Shown here: positions 1 to 64,000 of the stretch, one piece after another
Layout of the letters: every line of letters begins with the position of its first letter
Position numbering within the stretch: the first letter of the stretch is position 1
Origin: Pseudogymnoascus verrucosus
Taxonomy: Eukaryota
Strand: one strand, 5' to 3'
Length of the DNA: 64,000 nt
NCBI GenBank assembly: GCA_001662655.1
Contig: KV460206.1
The notes under the pieces: model-generated
What the model was told of the DNA's origin: nothing
Databases searched by the model: none
What the model saw: the letters and a program-made list of their open reading frames with translations, nothing else
Translations under genes and position numbers: made by a program

Positions 1-579
1 TTTATACCATTGAGGAAGAGAGCCCTGGTCTCGTTGTGCGACGCCACGCACTGGAGCAGAGCAAGCGCGTTGCAGACACGGTTGGATGCCGCGGCGGTCA
101 ATTGCGATGGGTTGAGTAACGTATAAACGGAGATGATCTCCTGCAGCAGAGAGGTCATGACACCTACGATGCCACGTCAGCAAAGACTCCAATCGTCAGA
201 TTGAATTCATCAGCTTACCAAAAGAGTGCCAGAGAATGAGCGCCAATTCGGGGACCTGCTCGCGCTTCTTGCTCAATTCGAGCAATGCGCTCTCGCGGGT
301 ATCCTCGTTCAGCAGCTCCGCGATCCAGACCAGGACTCTCCGGTTCTCCTCAGTAACACCATCCATCATTGCGCTCTCTTGTGCATGACCTGGTAGGTGT
401 GTAGGCACAGATGCATTATGTGTAGCCTGGATGCGGTTGTAGTGAGCTGCAGTCGCGTGGGCGGCAGCTGCTGCTTGGGCCTGGTGGTGAGTTTGCTGGT
501 GGTTGTGCTGGTTCAACCAAGCGGCCTCGTTGTGGCCAAAGTTTTGGTGCGAGAACACGTGGGCTCCTTGAGAGAGCAT
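1..579 (-). CDS. CAF40: CCR4-NOT subunit Caf40/Rcd1 (CNOT9); 3' part runs off the window
   Basis: Exon 1 ends [26 protein letters not shown], then a GTAAG..CTGAC..TAG intron (~164-218). The next exon reads [52 protein letters not shown], the typical Rcd1 sequence. Confidence 0.93.
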
Positions 580-1728
580 CGTAAGAGTTTCGGTATGCTG
601 ATGCTTTGTGGATGTGGTTGGTGGTCTTGGGAGGAGGGGGTGGTTGTCGTCGTTGGTATCCGTTCGGTCGGCTCTTTAGCTGAAGGTAGATCGTTGAGAT
701 GAGGCTACCACGCTACGGGCGGCATGTACAGTTCAAGCCTGAGCGCCTGACTGGCCGGACAATGAACGGATAGCGTATAATAAGCGTCTCGTTAAGACAG
801 TGGGGGTTGTAACCGAGGCGCTACTGTCGAGTCCTGGGAGGCGGTGAGCCGGATGTTGGACTGTGCTGGACCGTGCTGGACCGTGCGATTGTGAGTGGCA
901 GGGCAGAACAGGGACAACGGCGGCGAGATTGAAGATTCGATATGTGATAGACTTGTGATCTGAGCGAGATCTTTAAAGGATAATATATATATTGGTAAAA
1001 CAGATGGAAGACGTCTTTGAACTTGGGTATAAGGTGAATAGTTGATCTGAATGTGGAGTTTGTAAGAAGGTTGGTCGGTTTTGACTGGCGAAATAGTAGT
1101 ATTTATATTAGTCCACCAGTGAATTTATATAGCTCAAACACGTTTCTGGCAAACAAAAACAACAATAAATTCACCTAAATACTACAATCACAGTATCAGA
1201 TCAGAGTCTAGTAAAAGAGCAATACTGTAATTACCACTCCCTGCTACAAGAGAGGTTAGGTTAGCTTCACTATCTACTCCTAAGTTCAGTGTATTATCCC
1301 GCCCTTGAGCTCCACAACTGAGACCGCATATCACGCAAATCACACTCGAACCCCCGAATAAAGATCATTACTATATTCCCTACGGCAATAGCCGATCATT
1401 ACGCTCCTAACGACTTGCAATATCCCATCTTTCTGTATACTCCGAGGCATCATAACCTATAAGACGCCCCAACAAATGTGTGCCGAAGGCTGGACGAGAA
1501 AAAGAGTAGGCATCTGAACGCTCATATAACCACACCGTAATATGCAGTGACCAGGCAGAAAGTAGAAGAAAAATAAAATAGCAAATGTGCATGACTCAAA
1601 CATAGAAAACTCGTTGATCCGTTGTGTCCGTAATGGAATCCTGATCGTCTGCAAAGAAAATAAAATCGTCGTCCCCGATACCGCCGTTTACTCATCACCA
1701 TTTTCGTTCGTTCGTGTTTGCCTCGTCG

Positions 1729-1970
1729 ACTTAGAGTTGGAGCTCTGCCGAAATTTGATTGGGCGTACTCTTGTTTTGCGAACTTGTTTTTCGAAGTATC
1801 GCTAGTTGGGCTCTTAGTGTTGAAGCTCTTTCAAAACTCGACCGCTTATGTTCTTATATCGCCTTAGAGACCAACTTCCTTCAAAACTCATCCGGCTATG
1901 TTCTTGTATCGCCTTAAGAGGCAAACTTCCATCAGAATTTGATCCGCCATATTCTTGTATTACCAACTAT
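1729..1970 (-). repeat. Degenerate ~50-bp tandem repeat derived from the last ~17 codons of the KIN1-like CDS
   Basis: Plus-strand units of the form cttagag..aagctc..tcaa.attt..gatccgccat.ttcttgtat..cc start near 1730, 1813, 1864 and 1913 and match the CDS end at 1984-2034. Confidence 0.85.
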
Positions 1971-1984
1971 CACCACTTAGGCCC

Positions 1985-4900
1985 TTAGAGGCGAAGCTCC
2001 TTCAAGATTTGATCCGCCATGTTCTTGTATTGCCAAGTGCCACCAGTCAGTCTCTTGAACTGGATTCCGTGCAGAGAGAACAGTGGAACCTTGACAATCA
2101 AGATCTCAAACTCAAGAATCATGCTGCCACCAAGATCGCTCTGGACATGGGTGGTAGTCTCTCCTGCAGCTCGCCTCGACGAGCTGCGTTGCTTAGATCG
2201 ACCGCTACTATCATCAGACACGTCCGAGTTGGAATAGCTCGCATCTGCAGCAGCACGACGAGAATTCTTTGGTGCTGGAGCGATTCTCTCAACATCTCTA
2301 TATTCATCACGCTCTCGATCATTACCGCCACCCAAAGTAAACCCACCAAAACTAATGCGGCGACGGTGCGATGACCCCGGAGGCTGCAAGTTCTGGGAGC
2401 TGGAAGGAACATCAACCACCTTCTTCAAGTCGATGCTGGGCATGTGGCGACACTGGAATCCTCCCCGAACCTCTTTGTAATTCACGTTGAGTTGTTTCAA
2501 AACGCGAATGATATCCGTTCTAATGGTGTTGACAGGCTTCGTCGAGGTGGTGGACACACTGAAGAGACCCTTCAGGAACACAGGTCTCGCGTTTTCGGCA
2601 TTGCCACTGCCATAGCTATCGCCATTATTATCGGATATCTCCAGACTGGCCTTCTCTGGGATATCTTTCTCCTTTGCCTCCTCACGTCGGGCACGGCGAG
2701 CTTGGATGCTCTCTCTCCTAGCGTGGCCGAGCGATTTCGCCCTATTGGTTCCAGAGCGAGGGGCTGCGGTCTGATCCTCATCGCGAGACTTCTCATTCAT
2801 GGAAGATCTCGCCCCACTGGCAAGTGAGTGGTCCGAACCGCTTGTTGCTGGTGGCTCTTTGTACGTCACCCGCGGCTTAGGTTCACGATCTTCGTGGCGT
2901 CGGCGGTATTCTGCCGAATTGACGCTTGTGGATCTTCCGATCATCTTGCCTGCCCTAACTCCGTCTGCTGTTTGTGGTGGAGTCAACAAGTCGCGGTCCT
3001 GACGGTTGCTGGTGCTGGAAGGCAGAATGGTGCTTGATTGAGCGCCACGGTCACGTTCTCTAACACGACGAATACTGAAGCTTTTTCTCAGTGTCGTCGG
3101 TGCCTCACTTGGCGATCGCACTGTTACGGCTGGCGGATAATGCTTGTCAATGTTTCGCTCAGGTGCATCCCTGCGTTTACGTGTGCTGAATCGCCTAAGA
3201 AGGCTGGTTGCAGCACTCTCCTTCTTCAGTTGCCCGCCCGGCGCATCAATGGCAGCTGGTGAGGTCGGTCCGCTAGCTCCTCCAACTTTCAAGTTCTTCA
3301 TGGATTCCGTTACATCGTCTTCGCCATGTGTTCGTGCACGGGCGCGAGTTCTTCCTCCGGTGGCCGTCTCACCTGGCATTTCATACGCTGCCGTATTGGT
3401 GTGTGCAGCCTGAGGGGGAGCAATCTCAGCCATTTGCAGAGGCGCCTCATTTGGAGAACGTGGCAGGCTAGTAGCCCCTGGGTTGGCTGCTCTACGATCC
3501 CTATCTTGCTTCTCACGAACCAAGTAGTAGACGGATATCAGAGGATGGAATGCATTTACAGGGTCGTTGCCCAATTGCAAGCCTTCAGTCGAAGGTGTTG
3601 TGAGGGTGTCCTTGCTATTTGTGGAGCTTCTGCGCTTGTAGAAGTCAAAGCCAAATCCCCTCTTCTTCTCAACATCTCTCGGAGTTTGCGATCCCTTGTC
3701 GCGGGCGGCCAATCGAATACCGCGTTGGTAGTCGTCAGACTCAATAACTTCCGTCAATTGCTGGTGGATAAGTTCCGGCGCACCGAAATCAAATCCTGTC
3801 ATGGCACGTACCACCTCAGGATCAAGAGGAAGCTGGATTGGTTCACGTGCGGGGAGATGGTTCTCTGGAGGGAAGCCAAACCCCTTGAGTACCCAGGGAT
3901 GATTCATGATTTCATGAAGAGTGGCTCTTTGTTTTGGGTCTGTTACAAGCATCCGTGAGATGAGATTTTTACAGTCTGGTTTTGTTAGTGGATGGGTCAT
4001 GTTGTAAGAACGGGATAAGCTTACCAGAACTGAGCCAACTCGGGTACTCGACAATGCCCTTCTTGATTTTGGCATGCAGAGCTTGCATGCTCTGGTCATC
4101 AAATGGAACTTTGCCACACACCAGAACATACAAAACAATTCCGAAACTCCAGATGTCAACCTCAGGACCGGTATACGCCTTGGCCTGCAGCAATTCTGGT
4201 GCAGCAAAGTATAGGCTACCGCAGAATGTCTTCAGATGCGATTTTGGTGCAAACAAGTTGCTCAAGCCGAAATCGATGATTTTAATATCACCCGTCTTGC
4301 TGATGAGAATGTTCTCGATCTTCAGGTCTCTATGGATGATGCTATTGCGGTGACAATAGTCAAGAGCACTCGAAATTTGGCGTGTGAACTTTCTCGCCAG
4401 CTTCTCCTTCAATTTACCATGAGAGATGATATAGTCAAGCATTTGGCCCCCATTGACGTATTCGAATAGCATATACCAATGGTGGCTCGTGCGTACGACG
4501 TCTCGCATGCCGCAGATATATGGGTGGTCGAGGAGTGTCACAATTGCGGCTTCTCTTGCAGTGCGTACCTCCTTGGAACGTTCGGCACGCTCACGATCAG
4601 CCCGGCTCTGCTGTTGGGATTCATCGGGGGTCGAGCCGCGGGGAACGATCTTGACAGCAACCTGCGGGGGACAGTTAGTAACCTAGTGACGATGTCATGG
4701 GCTATTGTTTCGCTTACCTCTTCTTCACCTTCAACACGTCTCGCTAGCTTCACCTTCCCCATACTTCCGGAACCAATGGTCTTTCCCAGGATCCAGTTAC
4801 CTGTTTGAGCGGGTATCACAGTTCTCGATCTTCCTTGTCTCGTGGCCTTTTGTTCCACGGGGACCACAACTGGCGCTGGGCCAGCGGCACTCGAGCTACC

Positions 4901-5272
4901 AGCTGCGCTCGGCATATCTGAGGTGGGATGATGGCGCGACGAGCTTCTGGTATGTCCGCTTCTCGATGACTCCGTCCGAATATGGTTGGTACGATCGGTG
5001 GATCTCTTCCTGCTTGATTGAGCTACGTTCGTTGTCTCATAGTCTTGTTGCGGGAGTATCTCGTCCACGCGTCGCGAGGTCGGGCGTGAATTCGAGGAGT
5101 GGGCGCGAACTGGGCTGGGAACAGCAGCGGAAGGTCTCGATCTCGTCGACTGCGTCCGGGATGGATTCGAATACGATTGACTGTCGCGCCTGGAAGATGA
5201 TCCCTGCCCCTCACGTCTGGACATGCCCTGTGCTTCAACTGCACTAGGAGGAGCTGAGGCGGTTGCTGACAT
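1985..5272 (-). CDS. KIN1: KIN1/PAR-1/MARK family Ser/Thr kinase with C-terminal KA1 domain
   Basis: Motifs [32 protein letters not shown] and the KA1 end [41 protein letters not shown]. Introns at 4662-4717 and 3976-4024 join three ORF-track fragments. First ATG at 5272 (MSATASAPP). Confidence 0.93.
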
Positions 5273-6012
5273 TGTTAGCCAGCGACGCCGCTGGGGATCA
5301 ATGCAGCCAAGCTTCTCGCGGTGCCGTATGTACTCGATATCAAGATCGAACAAGACGTTTAATGGAAACGAAAGCCTGATATGCTATCGCGACAGGTGTG
5401 GTTGGTTTGCAGTGCTGGGCGTCATCAACGTTGCATGGTTGGTGGTGGATGTTGCTATGGCCCAAGGTAGGTTGGCAAGGTTGGCAGACGCAAATGCGGG
5501 TCAACGGTAAGCGTGGCAGGTCAGTCGCGGCATTTGTTGACGCTTAAAGTCTGAATTTATAGTTGGGATATAGGTATTATTTCAAAGGAGATTCACATAA
5601 AGGAGACATAAATCAAAATGTGTCTCTAAGGGCTAGTTTCATGCTCGATGACATTCCGAGATGGGACCTGACATGCTGTCGTACCTTAGCACAGGACGGA
5701 CAAAGCAACCTAAGAACCTCACCCGAGGCGACTGGTTACTTAGCGTTAATCCATGGGAGTCAACGGCATACTTTGCGCTACCAGATACCAAGCCAATAAT
5801 AAAGTAATCTATGCTGTGCAGCTTGAGCTTGGAAATGCCAACTATTGCTTCGACTCGATTTCACATTTCCGTAGCTCTCATTGTTCCCAAATAGACTCAA
5901 ACAGTACTTAAGCTTCCTGGGCGCGCTTAAAGCGGCTAAGATAAGGACGTGAATCGTAATCCAGCAAGGTCAGGCAAAACGAAACATTTGCCAACCGCAT
6001 TCATGTCGAGAA

Positions 6013-8182
6013 ATGTCCGTGAAACGAACGCGCGCTGCTTATGAGTCTGATTTGCAGGCCAAGCAGAGCCCCTTTGTAGCTTATGGCACTCCGCTCCCTC
6101 CGCTTGACCCTGATGTCCGGGATGACGGGTCGTATGTTCCTGTTTGGAAGCAAGAGGTGACGGATGAGAGGGGAAGGAAACGTCTACATGGAGCTTTCAC
6201 TGGTGGATTTAGCGCAGGGTATGATTTCTCGTCTTCGCTGGGCTGAACTATTACTGACTGTGTATTGTAGCTACTTCAACACTGTTGGATCGAAAGAAGG
6301 ATGGACTCCATCCACCTTTGTCTCCTCGCGATCGAGTCGCAAGAATGGCGAAACGAAGATAATAGAACGGCGACCCGAGGATTTTATGGACGAGGAAGAT
6401 CTTGCGGATGCCGAAGAACACCAGAGGGTCCTCACAGCTGGGGATTTCACGGCATTGGGCTCTACGGAAGGTGAGGTCATGAAGCGTGGTGGGTACATGG
6501 ACCTTTTCAAAACCGAGGGCGAGACAATGGGAGTCAAACTGCTGAAGAAGATGGGCTGGCGAGAAGGCCAAGGGGTGGGACCAAAAATCCGAAGAGCTGC
6601 AAGACTGGGCATGGAGATTTCCAGTGCTGGCCAGCCCCAAGAGCAGCATCTTTTTGCGCCAGATAATACGCCAATGATAACATTTATTCGAAAGACCGAT
6701 CACAAAGGGTTGGGGTTTGCTGGCTCCGCAAAGCTAGGGGAAGAAAACCAAAACAATGTTGTTTCGAAACCGGAAGTCGACAGGGGGGAAGTGTTTGGAA
6801 CGACCCGGCCAATGACAACCAAGAAGGCAAAGAAAGCTGTTCGTGGCGGTATCGGCATGGGGGTTTTAAACGACACTGGTTCTGATGACGAAGACCCATA
6901 CGAAATTGGCCCGAAGATCTCATACAATAAGGTTATTGGCGGCGACAAGAAAAAGAAGAACCCCGTCATAAGTGGCGCGGCCAAGCCGGTGTTTATCTCT
7001 AAAAAGGCTGCGGCAGCAAGAGCATCTCTGGGATTCCGTAAATGTCACGACGGACGCCTTCCTTTAGATGGGTTCGTATTGGGCAGTGGGACGGATTCCG
7101 TTGATGTCACATCGATGGATAAATATCGACCAGTCGAAATTCCCCCGGATTGGACATCTGCAAAAACAACAACCGCTGCTCCTGGAGCATCTGACTATGT
7201 ATCAACTGCAGATGCTGCCAGAGCTTCGACATTAGACCCGAAGTCGCGTGCAGCATTGCTGGGCGAGGCACCTTTGCCAGGGAAGTCCGTCTTCGACTTC
7301 CTCTCCAAGTCCGCTCGTGATCGCATCGCTTCAGCATCGGGGAAGACGAACCTGCCTGCAGCTCTAGGAGAAGTCCCAGAGGGTTACGTTCCACCACCCG
7401 AACGCCGACGAGAATCGCCAGGTCAAATTCCAAACATTGACATTGATGTCGCCGTAGCTGCTCTGGGCCGCAGCGGGAGTGGTTGGATGCCATATTCTGA
7501 CAATGAAGAAAAACGGTTACGGTATACGATTTATTTGGAAATACAAGCAGGCGTCAGAGATGGGCTTCCAGAGAAGGAACCGGGTGTGGCAAAAGAAGAC
7601 TGGATCAGGGAGCTTCAGGAGTTTGCACATAGTGCGCAGATCTTCAAACCAATGACTGGAATGATGGCAACTCGGTTTACCTCCTCATCATCAGCACCTA
7701 CGGCATCTGAAGGCGCTTCGAACAAGCCCGGGACTTTACTCAGTAAGCCGCAGCCAAAGCAGGAAGATCCAGCCGAGGCCGCGGCTAAGGCTGGTATGTT
7801 TGGGCGCCTGACGAGATCAGAAGAAGACTTCTACCCAACTAGGCTACTGTGCAAGAGATTTGGTGTCCGCCCTCCAGCTCATGTACAGCCAGACCCCGAG
7901 AACGAAAGGGCCGGTGGGAAAGATTCCGGTCCAGCAACTAATACCGGCCAACCACCCCGGGCGTCGGAGCTGATTTCAAAATCTGATATCGACGATTTGA
8001 TCAGGGAGTCTGGTGGCCGCAACCAACACTATCAGACTGCGACTGGCGGAGATGTAATACCACCGGTAGAAAGGCCTAGGGAAGTTGTGGTTGATACGGA
8101 ACGGAACGAAGCATTAGAAGGCGAAAGACCCGGAGAAGCCGTGTTTAAGTCAATTTTCGGCGATGGTAGTGATGAAGAATAG
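6013..8182 (+). CDS. G-patch domain protein (GPATCH1/DUF1604-type splicing factor)
   Basis: [39 protein letters not shown] across intron 6219-6270; G-patch [18 protein letters not shown]-terminal [13 protein letters not shown] and FKSIFGD. Confidence 0.88.
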
Positions 8183-8973
8183 AGATTCATTATTTGGTAT
8201 CAAGAAAGTTGATCGTTGCTGCATGCTATGATTGATACCGACCGCACGACTCTATTAACCCCTGGATTATCCAGCATTGCAACATGACCGCCTGGGCCAC
8301 TCATATCCTCGCCGCCGCTGATATTTTTACAACACTGCGGCAGCTGTCGAGCCAGCACCACTAAACCACCCCACCCGCTCGTCCTCCCCGGTATCGTCGC
8401 GCCCGGGCGCTCATCAACATAGGGATGTTTGCTATTATATAGTAGAGCCATGATGCCTCTTTGCAGAGTGTTAGGATCGCCGTTAAACTAATCCTTTAGG
8501 ACATATTGTTATAGCTTTTAGATTATCTGCCTCCCTTCGCGGATCTCTGGCTGATACAGTGCAATTGGGGGTTTCAGTACACTTGGTAATCTATAAATAG
8601 TGTATAGTTTTGCATGGTATGATTGGGGTTGCTTTTGGTAATTTTGCATCTTTCTGCGAATAGAAGATAAAAAGTGGATCCGTGATTCAATGATTTTGTG
8701 GTGACCCCTATAATGTGTGATGGCGATGTGAGTTTTGATAGGTGAGGTGTTAGAAAGTAGTTTAGTGACCACCTCCGCACAAGCTCCGATAGACTTTCCA
8801 TGACGGCGGCTACAAGTGGCAGGGGTCCCACAAATTGGCCAAGCACCAAGCAACAGCCAACGCCATATCAACAACAAGCGAGGCAAGCGATAGGAGAGAG
8901 AGAGAGCTCACCAGCAGCAACAACTACACAATAACACCACCACCCCCAACCCCGTCAATACACCTGGATATAT

Positions 8974-8985
8974 ATGCCCATTTGA
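8974..8985 (+). promoter_or_regulatory. Minimal uORF (ATG CCC ATT TGA) in frame with WHI2
   Basis: Read directly from sequence. It is the last ATG in any frame before 9604. Whether it lies inside the transcript is unknown. Confidence 0.45.
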
Positions 8986-9603
8986 TACCCCGTTGGTATA
9001 GATCCTCGCGCATCCACCCCAGCGATATCTTTTACCCATCGCATCAGCAACACATCCGACAATCCAGCCGCGAGGCCCAACTCATCGTCTCTAACCCCCA
9101 TCTCCGCCCCATCGACCACGACGTTGTCAGACACGCCCGACGCCCGCGCCGGCCCCGTTCCCATCGGCCACGGCCACCGCGCGCAGCACGACAAGTCGCA
9201 AGAGGAGCAGTCGCAGTCGCAAATTGAGCGCAGCACGCCGTCCTCACCGCCCCCGCAGTACCCGCAGGAATCAGCAGGAGCCTCTTCCTCGCCGCGACCC
9301 TGTTCTCGCAGCCCACCACCGTTTTCGCCGCACGACAATTACTTTTCGCCCACCGCCGCTGATCCTGGCGCCGTTGACGAGGTAGCAGTTTCCGACGACG
9401 CAGCGAGCTCAGCTTCAGTACCAGCGTACGCATCGCTAGCCCCTGAATTTGCAGAGAGGACACGAGCAGACGACGCGGTTGCAGAGACAAAGGCAGCGCT
9501 ACCGCGGGATAATAAGGGGGAATCTTCTTGTAAGAAGGACGACGAGGAGCCTCCGCCTGCATATACGGAAGGGTCGAGCCCGTTACTCTCGTTTAGCTAT
9601 CTG

Positions 9604-10745
9604 ATGGCGGCCGCGGGAGGAGTTGCGAGTATTCTTACTCAGGTGCAGCAGGGTGGTCCGCCGCCGATTAATACGCTTGGAGGTGAGTTTTGTCGGTTCG
9701 CGTGCGGGAATTGACAAAGAGGAAGCTAACGAGATAGATGTTGGTGCCGATGAGAATATCACTATGGACCTGAGGTAGGTTTATGAATGGACGCTGGTCG
9801 GGGGGCGTGGCTAACATCTACTCTTTAGGGGCACGCGCTTCACTCTATCAAGAGACGAACTCTTAACACTCCCCGAATTCGTCCTCCTATCCCTCTTCCC
9901 CAACGGGCTTCTACCAGATGGCCACGTAAACGCCTACCAAGAAGGGGACGCCTTCCAAGTCGACGTAAGTCTCCATTTCCCCACCACACCCGACCCTTAC
10001 CATACCCAACCCACCAAAGCACATAGCTAACCCTCGTCTTTAGTATGACCCCGCCTCCCTCCAATACATGCTCGAATTCTTCCGCAACGTCGCGCAAACC
10101 ATCCCCGACGTGCCCACCCTCGACGACTCCGACGTAGGCGCCAACCTCGACAACCCCGCCGGGTCGGCACGCGACATGCTCCGCGACCGCGCGGGCATCA
10201 TCGTGCTGCGCGAGGACCTGGATTTCTACGCCATCCCGCCGCGCGCGGACATTGAGCAGAGCGAGATGGTGGAGGTGAAGAGGGCGGCGGGGAAGGCGCT
10301 GTTGAGGCAGGATGGGATTTTTTCGGGGCTGAGGAGGAGTGAGGAGACGGGGACGACGGAGCAGCATTTGATTGAGATGTTGACTGCTGGGTGAGTCTTG
10401 CTTTACCTTTCCCCCGTGTTAGTTGGTTGCTTGTGTGTCAGTACTAATATCGTCTCTAGCGGATTCAACCACACAGACGGCTGGGGCCACCGCGCTGGCG
10501 AACCCAACAAAGCCGTAATCTGCAGCCTCGCCCTCGCCCGTCTGCGCACCGACGTCCGATCCGGCGCCGAAGGCGGCGCCGCTGTAGGCATGGCGCAGAA
10601 ATTGTTGCTGTTTTGGCGCAAACCGGCGAGGAGGTGCTGGTGGGAAGGTGTCGAGCTGGAGGGTGTCGAGGGCGTGGAGGGGAAGCTGAAGGTCTGGATT
10701 AGGAGGGTGTGGACGCTGGAGATGAGTGTTATTGGGTTGAGATAG
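9604..10745 (+). CDS. WHI2: Whi2 growth/stress regulator (BTB-like fold); AUG-initiated form, about 5 exons
   Basis: Spliced product MAAAGGVASILTQVQQGG..DVGADENITMDLRGTRFTLSRDELLTLPEFVLLSLFPNG..IIVLREDLDFY..QKLLLFWRKPARRCWW..VWIRRVWTLEMSVIGLR. Four GT-AG introns start near 9683, 9775, 9965 and 10391. Confidence 0.87.
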
Positions 10746-11639
10746 AGGGGGGCAGGTTGGAGGTGGCCTACTAATTGCGTGGTGGTGGAAGTTTTCTTCT
10801 CCTTTGTAATTCTCGTCATCATCTCAACAACCAACCAATTTTCCTTTTTTTGGGGCTCGTCAAAAACTTTGGGGGATTTTCCTCTCTTTGTTATTGTTCT
10901 TTCCTATTTTTTTGGGCGAAAGAGAAACGCATTTTCAGCGAAACGTATCTGTGGTTTTTTCCTTTCGTTTTCTTTATTTTGATACTACAATACAGAGTGC
11001 GGCAATGCACAATTTACAGACAGCCAAGATTGGAGCAGTGGTTTTGGGGCTCATGGGCCCGTGTTTTGATTCGTTTCGTTGGTGGGATGGGGGTTGGTGA
11101 TATTGGAAAACATGTGAAGCATCTAGGCAAGAAGGCTAGGACGAGGGGAGGGATAGGATTTGGGTGCATGACGCGGAGTCTAGGTTTAAGAGGGGAGCTC
11201 CGTTAGCTAGAGGGGGGTAGCAGAATACAAAGCATATCACCCAAAGACCTTCTTGTGATGGAGAGGATGCCTGTGAGTGTTTATTAAGCTCTTCTGTGAT
11301 TAGGTGCTATAGAGGTGTAGTATGTGTCTATAGGTCCTAAGGGCTATGAATGCATCTGTTTAATGGGGGGATATCACTTCCCCCATCCCACATCCCCATT
11401 GAGATCTAGATTGCAAAAGCCACATATCAAAATCTGAGAATCCAAAACAAAGCATATCACTTCCCCCATCCCCATCCAGATATATGTGCTTCTAAACCAC
11501 ACATATCAAAAACCAAGAACCCAAACAGAGCCCATCAGTCATGGATTCCCCTGCCAAGAAGAGAAGAGAGGCCTACCTTGCGCCCCTAAACCTCCTGTGG
11601 AGGTCACGGAGATGTGTCAAGATCTCAAGATCACTTTCC

Positions 11640-12047
11640 CTTGGCAGGAAGGAACGACCCTGATATTGGGTATATCGTTCCTTCCGTTCCGATACCACGT
11701 CTCAAATAGACTAAACTTGGCAGGAACGACCTTTCTCAGAGAACACCACCGTCGTTCTTTCCTTCCCGCTACCATATCCCAAAGACCAGATTACAAGTCC
11801 CAAAAACCCAAATTTAGCAAGAACAACCCTCTATAGAAGACACCGTTCCTTCCGTTCCGATGCTATATATCCCATGTCTCAAAAACCCAACTTGGCAGGA
11901 ACGACCCTCTCTCTATAAAGGACACCGTTCCTTCCATTCCGATACAATACACATCACATGTCTTAAATCCCAAACTTGGCAGGAACGAACGACCCTGATA
12001 ATATACTCTACCGGCCGGTCGTTCCTTCCGTTCCTTCCGTTCCGTCC
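11640..12047. repeat. ~75-80 bp minisatellite, about 5 units, each with the internal inverted repeat GGAACGA..(T/C)CGTTCC
   Basis: Recurrent aaacttggcaggaacgacc, a variable 15-25 nt spacer, then cgttccttccgttccgat. Confidence 0.85.
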
Positions 12048-12285
12048 CAGCCACGTGGAGTGTAGAGAAACTAATGAACAAACAAGCAAAGCCCAGGAGG
12101 AACGAAACGAAGAGAGGGTCTTTGTGGTATGGATAGGCGGTAGGGATGGGTCTCATAGTAAGGGCGGGAAACGCAGTTTCTCACACTCTTACACTCCCCC
12201 TCATAGCATACATCACGGGTAACGGGTAACCAGCAAGGCGGCGTTCTCAGGTCAACCCTTCGCGCCCGTCTGCCGGCGTAGCTCT

Positions 12286-12410
12286 CATCCCACTTCCCAT
12301 CCCGCTTCCCATCCCACTTCCCATCCCACTTCCCATCCCACCACCTTTCTCACATCCACATCCACCACCACCTTCACCTCCACATCCACCTCCCATCCAC
12401 TCCCATCCAT
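12286..12410. repeat. Low-complexity (CCCATCCCACTT)n and CCA/CAT-rich tract
   Basis: About four direct 12-mers, followed by C-rich sequence. Confidence 0.8.
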
Positions 12411-12898
12411 ACCAAGCACTTACCAGATCTAGCCTCATCTTTCACTCCTGCATTATGTTATACCCCATATAATATACAGTAGTAGTAGGTAATCTGCTTA
12501 ATAATATCCCTCACTCACCCCCTCTCCCCTCACTCACCCCTCTCCTCTCCCCGCCATCCCGCGCCCTTCCCTCTCTCCCACTCCTCCCACTCCCCCTCCC
12601 TCCCTCGCCGCATCCGCCCCTCCCTCCCTCACGCCGTACACCCATCCGTCCCGGCCAGTCCTCCGTCCCTCTCCCTTCCTCTCCCACCAAGCCAGCCAGC
12701 CGAACACGACCACCGTCTCCAATCCCGTATCCCCATTGACGAATCAAAAGCGTGTGTGAGTGGAGCTTACCTAACTTACCTAACTTTACGGAGGACAAAG
12801 GAGCTCTGTCCTCCGCCTGGCTGGATCCCCATCCATCAAATTGGGATTGGGATAGGATGGGGAAAAGCACAGACCACCAGTGGGACGACTGGGAAGTA

Positions 12899-12905
12899 TG
12901 ACTCA
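12899..12905. promoter_or_regulatory. Candidate Gcn4/Cpc1 response element TGACTCA far upstream of cpc-1
   Basis: ATGACTCAC matches the consensus TGA(C/G)TCA. Confidence 0.35.
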
Positions 12906-13669
12906 CACGGCCTCAGAGACTAGTGGCTACGGTGGACGAGGCGGCGTGTTGGTGGTGTGTGTGATGGGGTGGGGTGGATGGGGGGATAGGTGAGTGCCTG
13001 AGGCATAGATGGGCGTTGGTTGGTGGTGGCGCGGGGATGGCGGCTGATTTTTAAGGGGGGTGATTACAAAGGTGGTCCGTCTAGGCCGAGGCGTGTCTGT
13101 AAGGTAAGGTGGGATTGTGGGAAGGCAGAAGCGTGTCGTGTGTGGATGGTGGACTGCTTGGACATGCTGGATTGAGGATGGGGGATGGATGGGAGGGATG
13201 GGAGGGATGGGTTAGATGGGGATTCGTGCAGGTACGCGTGGATGGATACGAATGCGATGGGGTTGGTCTGGGATATGGGATACTGTGAGATGCTGTGGTG
13301 GGTGGTGTTGATGGGATTATATGGGACTGTGGGATAGATAGTATGGGATACTATGAGATACTACAGTGGAATGAACTGGCTCTATGACTGGAATCCCACA
13401 CTTACAATCATACAGCAATCATACAGCATCACCATATCATGTCCACCACGTAAAATCACAATAAACTCTCTTATTTGTCCTCTAAACATCGTATCGCATC
13501 TACGTATCCCATCCCTCCTCCCCGTCGTTTCAACATCCCTCCCTCTTCTCCCCCACATCGCCAAACAACTGCAGTGTGCTGTGCAGCAATACTATAGAGT
13601 TCCCCATGCACTGTCCATCACCACACACAAGCCATTACAAGCACCCCCCATCACCCCGGCAAGCAATTA

Positions 13670-13676
13670 TGAGTCA
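13670..13676. promoter_or_regulatory. Candidate Gcn4/Cpc1 response element TGAGTCA upstream of cpc-1 (autoregulation)
   Basis: ATGAGTCAG lies ~940 bp upstream of uORF1. Autoregulation through such sites is established for Aspergillus nidulans cpcA. Confidence 0.5.
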
Positions 13677-14607
13677 GAAAGAACACACCCCCAGTAGCCA
13701 ATCTCCCCTCTCCCTCCCATCCCACCAGAGCGGAAAAAACGACACTACATGTCCCATTCCCCCGCCGTTGTCCCTCCGCTCGATTGTCAGCCATTGGGTA
13801 GTCTCCGGCCAATGGGACACATGCACTGCCCCATCCTTCGCTACAGAATAGTGGAGATACTACAGCGGACGGCGCGGCGTGCGGACACTGCGCTCGCCGC
13901 GCATTGGTGATTTAATGGCCTGTCTGTCTGCTTACATGTACAGGCAGGGCGAGGCACAATGGCGTGGGGAGGTATCGACAAGGCGGATTGGTGGTGCGGG
14001 GGTACTTGGTACGGCTGTCGGTTGCCAGACTGTGGGAGATGGATCGGCGTTACTGTACTGTGATTGTTCCCACTGTTCGCCCTTTGCTGTCACCCCTGCT
14101 TTTTGTCTCAGTGGGAGAATGAGAGGAGGGGAATAGGTACACACCCGTTAGACTACAATTTCACACCACTTTAGGATACGTATCCCTGTCTTCCCTAATA
14201 GTTTGTCTGTGAAGAGTGTGCTCTGGTGTGCTGTGGTGTGCTGTGGTTTACTGTACTGTCGTATGTTCTCTTTTGCGGCTCCCTCCTACCAAAAGATACT
14301 TCCTCAAACCCTTCTTTTTTCGCTTGTTCTCTCCTCTAAACCGTTCCATCCACTCCCCCCTCCACTAACACACATAACTAACTCCACCCCCCTCCCCACC
14401 ACCCCCCCTACCACACCAAAAACTACAAACTACGACTTCCCACAGCCCACTAAGCGCTAAATTTGTCAGGCTGCCACGAAAATAGTTATAACCCACCCAC
14501 TGCCCCAGGCTTCACTTTTTTTCTTTTCTTCCCTTCTTTTCTCTCTTCAACCCAAAATACTATCACAACACAACAAATACATCAACACCATCGTCATCAT
14601 TCACAAA

Positions 14608-14616
14608 ATGGCTTAA
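14608..14616 (+). promoter_or_regulatory. cpc-1 uORF1 (ATG GCT TAA)
   Basis: cacaaaATGGCTTAA in strong context; a very short first uORF as in GCN4/cpc-1. Confidence 0.85.
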
Positions 14617-14812
14617 CCGCCCTTAGTCTTCCAGACGCTTTCAAGATTCATTTCGAAACTTTAAACAACTTACCCAACCCCACTCCACAATACCCAGTTC
14701 TTTTCGAAGACCTGAACAACAGCATTCCTCGGAACAGCTCAAGCTCTCAACAACTACCCACCACCATTCTACCTAACGTCTTTACGACGGCTTCCCAAAC
14801 CCTTCAGTCACC

Positions 14813-14962
14813 ATGGCCTACCCAACCCCAATCAACGAGCCCTTTGGCACCACAGCAATCGCAGCAACCCTCCCCACAGACGGATTATCAAACTCCTCCG
14901 GACTTCGTGCTCTTCCCGCGTCGTTCTCTCGAGGCGTCTCCCAACGCTCAGAATATCCCTAA
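14813..14962 (+). promoter_or_regulatory. cpc-1 uORF2 (49 codons, inhibitory type)
   Basis: ATG GCC TAC CCA ... TAT CCC TAA, out of frame with the main ORF. It is the only ATG between uORF1 and the main AUG. Confidence 0.85.
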
Positions 14963-15269
14963 TCTGCCCCGCAACCACGCCCCCAGTGGTAGCAATCGTC
15001 GTCACTCCGCAAACCCCCTGTCTGCCCCGTCCCTGCAGAACCAGAGAGTAGCCGCGATCATCCAAGGCACAGGCCATCAGATTTCTTCTCCAGCGTTTAC
15101 AAACCGGTATAATCCATTCCCGCAGCAACAGCAGTTCTACGCGCTGTCTGCCCCGTCGTCGTCCGCCGCTCTACAGTCCCAGATCAGGACCCGTCCCCAG
15201 GTCCCACTGTTCTCGCAGAGCACCGGCAACATCCATTCCAACAACAAGCAATCGTTCCCCCCCAACAAC

Positions 15270-16052
15270 ATGGCGCAAGGTAATTATTCACTGTCCCATT
15301 CACAACCCTGCGGTGATTCACACTCACACCTCCGCCCAGACATGAACTTATTCGACGACTTCGACTCGTTCGACCTCAAGTCCTCGGACAACATGAACTT
15401 CCCGGATCTCGACTACAAGTACTCTCCCGCAGTGCCCACCATGTACTCGCCCGCGCCAGCCATGAACCGAACCGATTCCGCGTCCACGAGCATGGGCACG
15501 GTGTCGCCGCAGGACCTCATGGTCCGCGACGCCACCTTCTCCGCGCCCAACTCCACCGTCTTCACGAACCTGACGTCGCCCTCCCAATACAACGAGTCGC
15601 CCGACTACCTCCACGACCTCGACGTCTCCCCGATGTACAACTCGGACGACCTCACCAACGGCGACCCGTGGTTCCCCCTCTTCCCCGAAGGCGACGCTTC
15701 CTTCCCCGCCCCCGTCGCGGTTGACACTTCTCCTCTCGCCGTTGACGAGGAGCTCGAGGTTGGTGACGCTCTCCGCGAGCGCCGCCGTCGCTCCGACAGC
15801 TCTCCTCACTCCAAGGCCGCTTCGGCAGCCGCGGGAGTCAGCGCCCGCAAGCGCAACCAGCCCCTCCCACCCATCGTGGTCGAGGATCCCAACGACACTG
15901 TCGCCATCAAGCGCGCGCGCAACACTCTTGCAGCGCGTAAGTCGAGGCAGAAGAAGATGGAGCGCTTTGACGAGCTTGAGGCGGAGATTGCAAAGATCGC
16001 TGCCGAGAGGGATATGTGGAAGGCGAAAGCGCTCGCGAGGGGCGCAAACTGA
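15270..16052 (+). CDS. cpc-1: Cross-pathway control bZIP transcription factor Cpc1/CpcA (Gcn4 orthologue)
   Basis: Motifs GTVSPQDL, SAPNSTVFTNLTSPS, WFPLFP and the bZIP PLPPIVVEDPNDTVAIKRARNTLAARKSRQKK. Main AUG at 15270; intron 15280-15339. Confidence 0.96.
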   Translation: MAQGNYSLSHSQPCGDSHSHLRPDMNLFDDFDSFDLKSSDNMNFPDLDYKYSPAVPTMYSPAPAMNRTDSASTSMGTVSPQDLMVRDATFSAPNSTVFTNLTSPSQYNESPDYLHDLDVSPMYNSDDLTNGDPWFPLFPEGDASFPAPVAVDTSPLAVDEELEVGDALRERRRRSDSSPHSKAASAAAGVSARKRNQPLPPIVVEDPNDTVAIKRARNTLAARKSRQKKMERFDELEAEIAKIAAERDMWKAKALARGAN

Positions 16053-17164
16053 TGTTTCGCTTGACATCATCACACTTTTCTTCACATTGATTGGGGTTGG
16101 GAGGCTTGCTGCGCTCTCGGCCCTGGGTAGTTTCGGAGGCAGTCTTTGGCTTTGTCCAAACTCTGCCGTGGGTTTCAACAAAAGTTCTCTATTTCTTTTT
16201 ACTGGACATTGTACGTTTCTTTGTGCGGAGTGTATTACGGATTTTCACGACCTTTTTTGTTTTCTCGAAGACTTTAACTTCTCACTGTTTATTACGAATT
16301 GCGTTTGGGACTCCTGAGAGTGAAAAAGTTTACATCGGGGAATGGAAAGAAAGGAAGGATATGAAGAGATCCGGCCCGCGTTGCTTTTTATATTTGGTGT
16401 CCTCCCCCTTCAATGGGGTTGAAGGGCTTTTGCTTATACATGTTGTTCGATTGTGTTCCGACTCTCTTGCCTTCTCTCCCATCGTGGAAGACTTTGCGGC
16501 GGGGAAGGGGGAGAGGAACGGTGACCAGCTTTTTCTTGCTTTTTGTGTTAGAACAGACACCTTAATAGTTTTTATGTTCGGTGTTGGGCCTCGTAGAGGT
16601 TTAGCGTTGGGCTTAGAATTGAAGATGCGTTGGTTTTGATATCTTCTTATGACTTCTTGCTTGACTTGATGTGAATCGTGATCTGTTGCTTGATGCGTAA
16701 ATATCTCCTACAACTCAACCCATACATACGTCAACCTCCCCTCCTGTCACCAATATCCAACCCCAGACGCGCCCCAATGAATCTAAAATGCTACTATCCC
16801 TACTACACACCACCACCCTCTCGTCATCTCCTCCCAAACCATCCCCAGCGCAACACTTCCTCTCCTTACTTTATAAAACCCCATCCTCTAAGTCCCCATT
16901 CCATCCCTCACAGCCCTCGTAATTCTCATCTCCGCTCCCCCCTCTTTCTATCCCGGAGCATGGGATTTAGTAGCTACAACCTTGTCACAATTCCAGTTTA
17001 TAGCCACGCCATTACGACTCATAGAGGAGCTACAGTACTAATGGCAACCACGATCGAGACAGAGCCACCTGTTTATAGTGCACAAAAAGCTAGGGGAGCT
17101 TTGAACTTGTAGAGAGTGAGTGGGTATATGGTAGGCACGACTGGCTTATGGTATATGGTATGGA

Positions 17165-17455
17165 AGGAAGGAACGACGTATGTGCACCTGCCATTATTAT
17201 GGTATATATCATGGTGAGAAGGTAACGACTGACGGCACCTGCCACTATTTATGGTACATATCATGGTGGGAAGGAACGAGTGATGGCACCTGCTACTATT
17301 ATGATATATACTATGGTGGGAAGGAACGACTGAGTGAGGGCACCTGCCATTATTATGTGATATATATTATAGTAGAAGGAACGATGTATGGCACCTGCTA
17401 CTATTATAGTGTATATATGGTGCAGAAGGAACGACCTATGGCACCTGCCACTTAT
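17165..17455. repeat. ~50-bp minisatellite, 6 units: GAAGGAACGAC..GGCACCTGCYAYTATTAT..TATAT..ATGGT
   Basis: Six successive gcacctgc cores, each preceded by gaagg(t)aacga. Confidence 0.9.
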
Positions 17456-17899
17456 GTATTGTATGACATCTCCAAGTTATGGAAACTACGATTGACCCGC
17501 GCACCTGCCGTTTTTAAGATTTGTATGAAGGGTTTCCATAGGCTCTTGGAGTATGAGAGAGTGATTGAACAGCTCCCCCACTTTCAACTTCAAAAAGGGG
17601 GTTGTCCGCATGTTTACACGGCTATGTGTTATAAGAAGGGGCAGCGGGGATTCTAGCAATGTGGAAGGGGAGGTGGAAAGCTCAATATAACGATTGAACT
17701 TGTTTGAGGACGGGAGGGGGAAGAGGGGCGTGTCGGCCTTGGTGGATGGATGGGTAGTGGGAGTGGTGGAGGTGGAATGATATATAGCAGATGTGAACCA
17801 CCCATACATTCAAACCCCATGCTCCCACAAAATGGCATAAATCTTGTATTAATATTGATATTATCTCCCCTCCCCCCCGCCCCCCAAAATACCCCCTAT

Positions 17900-18463
17900 C
17901 TATGAAGGACCCCAACTCCTCCCCTCCCTCGCCAGCTCCTCCCTAACCTCCTCCTCAGCAAGCTGCCTCATAATCCCCTCCTCATACCTCCGCCTCTCCT
18001 CCAGAGCCTTCAACCGTTCCCTCACCCCCCTCACCCCCTCCTCCTCCGCAATCCTAGTCGCCCTCTCCACCTCCTCCGGCCCCAACCTCTGCATCTCCTC
18101 CCTCGGCGCGCGCACACGGTCCTCTTCGGTTCTCAAGCCTGATATACCCCTCCCCCCCCCTACCATGGCGCGGGGGACTACCGGCGTCTGGTGGTCAGCT
18201 GTGGAATCGAGAAACGCAGACGATTCCAAAACCCAGCCATTCGCGCGTTTATACTGAATCGGCACCTCTCCCGTCTCCTCCATCCCCCTCCTAATCTCCT
18301 CACCCATCCTTATCAGGTTCGCCTCTATATCCCTCCGCAGCGGATCCGATGAATCCCCACCCAGAAGGGGCTCATCCCCGCGGTAATGCACGCGCCTGCT
18401 CGCGCTCCGATACGCCATCCCGCGCCCATCGGGACCCAGCCACGGCGGTCCTCCCTGCGAAGA
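17900..18463 (-). CDS. Charged, coiled-coil-like ORF; separate small gene or spliced 3' exon of PEX20
   Basis: 172-aa Glu/Arg-rich ORF preceded by a GCTAAC branch site (18480-18475) and TAG/CAG acceptors; same reading frame as PEX20. Confidence 0.45.
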   Translation of the reverse strand, partial: SSQGGPPWLGPDGRGMAYRSASRRVHYRGDEPLLGGDSSDPLRRDIEANLIRMGEEIRRGMEETGEVPIQYKRANGWVLESSAFLDSTADHQTPVVPRAMVGGGRGISGLRTEEDRVRAPREEMQRLGPEEVERATRIAEEEGVRGVRERLKALEERRRYEEGIMRQLAEEEVREELAREGRSWGPS

Positions 18464-18595
18464 CTGCCTAGGGGGTTAGCGCGTCTGAGACGGGTATCAG
18501 CGTCTGTGAGCTGAGCTGAGCGGAGCGGGGGGCCAGCCGAGGGTGGCGCGCGAGGAGGCGCAGAGTATGGAGGCGTGGTGCGTTGAGGTGGGCCG

Positions 18596-19650
18596 TCACG
18601 AAGTCGGGGCGAGGGCGGGGGCGGGAGGACTCACGTTATCTGCTCCCCCGGCCGGCCCGCCCATTCCCGCCTCGGATGCGGGCATGATGGTGTCTCCTTC
18701 TACTACGACCTCTTTATCCCGCAGCTGCCGCATGAGTTGCAGAAACTGGCTGTTGGCGAATTTATCGCTCTGGTCGCCCTGCACGCTCGTCAGGAGCGCG
18801 CCGGCTGTGCGGGCGAGATCATCGCTTTCTTGGGCGGGTGTGAGGTGTTGTTGGGAGGGCGCGTCGGGGTGGTGAATTGCGTCTGCGCCGATTGGGGCGG
18901 CTGTGAGGTGGCCTTCTTGGAGGGCGTGAGAGAGGGAGGCTTGTTCGGATTGCAGCTCTGATTGTGCGGCTTGGTCGAAGGCGGCAGCGAAGGCAGCTTC
19001 GTCGAAGGTGCCGATCTCGGAGTTGAGTTGTTGGGGTTGCTCGGGGTGCATTTGCTGAGCGGGTTGGTACATGGGGGTTTGGTACATGGGCTGTCCGCCC
19101 ATGCCGAAGGGGGTTGTGGCGAGGGAGGAGAGGCGCTCGAGAGGGGCGTTGTAGGAGTGTTGCTGTTGTTGTGGCATTCCGGCTTGGGTATTATTCATCT
19201 GTGCGAATTCCTGGTGCCATCCCCCCGCGTGCTGGGCCTGTGGGAGACCCTGCTGCTGCATCCCTGGGGACGCGATGGCCAGGCGCTGGAAATCGTTCGC
19301 CCATGATGCGCCAGGGCCGGCATTCATGTGCTGCCCCGGCTGGGGGGTGTGCGCGTGCTGGAAGCCGGGGTGGAAGCCGGCTTCGGGGTGTTGGAGGGGG
19401 AGCTGGCCGGCTTGGAAGGCTTCGAATTCGGGGTCGAGAGTGCGGGCGCTGGGACCGGCGCTGCGGAAGCCCTGGGTTGGTGTTAGAGGGTGTGGTGAGG
19501 GTGGGATTTGGAGGGGGGATGAGATGGGGATCTTACTTGTGATTGTGGCGTTCGGGCGGAGAGGCGGTCTTGTTGGAGGGTTCGGTCGCCTTGGCTTTGT
19601 TTTTGGAAGTTTTGGAGGGCGTTGGAGGGGCCGCACATGGAGTCGGCCAT
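18596..19650 (-). CDS. PEX20: Peroxisomal PTS2 co-receptor Pex20-like
   Basis: N-terminus MADSMCGPSNALQNFQK with the conserved Cys; WxxxF motifs (WANDF, WHQEF); C-terminal KFANSQFLQLMRQLRDKEVVVEG resembles the Pex7-binding segment; no TPR domain. Intron 19472-19536. Confidence 0.8.
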
Positions 19651-20120
19651 TTTGGCGGTTTGTTGTGTTGTTGGTTTGTTGTAGATGTGAAGTATGAAGT
19701 TCGGGGGGAGGTTGTGATATTCGGTCCGTGGTATCAAGCCGAGGCTATCTCGGTGACTGGAATGGTATTGTGTGTGATAGCGGCCCGAGACAGCGGTTCT
19801 ATATGCGTCAATGTAGAAATTACTGGAACAAACAAACGTCAATGAGAAATGCGAGCAAACAAGTGCTTTTATGGTCGCTTTCACAGGCAAAATCGTGTAT
19901 TGGTTAGGTCAATATTAAGGAAGCTGGGGATTCCATGATGTAGGCGGGGGTCTAATTGGGTGGGTCCAGCCGGGCGAGTCTTGGCTCGGAGCGCGCACTT
20001 CAACCCACTCAGCCTCAAGAACAAGGCCACGATAGGACACATAAGGGATTCAAACATTCACCAGCAACAGCCTCTCAATTACCACAACTCTTGTTTCCTG
20101 GTGCTCCAAACTTTGTCAAC

Positions 20121-21331
20121 ATGGTAAGCACGTCTCTTGATTGCCGGATTCCTGACAATCCTGCATTCCTGGCTGCGGCGAGGTGATGGACGGCGCTAAT
20201 ACGAAGCTATAGGCACAAGTTATCACCAACTCGGGGCACGATGACATGATCGTAAGTCTATCCCCCACCAACCCGCTGAGTTTACGGAGGAGGCGGGCAT
20301 CAGAGAGGGATATGTCAGGATATAAGTCTGGATGTTAACACCCTGCCAGCACGATGCAGTCCTCGACTACTACGGGCGCCGTCTCGCGACTTGCTCTTCA
20401 GACCGCACCGTGAAGATATTCGAGGTGGATGGAGAAACACACAAATTACAAGAGACATTAAAAGGGTACGCCACGTCTCCCCCTGCGGACCGTTTTGTCC
20501 CTTCCCCCCCCTTTCCCTCCATCTCCCACGCCCCTCCCATCTCTCCCCCCTCCCCCTCCTCTCCCACCCCTCTAACACCCCTCCAGCCACGAAGGCGCCG
20601 TCTGGTGCGTCTCCTGGGCGCACCCCAAATACGGCAACATCCTCGCCTCGGCCGGCTACGACGGCAAAGTCTTCATCTGGCGGGAATCCAACTCAACCTG
20701 GTCCCGCGTCTTCGACTTCGCCCTGCACACCGCCTCCGTGAACATCATCTCCTGGTCGCCCCACGAATCCGGCTGCCTCCTCGCCTGCGCCAGCTCCGAC
20801 GGCAACGTGTCCGTCCTCGAATTCAAGGACAACAGCATGGACCACAAGATCTTCCAAGCGCACGGCATGGGCGTGAACAGCGTTTCCTGGGCCCCTAGCG
20901 CCGCACCAGGCAGCTTGGTTAGCGCAGGTGGCGCGGCGGCGGGCGCACAGCGCCGCTTTGTTACGGGGGGGAGCGATAATACCCTCAGGCTGTGGGCGTA
21001 TGACCAGGCGAGCCAGACGTATAAGCAGGAGGGTGCTGCGCTGACGGGACACACGGACTGGGTGCGCGATGTGGCGTGGTCGCCGTCGGTGCTGCAGAAG
21101 TCGTACATTGCGTCTGCGTCGCAGGATAAGACGGTGCGGATCTGGACGAGCGATGCGGCGCACCCGGGGCAGTGGGAGAGCAAGGAGCTCAAGTTTGATG
21201 CGGTTATCTGGCGCGTCAGCTGGAGCTTGAGCGGGAATGTGTTGGCGGTTAGTGGGCAGGATAACAAGGTTAGCTTGTGGACTGAGAACTTGAGCGGCGA
21301 GTGGGAGTGCGTCAAGACGATTGAGGAGTAA
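20121..21331 (+). CDS. SEC13: COPII / nuclear pore / SEA complex WD40 protein Sec13
   Basis: ATG|intron, [88 protein letters not shown]. Confidence 0.96.
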
Positions 21332-21877
21332 GCTGGAGATAGGGATGGTGGTTACGGTGTTCCGAATTTGGCGTTGCGGGAAAAGCAGTGAGCATACCCG
21401 GTCTTACTGTGGGCTGAGCATAGATAATCAAACTTTGCCATGTACCATTTCTACAATCCCTTTGGAATACATGATGCTATGTGGTCCAGATTGAGTTTGT
21501 TGATGAACCCAGGTTTCAGGGTCTCAAATCTAGAACGGGGTCAGCTGTGCTCACTGCCGTGCCTCTCAAACCACCATATTTGTATCACAGAGAAACAAAC
21601 AGTATGTGGGAAACATTTTTTATTTATTCTCCATGCAGCGCTTGATCGATACTCTGCAGCTATACTACCGAGAATTTATATAAGGCACAGTGCATGCTCT
21701 CAGATTGTTGACAATGCACAGCCAATTCTCGAAAATCCGACCAGAACATGTGAAATGATCCGGAAATAGCATCGACGCTCACCTGCCCCAGCAAATTGGA
21801 TATCACTATATAATATATATGCTGCATGTCAGCAAAGCAAATCGTCTTCAGAGTTCAGATACTAGCAATGCAGCTTG

Positions 21878-23958
21878 CTATCCGACCGTTTTCTCCTCGA
21901 CGCGATCCAAGAACTTCAGTGCATCGTCAGTGGTTCTCATTTTGTCTTCCACAGAGCCTGAAACTCTCCAAAAGATGAATGGCCCGCAGTATGTGTGACC
22001 ACGCTCCACTGTTCCGGTCGGGCACCACCATCTCCCCAACATGATTTGGTTGCCGGGAAGCACGCAACCCTCATATGCCCAGAAACTCGTGAGACCAGTG
22101 CCATACGTCCCGTGGATACAAGGAAGATACTTCAGCATTGAGACACGCTGGAAGCCTGGAATTCCTTCCTGGGGTGGAAGGCCATGCATGCGACCATGGA
22201 GGTGGTAGTCGACGTCGCTCCGACCCAGACCGAAAAAGTCTTGGACCTTCGGCATCACCTTCTCTCCACTAACTTTGTCCGTATATTCTCCTTTCGGGCC
22301 CGCTTTCAACCACACCTCCATTTCCGGCGGACATGCCAACTGGGGGGTGCTTCTCAGGTCTGAAAACAACGTGAGATCCTGTTAGAGTGGGTTAGGGCAT
22401 TGTCCTAGAAGTTAGGTTCGAAGACATACCTGGAACCCATTGTTCCCATCTGTCGTCTCATCGACAATATTCTGATAATTTTCTCCAAGACGATACACCT
22501 CCAGATCTTCTTCGTGGAGAAAGGCTGTAAGGTGTTAGCGTCTGACATACTCGACTTTCACTTGGCGGAACTCACTGAATGCCCCTTTCCAATATGGGCC
22601 AAGCTTCTGCGTTCCACTTTTCAGTTTGCCAGACCAAGCCATTGGCAACTCGCTCTTGTCAAGCTGCTCATACATATGAGCCAGAATGCCTTCTCCATCA
22701 GGCGTCTTAAAATGGAATTTGAAGAAGTTCGCCGTGTGTAAAAACCACAGAATGTTGATTTCATTCTTGTTTCGTCCTAGAAACAAGGGGGCTTCAATAA
22801 AACACTTATAGACCTGCTCTTGTGATGCAAGGAATACATTGGTCTTGATATTGCATATTTGAGGATGCAAAAGGAGATGAATGAAGCAGAGTCTAACCAC
22901 CATCGCGAGTCTCTCTTGTCGTGGTGGTTTCTTCTTGGGTGTGAAGTCATATCGTGTTCCCGCAATATTGAGTAGCAGGTCGGTTCCTTTGGGTCGAACA
23001 TCGTGACCGGTATATTGTAAATATTTCAAGAAGAAGCGGTGGTTGAGACCGCTGACAGTTTCGTTGTCATATGCGTCTCGAACAATGTGACCATTCGACT
23101 CTGTGGGCGAGTAAGTATATGTCTCTGCTCAAGACTATGAAAGGAAGCTCTTACCAATAATCATTTCCTTCAGCATATCAAGGCAAGCCTTTTGGTGAGA
23201 CAACGTGCCATTTTCAAATGAGGCGAATCTGATTGCGATGCCTCTCCGTTTCTTGTATTGGGCCTGTAGGTTGACCGTACCTGCACCTGGGATACCATCA
23301 AAGGTTTTCAGGAATCTCATCTGCCAGACAATGGGACCAACATATGCCCGAAGTGCCTTGCATGAGGCGCCATAGTGGTTGACGTCTTCGTCACCAGGGA
23401 GAAATTGAATGATGTTTTGATGAATCTAGAAATAAATAGTCAGCAACAGAAACGAATGGGCATGTAAAGACACGAAAAGTAATAGACAAAAGCAAACATA
23501 TTCATCATGGCACAGATCGGTGTCTTCCAACAGGCCGTGGCAGATCTGGGGTGGGTGAGGTCGAGAGCATTCGAACTTACCTCGAGTGGAAGATCGAGGA
23601 GGACAGTTCCCGGCATAGCTTCTGACTTCACAGATGGAGTCTTTATGCTTTCGACTTCGGAAGGTGGAGATGGATAACTCAGTCTGGCCTTGTTGGCCCT
23701 GGCTTTGTTGGCTCTTGGGCGCTTTGTTGGTGATGGGTGGATCTCAGACTCGGATTCGGGTCCGCCACCGTCCATATAAACGACCTTGTCTCTTTTTCTC
23801 GAGGGAGATTGATCAGAGCCAATGTATAAGGCTGATGATAAGTGATTGGCTGTTGATGTGGGGGAAGAGTAAGTTTGTGAACGAAGTGAGCTTCTTCGTT
23901 CCGTCGGAATGAAGAAGTCCTCGATCTCCCGGGACGGGCGTTCGCGAAGGGTGACCAT
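21878..23958 (-). CDS. F-box domain protein of unknown target, multi-exon
   Basis: Splicing at ~23580 gives LLDLPLE|IHQNIIQFLPGDEDVNHYGASCKALR, an F-box-like motif. C-terminal FWAYEGCVLPGNQIMLGRWW..GPFIFW. Exon boundaries are approximate. Confidence 0.7.
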
Positions 23959-24910
23959 GTTGATCGGTGTATTGGAAAGGTAAATAAAAAGCTAATGGTG
24001 TTTGGTTATGAGAGGGTTCGTTGAAAGAATTCTTGTTTCTGAGCACCCGCAGTTATAAAGTTGTGAATGTCGGATGAGGAAGGCGAGATCCACGAACACA
24101 GATCGATCTACGACAAGTAGGGAGGGTAAAAGCAATAAGCAGTACCGGGAGGGTGCTCCGCTTATTGTCGATTATTGATATCGTTCAGACAGAGAGGGGA
24201 AGACTGTTATCTGATTGTCGATGTGGAAAGTGAGAGGTCCCCGAATCTGTAAGTCGGAAGGTGCAACCCTTTTGGTCGGGGAGCACTTGCCTAGCCCGAA
24301 CCTAAACAACTACCCTTCGAGAATCAGGGACATGCGAGTGGCGCTCCAGTATTGCAAGCTATTTATGCGGCAGCTCATATTCGGCGAGAATATAGTTTTT
24401 TATATGAAGGCCATAATCGACGAGAGTGCCCAACGTTCGATGGGACGATGTGAGAATCTGTCGAGTCTCACGTCTCTATGAACTCTATTTCAGGTGGAGA
24501 AGCCATTCGCAAACTATAAATTACCATAGGGCCCTATTTATATAGTTATTATGTCACAATTAACAAAGAGGTAGTCAATTTCTTTAATAGTTTCTGAATA
24601 ATCGCCAGAATGTGATAAACTAGCCCATGCTCATTCTACATGACGCACATTCGGGACGGCCCGCATTCAACGTTCCTGTCGTCGAGCAACTGGACATTAC
24701 TTTATTATATCCTCCTTTCATTAAATTGCAGGTCGAATTATGTGGGATGTATATTTATTGCTCCCTACGTTACTCTCGGCGCAGTCTTCAGGTATCTTCA
24801 TAAGCAAATAATTTCCATTCGTTAATTTTCCGTTATATATTCAACTATATACAAATTCAAATAAACGTGCTCAGCGAGACTCCCACACCACCGTCCATAC
24901 ATCGCCGTGT

Positions 24911-26471
24911 CTACAAACGTGGAAGACGGGCTCGTCGTCTGCCTCCAGAGGTGGCAGGCGGAGTAGGAGTTGTAGAACTGGTAGGGCCCAAGATCCAAAT
25001 CTCTCCCGTGGCATCCGAGCTGACAAACAGCCTACCCGTGCCATCCAGGAACAAGCCAGCTGGTCTGAAGCAAGCACTTGGGCATTTCGTGATATCAGAG
25101 TTGGTGAAGAGATCCACCGCAGCGGTTTGACTGTCCGCAGCAGCTACGGGCTGGCCGTTGGCGAAATCAATCATGGCGACCCTGTAACCAACGGGAATTG
25201 GACTGTTCCTACACCGGGGGGTCAGAATCGTGTGTGTTTATTTACACTGTCGGTTACTTACCAGCTTCCGTGGAAGGAGACAAATGCTTTGCTTCCATCA
25301 GCGGCAAACTTGACATCCAGAGGTGCCGTATGCGGCTCAAATGTCAGCCTTGGCTTGACTCTTTCCTCACAGTCAGCATCGGTAACAGTCGTCGTCTGAT
25401 CTGTTACATCAACTGCGAACTGGCTGCCGACTGTCATGGACCCGATGTTTGGGATATCTGTGTTCCACACAGCGAGGCAGTTAGGATACCCGTAGTTACC
25501 ACCTTGGTTCTCGGTCGAGGCGAGGGTACCAACGAAGTTCATCTCCTCACCCGGGTTGGTGGCGTGGATATCCGTTCCACTTCGAGCGACATTATCAGCA
25601 GAGTTCTCAACGGTGAAGATGCCTCCAGTGGTGGGCTCCTCTCCAACTCCAACGGCGTTCCTCATGCCCCATCCGAGAATTCTCCCATCAGCTGTGAAGT
25701 CATACGGAGGGCTGGATGCGGTCAGGTTGGCGATATTGAAAGCTTTCAGGTGAGAGTGTCCACTCGACTTATCCTCAGCCAATGGGTCAATGTTCCCAGC
25801 GCTTCCACGGCTTAGAATTAGCCAGCCTGGCTCCTTCTTTGAAAGCAAGATGGTGCGTGTGCTGTGACCGGCATTGTTCATTCCAGTGACAATTGTTGAC
25901 TTTGTGCCCAGGGTAACTGCCTCCGCATCATATGGCCAGGAGAAGGCGGCATCGACGGAAGATGCGTATAGCGTCTTGCCATCCTCTGAGAGGCCAATTC
26001 CATGGTTGAGCTACTCAATATAATCAGCTCGGTCCCAAGTTATATATAAATCAAACATAAAACACCAGAAATAAAAAATAAATCGAGAGTAAAATAATAA
26101 ATAAACGACCAGAAAAATGCCCTTCTGAACAAACACAGCTTCTCCATAAGAATAACCACAATACTCACAACACTATCCGTAATCAACGTCGTCTTCTTAG
26201 CCAAAGTGAGACACGTCCCACCCCCATCTGTAAACTGAAGATGAACAATCCCAACCCCCTGCTGCACAACCAACAAATTCCCCTGCGAATCCAATTGCAT
26301 CCCCCTCGGCCTCGTCAGCCCCTTCGCAACCAAACTCCCTGTCCACCCATCCGCGAAAACCGGCTGCGCATAGCTCGGCGTCAGCGCCCCCGGACACGCA
26401 TCCTGCGCGGACGCTGTCAGGATATGGGCCAGGGAGGCGAGGAGCGCCGTGGAGGAAACGCTGATGTGCAT
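24911..26471 (-). CDS. Secreted soluble quinoprotein glucose/sorbosone dehydrogenase-like beta-propeller (CAZy AA12-like)
   Basis: Signal peptide MHISVSSTALLASLAHILTASA; motifs GLTRPRG, LNHGI, GHSTRT, GWGMRNAVGV, NPGEEMN, HTAPL, SFHGSW, CFRPAGL, VSSDATGEIW; two introns. Confidence 0.85.
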
Positions 26472-27746
26472 TTTGTAATTTATAACCAAAAAGGCCAACA
26501 GAGTTTCAAGGAATGTTAAGGTTAAGGACAGGCAGCGGCGATCCGGTGGAGGGTGCCACCACCTTATTTATAAGAAACCCCATAACCCTGTAATACTACA
26601 CATATATCACGGGCCCCGTCTCTGCACCGGCAGTGGTGAATTGAGTTTATGCTCAACTCCCTCAGGCCGCCCGCTCACTAGCCGGCCAAGTTCCATAGTA
26701 ATGATGCGTCAGAACACTCTATATATTACCAAGAAACCGGCGTGGGCGTGCTGCTGATTTATTTAGCCTGCGGATCTGAGCCAGAATGGAAGCTTGGCTT
26801 CATGGGTATCTGCTTGTGCTTCCCCGCTTCGCGCGATACGGGCACTCGGCGAAACGGTGGACTCGGCGAAACATCATGGTGATGCGATGCATTGGGTGCC
26901 GAACTGGGCAGGTAAGTAGATGATAGTGTCTGGGCAGTAAGAAGGAACGGACGTGGCCCCCCTGGTACCTGATTATCTAGAGTCACGTGTATAAGCATTC
27001 CTTCTCATTCGTCTCAAACATTCACATAAATGCAGTGCAATAAAGGACCCCGAGATCACTCAAAAGCTCATTAATTTTGACACCTAGGTGAACCATCCTT
27101 TTGCTCTAAAGTCACCCCCTTCCCCATAAACCATGAGGAACCAATGCATCATGCCCGCAATGTACCGCTCTCCCACCCCCGTCGCCCCCGGCAATCCCAT
27201 GCCGCCCTCAAATATCATTTTGGGAAAGAAACCCTTTATCCTCGCCCTTCTTTTTGCCGTACAACATAAAAATGTACGTCGTTGTTGAAATGCAGAGAAC
27301 AAAAACGCGAAGGCAAAAAACAAAACAAAGAACTCCGCCGAAACACCAACCCAACCAACCACCCCCCATTGTATGCATTACACAAACTTGTGCCGTAAAG
27401 GAAAAAATACCAGTAATGCACCACCACTCGTAAAAGAGTCATTTTCGCATATGCTTGCCTTGCGCAATGTTGGAAAACCCATGCCGCCCGCCGCCGCCGC
27501 CGACCCAAACTAAAACTCTTTTCCCCCACCGCATTAAAGAAAGAGCCATCGCATAGTCCAGACTTGCGAGAATAACAAGGAGCCTGAAAAGAAATATTTT
27601 CCAAGACAGGAACGGTTCTGACACACGAGCTGTAACGTTGCATGTCAACCGTCAATAAACCCTAGGAAGAAGCACCACGATATCCACGGTGGAAGTAGCC
27701 GACTATACTCGACATCTCGAACACCCCATAGGAGAAGACAGCCGCC

Positions 27747-30700
27747 TTAAACAACAGTCATCATCTGCATGCGTTGACCAAGATTGCGAGTCGGAGACGA
27801 GTCAATCGTTGTATTCAAAACCGCATTGCTGCTCTGTGACCGGTTGATATTAGGCGGGCTAGCAAGGGGATCGGTAAAGACCCTTGTAAACGCCGGACTC
27901 GAGTCATGGTTGAGATGAGGACTGCGGTATGGGCTTTGTGTGGTCCCATCAGCCTTGCGGATTATCTCAGACAGCGCACGGGACAAAGCATTGGCTCGTT
28001 GCACAAGATCCTTTAAACTCGTCGTGTCAAATGGCATCTTACTTGGCGTTCCATTTGGGGCTGCTGTGAAGATCGGGTCCGAAGTGGCCCTATGCTGATG
28101 GATGTTTTGCATGACAGAGCGTGCCACTTCCGAAGTATCCTTGCTGGCTTGGCGTCGAGGAACTGTTCTCGGAGTCTGGGCTTCTTCAAAAGACCCAAAG
28201 ATGTCGTCCTCAGGAGAGAAAACCGACTTACGTCTCGGGCGAGTGTTGCCGTACACCGCCGTGGAACGAATTGGCTTGTCATCCTCCTCGTCTTGGAATC
28301 CCGAATCCCGAGTAGAGTCGATATGAACCGTTGTCTCGTGATTCTGGCCTCCATCACGAGAAATAACAGCCGCCAGCGGAGACTGTGGTGGCGATAGCGT
28401 CTCGTCCTCTTCGTCTGGGATTGCCAGAGCTATGATACCTTCTGCCTCCCTCCACTTGTCCGCAGAGGGCCCTTCCAGAAGGCCCTTCTCACGGGCTAGC
28501 CCTCTTAGTCGCTTGAGGTCTTCAACCAACAGGCATACTTCGCGGATCTGCCCAACATGCCCAACGACATTCGCCTGACTTGCACGAATTGCCGGAGGAA
28601 CTAGCATAGGCGCGCCACTCCCGAGAGTTGGCAGGTCATCTCCCTCATCAATATCCATAACGTCAAACTCAAAATCGTTATCCCAATCCTCACTCACACC
28701 CTTGCCTCCTAATCCCCACGTCCCGAACTTCGGTGCTAGCTTAGTATCGCGGTTGCCACCAACATCTGGCACGACTGGGACGCTTTGACTGCGAATATGC
28801 AAAGCGCTTGGACGATTCCGTCCAACGGCCCTTCCGCCGCGATCGTTACCCTGTTTACCATGCACAGTCTTCGGCCTTGGTGAGTTTCCCATATTATCCA
28901 CCTTCTCTTGCATCAGCGGCTCAGACCAATCAAACACACTTCGAGGCCGGCTCTCAGGTTGACGACCATTGCGCGCGGAGGAACCGCTTTCAGTGACGTC
29001 CATCAGAGCCGAGCGTAGAGCATGGCTAACTCTTAACGAGTTAAGTGAGTTTGACGGCGGGGAAAGAGGGTTGCTGAGCGCATCGCTGTCGTCATCTCTC
29101 GTCCAGTCTTCATCATCATCATCATCGCCTAGGGACATGCGACCGAATTCCGTAGTAGCCAAGCAGAAGCTTGGAGGCGAAGAGCGAACCATAGGATCTA
29201 TATCCATGTCGGTGTCCTGCCTTATCGGCGTGCTGTAAATATCGCCATTGAGCCGCCGCCTGTTTCTAATTGGCGTGGACATACCCTCATCCTCCTCCAC
29301 GATGCTGTCATCGACATTCCGGAATCCCGACATTGCCCCCAGGTCGTTAAACTCCGCTGCTTTGGATCTCGCACCACTGCTAGGTGGCGATTCGTCGAAC
29401 ATAGAGTCTAGAGGGGTGCTCCGTGCCCTCAAACTGGCAGTTGCCCCTGTCCTAAGGGAATCATAAGCTGTGTCGCTTTGGAAGTCTGTCTCGTCATCTT
29501 CGCCTGATGCGAAAGCCTTAGCATCTGAATCGGAGCCGACAAGCGTCGACGCTTGGTCTGAGGTATTCAACTCAGGAAGTCGAGGTGGGTATTGTTGGTG
29601 GATAACAACCGGGTGGGAGGAAAGGCCTTTAAACTTGCCGCTCGAAGAGGGGCGGGAGGTAGTTCGTATGCCATCTGAAGAAGCCGGCGAAGTTGGTGTC
29701 CGAAGTCGCGCGGTTAAATTAGGAGTTGGGTCTGGCCCATTCAAGTCTAAGTTGAAGCTCGATAGTCGCGAGATTGTAGGCAACGGAGAAGAGGTATTTC
29801 TGGTACGAGGGCGAGGTAAGGTCCCCTGAAAATTCTTCGGCGAAACGTCTATGTCCTGTTGGTAAGGGGAAGTGTCGAAGGTATCGTGGGTAGTAGGCCC
29901 CTGAGACGACGTAGCGCGATCAAGTACTGTCGATAAAGGGGCCGAAATGTTGCGCTTAGCAGCCCCTCGCCCTAGGTCGCGGCTCTTTGTCAACCGGACG
30001 CTATTCGATTTGGTGATCCATGTTGCAGGGGAACCGAAATTTAACGATATTGACTGGCGTGGCCGCTTATGAGTCTCATAATCGCTGGAATGGATACCAG
30101 AGTCATCTCCAGGATGCGGCGATCCCGTACCGCTATCTATACTCATGACTGAATCCCTATTCCTGATCTTGCTGGCTCTCGCAGGATCCTCGATTAGGGA
30201 TGGCTTCATTAAAGTTGGAAGTGCCGAGCCATCTGGTGTAACTACTCTCTTAAAGGTAGAATAGAACCCATCCGCGCTATTGTCGTTTATTGCTGTGGAT
30301 GGGCGATCTTTTGCTAGCCTTGTTCGCCGAGATGTAAAATATGGTCGCCAGGATACCCGGCGTGGGGTTGGCGCAAACTCGTGTATTAAGGTAACGGGAA
30401 ACTCTTCCTGGAGTGGAGAGGCCTCTGGTCCGGACTCTTCCTCCCTGTATTGTTGCTGTAAAGTGACAGAACGCTGGTGGCTGGTGGCCGGCCTGCGTAG
30501 AGTTGGTATGCGTTGGTTTGATGACGGCCTCGAAGGCGTATTTCCACTCGGCGCTCGAATAGAAGTTGAGCGTTTGACTAACTTGTTAGGCTCTAATTGG
30601 GACGGACTACTTCCATTGTGTAAAATGGGGCCTGTCGACCCGTGGGAGAACAACGAAGGAGAATCGGGCCCTATGCTTGACCGAGGACTTCCATTCTGTG

Positions 30701-31298
30701 AATTTGGTATAACAGACAACCTTCGCATCCAAGACCCCTTTGACGAAATCGAGTCCAGTCGGTCCTCACTTCCTTGCTCAGGGGTTGATGTCCTCTCGCC
30801 CAATCTACTGAGCGACCCTATCCGCCTTGTATTATTTATGGGGGAGTCGTTTGATGTGAATGTGTTGTTGATGTATCGGTGGCTTGGGTATGATGACGGC
30901 TGGATTGGGGAGGAAGCAGACAATTGACCACGACGCGGCGTGTTTATGACGGAGCTTGTTGCTGGGCGTACGGGTGGAGAGGAATAGCTTCTGTGCTGAG
31001 CGTCATATTCGGTGGCCTTTCTTTTGTTCGAAGAAGGTCGAGATGTGCCGGGAGTTTGTGGTTGACCAAAGGCCAGGCCGGTGACAGCAACCCCGACTGT
31101 ACTTGAAGCGACAAGCTGTTGAAGGCACTTGTTAGCAGGGCATTCTTTAGCTATCATACTGAAGGGGGTATTCTGAGCCGAAGGCAATGCTGGCTGCCAG
31201 ACCACGGCAAGCTCTGCGATTGAGGTGCTCGCCCGGCTAGACGTCGACATGCACGGAAAAGGGAGCAAGGCCGATCTTACACTTGGGATTGATTTCAT
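27747..31298 (-). CDS. Large Ser/Pro-rich, mostly disordered hypothetical protein
   Basis: 1188-codon open frame with ordered-looking blocks (FGTWGLG..SEDWDNDFEF; HVGQIREVCLLVEDLKRLR). Probable ATG at 31298 (MKSIPS), with an in-frame GTAAGA..GCTAAC..CAG intron near 31280-31116. Confidence 0.8.
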   Translation of the reverse strand: MKSIPSVRSALLPFPCMSTSSRASTSIAELAVVWQPALPSAQNTPFSMIAKECPANKCLQQLVASSTVGVAVTGLAFGQPQTPGTSRPSSNKRKATEYDAQHRSYSSPPVRPATSSVINTPRRGQLSASSPIQPSSYPSHRYINNTFTSNDSPINNTRRIGSLSRLGERTSTPEQGSEDRLDSISSKGSWMRRLSVIPNSQNGSPRSSIGPDSPSLFSHGSTGPILHNGSSPSQLEPNKLVKRSTSIRAPSGNTPSRPSSNQRIPTLRRPATSHQRSVTLQQQYREEESGPEASPLQEEFPVTLIHEFAPTPRRVSWRPYFTSRRTRLAKDRPSTAINDNSADGFYSTFKRVVTPDGSALPTLMKPSLIEDPARASKIRNRDSVMSIDSGTGSPHPGDDSGIHSSDYETHKRPRQSISLNFGSPATWITKSNSVRLTKSRDLGRGAAKRNISAPLSTVLDRATSSQGPTTHDTFDTSPYQQDIDVSPKNFQGTLPRPRTRNTSSPLPTISRLSSFNLDLNGPDPTPNLTARLRTPTSPASSDGIRTTSRPSSSGKFKGLSSHPVVIHQQYPPRLPELNTSDQASTLVGSDSDAKAFASGEDDETDFQSDTAYDSLRTGATASLRARSTPLDSMFDESPPSSGARSKAAEFNDLGAMSGFRNVDDSIVEEDEGMSTPIRNRRRLNGDIYSTPIRQDTDMDIDPMVRSSPPSFCLATTEFGRMSLGDDDDDEDWTRDDDSDALSNPLSPPSNSLNSLRVSHALRSALMDVTESGSSARNGRQPESRPRSVFDWSEPLMQEKVDNMGNSPRPKTVHGKQGNDRGGRAVGRNRPSALHIRSQSVPVVPDVGGNRDTKLAPKFGTWGLGGKGVSEDWDNDFEFDVMDIDEGDDLPTLGSGAPMLVPPAIRASQANVVGHVGQIREVCLLVEDLKRLRGLAREKGLLEGPSADKWREAEGIIALAIPDEEDETLSPPQSPLAAVISRDGGQNHETTVHIDSTRDSGFQDEEDDKPIRSTAVYGNTRPRRKSVFSPEDDIFGSFEEAQTPRTVPRRQASKDTSEVARSVMQNIHQHRATSDPIFTAAPNGTPSKMPFDTTSLKDLVQRANALSRALSEIIRKADGTTQSPYRSPHLNHDSSPAFTRVFTDPLASPPNINRSQSSNAVLNTTIDSSPTRNLGQRMQMMTVV

Positions 31299-34200
31299 CG
31301 TGAGACTCCCCAACCACCACAGGCACAGCGACCGAGAGAAGAGAGAGGCACCGAGGACGAAACGGACGTTGTGCGGGGAGTCATTAGTGATGTTGATGTC
31401 CGGACAGAATAGTTTTTTGGTGGGCGAAGAGTGGGACGAAACGTAAATCGAGAGTAAACAACAATCTGATGGAGGGCTCCGTGAGAAAAAGGCCCTTCAA
31501 CTGACGGCCCGGTAAATACAATGGAACAAGGGCAAGAACCAATAACTGAGTACCCGTAACAAGAGAAAAGAATGAATGTGCCTTTCAAAGACGACGTCGG
31601 TATTGTTTGTTGTTGTGGCCGTAAAGAGGAAGGCAGAGGATCTGTCTGGCTCCTGTGGTGGTGGAGTGCAGTTGCAGCAGTGCAGGTGAAGGCGTAGAGG
31701 CGGGCTACAGTGGACAGTACTATTTTCTTACCCGTAGGCACGACACAGCGCAGCCAGTCGACAACCACAAACTTTTAAGAATCGGGTGTATAGTACATGG
31801 GAGTGTATAGGGTACAAGGAGTACATAATAACAATAACAGCAGGACGACACCATAACACATAACACCATGCTAACTCCATATACAGGATATACACATACA
31901 CGTACACAACACACGACCAATACTACTTCGTTATACCATAATCTAGTAGTAGGAGGAGTAGGAGGAGTATGAGGTGCATGTATCCACGAGGCTCTACTGC
32001 CGGACTAGAGTGGACAGTAGGCATGCACAAGTACTCGTGTCTCCCCTCCTGTCTTTCCTTGTCTTTCCTGTATTTCTTTCTGTTCCTCTTCTGCATAGAA
32101 TCCCCGCTGGAGTTGATTGAGTTGATTGACAATTCCTCCATTCGCTATGGTTCAATCGCTCCTTAGATACACCTCACTCCACTCCCTAGGGACAATTCTA
32201 TCTGGGGGCGAATAGAGATGCTAGAAAGGCCACCCGTCTCTAAGGTACTGTACATATCATCCCTAGACACTCCGCCCCCCAGCTACAGGTCGATCCATGC
32301 AGAGTTTCAGGTATTGCTGTTCCAGCCAGCATATATCATGCTAGGCATTCCCTTGGTCGTTACAATTGGGTGGCTTGCCGCAGGGTGCCACTCTGGTAAG
32401 AGTACCGTGAGTACTGTGAGTACATTAAATACCGAAAATACTACCTATACCATCCTGCTATACCACCCTATACCACCTTTCCAAGGTGAAGGCGTATCAT
32501 GGAAGGGGCCTACTGATAGGGAAGTCCGACGCCTTGCCACGCCCCCATCTCCCATATCCTTGCTCCGATGGCTTCCATGTTATGCCTCTGATCAGAGCTA
32601 AGGGTGGAGCTAAGTCGATGGCTATGAGATCTACCATGGAGCCTGATATCGCAAGATGGCTTGGTACGGATATTCCCAGACCGGCTCAGGCACTGCGCTG
32701 TGATACCGATAGACATATCCAATGGCCCTCACCGGCGGCTTGAATTAACGGTCACTCTAATTTCTTATGGGCTACGTGCAGCCATAATCCATTCTTCGAT
32801 CCGTGTGCGCCCTATACACTGTAGTTACCCACAAGCACAAGCGTGCCTTCGGCAAGGCACAGCTTACACATACACCACGGAATCATCCCCCTTCCCCTGT
32901 GCTTGCTCTCGCAACGCGCAACGCGGTAAGTGGTGCCAGTGACACATTGGTAGTGCAGAGTACAGGCCGCAAGAGTTGTATCAAAGGTCATTCAAGAGAT
33001 AACCCAACCTGTTATTTCTGCTGGAAACAAGTGCAGAACAAGTCTTGTTTGTTCCATGTATCTTCATCCAACTGCTTTGCACGAGCACGGCAGGCAGGAC
33101 TAGAAGTGAGAAGGGCTTGGTCCAGGCTGTGGAACGGACCCAATCCATGCAGCTATCGTCAGCATTTGGCGGGGAGTCAAGTTGAGGCGTAAGATAGCTC
33201 CCTGCCGTCCAAGGTAAGGGCAAGCCTGCTCCCTGCCTCATAGTTTGAGCCCCTCGTTGTAAGCCAAACGCGTGATATACGCAAGGTCAGGCGTTATGAG
33301 GTGTTATTTTCGAAGCGAAATAAAAGCTAGGATTTATCCTCTCCTAAATACCTCCTTACAGCAACAGCTCGTCAAGAAGTAATCAATCTGTTCATTGTTA
33401 AACCTTTGTTGCTCCCCAAGGGTAAATATTATTGTTTATGTCATTGCCCAACGCAGATCACCGAAACGCGCTCCACATATGGATTTGCGACTAACCTAGC
33501 TTTACCAAGGTATGGGATGTACCTGGCGCCATCAGCTCCCACATCGCTCAACCCCTCACTTTGTTCCCGGAAGAATCGGTTGTCCCTCGTGCCTGCCTCG
33601 CGAGAAATCCTAATGTATATAGACATACCAGATACAAATGGCGGATCTTCCCTAAGAGAGGGCTTTTACTTGCGTTGGTAGCTCCATTGATAGGATCCGC
33701 CAGTAGCGTGTAGATGATCACGCAAGTAATAGTGTACGTACGGAGCAGGGCCAGCATCGGCGTACCATAAGACAGCACCGCAAGCATGCCCGAATCTCAC
33801 TTACTAGCAGACGATTTGTCTTGGTAGGTCCAGACGGGTTTGGGTTGCGTTGTGTTGTTGTGGTTCGCAAAGACAGTCCAATTAGCGAGTGAAGACGGCG
33901 TCTCCGTCTTTTCATGCCCCTGTTCCTATCGGCGCCAGAGATTCTACTCTATAAACTAGCTCCATTATGAGCTGAATCCTCCACCACCCAGTCTCTTTTC
34001 TACTCACACATGCCACGAGTTTGTGTGGGATTCCGCACAGATCCTAGGCTAAGATATCACGGGCATTGATTGCTGCTCAACAGTTCTCGCCACCTGAGAC
34101 ATTTTATATCTAAAACATTTGGCCGATGGAACTAATACTGATAAATCGACAAGTTGCCCGGCAACATATGGCATGACGTACCGAATGCTAAGGTAGCTAG

Positions 34201-35266
34201 CTCGTAGTGGGGTGGTCGGCTGTGGGAGAACAATGGATACGAGTATCTCCGACCAGTCTCTAGTGGATGCTTACCTTCTTCGTTTCAGCGGGGGTGCAGC
34301 ATCGTAACTAAACTAAACTGTATGGTGTACGACTATGTACTAGATTTCAAAGCAAAGATGCGAGAGGTTCCTGTGTCCATGGAGAGACGGGAGCTTCGCA
34401 CGCACAAACGGAGTATAATGGAAAGAGGAGATGATCTGTACCGGGCGTACAACGAGCCGGCTGAAAAGTCGTGTTGGATCTGGGCGCTTGAACAATCTAG
34501 GAAATCGCGCCGCCACGAGGCGCTTGACTAGAGGAACCCATAACTGTGGACAAACTTGACAAAACAGGTTTCCCATACCACCTTAAGCCACGAACAGAAT
34601 GCCGGTAGAGAGGAGGGCAATATCTGGGGATCGGATTGGAGCAAGGATCGCGCGGCAACAAGAAGTCCCCTCCATCTACTTTTTTTCCTTGAACCTGCAC
34701 CAATTTCATGGGATCCCGTCAACCCCTTGGGGACCTCACCGCTTCTCGAGTCACATATAAGATGAAATATTGGCAAGGTATCAAACATAGCGCCAACATC
34801 CTGTCCCTCAGCTTTGTCTAAAATTGAGTCTGGGTGGGTGGAATGTCTTCCGTCAGATATTTTGTCTGCATTGCATATGGTGGTAATTGCAGTTGGACTG
34901 CCTTACGTGACCTCTGACCAATCTGACGCGAGGAATTGATCGAGCGTGGTGTCAGGCTGGAACGGCCCAATGATCTTGCCCTACATAATCCTATTACATG
35001 CCTAGGGCTATATCTATCCCAGACATACATGCAGCTTATTGCACCTGACGAGCATTTTTTCTGGAGCCGGGACTCAGGCGAGTCCGTTGCTCCGTCTCAC
35101 CCTATAAGATTAGCACTTTCAGGGAGTAGCGCCGTAGTTTGCTAGGATGTGCCATATATGTATGCTTTGGTAAGGATTTCAAAAGGAGGGGAAGGGGCGT
35201 TTGAGGTTCGTGCGAACCGAGCCTCTCAAAAATCGCGTGCTTTAAATAGCTACCTACCTAGTCAAA

Positions 35267-35309
35267 ACGCGTCGCGGCTATGGGAGCGACGCGTCTCTTT
35301 AACACGCGT
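35267..35309. promoter_or_regulatory. Cluster of three ACGCGT (MCB-like) boxes; two form an inverted repeat
   Basis: ACGCGT at 35267, 35289 and 35304; ACGCGTCGC-N10-GCGACGCGT. Confidence 0.45.
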
Positions 35310-35452
35310 GTAATTTAGGCCATCTTCGGCTTAGCGTAAGAGCCTCTTAGTTCTGCCGGATACAGCACTGACCGCCTCCAATATTTCGAACGTGGGGAAT
35401 CTAGACGTAGCTTCAAAGCCACACTGAGACAAACGAATTAAACCACGAGACT

Positions 35453-35459
35453 TGACTCA
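35453..35459. promoter_or_regulatory. Candidate Cpc1/Gcn4 site TGACTCA upstream of GCN20
   Basis: TTGACTCAT about 160 bp before the ATG. Confidence 0.5.
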
Positions 35460-35618
35460 TCTCTCCTTTTCCAAGGTCGACCTGTACTACTTGTGTTTGT
35501 ACTGTACGATCACAAATACAGCTATTGTCCAAGTCCGACCCCGTCTCAGAAACTGCTCGGCCCGGAATTTAGTGGCGAAAGGACAACGACAGACCTTGTA
35601 CCATAAATTATAGAAAAA

Positions 35619-37933
35619 ATGGAGGCCGAAATCAGAGGATCGATTCCGAATATCGACCCTATCCTCACGGAATATTCGGTGGGATATCTCTCGCACGCCT
35701 CGAGCTCATACACCGATGCCGAGTCCACGGGGACGTCACCATTAGCTGAGGCCGTTGCGTCCATTACGGCCCTGCTCATATCAGCATCTGGCGAGACATC
35801 AGAGAAGAATGAGACACAAATCCGCCAGCTAGTCGAGAAATGGGCGGCGAAATTCGGAGCTGCCAATGCATCAAATGTGGACTTGAGCGGAGCGTCTGGG
35901 GCGGCCAAGAGATTGGACCAGGCTATCCAAGTGAGCACACAGCGGAATATGTCTTCCACATTGGGCATTACAACCACGGGTGTGGACTTGGAGTCGGCGA
36001 ATACGAGGAAGCTTGAGTCTAAGGTCGATCGCAAGAAGTTAGAGAAGGCAGAGAGGAAGATTGCTGCTAAGCAGAACAAGAAGGAGTACAAGGCTGTTGA
36101 ATATGAGGCTTCTAAATTGCTCAACCAGACGGATGATACGCAGTCCTATGAAGAGTTCTTCATGGCTGTTAACCCTCTGCAGCTGGGATCGAATGCCATG
36201 GGACAGGCTAAGAGCAAGGATATTAAGCTTGATGGTATTGATGTGACGATTGGTGGATTAAGAATTCTGACGGATACCAACTTGACGTTGGCATACGGTA
36301 GGCGTTATGGTCTGGTTGGTCAGAACGGTATCGGAAAATCTACTCTTCTGAGAGCGCTGGCAAGAAGAGAACTTGCCATTCCAGTGCATATTTCCATTCT
36401 GCATGTGGAGCAAGAGGTATGTTGAACCTTATACCCCATAAAGTGCAAAAACTAACTACGATTAAGATATCTGGAGATGATACCCCTGCTATACAGGCAG
36501 TGTTAGACGCTGACGTGTGGAGAAAACATCTCTTGTCTGAACAAGAAAAACTGTCCAAACAGTTGTCAGCTATGGAGGCGGAGCGCTCAGCTATGGCTGA
36601 CACCTCTGTTGACGCCGCAAGGATTGACCGCGAGCGTGATGCATTGGACCAAACGCTTGGTGACGTACAAGGGAAACTTGCAGAAATGGAGTCTGACAAG
36701 GCGGAACCTCGTGCTGCCAGTATCCTGGCTGGTTTGGGTTTCTCACCCGAGCGCCAGAAGTTTGCTACAAAGACCTTCTCTGGAGGTTGGCGTATGCGTC
36801 TGGCACTGGCCAGAGCCCTTTTCTGCGAGCCGGATCTTTTACTCCTGGACGAACCGTCCAATATGTTGGACGTCCCATCTATTACTTTCCTCTCGAATTA
36901 TCTGCAAACCTACCCCAGCACGGTTCTGGTAGTTTCTCACGACAGAGCCTTCCTAAACGAAGTTGCCACAGACATTATCCACCAGCACTCGGAGCGTCTC
37001 GATTACTACAAGGGCTCCAATTTCGACTCCTTCTATGCCAATAGGGAGGAGCGTCGGAAGACAGCGATACGCGAATATGAAAACCAAATGGTTGTCAGAG
37101 CGCACCTGCAAAATTTCATTGACAAGTTCCGTTATAATGCCGCAAAATCGTCCGAGGCACAGTCCAGAATCAAGAAGCTGGAGAAAATGCCTATTCTCGA
37201 GGCACCGGAGAAAGAGTACAGTGTCCACTTCAAGTTCCCCGAAGTCGAGAAACTTTCGCCTCCTATTATTCAGATGACGGATGTGAGCTTCGGGTACACA
37301 CCTGATAAGCCACTTCTCAGGAACGTCGATCTCGACGTTCAACTCGACTCCCGTATTGGTATCGTTGGTCCCAACGGTGCTGGTAAAACGACTGTACTTA
37401 AGCTGCTGATTGGCCAGTTGACGCCTACGAAGGGTCTTATTTCTCAGAACCCCAGACTTAGAGTTGGCTTCTTTGCTCAACATCACGTTGATGCCTTGGA
37501 TCTCAACGATAGCGCTGTCGGCTTTATGTCTAAGAACTACCCTGGAAAGCCCGACGAAGACTACAGAAGACATCTTGGTGCCTTCGGTATCACTGGTATG
37601 ACTGGTCTACAGAAGATGGAGTTACTCTCTGGAGGACAGAAATCTAGGGTAGCATTCGCATGCTTGTCACTCCAAAACCCACACATCCTGGTTCTTGATG
37701 AGCCTTCTAATCATTTGGATATTGAGGCTATGGATGCCTTGGCTCAGGCATTGAAGCAGTTCCAGGGAGGTATTCTTATGGTTTCTCACGACGTGACGAT
37801 GCTCCAAACTGTTTGCACGTCATTATGGGTCTGCGACGAGGGTATCGTGGAGAAGTTCCCTGGCGATGTCCAGGCGTACAAGAAGAGAATTACTGCTCAG
37901 GCCGATGCAGCCGGTGTAGCAGCAGCGCATTAG
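35619..37933 (+). CDS. GCN20: ABC-F translational regulator Gcn20
   Basis: Two ABC domains (GQNGIGKST, FSGGWRMR, LLLDEP; GPNGAGKT, LSGGQKSR), no transmembrane segments, Gcn20-type N-terminus. Intron 36417-36466 with an AAG acceptor. Confidence 0.93.
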
Positions 37934-38637
37934 GGGGGTTGCACGGAGAATTACCGTTAACCCGTTACAGATGGATTACCAATGCTAGATAGAGAGCGGT
38001 GAGCTTTACTACAGCGTAGAGTGGTACCTGACGATCGTATATGTGACCGATGAGTTGATCATATACAAAATATCAGTAACACACATTCATCCCTATCTGT
38101 GACCCCGTAAATTTGGCATGTGCCCCTATTTTGAGGATGATGTACTGTACTGTCTGGACAGAGTTGCACACAGATTAAGCGACAGGGAGTATCTGCGGAG
38201 ACCCTGGAGCTAATAGAGGGGATGCAGTTTAAGTACCGAGGCGGGTGACAAGTCATCGCACACAGCTTAATGCGGTAAATGGGAGGTGATAAATTCGTGA
38301 GCATCTCATACGTGGTTTATATAATTAGTGCGGTATCAATACAAATATCTGCATTTACGCGTAGTAAACGTTGAAATGCAGCTGCCAAAAGCCGTTTTGT
38401 TACCTCCCACGTCTCCAAGGTCCGTTTGTTTACAGGGGAAGGGGTGAATTCGCGCTAGTAGCTTCCACTTTAGGCAAGGTCAACACGACCTCACCGCTTA
38501 TTTTCATCCTTCACCCACAACACAACCCCCCCATCCACCTCAACATACCACCCTTCACCTTTTTGCTATCTCAAGCTCCATAACTCGTCCGCAGATTTAC
38601 CTGTACATCTCCAACTTCCACCTACACACCATTCAAG

Positions 38638-40341
38638 ATGCGTGAAATCGTATGTAACATCCCTTCGATATCAGGTGCGGGAGGAGCTCATGGTAGCGAC
38701 GCGTTGTTGCTCCTGAATGCTGCCCCACATTGGACAGCTACCAAGGAGAACACATTGGCTAACTCGTGTTTTCTGTGATATAGGTTCATCTCCAGACCGG
38801 ACAATGCGTAAGAACCCTCTTCCAAAGCATATCTATTGACAATATAACTAACTTGATTCTTCAGGGTAACCAAATCGGTGCTGCCTTCTGGTGTGTAGCT
38901 CCAACGACGGCTACCTAGCCCAGCACAACATGAACCCCGACTGACCGATTTATAGGCAAACCATCTCGGGCGAGCACGGCCTTGATGGATCCGGAGTGTG
39001 AGTACAATGATCATCAGTATATGTATGGATAGTTTAAACTGACAGCTGCCAGCTACAATGGAACTTCCGATCTCCAGCTTGAGCGTATGAACGTTTACTT
39101 CAACGAGGTTGGTACATCCTATATGTGGTACCAGTACAGCAGCATCTAACATACCTCAGGCTTCCGGCAACAAGTACGTTCCCCGTGCTGTCCTCGTCGA
39201 TTTGGAGCCCGGTACCATGGACGCTGTCCGTGCCGGCCCATTCGGACAACTTTTCCGCCCCGACAACTTCGTTTTCGGTCAATCCGGTGCTGGTAACAAC
39301 TGGGCCAAGGGACATTACACTGAGGGTGCCGAGCTTGTCGACCAGGTTCTTGATGTTGTCCGCCGTGAGGCTGAGGGCTGTGACTGCCTTCAGGGTTTCC
39401 AGATCACCCACTCCCTGGGTGGTGGAACTGGTGCCGGTATGGGTACGCTTTTGATCTCCAAGATCCGCGAGGAGTTCCCCGACCGCATGATGGCCACCTT
39501 CTCCGTTGTCCCATCGCCAAAGGTCTCCGACACCGTTGTCGAGCCATACAACGCCACCCTCTCCATCCATCAGCTTGTCGAGAACTCCGACGAGACCTTC
39601 TGTATCGATAACGAGGCCCTCTACGATATCTGCATGAGGACCCTCAAGCTCACCGCCCCATCCTACGGTGACCTGAACCACCTGGTCTCCGCCGTCATGT
39701 CCGGTGTCTCCACCAGTCTCCGTTTCCCCGGCCAGCTTAACTCTGATCTCCGCAAATTGGCAGTCAACATGGTGCCTTTCCCCCGTCTCCATTTCTTCAT
39801 GGTTGGATTCGCTCCTCTCACCAGCCGTGGCGCCCACTCTTTCCGTGCCGTCACCGTCCCAGAGCTCACCCAGCAGATGTTCGACCCCAAGAACATGATG
39901 GCCGCCTCCGACTTCCGCAACGGTCGCTACTTGACCTGCTCTGCCATCTTCCGCGGAAAGGTCTCCATGAAGGAGGTCGAGGACCAGATGCGCAACGTCC
40001 AGAACAAGAACTCCTCTTACTTCGTTGAGTGGATCCCCAACAACGTCCAGACCGCTCTCTGCTCCATCCCACCCCGTGGCCTCAAGATGTCCTCCACCTT
40101 CGTTGGTAACTCCACCTCCATCCAGGAGCTCTTCAAGCGTATCGGTGACCAGTTCACTGCTATGTTCAGGCGCAAGGCTTTCTTGCATTGGTACACTGGT
40201 GAGGGTATGGACGAGATGGAGTTCACTGAGGCTGAGTCCAACATGAACGATCTCGTCTCCGAGTACCAGCAGTACCAGGAGGCCTCCGTCTCCGAGGGAG
40301 AGGAGGAGTACGAGGAGGAGCTCCCAGTTGATGAGGAGTAA
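38638..40341 (+). CDS. tub2: Beta-tubulin, five 5' introns
   Basis: [29 protein letters not shown].., GGGTGAG motif, acidic tail. E198 and F200 are wild-type. Confidence 0.99.
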
Positions 40342-40808
40342 AGTGTCTACTTGTTATGACTTGATGAGAATTTTGGCTGTTGCAAAGTCCTCAGTCAAAT
40401 CTATCGTAGCAGGGGATGTGTCCGGAATTAATTGTTATTTTCAAATGTTTGGTCTTTGAGAGCGCTTCTTTACTTCAGGCGAAGACAATTGCGAACGCAA
40501 AGAATACCTACCTCTTGAGGTTTTAACTAGAGCGAGAATCAATGAAAACACTCGTATCTTATAGGTCTGAACTCCTCGTGCTGTAAACTGTGATTCAACC
40601 CGTTCTTGAGAATACCCACGAACATTTAACTGTCTAGCTCTCACAAAGCTCAGGAGCGAATTATGGAAGATAGTTTCGTGATGTAGTCATATTTTGATCT
40701 CACAGCTAACAACTATAACATTGACGCCTACAAGCTGTGTCCTTTTTCCAGTCCCACATGTTATTCCAGACGCCAAATATTATGCCAAGAATACTGTCCC
40801 ATCTACCC

Positions 40809-42462
40809 CTACTCTTCCATCGCATCATCATTCGCACCACCACTGCCCCAAAGTCCCTCCAACTTGAACTCCTCCGCCCACTCCGCAACAATCTCCTTCT
40901 GGTCACCAACAACAGCGCCCACCTGGACCTCACCGGGAGCAAGCGTCGGCGCGACAGCCAACAGCGGTGCGTCCATCCATCCCTGAATACGTCCATCTCT
41001 CCAGTCCGTGATGACAGTCGTAGCAGCACTAGGAAGGTTGGGCACGCCGCCCTTCCCAAGACGTCCACGCTTTCTCGCAACCTGGATCAAGAAATCGTTC
41101 GTTGGGTCACCATTCGACGCCGTCACCAGAGGTGGCAGTCCGTACACCTCCATAAGCTTCGTGGTCATCTCCGGGGTCCTCGAGAGGCGCTTAAGGAGCA
41201 GCGTAACAGCCGGGACGGGATCCTCGATCTGCTTCGGCGGCACCGCGTTGAGGAGCACCAGGCGCGCGTTCTCCTCTACCTTGGACGCCTTGGTGCCGTC
41301 GTGGGTACTGGGGAACACGATACCGGGAGAGTCGAGAAGCTTGAGCTTGCTGTCGATCTTTACTTCGCGGAGGGAGGTGGTGACACCTGCCTCAGCGCCG
41401 GTGGGGCAGGATTGGCCGCCGCCGAGACGCGAGGTCAGGGCGTTGATGACGGAGGACTTGCCGACGTTGGGGTAGCCGATGACGCCGACGGAGATGGCGC
41501 GCTTGAGCTGCTTGCGGGCCGCGAAGGACTTCAGCGCTTTGAAGAGCGTGGTCGCAGTGCTCTGCACGGTGAGGGATTTGTGGTTGAATTGGTGCGCGTT
41601 GGGGGCTGGGCCGGAGGCGCGGAGGGGAAGGGTCGGGAAGTAGCGGCGGAGGTGGATGAGCCAGGCTTTGAGGACGGCGGCGGGGATGAGATCGATCTTG
41701 TTGAGGACGAGGATTAGACGCTTGCCTCCGCTTGCGGCAGCCATGACCATGCGCTCGACTTCTTTGGAGCGGGTGCCTTCGGGGTCGCGGGCGTCGAGGA
41801 CGTAGAGGATTACGTCGGCTTGGTCGACGACTTGCTTGAAGACTTTGTCGAATGCCTTTCTTGAGCCGTCCTTCTTGTTAGGCAAGGCTTGTGAAACTCC
41901 GTCGACGTCCATTCCGTCCATATCGCTGTCCTCGTCTTCGTCCTCGTCGCTGCCAGACTCCTCCTCGTATTCCTGAGCCCTGGCTCTTGCGCTTGCGAGC
42001 AAGGCAGCCATAGGGTTGGTATCATCATCTCCATCCATGTCATCCATGTTGAATTCATCCTCATCCTCATCCTCTGCCTCGACACCCTCCATCTGGGCCT
42101 CAATGTCCTTATCGACATCCTCTCCAGACTTCTTCAGAGCCTTAAGCTCCGCACGCCTCTTAACAGCCTCCTCTTGCTTCCTTATCCTCGCCTCCTCAAT
42201 CTCTGCCAGGATCTTATCTTTGTACGGGAAGAGGTTGGGGATCCCAGGATCCTTCTTCATGCGCGACTTCCATTCTGGATTCTTCTTTCCGTTCTTGCGT
42301 TCCTTTCTTTGCTTCGCGGACGAGGCCTTCTCGATCTTATGACGAAGGCGTACAGAGACGCGCTTGCTCTTGGGCTCTGCAAGAATATAAATTAGCACCT
42401 CCTCGCAATTCTGCGCACATATTGCGAGTGTTTTGCTTACTTCCTGGTTTATTTCCTGCCAT
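40809..42462 (-). CDS. NUG1: Nuclear circularly permuted GTPase Nug1/Grn1 (60S biogenesis)
   Basis: MAGNKPG|..KSKRVSVRLRHKI, KDPGIPNLFPYK, DARDP, NKIDL, GYPNVGKSS, DSPG; one intron near 42377-42440. Confidence 0.95.
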
Positions 42463-42913
42463 TGTTTCGTTGGCAGAATTTATGTGGTTAGGTTCGCTGC
42501 AACAGAAACAAAATTCCACTTCTCTATCTAATCGCGAAATTTCGGTGTGTGGTGCCAAGATTTCACCACTAAGGATGATAATCCCTGTCATTTGTGCATG
42601 CCTGATTCGTTAGGTTATGAGTTCGGACAAGTGGTTTCGCCGGACTCCCCTTCTCCTTGGGGCAGTACTCGCCGCCACATGATTTCTCGTATTTAGTATA
42701 TAAATCAGAGGAGGCCGGTTCTCTAAGACGCTACGCATTTATTTATGAGAACACGTGGTTACGAAATTTAAAGTCACCAGCAGGTCATATTGAGATTATA
42801 ACTATTTTAAAAATCTGAGAACTCGGATATTTCATACATCTTACGGCATACCGAACCGACTCTCACCACAAATCAGTCTCACTTATCACCTCGGAGAGAA
42901 ATACCAAATAAAA

Positions 42914-43840
42914 ATGGGGTCGACAAATGAAGGATCATATACCGCTCCAGCCGAGGAAGTATCCTTTGCTGGACTTCTATTTGACTTGGACGGCACAATT
43001 ATCGATTCCACAGATGCAGTTGTGAAGCATTGGCACCAGTAAGCGCCCTTCCTGTTTAAGCCTCACCAGTCACTGACCAAGCGTAGGATCGGAAAGGAGA
43101 TTGGCGTGGACCCAAATGTTATCCTGCAGACCTCGCACGGCAGGCGCAGTATAGACGTTCTCAAAATTATAAGCCCCGAGAAGGCCAACTGGGAATGTGA
43201 GTTACCACTAACCTGCGGTTGACGTAACCCACTCATCCATCTCCATTCACTTCGCATATTACCCCAAAATCACAGAATTCTCACACCCAACACTTCACCC
43301 GACTCATTTCCCACCTCCTCTCAACCATCTACTAACACGCCTCTAGATGTATGCGAAGTGGAAGGCCAAATACCCGCCCGCTACGGAGCAGACGCCACTG
43401 AGATCCTCGGCGCCCGCGCCCTCTGCGATTCCCTCTCCGCCACCACTCCTCCAGTTCCGTGGGCCATCGTGACCTCCGGAACCGCTCCCTTAGCCAACGG
43501 CTGGCTCCGCATCCTCAAACTCCCAGCCCCTGAGCACTTCGTGACCGCGGAGTCCGTGGCGAACGGCAAGCCAGATCCGCAGGGCTACCTGATGGGTGCT
43601 GAGTCTCTTAAGCTTGACCCTAAGGGGCTGCTAGTGCTGGAGGATAGCCCTGCGGGAATTAAGGCCGGAAAGGCGGCTGGGTGCAGGGTATTGGGCGTGG
43701 CGACCACGCATACGGCGAAGGAGGTCAAGGAGGCGGGTGCGGATTGGGTTGTGGAGGATTTGAGGAGTGTTACTGTTGCGAGGGTGGGGGAGGAGGGAGG
43801 AGTTGTGCTTAAGATCAGTGAGGGGTGGGTTGGAAACTAA
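42914..43840 (+). CDS. HAD-superfamily phosphatase (glycerol-3-phosphatase / 2-deoxyglucose-6-phosphatase type)
   Basis: LFDLDGTIIDS motif I, SHGRRS, IVTSG, GKPDP, EDSPAGIKAGKAAG; two introns (~43039-43087 and ~43197-43346). Confidence 0.9.
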
Positions 43841-45902
43841 TTAGACGGGTACTAGGAGGCGTAGAGAAAGGAATCTGCTTGATGTTTGTTTTGTTTTTAG
43901 GCGGCATTCCGAACATGGATATACGGAGTTACCCAAGAGGGGTTTAGAGCCGGCAACCCCAGACGATGGTACTGGGAGGTAGAATAGCAACCTTATGAAC
44001 TACCAATTACGTTTATGTTGATACGACAAGTCTCGTCGCGTATGTGACTGTAAGATGGCTTCATAAAATTGATAGGCCCTCAATGTATATCCACGGTAGA
44101 TCTGCGCTAAAGTATGCAGAGAGCGGAGCGCGCAAACAATTCTACTGCAAGCATGGATATCATTCCGTCTGTGCAGCTCTTCACTGTCCTTAGATGGGTA
44201 GAGATTACAACGAATGCAAGGCCGACGGACGCCACCAATAGATGCTTCTGCAAGGGAGATAGTGAGGCCGAATCAGGCCGAATAGCCTCCGGTTCGGGGT
44301 TTTGAGAAGGCCCTAGAGGTCTACAAATACCGCGTCTGCCCATCAGACGGAGGAGTAATATAATTCAACATGATTCTATTTTACCATACGTCGATATACT
44401 GATGTGCGCAGTAACTGTTGGGTGTATCTCTATAAAACATGGAGTAAGTGCCTTATCTACCACCATAAGTGATCCAGGTACACAGCTAACCAAGGAATGC
44501 CTCCTAGAGCATGCCTACAAGTTAAATGAACGCCTTGAAGTATCTAAGCTTCATCTACTCAACTCTTCACCAGCACAGCGACGCAGATAGCCAGCAACGA
44601 ACCACCCCCCCCTAGGATTTTTCCTGTTGGCATAGTGTACTGTGGTCCTTCTCCGGCCAATGGCTATATCAGCACAGTGACCGCAAATGCCTATCTGTAG
44701 TGGCCGCACTGGTATAACTTATTGGACGTGAAGCACTACTATTTACTATGTCAACAGCGATAAATTCTCGTGAGCGTGATCTGATTGACCCCAAAAGACA
44801 CAGAGAGAGGGGCCGCTAAAACGAGGTTCATCCCGGTGCCTTTCCTTTTGGATATCGGGTTGTTTATGTCGGCACCCCGACCTCCAAGGGGGGAAGGCAA
44901 TGGGACGGTAATGGCGATAATAGGTGTTCACAGCCTCAGCAGGTATCGTTGGCAACAGTGGGTCTCCTCTTCTCCCATCATTCGAACGATGCTATCTCGT
45001 TCTACCAGCGCCTAACTTTTGTTTCCCATGAACTAATGTCCTGCAGCTCTCAGATTTATTGATGCAGTACAAGAGTAATCATCTCCAACCAAACCCCGGA
45101 ACAGTATGGTGATGGCAAATGTCCACTGCACTGCTTTGGATGTATGGTCGAGAAAGTCTTATTACGCAACTGTATCTATGGAAGTAAGAGCTGTAAGATG
45201 GAGGTTTTGGCAAACAGAAGTAGTGCATCAGCAGAATGAGATGACGCTGGTGGAATGATGGAGGGGGAGGGGAAATGAGAGAGCGAGTGGTGCGTCTGCT
45301 TCTGAATATACCATTTACAACGCTCTTTGGTCTGCTGATAGGCGGGCAGTAATAATACGCTCACGCACCGAGCGAGCATCAGTATAGTGGTCGCAAATTT
45401 CTATTTGTAGTCACTGCACTGGTAGTTCTGCTGCGTGTCTGCGAATTATTACTGCCCGGGTACCAGCTGATCCAAGAGCTGTGGGCCGTGGTTTGTTGAT
45501 ATAGACTAATTTCGTTCCACTTGTTTCACCTGTGATGGAAAACACGTGGGATGAACCCGGCTATAGCAACAGCACCGGCACATCTCTTGGGTTATAGATA
45601 TATACAGTTTATAATAAAAGTTTCATGCTGTGTATATCACCGATTTCTCCCCATGACAAGTTCCAGTGCACTCCAACTTGGTAACAAGTAATATCTCTAC
45701 AACATTGCATACTCATGAGATGTGCCCTTGTCTTGCAGTAGATAACCCGATACGTTAATGCCGTTCTAACAGATGATATTAAGCAGGCATTGGTTATACA
45801 CAGCTGTGCGCTCCGAGCTCTCCTATTCAGGGGCTTACTTTCGTCCCCGCCAACGTTGATACAACTATCACTCTCAACCCAGCTATATACGCCATCTATA
45901 GT

Positions 45903-46304
45903 TTAAGTAGACAAAGTATTCACAACACTCTTAGTCACAACCTCCTGAATCTTAGCTGGCTCATCCGCCCCAACAAAAGTCAACGCCTCGAAATCAGCAA
46001 AAAACCCCATCCGCCCATAATTAAACGACCCCCCAGTCAACATACACATTACTCCGACACTCGCGCCCCAAACTCCCACTACGCTCTCCTACATCTGCCT
46101 CATTCGAGCTAACAAGCTGCCCTGCAAACCCTTCATCCGCAATATTGGGAATGCTCTTAAAGACATATCCATCAAACAACCCTTTCCCCTTATCCGTCCC
46201 CTTAAGAGCGTGTCCGCCATTGTTCTCCCATACGCTGTTGACGGCGTAGAAGAGCGTGTTGCCGCTTAGGGCGGGGCTGCGGCCGGAGCTGTTAGAGATG
46301 TAGT
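45903..46304 (-). pseudogene. Frameshifted 3' remnant of a polysaccharide lyase family 1 pectin lyase
   Basis: Manual translation: YISNSSGRSPALSGNTLFYAVNSVWENNGGHALKGTDKGKGLFDGYVFKSIP..GFAGQL, shift, LGRECRSN, shift, GSFNY..GFFADF..VVNTLST*. It resembles the fungal pectin lyase C-terminus (SGRSP..TLFHAVN..GHA.EG..LGR.C..N..AGN). No upstream exons are visible. Confidence 0.8.
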
Positions 46305-46340
46305 CTTATTAGGGGGGGGAGTTAGTAGTAGATATAGGGT

Positions 46341-46389
46341 ATGGGGAATGGGGAATGGGGAATGCGGAATGGGGAATGGGGAATGGGGA
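46341..46389. repeat. (GGGAAT)n-like microsatellite, G-quadruplex-capable
   Basis: atggggaatgggaatggggaatgcggaatggggaatggggaatgggg. Confidence 0.75.
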
Positions 46390-46670
46390 GTCGCTTCTTC
46401 CTCAGTTAAGGGGTCGTTCTTTCCATTTTCAAGCAGTCGTTCCTTCCTCTTCGAGTTGGCTGTTCCTTCTTTCTGTAGACGGACGGTCGTTCCTTCCCCT
46501 TTACATGGTCGTTCCTTCCTTAGTTACTGGGCCGTTCCTTCCCTCTGAAAGTCAATTGTTTCTTCCTCAGTTAAAAATGGCGTTCCTTCATTCTCGAGTC
46601 GGTTGTTCCTTCCATTTTTATGCGGTCGTTCTTTCCTTCTTTCCTTCTGCAGTCGATCATTCATTCCTGC
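46390..46670. repeat. Array of about 12 GTCGTTCCTTCC-like cores separated by ~10-14 nt variable spacers
   Basis: Reverse complement of the GGAAGGAACGAC core seen at 11.6 kb and 17.2 kb. Confidence 0.85.
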
Positions 46671-46818
46671 CTCAAGACGACTATTTCAATAAACTTCAAT
46701 AGCTTATATATACTTATAGCTAAAACCTTCCCATAAACTCCCCGCCCCCGGCCCCACCACTCCCACCTTCCAAACCAACCATATACCCGCATCCAACTCC
46801 CCAAAATTACCTCCCCTT

Positions 46819-48669
46819 TTAAACCTCATTACTAGGATACTCCACCTTAGTAGTCTCCACAAACTCCTCCTTAATACTCCTCATACTCACAAACCTCGTG
46901 AGCAGATTCACACTCCCCGCCTTATCATTCGTGCCACTCGCCCTCGCCCCCCCAAACGGCTGCTGCCCCACCACCGCCCCGGTGGACTTACAATTAATAT
47001 AAAAGTTGCCCGCACAATCCCTCAACCTCTCCTCCGCGAACCTAATCACCGCGCGGTCCTGCGCGAAGATGCTACCCGTAAGCGCGTACTCCGAGGCGTT
47101 CGAGATGGCCTGGATAGCGTTGTTGAAGTTGTTAGAGCGCGTAGACTCTTTGTCGGCGTAGACGTGGACCACGAGGATGGGGCCGAAGAGCTCGGTGCTG
47201 AGGAGGGGGTGTTTGGGGTCCGTGGTCGCGTAGATGGTGGGGTGGATGTAGTATCCCTTGGAGTTATCGTATGTCCCTCCCACGAGAAGCTCGAGGGAGT
47301 CGTCCTTGGCTGCTGCGTCGATGACGGCGGCGAGCTTATCAAAAGACGCAGCATGAATGACTGGTCCGACGAAGTTCTCAGGCTCGGTAGGCGGGCCGAT
47401 CTTAAGAGCCTTGGTCTCGGAGACGAGACGCTCTTTGAATTCTGGCCAGATGGTGGAGGGGACGTAGCAGCGCGAAGTCGCAGAGCATTTCTGGCCCTGG
47501 AACTCGAAGGCACCGCGCACGGTTTGGAGAGCTGCGTTGTCAACGGCCGCGCTGGCGTGGATGAGATGGAAGTTCTTCCCTCCCGTCTCGCCAACGATGC
47601 GTGGGTAACCAATATACCTGCCACTCGCAACACCCTCACCAATCGTGCCGTACAACTTGCGGAACACGGCGGTGGACCCGGTATAGTGCAGTGCGGCGAA
47701 TTGCCTGTGTCCCAGCACGACCTTTGTGACTTCGGCTGGGGGTCCAGGGACGAACTGGATGACGTTTGGTGGGAGTCCGGCTTTGAGGAGGATCTGGTAG
47801 AGGAGCCAGTTGGATGCGATGGCGGAGTCAGAGGGCTTCCAGACTACGACGTTACCCATCAGTGCGGGTGCGCAGGGTAGGTTGCCCGCAATGGCGGTGA
47901 AATTGAACGGCGAGACGGCGTAGACAAATCCCTCCAGCGGCCTATACTCGACTCTATTCCAGACGCCCGGCGAATGCAGAGTAGGCTGCTGCGCATACAA
48001 CTCCTCGGCATACTGAACATTAAACCTTAGGAAATCCACTAGTTCCGCAGCAGCGTCGATCTCGGCCTGCCATGCGTTCTTGCCTTGCCCCAGCATCGTG
48101 GCAGCCATCATCTGGTAGCGGTATTTCCCGGCAATCAGGTCCGCGGCCTTGAGGAAGATGGCGGCGCGGTCGGAGAAGGGCATTGATTCCCATGCTTGCT
48201 TGGCGCCGAGGGCCGAGTTGATGGCCTTTGTGACGTCGGTGCCGGAGGCTTTGGAGTAGGTGGCGATGGTGGAGGCGTGGTCGGAGGGGTTGTGTTGGGA
48301 AAGGGTATGGGAGGTTTTGACCTGGGAGGGGAGTCAGTTAGCTGTTGAGTTCGATTGGGAGCTTGGTTGGGTGGTGAACGTACCTCTTCACCGCCGATGA
48401 AGAGCGGGACTTCGAGTGGCGTCAAGCTCTGGAATTTCTTCAGAGCGCTCATGAGCCCAGCTCGTTGCGCGGAGCCTTTGGCATAGTGATGCTGCCTTCT
48501 CGTTAGTTTTCAATCGCAAGAGTTGCTGCTGTCAGCATGTTGGTGAACTCACGTTAGGTTCATTCGTAACCTTTGGGATCTTGAACGAGGCAAGGCTGAC
48601 GTTCCTCTTCGCGGTCAGGGCGCCGCGGCTGCTGAGGGCAGGAATCCTGCGCATGGTTCTGGTAGCCAT
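46819..48669 (-). CDS. PUT2: Mitochondrial delta-1-pyrroline-5-carboxylate dehydrogenase (Put2/PrnC)
   Basis: Presequence-like MATRTMRRIPALSSRG; motifs QGKNAWQAEIDAAAELVDF, SPFNFTAI, GETGGKN, FQGQKCSA, QQPFGGARASGTNDKAG; two 5' introns. Confidence 0.96.
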
Positions 48670-49531
48670 TGTTGCTTTTGATCCTCAACAGAAGAAGATC
48701 TTGAAAGAAGAGAATGAAGAGGCTTAAGAAGAAGGTCCTCCAGCGACCTTGTGGTATAAAAGTTTGGGTGAGTGACACCTCGTCTCCGCACCGGAGGGCT
48801 GGTGGGCGGCTTCCATCGGCCCCTTCTGAACCCCAATGCGACGCTATCAACAAATGAGGAGATAGCGGTGCGGGGACAGCTATCCATCTTACGTCACACT
48901 AGTTCACGTGATGGATTTTATTACGTGAGTGTATATATATATAATTGGAGAAAAGCAATCATCACATTATCACTTTAGTCCAGGAACAGAAACTGTAAGA
49001 GAATCAAAAAGGCATTGTCAGTGTTGATCTTATTATTTATACCCAATCCGCCTAATCTAAGATGTTTGCATATTATGAGGTTTCAAGCGAAATGGACAAT
49101 TAACAAAAATAAGTCAACTCAAACTCCTAGATATCATGAAATCGTTTGTTGCCGTCGGCATACATGGTAGAAAGAGTCATCGTGATCGCAATCCAATCCG
49201 TAACCCTAATTATGCTCCTCCCGCCCTTCCCCCCCTTGACTCGTATCGAGTTAATAAGTGTTCCGCCCGTCGTATATATGCACCCTATTCCCAATCGCCA
49301 TCCATGAATGGCCCTTTTTGTGAGTGCCTGGTATAATCGCTCCATCAGATCGTTGAACAAAGGAAAAAATAATGCTGTCGCTCGATGCTTTAGTACAGTT
49401 GAAAGACGAGCTCGAATGAGAATCAACGCTAGAATAGAAAGTGCTGCTGTTGGTACATGCGTATAGTTGGCGCCTTAGATAGATGCAAAGTGGAAGTTGA
49501 TTCCCGTGCTGTCGTTGCTATTAGGTTGTAG

Positions 49532-51590
49532 TCAGGGGCTTCCTGAACACGGCTTGCCCTCGAAATCCCTGGGCGTGGCGTTATGAAAAACAAGGCCCTG
49601 GTTATTTCTTGACTGATCAGGCGATGAGTGCTCTGATAGCGAAACCAGGTAGTCCGATCCTTGTTGGTCCCATTGATACTGGACATGGAGTTTGCCTTCT
49701 ACGCCAGTGCCGTCAAATTGGGTATTGTTGTTGCCGTATGCTATATTATTGCAGCTAGATTGAGGAGAGACCGAGAGCTCAGAGCCTTGCGAAGATAAAT
49801 ACTGCTGAGATATCGGCATCTGGGGATGGTAAAGATCGCTCACTGGCCCATGGCCATGAGACGTGCCAGAGTCTGTATCTGCTGGTGCCGACACGTATTG
49901 AGGGATTTGAAGTGGCTGAGACATCTGCAGGGCGAATTCGTCGCTTGGAAACGAACTGAGACCTGGAGTATGAAGAGCGTTGTCTCCGACGTCATATCCT
50001 GTCCAGTGATATCCACCGCCAGGGGTCTCGGGAGGTGAAAACCCGAGATCATACGGCGCGAAATATCCATTAGAAGGATCTTGGTTGGCGCCCAGTACGT
50101 CGTACTCTTGTTCGGATATATGCGAGTACTGTTTAGACTCCTCATCCATGTAGAATTGAGCGCCCCCGGCAATCTCATTTGGAGACCTCGGGGTTGGAGG
50201 GGCGAGGCCATTGGATGCTTGGATCAAATTGACCTGGCTGTCCATGCCGGCAAACTTCTTAAGCTCGTGGGGGAAGTGTGGACGAAGAGGGGACTGCGAA
50301 AGAGGCGCAACAGATTTGGAAACTCTGCTTCCCAGTACGTTGAGACCTGCACCAATAGATGCCGCGCGACGGACCCCAATACCAGGGCTCTTTGTTGCGC
50401 GTCGCTGCGGCGCGGCGGTTAAAGGAGTCTTCATACTCGGGGAGGCGCGGTCTCTAATCCCTTCTGTTCCAATTGGTGCTGGGCGTCGCTTGCTGCGGCG
50501 CGATGCGATGTCTGCTGAAGGGGGAGGTGACATGAATCTCATTGTTGCGCCCTCTTGCGAGGTCTCGGATGGCCTCCGGCTATCGCCCCTGTCATCTGGA
50601 ATGGTACGTAGGCTGCTTTGGCTGTGCTTGCCAACGAGCAGCTGTGACGGGAAAGTAGCTTGCGCAGGATTGGAGCTCCCTTGAGCTGGAATCTTATAAG
50701 AGTAGTTGTGGGCGTTTGGCATCGACATCATCATCGCTTTGCGTTCCAAGTTCTCCATTGCTGTTGGCGATGTCGTATAGCCGTTGTCTTCGTACTTAAT
50801 AATGTTGGAAGAGGCCGTATTTTGAAATTGAGTATGATCCAGTTCTCCCAAACTCTCGTAAATGGTTGCACCGAATTGATCTCCATCGGCCTGGTGATCA
50901 AACTCGAAACCATAGTTTCTCCGCTGATACGCGGCCTGGTTATCAAGCTCTGCGTGTTCAAGAGACTGGGAGCTTGCCACTACGGGAGCTTCGTACTTCT
51001 GATTGTATGAAGCCTTCTTATGAGCGCTGCCACTTCGAGGGCGTTTTGGTTCGTCTTCCGACGCAGCCTGCTCTTCTTCAAACATTTCCGAGAACTCCTT
51101 TGATAAATCGTATTCCTCGGTCTCTGGCTCACCAGATTGGGCGCGCTCAGTCTTGAGAAGTCTCGCCGCTTGCTTAACCTCATGTTTGGCTTTCGCTCGT
51201 CTGTTTTGAAACCAGTTCTAGGAAAGTGTCAGTACAGACTCCAAAAAGCACCTCGCCTCAACTTACGTTTATCCTGCAGACCTGCACACCCATGTTCTCT
51301 GCCAATTGGCGCTTCAAAGAACTCGGCGGCTTGTGGTTTTCTTGGAAATGGCGTTCTAAGAGCTCGACCTCCTGCTTCGCAAGGCGCGGTTTCGCATCAT
51401 TGCGATCGGGGAAATCCTCACTGTGAATCGCAGTGTTGTTCATTGGCGACGGCTGCATCATATCCGAGTAAACCTCTTGCTGGTAAAACTGCTGATCGTC
51501 GTAGGGAAGGCCATGATACGCTGGAGGCATAGACATTGGAAGGCCATACGCGGGTTGGTAGAATTGCTGTCCATAATTGGTGGGCTGCAT
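49532..51590 (-). CDS. Homeobox transcription factor, probably of the hbx1/HTF1/kal-1 developmental group
   Basis: Intron 51218-51266 joins KPRLAKQEVELLERHFQENHKPPSSLKRQLAENMGVQVCRIN|NWFQNRRAKAK. Downstream SPPPSADIASRR..RPAPIG and APPTP blocks. Confidence 0.88.
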
Positions 51591-53023
51591 TGCGACTTTT
51601 GAGGTCGCGGGGCCAGGGAGTCACTGGGTCTCGTTCTCGTGGCGATTGAAGGTTGTCTGATCGTGTTACCGAGTAACGTTCGACTCAGACAATATTCCCA
51701 GACCGAAGATCAGAGCAGAAGCGCAGATGCGGGGGGCGCAAGTGCAGAGTTGCAAGGTGCCCTGAACAAGCGCAGGTAGGGAAGCGGGCCAACAATGCCG
51801 AGCAGCTGGGAACCGAAAACGAGTGACTGTGGTGAGTTGTAAACACAATATGGAGCTAATAGCGAGAGAGCGAGTGTCGAGGAAGCGATATAGTGTCAAT
51901 AGACGGTGGATAAATATTTTAGGGCGCTATTGGGCGTTAAGGAGTGATCGGCGGGGGGCCGGTATCCTTGAAATCGGATGGAACGGGGCTCAGCGAGTGT
52001 TTTTGTCGGCTAAAAGAGCGACAGGAGCAGAATTGAAGGATCGGAAATGCGTCAATTGTAAACCCCTTCGCGAAATATCGAGATCCGAAAGCCCAATTGC
52101 TCAAGGCGCGGTCGTTTCTCCGCGGGAAGGATCGGCCTCGGTCGTGGATATGTGACCGGTTGAGGGTGTATGAAGTAGAGCAAGCGTCAATTCACGTTCT
52201 TCGTGTCTAATTGCGCATCCCGAGCGAAGGATGAGGAGAGATATGAAATATTTGTCGCGTCGGATCTGGGGAACGGGAACACGAAAGCGAATGTGAGCTC
52301 AGTCGACGAAGAGAAGGAGGTCGATGAGGATTTGGCGGGCAGAAGGGGAAAGGGATGATCGGTTTTCGCGCGCTGGGATTTGGGGCAGCCGAGTCGTTCC
52401 TGTCTGCAGGTAAGCGGTTCTTCAATCGGCGAGATTAGCTGCCTCGTCGGGGGGAACGACGGCAACGATCTTGAGGCGGATTGCGACGGGCGAGGGCGAG
52501 GGCGACGACGTGAAGAAGAAGAGGAGAGAAGGATCGATGGGTGGGATTTGAATGAAGATAAGCAACAGTGCACAGGTTGGGATCGGTTTTCCGTGTCGAT
52601 CTTCTGGGAGGCTGAGATCAGAAGGGAAAGTGTGGAGGAGAAAGTGATATTTGGTTCGTAAATAGGAATGATTTTCAGCCGGTGGGTGGGTGTGGTGTAT
52701 GGCTGCAAGTAAGTAAAGGTACAGAGTTTAAGGTACTACATGTGGTAAGGGGGTTAGACGCGACAAAAGTGACATGTGGGTGTGGTTTAGGAGAGTGTAG
52801 GGAGTTGGTTGTGAGTGGATGCGAGTGGTGGGTTTTAGGATGTATCAGTGGGTGCCAGTGGGTGGGCGGCGGAAGGTGTGTGGAAGAGCGAGAGAAAGAG
52901 AAGGGAATTGTGGAATTTGTGGGTGGGTGGGATGGATGGATGGGTGGGAAGGGGCGCCGGCCGGAGATGGGAGATGGGTTTAGATGGGATGGGCGGAGAC
53001 CGGGGAGGGGAGGGGGAGATTCA

Positions 53024-53345
53024 ACTGCTAGGATTACTAGGATTGCTTGGATTCGACTGCTAGAATTGCTAGGGTTGCTTGGATCACTCGCTAGAAATAT
53101 GCTAGGATAGCCTGTTAGGATGTGCTAGGACTTACTGGAATATGCTAGGATTGACTCGAATTACTAGCATTTACTGGAATTACTAGGGTGTTGCTAGAAT
53201 AGAAATCAGCTAGGATCACTAGGAGTGCAACTGGGATTTGCTTGAAATCAGCTAGGATCACTAGGAGTGCACTGGGATTTGCTTGAAATCAGCTAGGATC
53301 AACTGGAATTGCAACTGGGATTTGCTTGGATTTGCTTGGATTGCT
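53024..53345. repeat. Degenerate 9-10 bp satellite (GCTAGGATT-like) with a 3x ~41-bp higher-order repeat
   Basis: gaaatcagctaggatcactaggagtgc(a)actgggatttgctt repeated near 53202, 53245 and 53285. Confidence 0.85.
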
Positions 53346-56300
53346 TTTGTATGCAACTGTCTGTGACTTGACTTTCTTTTGAATTGGCTGCAAAGGTACA
53401 AACCACCCACCACTCCCCTAACTTCCTTCCTTACTTAGCAAGGATTGGCTGCATCTGGAGGCGTTAATCCCCACGGTGTGGTTTCGCTTTACCCTTTCCC
53501 TTATGAAAGTCGTAGTCGTACGAGTAGTAGTCGTACCAGTAGTAAACGCAACGTGTAATAGAGTAAGAGTACTGTGAGTAAGGTACGACGAGTAAATAGA
53601 TGGGTGTGGTATGAGTGGAAGCTACAAGTACTCTAGGGGGAGGATGTATGTAACTCACAGTACGGAGTACACACTCCAAAACAACCGTATACTCCGCATA
53701 ACAACACTTCCACGCCTCCAGAACGCGCCAGACTCTCACAGCCCCCAATCAAAGCACTCTACGCCACTCTACCCTACTATAAACTCCTCTCTCCAGCCAA
53801 CAAACATTAAAGTGCCGCCCATCTCATCCAAACAACACCATGTTTATCTCCAGCTTATAATCCGACCACTCACACCTCGCCGTCTCGTCCTCGTTACCCG
53901 TTCGTGTCGTCGGTCTGGACCGCCCATAGCCCGCGTTCGACTCCTGTCAAGACCTGTCGTGAATTGGGACGACGGGATTGGTCGGGGCGTTGCGACTAGA
54001 CACATGCTCTCACTGTGTGGTGTGTGTATGGAGGAGGAACTAACTTGTACGGTACACCACTCGTACCCGCACCCACAAACTGCACTTCGTACTCCTCCCA
54101 CTCCCTTACTCGAGTTACTTGCAGACACTCACAGTAGTTCGCAGCACCACCAATCGTACCACCACCCGCTCACTTTCTCCGCCCCGCCCCGCCCCCCGTG
54201 TCTCTGCCTGGTCCTCCCCCTCTCCCCTCACCTCACCTCACACCTCCTTCTGGTAAGTGTCTCAGCCCTCTTTCTTTCCTCTTTCGTCCTCCCCGACCTC
54301 CAGGCGCCTCCATCCCGCCCATCCCGTTACAATTCCAGTAATACCGCCTCCAGCCATCCATCCCCATCCATACCGCATACTGTAACCCCTCCTCCATTCG
54401 TCACTCTCGCCTCCATTCGTCACTCTCTCCTCCATTCGCCTCCCTTTCTTAGCTTGGCTAACTGAGTGGCCAGACGCGAAAACCCATCATACACACACAC
54501 ACATGCATGCATGCACCAGCGCTTGGGCCCGAGAGGGGATGGCCCATATAGATTGCTGATCTCGAAGTTCGGGAACCAAGGATCGAGCTGTTTGATCACC
54601 GGGGAGAGGAGTAGTAGTAGTGGGACGTCCAAGACCGCCGCGCGACCGCCGGAGCGCAGGAGTCCAGGCGTCCCCGATCCTTCCCCGTCTGTCGCCGCAG
54701 CACCAGCACCACCAGCAGTAGCAAGCAGGAGGCCAAACAAGCCAAGGGATCCTGTACAGTGCAGTACGGTACGGCGCACACACGCTCCGCTCCTCCCCAA
54801 GGACCCCGAACCTGAACTCGAACCCTGGATATGACCTGTCACCTGCGTCTCTTGACAGGCATCGCGCGTGTTCTTCTGCGTGCGTCGTCCGTTATTTTAG
54901 ACAGATAGTGTCATACATGCTTACCCTACGCCCTAGTACCGTACCGTAAAACCCGAGGAGCGAACTTTTTTTCTTCGCGCTCCGTATATGAATCCCTCTT
55001 ACTGGCCGGGGGGACCATAGCACTTGTTCCTAACCGCCACCCACCCTCCCAGCAAAACCCTCATGGGCTGATGGGGGCGACGACCGGTGCTGTGCAGGAC
55101 AGGACAGGGGCCGTTCGCTCGACACAAGAAAACAACGGCGGTGGTCCACGACTGGTAACTGGCTCCATACCTTTCACATTTCTCGTCCCCCAGCGACCCG
55201 CAAAACAGCCGAGTCTAGCCTTGACAAATCCCAGCTAGATATCGCTTAACAATACTGTAAAAGTAATCTCAACGGCGGTTAATTGGTGAAAAAGCCGAAG
55301 AAGCTGAGCTGCCACCACACACACACAGCCCAGCAGCAGCAAGCACAGACACTTTGCCACCGGCGCCCGTTCTGCCACGAGGTTTTGCTTGGCTTGGCTT
55401 TTGTGTGTGGGGACTCGTGTGTGTGTACGTGCATGTCTACGATCTGACAAACAGCAGGCCGGCGGCGATAATGGAGTTAATCCCCGATAACTGACAAGAA
55501 TTGCTGACGGTCGACTGCTGCGGCTAGGAGGGCCCACGACCGGTCGAGATTTCTAGCATGCACCACGTAGTCGGTTCGCTCGCTGGGTGTATGAAGGGGG
55601 TAGTGGTCGGTGGTGGTCTACAGCAGCCTAGTCCCACGGCCATGCCGGCGTCGACTCTCTCCATGCATGCATCGCGCGCGGGCACTGCATTCTGCATTCT
55701 GCAGTGACCAGATGCAGTTGCCAGAACATTCGCAGTCGCGCCTAGGCACAACGGAATTCCTCTAGTCCAGCTTTAGGCACACAACCACCACAAACTTATC
55801 CATACAAGTGCACTTACGACTTGCAGCAAGCCAGCCCATTTCCTAATACTGTATGTGCGATTTCCCAAATGGGGTGTGCCTGTGGGTTTATGTATGCAAG
55901 GCTTGTGCATGATCTAGTGTCCTCCAATTGCAGACAACATGCGGCTTGCGCCCATCCATGTGATGGGCTCCGAATGTACTGCTGGGAGTCGGGGGGGTTT
56001 CTATTTTGGCTGAGGAGAAGGGGGAGGGAGGGAAGAAAGTGTAATAATACGGTTTTGATATAGGGAAGTCAAATATAGATTATGCGCATCGGGAGGGAGG
56101 CGCATTTAAGGGGGGCAATGATCTGCGTTTATCCAGATCGATGGGCCCTGCGATGTAATATGTGGTTCAATATGTGGTTCGTATCGCGGCGGTGAGGTAG
56201 GGCCGCTATTTGAAAGGTTTGGGGGGTTGTGAGATATCTTCCAGAGTGCACCCAACAGTAACCAGAGTGTTCCAACAGCAGCCAGAGTGCTCCAGCAATA

Positions 56301-59300
56301 GGATCATGGAAGTGACAAACTCGGGCTGGGCTATATATCACTTTCGCGCCGGGAAAGGTGAGACTGATTAACCTAGCCGCCGGAATTTCGTAATCTTCCC
56401 CCTCTAGCCTCTAGGACGATATCATATCATATCCCATCCCAATATCCCCGCGATACCACCTATCCAACGCCAACGGCGACATCCATCCCCCCCTAGCCCA
56501 GCGAATACAACCAACCAAACATCACGAAAATCATACGCCATTCACGTGGCGATACGCTGGGCATCCTCACCCACCACCAAACACGACCACGGTACGGTAC
56601 ATCACATCACCACTCCCGTCCCACACAATCGGTTCATGGCGCTATATCCGGGGCATCATTATGATTATCAAGCCGAAGATAACCCAGCAAAAACTGCCGT
56701 TCCCTTTGTCTCCCTCCCCGCCCACCCACCACAAGCGCCCGCGGCGTCGGCGAGCGAGCTTATCTCTCATCCACCTCTCATCCACCTCTCTCTCCTCTCT
56801 CCAGGCCCTAAACCACGGTACACGACCCCCCGCCCCGCCCCGCCACCCGGTGGAGAGGCCGGCAGCGGAGAGAGCTGTCTTTGAAGCCGAAAAACTCCCC
56901 CTCACACGGACCCTTTTTTTCCCCAGTCCCAGTCCCAGTCCCAGTCCCGGGGCGTCCGAAGTTTTTGTCTTTCTAGGTTCGGGGGGGGGATTGTTGGGAT
57001 GGAGAAGGGGAGTAGAATTAGGTAAATTTAAGCGGTTGCAGGTAGGCAGGCACCTTGCTTCGCGAAGGGAGGGCACGACAGCAGCCCTGGCAGGTGTGTC
57101 GGCGGCGGACGGGCAGCCACACACGTACGGAGTGAACACCACGCCACACCACACCAGCCTAAAAAAAGGAGGGTGCGTGCACACACACACACAGACACAC
57201 CAGCGGCGTAGTTTAGTAGCTTTGCCCTGTGTATCCGCCCTAAAACCGGTGCAGGGTACAGTACGATACAGCGCTACGCACATACATGCAAGTTACTATA
57301 CGGCGGTGGTGGTGGGTGGTGGCCATCTCATCGCATCGCATCGCACCTCAGCCCACACTTTTCAGCTCCCCTCCCCGTACCTGAGCACTTCCCCCTCTCT
57401 CCATCTCCCTCCCCTCCCTCTCCCCCTTTACAGCGGGGCCGCGGATTGGCCGACCAGAAGCGAGTTGAAAATCGCGGAGGAGGACGGAGTTGAGGCGCCG
57501 AGGCAAGGCAGGGCAGGCAGGCAGGGCGCCAGGTCGGTCGGTCATCTCATCTCGGCAGATCTGCCCTCTTCTCCCCGCCCCTCTGCCTGCGCCCCGCCGC
57601 TCCTCTCTCCAGTGCTGCTGGGCAGTTATGTATACACAAGTCCGCCCATCTTTATGCCCAGAAAGAGAGGGGACGCTAGGGGGTGTGCACGCACTGACAA
57701 TGGGCGGCCTCGCGTATTTACAAGACACTTCCGCGCCGACCAGGGGGTGAGGGGGCGGCCTCGTGGCACCCTGGTTTTGGGGTCAGGGATACGTCGAGGG
57801 GGGGGATCGCTGGGATGTAAGTGCCCAGGAGGTAGATATCTGCGCTCTGCGAGCTACGGACGCCACGCTTTGTAGTTGGGATGAGGATGATGGGATGGGT
57901 GAATGGAGACCGAGAGAGAGGGGTGCCACGTACGATGGGGATGGGGGGGTGATATGCGGGTGTAGGTATAAATAAAGTAGTGCACACATACGCAGAGAGG
58001 GCGAGGGTATGCCACGCATACGCCTCGCACTGGGCTCGTACACGTATAGTGATGGATGGGGGAATACAAAGAGGAGCTGAGCTGAGCTCTTGTTCCAGCA
58101 CTGGCGGTACTGGGAGAGCGCTGGCTGGCTGGGAGACAGCGTCAGCATAGCCAGCGCCGCCCTGAGACACCCCCTCTCCCCTCCCCCCCGCTGACTCCTC
58201 TCCCTCACTACTGCAGAAAGAAACCCACTGATGCGCCGACCGACCGAACCGGCAGCGCAGTAGTATCCACACAACGCAACACACCTATCCCCCACCTCAG
58301 CATCGCATCATCGCATCTGGTAGAAGGCAGAAAAACAGAACCACGTGCATACTCACTCACCGTAGCTTGCCGTAGCTTTGCATTGGCGGTTTCAGCAGCG
58401 CTTGCGTCGTATACTCTAGAGCAGACTGGCCAGGGCGGCGAAAGAGGGGGGCAGAAGGGAGACAGACACCCCGTATGTTGGTCGGGATCCCGCATGCAGG
58501 TACGAGAAGCGCGCGCGGTCCCTGCCAGGCTGCTGCGCCGCCTTGGTGGCGACGGAGGGATATGTCCCTTTCCTTTTTTTTTCACCACGGCAATCAGGGG
58601 GAGTAGGTAGATAGGTAGGGGAAGTAAGGGGCCCCGTCGTCCCACCATCAGCAAGAACCTTTTGCTCGCTCGCTCGGACTGTAGTTGTAGTTTGATTTTT
58701 CGTCGTATTTCAGCCTGGAGTGGTTGAGATGGGACGGAGGTGCAGATGCGATACCTTGCTTCGTCTCAGTGCCACGCAGTATCTCATCTCATCTTATCCC
58801 CTATCATGCTGGCGCTGAGCCCATAAGCTAGCCAGCCAGCCAGCTAGCCAGCTCTCTCCAGGCGCCCGGTAACTCGCGCGCAAAAGGTATATTCCGTCCC
58901 TCTCCCCTGCCGAGACCGGTCCGGAACCACAGCCAGCCAGCCAGCCAGCCAGCGCCCGACCAGAGAATCCATCCCATCCACTCCTCAAAGTAGCTGTGTA
59001 AGGTAAGTAGCAGCCCCAAACCCCCCAACCCAAACGCCACCAGCCTGACCGCCGGGCCCAGCCGTCAGGTAGGGAGTGCACAGTCCAAAGGCTTAACCCC
59101 GCCTCTGGGCTATCGCTGGGACAGCTCCTGATTGTACCATACTTTGGTAAGGCAAGTGTCGTGGGTTTGGTAAGAACCGCGGGTGGGAGAGGAGGACCCC
59201 GCTGTGGTGAAACGAGGCGTCTTACAGATGGGGTGGGTGAGGGGGTTGGTGATCCGCCTTACACTTGGTGATGGACGGGCGGGCTGGTATCTGTGGTGTT

Positions 59301-60062
59301 GAGGGGAAGTTTGGGAGTCTGGAGTGGTAGGGTAGAGTGGGGTATCGTCTTGAACTTGAAACTTAACTTGCTTTTATCGTGCCGTCGTGGGGGACGGCAG
59401 GTGTGTTACTGTAGCGCGGTCGTCTCAGTTCCATGCCACAAAGCCACGCCAAGACTAGACTTTGTGACGGGCTATGATGTGATGTTAGTTAACTGATTGC
59501 AAGCTCTCGGTAGTTGTACTCTGGAGATTCGACCCCTCTGTGTGTGTGTGCCGCGTCAGATGGCCAGGTGCCGATCAAACCCCCTTTACAGCCCGTGTTG
59601 TAAATGACGAAGCTCATCCCCTATTTCCTGTCACCCAACCAAATGACTACCCCTATGATTCAAAATCGCTCGTAGATATATATCACATTTTGGAATGTAG
59701 CAGTAGTAGTAGCAGTTCCCCTGAATGCCATGTAGAGAAACTTGATGAAGCAATGTAAAAAATCGTCATAGGTAAATAATTTCGTTTATAAGAGTTGCCA
59801 CTCGAAAGAAGAAGCTAGAATATATGTATGGATAGAAGACCACCAAAAACAAAACAGGTGTCAATCCATCAATTACAATCGTTTACATAACCCCCCTTCC
59901 TTCGTATCAGCAACCAAAAAAAAACGAACAAAAACAGTAATATAAACCAGACCCAATGCGCCAAACGCGCTTCGCTGAACGTTATGTGTACGTGTGAAAA
60001 ACCATATATGCATCTCCCATCAAACCCCCCCTTTCACCAAATCACCCCCCGCCCCTCGTAGC

Positions 60063-63000
60063 TCAATAAACACTATTCCCCCTCGAGCTCCCCGAATCGC
60101 TCGGCGTAGTCGGCTCAATACTAACCTGATTCCTAATCGTCATAATCCACTCATGCTGCAACAACTCCACCGCCGACGCCCTCTGTTTCGGATCCCTCAA
60201 AAAGCACCTATTCAAGAAATCAATCCCTCCCGCACTCAACTGATCCGCATTCGGCAACTGCGGCGGATTGCCCTGGGCGATGTTAAACATGATAGCCCAT
60301 TCATTATCCAGGGACGCCCAGGGACGCCGGCCCGTGGCCATCTCGAGGATCACGCAGCCGAGAGACCAGACGTCGACGGCGCCGGCGCGGCCGGGGTTCT
60401 CGCCTTTGATGACTTCGGGGGACATGTACATGGGGGTGCCGGTCATGGATTTGTTGGCTTTGGGGAGGATGGAGGAGTCGCCGTTGATGAGGGTTTTGCC
60501 TTGGCGGGCGATTACTTTGGCGGCGCCGAAGTCGACGTATTTGATTACGCCGTTGTGGTCGAGGAGAATGTCTAGAGAGTGTTAGAACCGGGGCTTTGGG
60601 AGTGAGCAAAGGGGAAACTTACTTTCTGGCTTGATATCGCGGTGGACGATGCCGCTTTCGTGGAGGTAGGCTAGGCCCTCGAGAAGTTGCAGTGCGTAAA
60701 CCATGATAACCTGCTCATCTTCGATTCTACCGTAGTCGAGTAATCCAGCGAGGGATCCGCCAGAACAGTATTCCATGAAGATGTAGACCTTGTCTCTGTG
60801 AACTTCAATGCCGAGGTAGGATACGACATTAGGATGATCAAGAACTTCAAGGACGCCCATCTCATCCCTAATTTGGCCCGCGATAGTAGGGATGAGTTGT
60901 GGATCCTGGAGACGAATTTCCTTGACGGCCATGAGGAAGCCAGAATCGAGGTTGGTCGCTTCATAAACAGACCCAAAGGTTCCACCTCCAACGAACTTGC
61001 CCTGCTGCCAACGCATGGTAACATTTGTTGCCGACGATGACAGGAAAGTGAGAGAGCGGTCAGCATCACTGGATTCTTCCAAAACCCGCCCAAGAGTCTG
61101 CCTCTCAGCTTGCTTCTGCTTTCGGAGTTGATCAATCTCATTCAATTGCTCAAGGCGCTGCTCGCTAATGTAGGCGGCAGAGGCCTCGTCGTCAAGCATT
61201 CTGCTCGCATCGAACTTGCGGAATTGGCCTGCAAGTGCATCAATTCGCTGCTTTTCTGCCTGTGCTGCTGCTAGTGTCGATCTCGCGCCCATAATATCAA
61301 AGTGGGAGATCAACAGGCTCATACATCCAGCGACCTTTGCCCGAAGCCTGGCATACTCGTCGTCTCCCAACTCGAGGATGTGCTGGCCTTGCGTCATGAG
61401 CATGGAGAACTCCAGGGCAAGGACTGCCCATTTAAAGGTCTTTCTGTCGGATGCAACGCAGTCGTCGCAGATGAAGCTGACCCAGTCCAAAGCCAGCTTA
61501 GTGAGCTTGAGGTTATTCATCTGTCGACGGTTCCTGTCCATATAAAGGAGCGAACGTTGACCGAACTCGGTTGCAAAAACAAAACAATTGTGGATGAGCT
61601 CCTGGCAGTCCAACCCCGCTGTCTGCTTCCGGATAACTTGAACGCTATCCATGATGGTGTTGGATAGCTTGTAAGCCACCTTTTTGATCTCGGTGAGCTT
61701 GGCGTTGACCTTGTGTAAGTTTGACCGTTGCTCAACAACCATGTCAAGTGGTAACTCTATTCTGCTTATGAATGCCAGCCTAGCGCTAGCAAGGCGTGCC
61801 TGCGACCCATCTGCAATTAGGCGCAAATGCCCCAGTTTTAGATCAATCGATGGCTCTCTGGTGTCTGCATCCATCTGGCGTCCCATCCATTGAAGAGGCA
61901 CTTCAGGGCGCATGATCAATAGGTATGGATGGTCCACCCCATCAACCTCATCTTCGTGGTAGCAATTGCTCAGTATAGTGGCAATATGTTTAGGCCTATT
62001 CCATAGAGATGGCGAGGCCAATAAAAAGATGCCATCATGCTCAAAACTCGCGGTATAGACAAGGAAGTGACCAGAATCTATAAGCTTATCGTAAAACTGT
62101 ATCGTCTCGTCTCTATCCATGGACATGCTGAAATCGGTTGCGTTCTCAAACCGATCGCTCAAAACTCGAGAAAATCTTTGCAACATACGCTGTCGAACTC
62201 GGACGGAATCTAGAATTGCTTTGTAACGTTTGTTCATCTCTGCTGCCGTCTCTGTCGGTTTCTTCTGAAGCTCACGTTCAAACGTTAAGCTGAGGCGGCT
62301 CAGGGCCTTGTGGGTCAAGGAGCTGAATTGTTCTGCGACCTCTACATCACCACCCTGCAAATGGCGGCCAATCTCGTTGGAAAATGCCCACTCCTGCTCG
62401 AGTACCTCGGCCTCCTTGAAAGCGTTCTTATTGCCTCCGAGCTTCCAACCGAGCATTTTGAAGTAATATTTGAGGGCGTCGAGAATAACCTGATCAAACG
62501 AGTCATCGATGCATGGCGGCAAATCCCATCCTGGCTCAGGCTGGGATATAGCTGCATTCTCCTGCTTTATACGCACAGCCAACTTGAGCAGGATCTGAAA
62601 CTGTGAAATCATCTGCTCCTGCATCATGGGGTTCTGTTGCGCCGTCTCCCTGACCTTTCTTGCGTATTCCAACCGCACCACGATGATTTGCTCAATCAAC
62701 CGGGAAGGGAAACTAATGAGGGTAAGAAGCTCCTCGATGTAAGGCGGAAGATGTCTCTTCGCAAACTCTGCCGAGTTCTCGATCAATGTCATCTTTGCCT
62801 TCATAACGACATCGGAAACGCCCACGAGCATACTCTCATCGCCATGAAGAGATTTCAAGCCATCTTCTTTGAGAAGCCTGTCGATAAAAGGTGCGCCATC
62901 TGATAGTCCATCAGAACCGGGAGAGCGTTCCTTGACCTTCAAGAAGTCGAGTTCAGGGTTTCCAACCCAGTTTTGAAGCACATTGAGCTCAATGTTTATG

Positions 63001-64000
63001 AGTTCCGTAGTGTTATGCCATGAAATAACGGCGTCGCAGGTTGCAAGATGAGCAGGAGAATCGGCCGCCTTGTGTCCAGCAATTAAGGCGGTCCTTGAAG
63101 GGTAGAGTCTCTCATACTTTTCAATGCTCTTGACAACTTCACGGATTTGCTCAATTGCAGTTTTCCCGGTGTCGCTTTCGCCCTTTACCTGAAATTCCGT
63201 AATCTCATCAAGCACCGTACTAAGATTCGCCCTTCCATCCTCGATTATCCTTCGTTGCGCTGCAAAAGTTCGGCCACATATCCTTGCGCGTATGCCAACC
63301 CACATATCCTCCTTCAAATCTACACCTTGTTGCTCGGATACACCAATCAACCGCTTCTTCTCCTGTCTCACAACATCGCCAGTCAATACTGACGCAAGCA
63401 TGCCGTGCCATTCCAATCGTTCTCGATTCCGGGGATTCTGCAGCTCTTCTGGCGTTACTTCGACCTCGTCGTTTCCGTAAAATAGTAACGTCTCCTGGTC
63501 GAACGAATCGGTATCGAAGTGCGCTTCCGACGAGGGGGATATATCGTCGCTTTCTTCGGTATTCGAGTCATATGCTAGACCCGGGGTATAGTCCTCGAAG
63601 TAATCCGGTTGGTCTTGTCGGAGCCTTCTGACATAGGCCTTTTCTTGTGCACGGTAGGATGCCCTTGGGTCTCTGTGAGGTCGCGGAGTCGAATTTGAGC
63701 GGTTGCGACCACCTAATCCCGATGGTTGTGGCGTCTTTCCTGGGCGGCGAGGAGGGTTGTAGGTGCCTGAAGGCGTCCTTGCAGGCCCGGTTGGTCGTTG
63801 AGGTCGAGCCGTCCCTCCCATTACTGGCGACTCTGGCACCCTTCCTCCAGCTGCGCCGGCATCACTCGAGGCCCTCGACCAAGAACCCGGGACGGAGCCA
63901 CTAATCGAGCCATGATTTTCCAAGAGCGGGGGCGACAGGGCCCGGTTTGTGCTGCCGTAGAAGGCGTCGATACCGTCGTCTAGTTCAAGATCCTCATCGT
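60063..64000 (-). CDS. SSK2: HOG-pathway MAP kinase kinase kinase Ssk2/Os-4/SskB; 5' end outside the window
   Basis: RERLEWHGMLASVLTGDVV and WVSFICDDC N-terminal blocks; kinase GGGTFGSVY, MAVKEI, HRDIKPE|NILLD..DFG, GTPMYMSPE; intron 60572-60622. The frame stays open to the window edge. Confidence 0.95.

Follow-up and report, generated by a model that had tools for sequence, protein, structure and literature searches.

Layout of the WHI2 locus

The window, a 64,000-nucleotide stretch of Pseudogymnoascus verrucosus DNA, carries a WHI2 gene on its plus strand, and the features of this gene and of the region in front of it are collected in Table 1. No Pfam family (BTB/POZ included) was found in the exon pieces of the window or in three full-length homologues, so that the name WHI2 rests on the database names of homologues, which were assigned automatically and read "general stress response protein Whi2," "WHI2-like protein P4H10.16c," and "phosphatase activator." The body encoded in the window has 294 aa, and Neurospora crassa WHI-2 (NCU10518) is described as a protein of 297 aa in its published account (PMC6987382).

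Table 1. Features of the WHI2 locus in window coordinates
Feature	Position	Strand	Remarks
3-codon uORF, ATG CCC ATT TGA (MPI, stop)	8974..8985	+	In the WHI2 frame; read directly
5′ leader ahead of the proposed start	8977..9123	+	Transcribed, ATG-free, not conserved
Start-site motif, conserved from −11 to +5, with ACG 9118, ACG 9121, and TTG 9124	9113..9128	+	Anchored profile
Proposed near-cognate start codon TTG	9124..9126	+	A at −3, T at +4; aligned across loci
Putative N-terminal extension, 160 codons, S/P/A/D/E-rich, no Met, no Trp	9124..9603	+	phmmer, dN/dS, open frame
PPQY, first PY motif	9250..9261	+	Upstream PPxY in 39/57 loci
PPPF in conserved PPPFSSLY-type block	9313..9324	+	PPxF in 57/57 loci
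ETKxALPxDxK block, invariant lysines AAG 9490 and AAG 9514	9490..9516	+	Alignment A1
PPAY, second PY motif (17 residues N-terminal to the main Met)	9553..9564	+	57/57 loci
Main ATG of WHI2, annotated type	9604..9606	+	Met invariant (alignments A1, A3)
WHI2 main coding sequence, 294 aa, 5 exons	9604..10745	+	Exon model; introns absent from contigs
WHI2 exons	9604-9682, 9738-9774, 9829-9964, 10044-10390, 10460-10745	+	

The frame of the main ATG contains no stop codon from position 8986 to position 9714, and on the plus strand between 8800 and 9738 ATG occurs solely at 8974 and 9604, such that 8975 to 9603 is free of ATG in all frames. The uORF, the open frame, the lack of ATG up to 9604, and the PPQY and PPAY motifs had all been pointed out in the initial annotation and were confirmed when the sequence was reread, as was the A at −3 of each of three in-frame near-cognate codons (ACG, ACG, and TTG), a cluster that marks the edge of conservation in related loci. 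In 2,000 dinucleotide-preserving shuffles of 8977 to 9603, 3.5 ATG triplets were expected, the probability of finding none was 0.0135, that of an open frame was 0.008, and no shuffle (0/2,000) combined the two. The same annotation had counted 206 codons of in-frame extension; the frame is indeed open over that length, but only the 160 codons from TTG 9124 are conserved and, for that reason, probably translated.

The leader is transcribed and unspliced

Transcript evidence came from three runs of one study on a close relative (X1, X2, and X3), available as contigs rather than reads. All four GT..AG introns of WHI2 are missing from these contigs, and it is from this removal of introns that we take them to derive from RNA. 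Record 3 of run X1 is colinear with window positions 8977 to 9680 and continues into the spliced downstream exons, and record 22 of run X3 covers 8980 to 9172. The transcript-like contigs therefore start at 8977 and 8980, 3 to 6 nt past the uORF ATG, and no RNA-like contigs were found over 8635 to 8955 in the three runs. Since the contigs run colinearly from 8977 into exon 1, no AUG exon is spliced on upstream, and an alternative intron at 8996 to 9130, which had been raised earlier as a way of supplying an AUG, is excluded by the same spliced contig. The three differences displayed inside the extension between the close relative and the window (9255, 9447, and 9594) all fall at synonymous third positions.

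The extension is conserved as coding sequence

A phmmer search with the translation of 8986 to 9681 matched 187 proteins at E ≤ 1e-3, of which 163 reached E ≤ 1e-10, the matches spanning query residues from about 47 to 85 up to 232. For comparison at the DNA level, we assembled 80 related metagenome loci, 81 with the window. The main ATG was recognizable in 76 of them, and the 5 in which its motif was not (L002, L008, L043, L064, and L065) were left out. The 76 collapse to 64 distinct loci, window included, and in 5 of these (L020, L029, L052, L070, and L072) the contig ends inside the extension, leaving 59 that can be evaluated; 41 nonredundant loci were used for an anchored start-site profile and for codon controls. 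The loci share kinship, so that their counts are not independent events and P values drawn from them are inflated.

The distance from the aligned NTG to the main ATG ranges from 123 to 215 codons (160 in the window), and over this distance the WHI2 frame contains no stop codon in 57 loci, compared with 107 and 290 stops in the two alternative frames. dN/dS was 0.05 to 0.24 in every one of 33 close pairs, from nine clusters, with substitutions biased to third positions. The 138 nt upstream of the start, in contrast, were less similar in 10 of 11 pairs and carried frame-breaking gaps in 9 of 11. By these substitution patterns, the extension is coding sequence and not an empty leader. Judged from the same comparisons and the database matches, WHI2 of filamentous ascomycetes generally has about 160 conserved extra N-terminal residues with no AUG ahead of them.

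On its minus strand, the window also contains an open frame of 182 aa (9044 to 9592), which might suggest that the leader is untranslated and that its conservation reflects an opposite-strand gene or an RNA element. An antisense gene over the extension was ruled out, as in none of the 57 loci is an antisense frame free of stops over its whole length (347, 215, and 256 stops per frame). Changes cluster at the third positions of the sense frame, and neither a stable nor a conserved fold was found: within 60 nt 3′ of the start, hairpin propensity was at background (mean z of 0.03, with 0 of 41 loci below −2), and RNAalifold predicted 0 pairs after the start codon from 21 sequences. An untranslated leader is thus extremely improbable.

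A conserved near-cognate codon marks the start of the extension

An in-frame NTG codon with a purine at −3 was aligned in 57 of the 64 distinct loci (TTG in 45, GTG in 11, and CTG in 1); 51 of these have A at −3, and 6 have G. Among the 59 loci that could be evaluated, there were two exceptions, L079, an ambiguous case, and L034, which has TCG yet retains the neighboring ATC ACG. In the anchored profile, information content was about 0 bits 5′ of −12, over the leader at 8977 to 9123, and conservation climbed from −11, with TG occupying +2 and +3 in all 41 loci. The start position was NTG in 41 of 41 loci, compared with TTG or CTG in 0/39, 0/33, and 0/31 at three other conserved leucine positions. 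In-frame stops lie as near as 4 to 9 codons 5′ of the NTG in several loci (L033, L046, L051, L053, L011, and others). At +4, 50 of the 57 loci carry T rather than the optimal G. UUG is a weak start codon in Neurospora. On the strength of these alignments, the conserved UUG at 9124 is most likely the start of the extension.

Many GenBank models would instead have the extension begin at an ordinary AUG, furnished by an upstream spliced exon or by an in-frame upstream ATG. Numerous NCBI models of 450 to 616 aa do carry the extension behind a methionine, and in the protein sequences of P0259 and P0274 a methionine is aligned with the NTG position. In the window, however, the sole upstream in-frame ATG (8974) meets TGA after three codons, and the transcript contig has no joint between 8977 and 9680. 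The modeled N termini are unrelated even among close species such as Botrytis and Sclerotinia (MPRAITLS, MWSTTLS, MFRSTTLS, and MYGKDATTLS), conservation ends at −11, and in L033 the gap between the nearest stop and the TTG is just 12 nt, with no AG within it. We therefore regard an ordinary AUG as very improbable. The public gene models more generally have unrelated methionine starts, are fused to neighboring genes, or are marked partial. In a 12-member Blastomyces/Histoplasma cluster at 90% identity, they carry several different names and range in length from 294 to 930 aa, and at least 3 of the 12 members appear to be the neighboring gene and not WHI2. A non-AUG-started extension would explain why the public WHI2 models are so inconsistent.

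AUG is avoided throughout the extension

ATG is almost missing from the extension, with 6 occurrences in 26,880 nt against an expectation of 263 ± 15, all 6 out of frame; in the 41 loci, 6 were observed where dinucleotide shuffles gave an expectation of 85.9 ± 8.0. The depletion extends to codon choice: NAT codons made up 4 of 313 cases before G and 242 of 531 before other bases. This avoidance was absent from the main coding sequence, where the corresponding figures were 65/150 and 83/230 (the exon-4-like block used for this control was not found in 18 of the 41 loci). Near-cognates were not avoided in the extension, CTG, TTG, and ACG occurring at or above the dinucleotide-shuffle expectation, and ATG alone was depleted. 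The initial annotation had proposed a long, non-AUG-started Whi2 carrying PPxY motifs and had singled out the near-cognate cluster at 9118 to 9124. The related loci, with their open frame, near absence of AUG, and low dN/dS, bear this out, as do the conserved NTG and the restriction of ATG avoidance to the extension.

A coding extension, a conserved start site and context, avoidance of AUG, and an unspliced leader occur together at this locus, and we consider it quite probable that leaky scanning yields two proteins, a UUG-started form of 454 aa and an AUG-started form of 294 aa. On a WHI2 mRNA with an unspliced, AUG-free leader of at least 627 nt, scanning ribosomes would first reach the near-cognate cluster ACG ACG UUG, which ends with the UUG at 9124 and its A at −3. 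Some would start there and produce a long Whi2 consisting of the 160-residue extension and the 294-aa body; others would scan on through 480 nt that are AUG-free in every frame and start at the AUG at 9604, giving the 294-aa protein of databases and papers. Actual initiation at the UUG or an ACG, and the ratio in which the two forms would be made, are what we infer from this arrangement. The Whi2 that has been annotated and studied is probably the shorter of the two forms.

It could also be argued that only the long form is made, from the UUG or an ACG, the main AUG encoding an internal methionine and the 294-aa protein being an annotation artifact. The best conserved block (EPPPAY..SPL.SF.YLMAAAGG..SI.TQVQQGG) is continuous across the main methionine, and C is the commonest base at −3 of the main ATG (38 of 64 loci, with G in 25 and A in 1). 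G occupies +4 in all 64. What makes this unlikely is the avoidance of ATG in all three frames, down to the choice among synonymous codons, which is sensible only if ribosomes must scan to a downstream start. Leakiness is, moreover, expected of a near-cognate start, and in the Neurospora study (PMC6987382) the short ORF is functional when expressed: N. crassa whi-2 under Pccg-1 with GFP rescued the deletion. As the overexpressed short form rescued the phenotypes tested, the extension is dispensable for those.

The upstream ORF is not conserved

The initial annotation had also likened the leader to that of cpc-1, and this comparison found no support in the 3-codon uORF, which is not conserved; upstream ATGs in related loci share no common position, frame, length, or peptide. 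We consider it decidedly unlikely that the uORF and leader act in the manner of cpc-1 or GCN4, with reinitiation switching the isoform under amino acid starvation. In support of such a switch, the uORF is found 150 nt ahead of the TTG, about 30 of 57 loci have some short ORF with its ATG 50 to 150 nt before the NTG, and Whi2 acts in amino acid signaling (PMC6126876). The mechanism, however, requires at least two uORFs of different kinds, and a conserved pair of permissive and inhibitory uORFs was absent from the related loci, the window having the single 3-codon uORF. One locus (L069) lacks an upstream ATG over 400 nt, at least nine lack one over about 200 nt, and the transcript-like contigs begin 3′ of the uORF ATG.

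The extension carries PY-type motifs

The two-form reading gives the long protein an N-terminal part that would be a low-complexity linker bearing short motifs (PPQY, PPPF, two invariant lysines, and PPAY). PPAY or PPPY was present in all 57 loci, 17 residues ahead of the main methionine in 56 of them and 18 residues ahead in the remaining one, and in alignment A1 (40 sequences) residues P190, P191, and Y193 of this motif were invariant, as were K169 and K177. AlphaFold2, run on a 40-row alignment, gave a mean pLDDT of 48.6, too poor to use, and placed no regular structure in the extension apart from a single short helix, of low confidence, directly ahead of the main methionine.

PY-motif partners of Rsp5/Nedd4 ligases include Sna3 (with PPAY), Bsd2, and the arrestin-related adaptors. 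Like these, the WHI2 extension has at least one PPxY with lysines nearby in a region without a predicted fold. From the conservation of its motifs, the extension might recruit Rsp5: the PY motifs may bind the WW domains of the Rsp5/HulA HECT ligase, with the long form as adaptor or substrate. WHI2 was absent from the supplements of Rsp5 substrate arrays, and in one paper naming both Whi2 and Rsp5, the ligase is mentioned in another context.

Yeast Whi2 restrains TORC1 in low amino acids, and Whi2 of filamentous fungi has roles in cell fusion, conidiation, appressorium formation, and pathogenicity (PMC6126876, PMC6987382, and PMC8295519). The Neurospora work used the 297-aa WHI-2 under a foreign promoter, so that any role of the 123- to 215-residue front part would have been overlooked. 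Speculatively, and with the balance against it, the long Whi2 could be a translationally tuned Rsp5/HulA adaptor across Pezizomycotina, the isoform ratio of which reads the nutrient or stress state. If so, the PY motifs would bring the HECT ligase to the peripheral Whi2-Psr1 phosphatase or target Whi2 for turnover, the ratio of long to short form would depend on how stringently start codons are selected (eIF1, eIF5, and eIF2 phosphorylation), and studies of the short ORF would all have missed an Rsp5 arm. A concrete start site and motif set are now proposed for WHI2.

Comparison with other near-cognate starts

The yeast genes ALA1 and GRS1 give rise to dual isoforms through near-cognate starts. 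The Cryptococcus genes for LeuRS (adjacent ACG and AUU) and ArgRS do so as well (PMC7049704). In all of these, as proposed for WHI2, leaky scanning past a near-cognate codon in strong context and on to an AUG gives two isoforms, and the tandem near-cognates of Cryptococcus LeuRS have a parallel in the ATC ACG TTG of WHI2. Their extensions, however, are short organelle-targeting signals, whereas that of WHI2 is long and acidic and has PY-type motifs.

In human KCTD11, a Whi2-like BTB protein, an upstream AUU start is reported to add 39 residues (review PMC6566181). As proposed for WHI2, the annotated AUG form is N-terminally short, and a near-cognate codon begins the longer one. In KCTD11 the added residues complete the BTB fold, in contrast to the fungal extension, a low-complexity region of 123 to 215 residues with PY motifs upstream of the folded part. 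In a limited literature collection, KCTD11 was the only match for Whi2 together with a non-AUG start, and nothing was found for whi-2 together with near-cognate. WHI2 was likewise absent from the main text of PMC7049704 and from PMC5487733 and its supplements. Within the limits of this search, we found no published description of a UUG-started long Whi2.

A close parallel is cpc-1 of N. crassa and its Pezizomycotina homologues, in which near-cognate codons that are themselves conserved start an extension (Ivanov et al. 2017, PMC5487733). Both genes have a conserved in-frame extension without an AUG and conserved near-cognates in good context; in both, the main frame is under purifying selection, the feature is spread over Pezizomycotina, and gene models are unable to place the start. 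They differ in that cpc-1 has two functional uORFs, which the extension bypasses, whereas WHI2 has no conserved uORF and an extension that is AUG-free over its entire length; initiation has been demonstrated in vitro for cpc-1, whereas the WHI2 start is proposed here from sequence. WHI2 would join cpc-1 as the second case of a near-cognate start with deep conservation in Pezizomycotina. By coincidence, the cpc-1 homologue of the window is situated some 4 kb downstream of WHI2.

An AUG-free open frame precedes WHI2

All of the sequence features that the initial annotation described ahead of WHI2 were found. A short upstream open reading frame (uORF), ATG CCC ATT TGA, lies on the plus strand at 8974-8985; the reading frame of the WHI2 ATG at 9604 (the main ATG) is uninterrupted from 8986; and 8975-9603 is free of ATG in all frames. 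Three in-frame near-cognate codons, at 9118 (ACG), 9121 (ACG) and 9124 (TTG), each have A at -3, and PPQY and PPAY are encoded at 9250-9261 and 9553-9564. By chance, 3.5 ATGs would be expected in 8977-9603; in 2,000 dinucleotide-preserving shuffles of this segment, the probability of no ATG was 0.0135 and that of an open frame 0.008, and the two never occurred together (0/2,000).

A phmmer search with translated 8986-9681 against 1.84 billion representative proteins returned 187 matches at E ≤ 1e-3 (163 at E ≤ 1e-10), which covered the query from residue ~47-85 through its end and were mostly open-frame calls terminating in intron 1, with a few full gene models. A conserved block around the main Met was present in 121 of the best 150 matches, and in 108 of these 121 the main Met was the first Met after the initial residue. 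Within 120 residues ahead of the main Met, these motif-bearing matches held 5 Met in 14,056 residues, all from long or fused models (P0092, P0101 and P0105). The extension, taken as the WHI2-frame codons from TTG 9124 to the main ATG, is conserved protein sequence. It is matched by 318 proteins of 301 to 961 aa; the 120 listed came from Sordariomycetes and Leotiomycetes, and a cluster look-up extended the taxa to Eurotiomycetes, Dothideomycetes and one lichen fungus.

Gene models and transcripts

The initial M of public models falls at unrelated positions, even in close species, and several models are flagged partial or fused with a neighboring gene (G-patch protein, peroxin 20 and others). 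The 12 members of one Blastomyces/Histoplasma 90%-identity cluster range from 294 to 930 aa, with several names among them; at least 3 apparently represent the neighboring gene and not WHI2. Inconsistent N-termini are the effect expected of a missing AUG on gene finders. Neonectria GenBank models of 1,151 and 1,160 aa merge WHI2 with the G-patch gene; the synteny is therefore old, and the merged models are artifacts of annotation. The minus-strand frame resembling the "peroxin 20" part of fused models explains that name on some WHI2 models.

Genes and open frames around WHI2 in the window
Feature	Coordinates	Strand	Basis
WHI2 main coding sequence, 294 aa, five exons	9604-9682, 9738-9774, 9829-9964, 10044-10390, 10460-10745	+	
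G-patch protein gene, immediately upstream of WHI2	6161-8182	+	
Open frame resembling N-terminal part of fused "peroxin 20" models (cf. protein model P0050)	18596-19744	-	
Ser/Thr protein kinase gene, flanking	1985-5383	-	By eye, ORF translation
WD40 (Sec13-like) gene, flanking	20326-21331	+	By eye, ORF translation

Contigs from three public sequencing runs of a close relative (X1 to X3, one study) precisely lacked the four GT..AG introns of the WHI2 model, whereas a DNA-like run (X19) retained them; X1 to X3 are therefore transcript-derived, their RNA nature being otherwise only guessed by run classification. Because one such contig was colinear over 8977-9680, spanning the entire leader, and continued into spliced exons, the leader is unspliced within the mature mRNA. 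This excludes the alternative, raised in the initial annotation, that an intron at 8996-9130 brings in an AUG. Other transcript-derived contigs spanned 8980-9172 and 9016-9543. Among the listed differences from the relative's transcript contig, those in the extension (9255, 9447 and 9594) were all synonymous third-position changes; 32 more exist over the 3.2-kb stretch.

Neither a cpc-1-like role for the uORF nor a starvation switch is supported here. The transcript-like contigs start 3 to 6 nt past the uORF ATG, and the uORF is not conserved: at other loci, upstream ATGs lie at different distances and in different frames and open ORFs of different lengths and peptides, and several related loci lack a nearby one. 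In the window, the uORF ATG terminates a GGATATATATG run (8964-8976) resembling a TATA element.

Conservation begins at a near-cognate codon

A scan of metagenome contigs yielded 80 related loci, or 81 with the window. A recognizable main ATG was present in 76 (L002, L008, L043, L064 and L065 were left out), which collapsed to 64 distinct loci. As proposed, the frame was kept, ATG was nearly absent and dN/dS was below 1: over the extension, it was 0.05 to 0.24 in 33/33 close pairs (9 clusters), with substitutions mostly at third positions. The segment preceding the start motif (138 nt) was less similar than the extension in 10/11 pairs and carried frame-breaking gaps in 9/11, and none of the three antisense frames was open across the extension region at any of 57 loci.

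Conservation begins at a single point, with the peptide TLSDT..., mostly coded A(T/C)C ACG TTG TCA GAY ACG. At this point, 57 of the 64 distinct loci have an in-frame NTG (TTG 45, GTG 11, CTG 1), with A (51) or G (6) at -3 and T (50), G (6) or C (1) at +4. Five loci stop short of it, L034 has TCG in its place but retains ATC ACG, and L079 is unclear. Across 41 non-redundant loci, information content was ~0 upstream of -12 and climbed from -11 to +5, and T at +2 and G at +3 were invariant (41/41). At three further conserved Leu positions in the extension, examined as a codon control, TTG/CTG was used in 0/39, 0/33 and 0/31. The frame stays open upstream of the NTG for a median of 27 codons (minimum, 4), with in-frame stops 4 to 6 codons upstream in L033, L046, L051 and L053; the extension measures 123 to 215 codons (median, 150; window, 160). 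No conserved RNA fold was found downstream of the start codon in related loci.

Taken together, these results indicate a deeply conserved long Whi2 isoform, most probably initiated at UUG (with an adjacent ACG). It would be produced alongside the AUG form by leaky scanning.

ATG is avoided between the near-cognate codon and the main ATG

Between the NTG and the main ATG, the loci, which are related and non-independent sequences, held 6 ATGs in 26,880 nt versus 263 ± 15 expected from shuffling; for the 41 non-redundant loci, the count was 6 versus 85.9 ± 8.0 (dinucleotide-preserving shuffles). No other near-cognate triplet was comparably depleted in the same 41-locus shuffles, GTG and ATT being slightly under expectation. 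NAY codons ended in T in 4/313 cases before G, where ATG would result, versus 242/531 before other bases. In a control block of the main coding sequence (located in 23/41 loci), the figures were 65/150 before G versus 83/230 otherwise, with 161 ATGs in 8,063 nt; this block shows no ATG avoidance. The avoidance in the extension is consistent with coding sequence that doubles as a scanned leader, and so speaks for use of the downstream AUG as well. Around the main ATG, all 64 loci have G at +4, and the base at -3 is C in 38 and G in 25.

The ATG-free zone ahead of the main ATG spans 459 to 1,019 nt in 57 distinct loci; 5 others carry one or two ATGs, all out of frame, at positions -172 to -373. 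In L023, L039, L049 and L078, a lineage-specific exception, the Tyr codon TAT of APAY followed by GCN creates the ATG (~-190 to -203), and the resulting ORFs have 3 to 6 codons and leave 170 nt or more before the main ATG. The two ATGs of L003 arise outside the APAY codons; one opens an ORF of 1 codon and the other an ORF of 19 codons, which stops 112 nt short of the main ATG.

Excluding the start, in-frame Leu codons of the extension are TTG/CTG in 57/341 cases (17%) versus 135/236 (57%) in the main coding sequence. TTG/CTG is not depleted across all frames of the extension, and the low in-frame usage may be a composition effect.

Motifs and comparison with known systems

The extension is rich in S, P, A, D and E, with no Met or Trp. 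PPAY/PPPY lies 17 to 18 residues ahead of the main Met in 57/57 loci, an upstream PPxY occurs in 39/57 and PPxF in 57/57, and both lysines of ETKxALPxDxK are invariant. An AlphaFold2 model (mean pLDDT, 48.6) was too poor for use. PPxY is an established ligand of the WW domains of Rsp5/Nedd4 ligases; judged from the motifs, the extension might bind Rsp5, and such PY-motif docking is our leading idea for its putative function. The residues after the start (9127-9150 in the window, and in related loci) form a conserved patch, S-D/E-S/T-Q-E-x-x-x-G-P-S-x-S, that holds an [ST]Q site; it may act as a signal for phosphorylation or N-terminal processing.

In the literature searched, we found nothing linking the fungal Whi2 gene with a non-AUG or near-cognate start. 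Neurospora WHI-2 is described as a 297-aa protein, and a Pccg-1-driven whi-2 construct with GFP complemented the deletion (PMC6987382); a short form alone can therefore act. An upstream AUU start is reported for the Whi2-like human protein KCTD11 (PMC6566181). Conserved N-terminal extensions with near-cognate starts are established for cpc-1 (PMC5487733), and WHI2 was found in neither that paper nor its supplements. The long Whi2 would belong to the class that cpc-1 defines. The window's own cpc-1/GCN4 homologue, with a C-terminal bZIP, lies in a 532-codon stop-to-stop frame (14454-16052, plus strand), which would fit the published extension; if so extended, two near-cognate-start genes would lie ~4 kb apart.

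What the first reader, a model, noticed from the sequence alone, without database searches (positions are those of the whole stretch)
11640..12047. Repeat-spacer array in which each unit can form a hairpin
Seen: conserved arms GGCAGGAACGACC and CGTTCCTTCCGTTCCGAT flank variable 15-25 nt loops about five times. The layout superficially resembles a repeat-spacer array, but this is a eukaryote with no cas genes nearby. Inference: if transcribed it would give serial stem-loops (small-RNA source or termination structure).
Basis: partly seen in the sequence, partly recalled or inferred. Interest (0 to 1): 0.5.

Follow-up and report, generated by a model that had tools for sequence, protein, structure and literature searches.

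The report
Old fungal minisatellite with hairpin-forming units
Five decayed tandem repeats of about 80 bases, upstream of a stress-regulator gene in a Pseudogymnoascus fungus, can fold into short hairpins only because each unit holds two opposed copies of a 12-base motif; this is ordinary repeat DNA, not a CRISPR-like array, though the motif also builds two other nearby repeat tracts and may bind a protein.

Summary
At 11640-12047 five units carry the two reported arms around 15-25 nt loops, far above chance.

It is not a repeat-spacer array. The loops and linkers align with each other as diverged copies, so this is an old minisatellite of about 80 bp. It lies in a non-coding gap about 2.4 kb upstream of the cross-pathway-control (GCN4/cpc1) gene of a Pseudogymnoascus fungus.

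The two arms are opposed copies of one 12-nt core, GGAAGGAACGAC. Hairpins follow from that. They are clear in 3 of 5 units, weak in one and absent in one, with arm helices of at most 11 bp.

The same core builds two other minisatellites in the window, at 17146-17452 and 46391-46650. There it sits in one orientation only, and the second of these shows no excess folding. So the core, not the hairpin, is the recurring feature.

Four close relatives keep array 1 with unchanged unit number. No RNA data were available. Rfam gave nothing.

Best reading: a fossil minisatellite whose core is probably a conserved DNA motif and a candidate protein-binding site. Low to moderate interest.

The parts
11363..11639 (.). 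Two to three degenerate upstream units of about 80 bp. They share the A-rich linker of the hairpin units but carry a C-rich head instead of the arms.
   Evidence: Direct-repeat families D6, D7 and D9 with spacings of 76-83 nt. Alignment with U1-U5.
11640..11715 (.). Unit U1. Both arms are nearly perfect inverted copies of the core. This is the strongest hairpin.
   Evidence: RNA fold -25.7 kcal/mol, z -4.92. DNA fold z -4.71.
11716..11812 (.). Unit U2. The right arm is degenerate and the linker is longer. The hairpin is weak.
   Evidence: D2 copy, 80%. z -1.83 as RNA and z -0.52 as DNA.
11813..11890 (.). Unit U3. The left arm is decayed by three G>A changes and the right arm is intact. No hairpin.
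   Evidence: Alignment A4. z +0.37 as RNA and +0.64 as DNA.
11891..11974 (.). Unit U4, with a 7-bp arm helix.
   Evidence: z -2.54. (z -2.78). TRF period-84 row.
11975..12048 (.). Unit U5. The left arm has an internal 4-nt duplication. The right arm is expanded into a 9-nt micro-repeat.
   Evidence: 12020-12047, period 9, 3.1 copies. (z -2.66).
17146..17452 (+). Array 2, a 51-bp minisatellite of about 6 copies. Every unit carries the same 12-nt core on the + strand and TGGCAGG on the - strand.
   Evidence: One unit (52 nt) is absent in run X3.
46391..46650 (-). Array 3, about 11 units of 20-26 bp. The core on the - strand is conserved and the spacers are largely diverged.
   Evidence: No excess folding.
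14454..16052 (+). Context: open frame of the cross-pathway control (GCN4/cpc1) bZIP gene. It is flanked by array 1 upstream and array 2 downstream.
   Evidence: Pfam bZIP_1. Homologues named cross-pathway control protein 1 or general control protein GCN4.

Best explanation
Shown. The feature is an old, diverged, non-coding minisatellite. A unit of about 80 bp (left arm, loop, right arm, A-rich linker) was duplicated in tandem at least five times, and the copies have since decayed. The two arms are opposed copies of one 12-nt purine-rich core, GGAAGGAACGAC, so the unit hairpins follow from that arrangement. The same core, and little else, is shared with two other minisatellites of different unit length in the same 64-kb window. 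In all three arrays the core is the best-kept part of the unit.

Inferred. The arrays arose by replication slippage or unequal exchange. The core is kept because it acts at the DNA level, whichever way it points, most likely as the binding site of an unidentified sequence-specific protein. Each array is then a homotypic cluster of sites. The hairpins themselves have no role.
For: - Tandem structure: TRF period 84, repeat families D2-D5, and alignments of whole units including loops and linkers.
- Non-coding: the ORF crossing the array has no Pfam match. Unit lengths are 76, 97, 78 and 84 nt, two of which are not multiples of three.
- Arms are better kept than the rest. Mean pairwise column identity is 0.83 over 35 arm columns against 0.28 over 72 other columns. 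Only 11 of up to 20000 random block pairs do as well.
- Core recurrence: 35 sites within 2 mismatches of the core, 28 of them in the three arrays. The other 7 match the chance level (simulations: mean 5.6, maximum 11).
- The arrays share only 13-15 nt.
- In array 3, by my count, the 11 cores average 1.3 mismatches per 12 nt, while the spacers barely align.
- The hairpin is not a family trait: array 3 gives z +1.0 and +1.9, array 2 gives z -2.4 and -1.9.
- Age and stability: four relatives at about 98% identity hold array 1 with no unit-scale length change. Contig pieces measure 1086 against 1086, 1116 against 1117, 1086 against 1089, and 1085 against 1085 nt.
Against: - No protein, transcription-factor family or published motif could be tied to the core.
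- Outside the arrays the core is no commoner than chance in this window. A general promoter element would not be expected to behave this way.
- By my ORF-based reading, arrays 2 and 3 lie between convergent genes, not in promoters.
- The arm and core blocks were chosen after seeing the alignments, and those alignments are anchored on the same blocks. This inflates the contrast.
- Substitutions in the one relative whose list is complete (X2) show no depletion in the cores: 7 substitutions in the array, 1 of them in a core, against about 2 expected. The test has no power.
- Strings like the core arise easily in compound GGAA/CGAA-type microsatellites of unrelated eukaryote contigs. Slippage could therefore regenerate part of the core.
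Confidence: 0.5

Rival explanations
1. Purely neutral minisatellites. The arrays are by-products of slippage or unequal exchange with no function. They share the core because it is a slippage-prone or recombination-prone low-complexity seed, in the sense of the old 'minisatellite core' idea. The apparent conservation of the core then comes from ascertainment and from slippage regenerating it.
For: - The window holds many other tandem arrays (18 TRF rows at score 60 or more).
- Neighbouring arrays change copy number among relatives. Array 2 loses 52 nt in 1 of 4 runs. The 12-mer satellite at 12285-12322 loses 36 nt in 3 of 4 runs.
- The right arm of U5 is itself a 9-nt micro-repeat.
Most are compound tetranucleotide microsatellites with 8-nt spacing. 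Of the 15 loci with wider spacing that I read, 14 were microsatellites or whole-unit repeats.
- Arrays 1 and 2 also share TGGCAGG: 11 window matches against 2.4 expected, 8 of them in these two arrays. This overlaps 7 nt of the human hypervariable minisatellite core as quoted in PMC2408603 and PMC9069542 (passages seen).
Against: - Slippage of GGAA-type units does not explain the non-repetitive CGAC end of the core, which is kept in all three arrays.
- In array 3 the spacers have diverged almost beyond alignment while the cores stay near consensus.
- Array 1 shows no copy-number change in 4 of 4 relatives.
- The likeness to the human core is only 7 nt. Once tandem copying is allowed for, that is within chance.
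Confidence: 0.3
2. Relic of a mobile element. The arrays are decayed subterminal repeat blocks, or MITE or foldback remnants, of a DNA transposon whose transposase-binding motif was the core.
For: - Array 1 is bounded by a perfect 13-nt inverted pair, 11647-11659 and 12017-12029 (I2).
- Arrays 1 and 2 carry the bipartite TGGCAGG-plus-core arrangement in opposite orientations on either side of the cpc1 gene.
- The edge of array 3 has a 13-of-15 match to the left arm. 5 of 300 shuffles score as well.
Against: - No similarity beyond 13-15 nt links the arrays or any other part of the window.
- I saw no transposase-like ORF among the 30 ORFs scanned against Pfam.
- By my reading, there is no target-site duplication at the ends of the 13-nt pair.
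- The internal structure is head-to-tail, not a global inverted arrangement.
Confidence: 0.1
3. The array is transcribed and its serial stem-loops act as RNA, either as a small-RNA source or as a termination or processing structure.
For: - The whole array folds better than shuffles on both strands, z -4.27 and -3.15, with 0 of 100 shuffles as good in each case.
- 3 of 5 units give clear local hairpins.
Against: - Arm helices are at most 11 bp.
- One unit has lost pairing without compensation, and no compensatory change is seen anywhere.
- The loops are homologous rather than unique.
- The core recurs in arrays that do not form such hairpins.
- No Rfam family matches at E up to 1.
Confidence: 0.07

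Closest known systems
Eukaryotic minisatellites (VNTRs) that share a short core, as in the human hypervariable minisatellites
   Same: - Head-to-tail units of tens of bases in non-coding DNA.
- Several arrays of different unit length share one short core.
- Neighbouring arrays vary in copy number among relatives.
   Different: - The core here is a different 12-mer. Only TGGCAGG or GGCAGGA overlaps the human core GGGCAGGANG as quoted in PMC2408603.
- Array 1 is diverged and stable in copy number in 4 of 4 relatives.
- Its units hold the core in both orientations.
Tandem repeats and homotypic binding-site clusters in fungal promoters (Vinces et al. 2009, 'Unstable tandem repeats in promoters confer transcriptional evolvability'). 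The paper is recalled and was not read. One search shows only that 62 papers in the library hold all four search terms, among them the title phrase.
   Same: An intergenic array upstream of a regulator gene, with a short conserved motif repeated many times.
   Different: - No binding protein is known.
- Array 1 lies about 2.4 kb from the cpc1 open frame.
- Arrays 2 and 3 appear to lie between convergent genes.
CRISPR repeat-spacer arrays
   Same: Only the look of it: conserved short blocks alternating with more variable stretches of 15-25 nt, and palindromic potential.
   Different: - The host is a eukaryote.
- The 'repeat' is two different arms, not one identical direct repeat.
- The 'spacers' are homologous to each other.
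- No cas genes were seen among the 30 ORFs scanned.
Fungal microRNA-like (milRNA) hairpin precursors and hairpin small-RNA loci
   Same: Local stem-loops of 50-75 nt in tandem.
   Different: Helices are at most 11 bp, not the roughly 20 bp or more that Dicer needs (general knowledge). One of five units does not fold. There are no expression data.
MITEs and foldback elements with subterminal repeats
   Same: A short motif repeated in both orientations, and a 13-nt perfect inverted pair at the array ends.
   Different: No other copy of a longer element in the window. No target-site duplication was seen. The internal organisation is tandem.

Membership tests
CRISPR array | One near-identical direct repeat of about 23-55 nt throughout the array | tested here: not met
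   Two different arms of 13 and 18 nt, which are inverted relatives of each other. Copies are 60-100% identical.
CRISPR array | Unique, mutually unrelated spacers | tested here: not met
   The loops of U3 and U4 align along their length. U1 and U5 share their first bases. U2 partly aligns.
CRISPR array | Prokaryotic or viral host with cas genes | tested here: not met
   Fungal housekeeping genes. The best hits are to Pseudogymnoascus. None of the 30 ORFs scanned has a Cas family hit.
Minisatellite / VNTR | Head-to-tail units of about 10-100 bp | tested here: met
   Five units of 74-97 bp. TRF period 84 for the two best units. Alignment A4.
Minisatellite / VNTR | Copy-number variation among strains or close species | tested here: not met
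   Array 1 shows no unit-scale length change in 4 of 4 relatives. Array 2 does vary (1 of 4), as does the adjacent 12-mer satellite (3 of 4).
Minisatellite / VNTR | Non-coding | tested here: met
   Unit lengths of 76 and 97 nt break any reading frame. ORF 11438-11836 has no Pfam match.
Core-sharing minisatellite family | The same short core in arrays of different unit length | tested here: met
   The 12-nt core is in three arrays with units of about 80, 51 and 23 bp. 28 of 35 window sites lie in the arrays. Nothing else is shared.
Human-type minisatellite core (GGGCAGGANG) | Presence of that core | tested here: inconclusive
   Only 7 nt overlap. TGGCAGGWR has 11 matches against 2.4 expected, but 8 of them are tandem copies in two arrays. 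The core is as quoted in passages of PMC2408603 and PMC9069542.
Transcription-factor binding-site cluster | A motif bound by a known factor, and enriched in promoters | tested here: inconclusive
   No published motif was found. Of the 553 papers that hold one of the strings, the 20 listed showed nothing relevant by title and abstract, and the one I read used it as a primer. Outside the arrays the core is at chance level. Binding cannot be tested here.
miRNA-like hairpin precursor | An extended duplex of about 20 bp or more | tested here: not met
   The longest uninterrupted arm helix is 11 bp, in U1. The others are 7-8 bp or none.
miRNA-like hairpin precursor | Small RNAs mapping to the stem | not testable with these tools
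   No run on record as RNA holds the stretch.
Any Rfam family | A covariance-model match | tested here: not met
   0 matches at gathering score in the whole window. 0 matches at E up to 1 in 11000-12600.
MITE / foldback element | Terminal inverted repeats with target-site duplication, and multiple genomic copies | tested here: inconclusive
   A 13-nt inverted pair sits at the array ends. I saw no duplication beside it. No further copy is in the window. The whole genome is not held.

The most novel reading that the evidence does not exclude
The 12-nt core GGAAGGAACGAC is the recognition site of an undescribed sequence-specific DNA-binding protein of Pseudogymnoascus. Arrays of it are kept by selection. 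Two of them bracket the cpc1 (GCN4) master regulator of amino-acid starvation in opposite orientation. They would act as binding platforms such as an enhancer, a boundary, a transcription roadblock or a recombination-promoting element. That would make this a fungal case of a functional minisatellite core.
Probability: 0.25. Interest if true: 0.55.

Novelty: new member of a known kind. Interest (0 to 1): 0.25.

Why it matters
As it stands, the finding removes a false lead. There is no CRISPR-like or structured-RNA locus in this fungal gap, only a decayed minisatellite.

The part worth keeping is the 12-nt core. It is conserved inside three otherwise unrelated arrays within 64 kb, two of them flanking the cpc1/GCN4 regulator. 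If the core proves to be a protein-binding site, these arrays would give a simple handle on how tandem site clusters arise and are maintained in filamentous fungi. They could also serve as strain-typing markers, because array 2 and the adjacent 12-mer satellite already differ among close relatives.

Tried and rejected
- Whole-genome search: no genome is held for this window. The genome-wide distribution of the core could not be measured.
- RNA evidence: no RNA holder was listed among 23 runs. All four runs laid were contigs, so nothing can be said about transcription.
- Footprinting with relatives: the four relatives are only about 1.6-2.3% diverged over 11200-12285, and the table of differences was cut (307 rows not shown). 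Only X2's list is complete there (17 of 17). Its 7 substitutions inside the array give no power.
- A contig of a more distant relative in X4 (depth 20.3) seems to keep 11875-11911 twice in tandem. The sides of that joint are only 35 nt, so I give it little weight.
- An 18-nt exact match of the left arm on another contig of X6 could be chance. By my own estimate, about 6 such matches are expected per genome for a 6.6-kb query.
None looked like a Pseudogymnoascus locus. Only L116 resembles array 3.
- Earlier findings of this scan: nothing for this genome, for these sequences or for the motif.
- Literature: of the 553 papers that hold one of the core strings, the 20 listed showed nothing relevant by title and abstract. 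The one paper I read (passage only, PMC9108439) has it inside a microsatellite primer of an unrelated fungus. Searches on Pseudogymnoascus tandem repeats and on fungal minisatellite cores gave nothing relevant among the listed titles and abstracts.
- tRNA or SINE origin: no tRNA genes in the window.
- Recalled transcription-factor motifs were compared by eye only and none fits the core. These were PacC GCCARG (its complement occurs in 4 left arms), TEA/AbaA CATTCY, heat-shock elements, CGG half-sites of zinc-cluster proteins, and CSL GTGGGAA (present in 2 units of array 2). These are recollections, not tests.

Full report
**Observation.** Reading 11300-12400 shows five head-to-tail units between 11640 and 12048. 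Each unit has four parts: a left arm, a loop of 16, 21, 15, 19 or 25 nt, a right arm, and an A-rich linker.
- The reported left arm is exact twice and nearly exact twice. In the third unit it is decayed by three G>A changes.
- With up to 2 mismatches the left arm has 19 matches in the window against 1.54 expected.
- The right arm has 5 matches against 0.02 expected.
- The repeat finder groups the arms and linkers into families spaced 77-94 nt apart.
- Tandem Repeats Finder scores the two best units as a period-84 repeat with 83% matches.

**Host and context.** The window encodes ordinary fungal housekeeping proteins: kinases, tubulin, an ABC-F ATPase, a GNL3L-type GTPase and an aldehyde dehydrogenase.
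- The open frame at 14454-16052 ends in a bZIP domain. Its homologues are named cross-pathway control protein 1 or general control protein GCN4. The closest, at 87-96% identity, come from Pseudogymnoascus species.
- Array 1 lies about 2.4 kb upstream of that frame.
- To its left, protein-like + strand ORFs run to about 10745. They have no Pfam match and only weak Atlas leads to Ascomycota hypothetical proteins.
- The array is not coding. Unit lengths of 76 and 97 nt break any frame, and the ORF that crosses it has no family match.

**Not a repeat-spacer array.** When whole units are aligned, the loops and linkers align as diverged copies. The loops of units 3 and 4 match along their length. 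Those of units 1 and 5 share their beginning. Unit 2 matches in part. Two or three further degenerate units upstream (11363-11639) share the linker but not the arms. The structure is a decayed minisatellite.

**The arms are one motif in two orientations.** The left and right arms are reverse complements of a single 12-nt core, GGAAGGAACGAC. Folding confirms what follows from this.

| Unit or array | RNA fold, + strand | Shuffles as good |
|---|---|---|
| Whole array, + strand | z -4.27 | 0 of 100 |
| Whole array, - strand | z -3.15 | 0 of 100 |
| U1 | z -4.9 | 0 of 200 |
| U5 | z -2.7 | 3 of 200 |
| U4 | z -2.5 | 4 of 200 |
| U2 | z -1.8 | 7 of 200 |
| U3 | z +0.4 | 121 of 200 |

The arm helices are 7-11 bp. 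Unit 3 lost its left arm with no compensating change in the right arm. There is no covariation to support a selected structure.

**The core recurs elsewhere without hairpins.** The same core occurs in two other intergenic arrays.
- Array 2 is at 17146-17452, with about six 51-bp units and the core on the + strand.
- Array 3 is at 46391-46650, with about eleven 20-26-bp units and the core on the - strand.
- Within 2 mismatches the core has 35 sites in the window. 28 of them lie in the three arrays. The other 7 are at the level of simulated sequence (mean 5.6, maximum 11).
- A short-word BLAST shows that the arrays share only 13-15 nt.
- Array 3 folds no better than shuffles (z +1.0 and +1.9). 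Array 2 folds only modestly better (z -2.4 and -1.9).

The recurring feature is therefore the core, not the hairpin.

Arrays 1 and 2 also share TGGCAGG. It has 11 matches against 2.4 expected, 8 of them in these arrays. The edge of array 3 has a weak 13-of-15 match to the left arm, and 5 of 300 shuffles score as well.

**Is the core constrained?**
- In array 1 the arm columns have a mean pairwise identity of 0.83, against 0.28 for the rest. Only 11 of up to 20000 random block pairs do as well.
- In array 3 the cores average about 1.3 mismatches per 12 nt (my count), while the spacers barely align.

This pattern is what selection on a short DNA motif would give. It is hard to get from neutral decay of tandem copies. 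I note two weaknesses. The blocks were defined after seeing the alignments. The alignments are also anchored on those blocks.

**Relatives.** No run on record as RNA holds the stretch. Contigs of four related organisms were laid on 11200-17800.
- All four hold array 1 at about 98% identity with no unit-scale length change.
- Array 2 lacks one 52-nt unit in one run.
- The adjacent 12-mer satellite lacks 36 nt in three runs.
- In X2, whose difference list is complete for this stretch, 7 substitutions fall in the array and 1 of them in a core. That is too few to test constraint.
- Several differences shared by all four relatives make the units more alike. This suggests ongoing decay in the window's own lineage.

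**Wider searches.**
Nearly all are compound tetranucleotide microsatellites with 8-nt spacing from unrelated, mostly marine, contigs. Only L116 shows three cores with unrelated 22-nt-spaced spacers. Core-like strings therefore arise easily by slippage, which supports the neutral rival.
- Rfam gave nothing, and there are no tRNA genes.
- The core strings appear in the literature only in unrelated contexts such as primers, judging by the 20 of 553 papers listed and one passage read.
- The human hypervariable minisatellite core, as quoted in PMC2408603 and PMC9069542 (passages), overlaps only 7 nt with the left arm.

**Verdict.**
- The CRISPR-like look is superficial.
- The serial hairpins are real for three or four of the five units, but they are a by-product of opposed core copies in a fossil minisatellite.
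- The most likely reason the core is kept in three arrays is a role as a DNA motif, probably a protein-binding site. This is inferred, not shown.
- A neutral, slippage-driven origin remains a strong rival.
- Transposon-relic and RNA readings are less likely.
- The feature is a new member of a known kind and of low to moderate interest.

Noticed in passing
window 12286-12409: A C-rich 12-nt satellite lies just right of array 1 (4.7 clean copies, then degenerate ones). Three of four relatives lack 36 nt (three units) at 12285-12322. A related C-rich motif heads the degenerate units left of the array (11371-11389 and 11454-11472).
   Followed up: partly
window 17146-17452: A 51-bp minisatellite downstream of cpc1 carries the same core plus a conserved GCACCTGCCA block that contains an E-box-like CACCTG. 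One 52-nt unit is absent in run X3.
   Followed up: partly
window 46337-46389: A 7-nt microsatellite (GGGAATG, 7.6 copies) directly abuts array 3. It differs from the core's GGAACG by one C/T transition and lies in the opposite orientation.
   Followed up: no
window 53018-53328: Three adjacent tandem arrays with periods 32, 19 and 42 seem to share a short CTAGGAT-like block. This is another case of neighbouring arrays built on one short motif.
   Followed up: no
window 14454-16052: The cpc1/GCN4 frame is open for 532 codons, but most homologues (333-395 aa) cover only 56-72% of it, and some Pseudogymnoascus records annotate long forms. The upstream third may be leader kept open by chance, or an N-terminal extension.
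   Followed up: no
window 13282-13407: A stretch of about 105-124 nt in the cpc1 upstream gap is replaced by 10-21 other letters in runs X3 and X4.
   Followed up: no
window 11875-11911 (run X4, contig of depth 20.3): A more distant relative in run X4 aligns only in short blocks across the cpc1 upstream gap. One block is the linker plus left arm of unit 4, apparently present twice in tandem.
   Followed up: no
L116 290-360: A metagenome contig of unknown organism holds three core copies 22 nt apart with unrelated spacers. It is the only array-3-like case among the 121 loci.
   Followed up: partly
window 43840-46819: A gap of about 3 kb lies between the ends of a HAD-hydrolase gene (+) and the aldehyde dehydrogenase gene (-). 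It has no ORF above 109 aa, and array 3 sits 169 nt beyond the dehydrogenase stop. It may hide an unannotated or non-coding gene.
   Followed up: no
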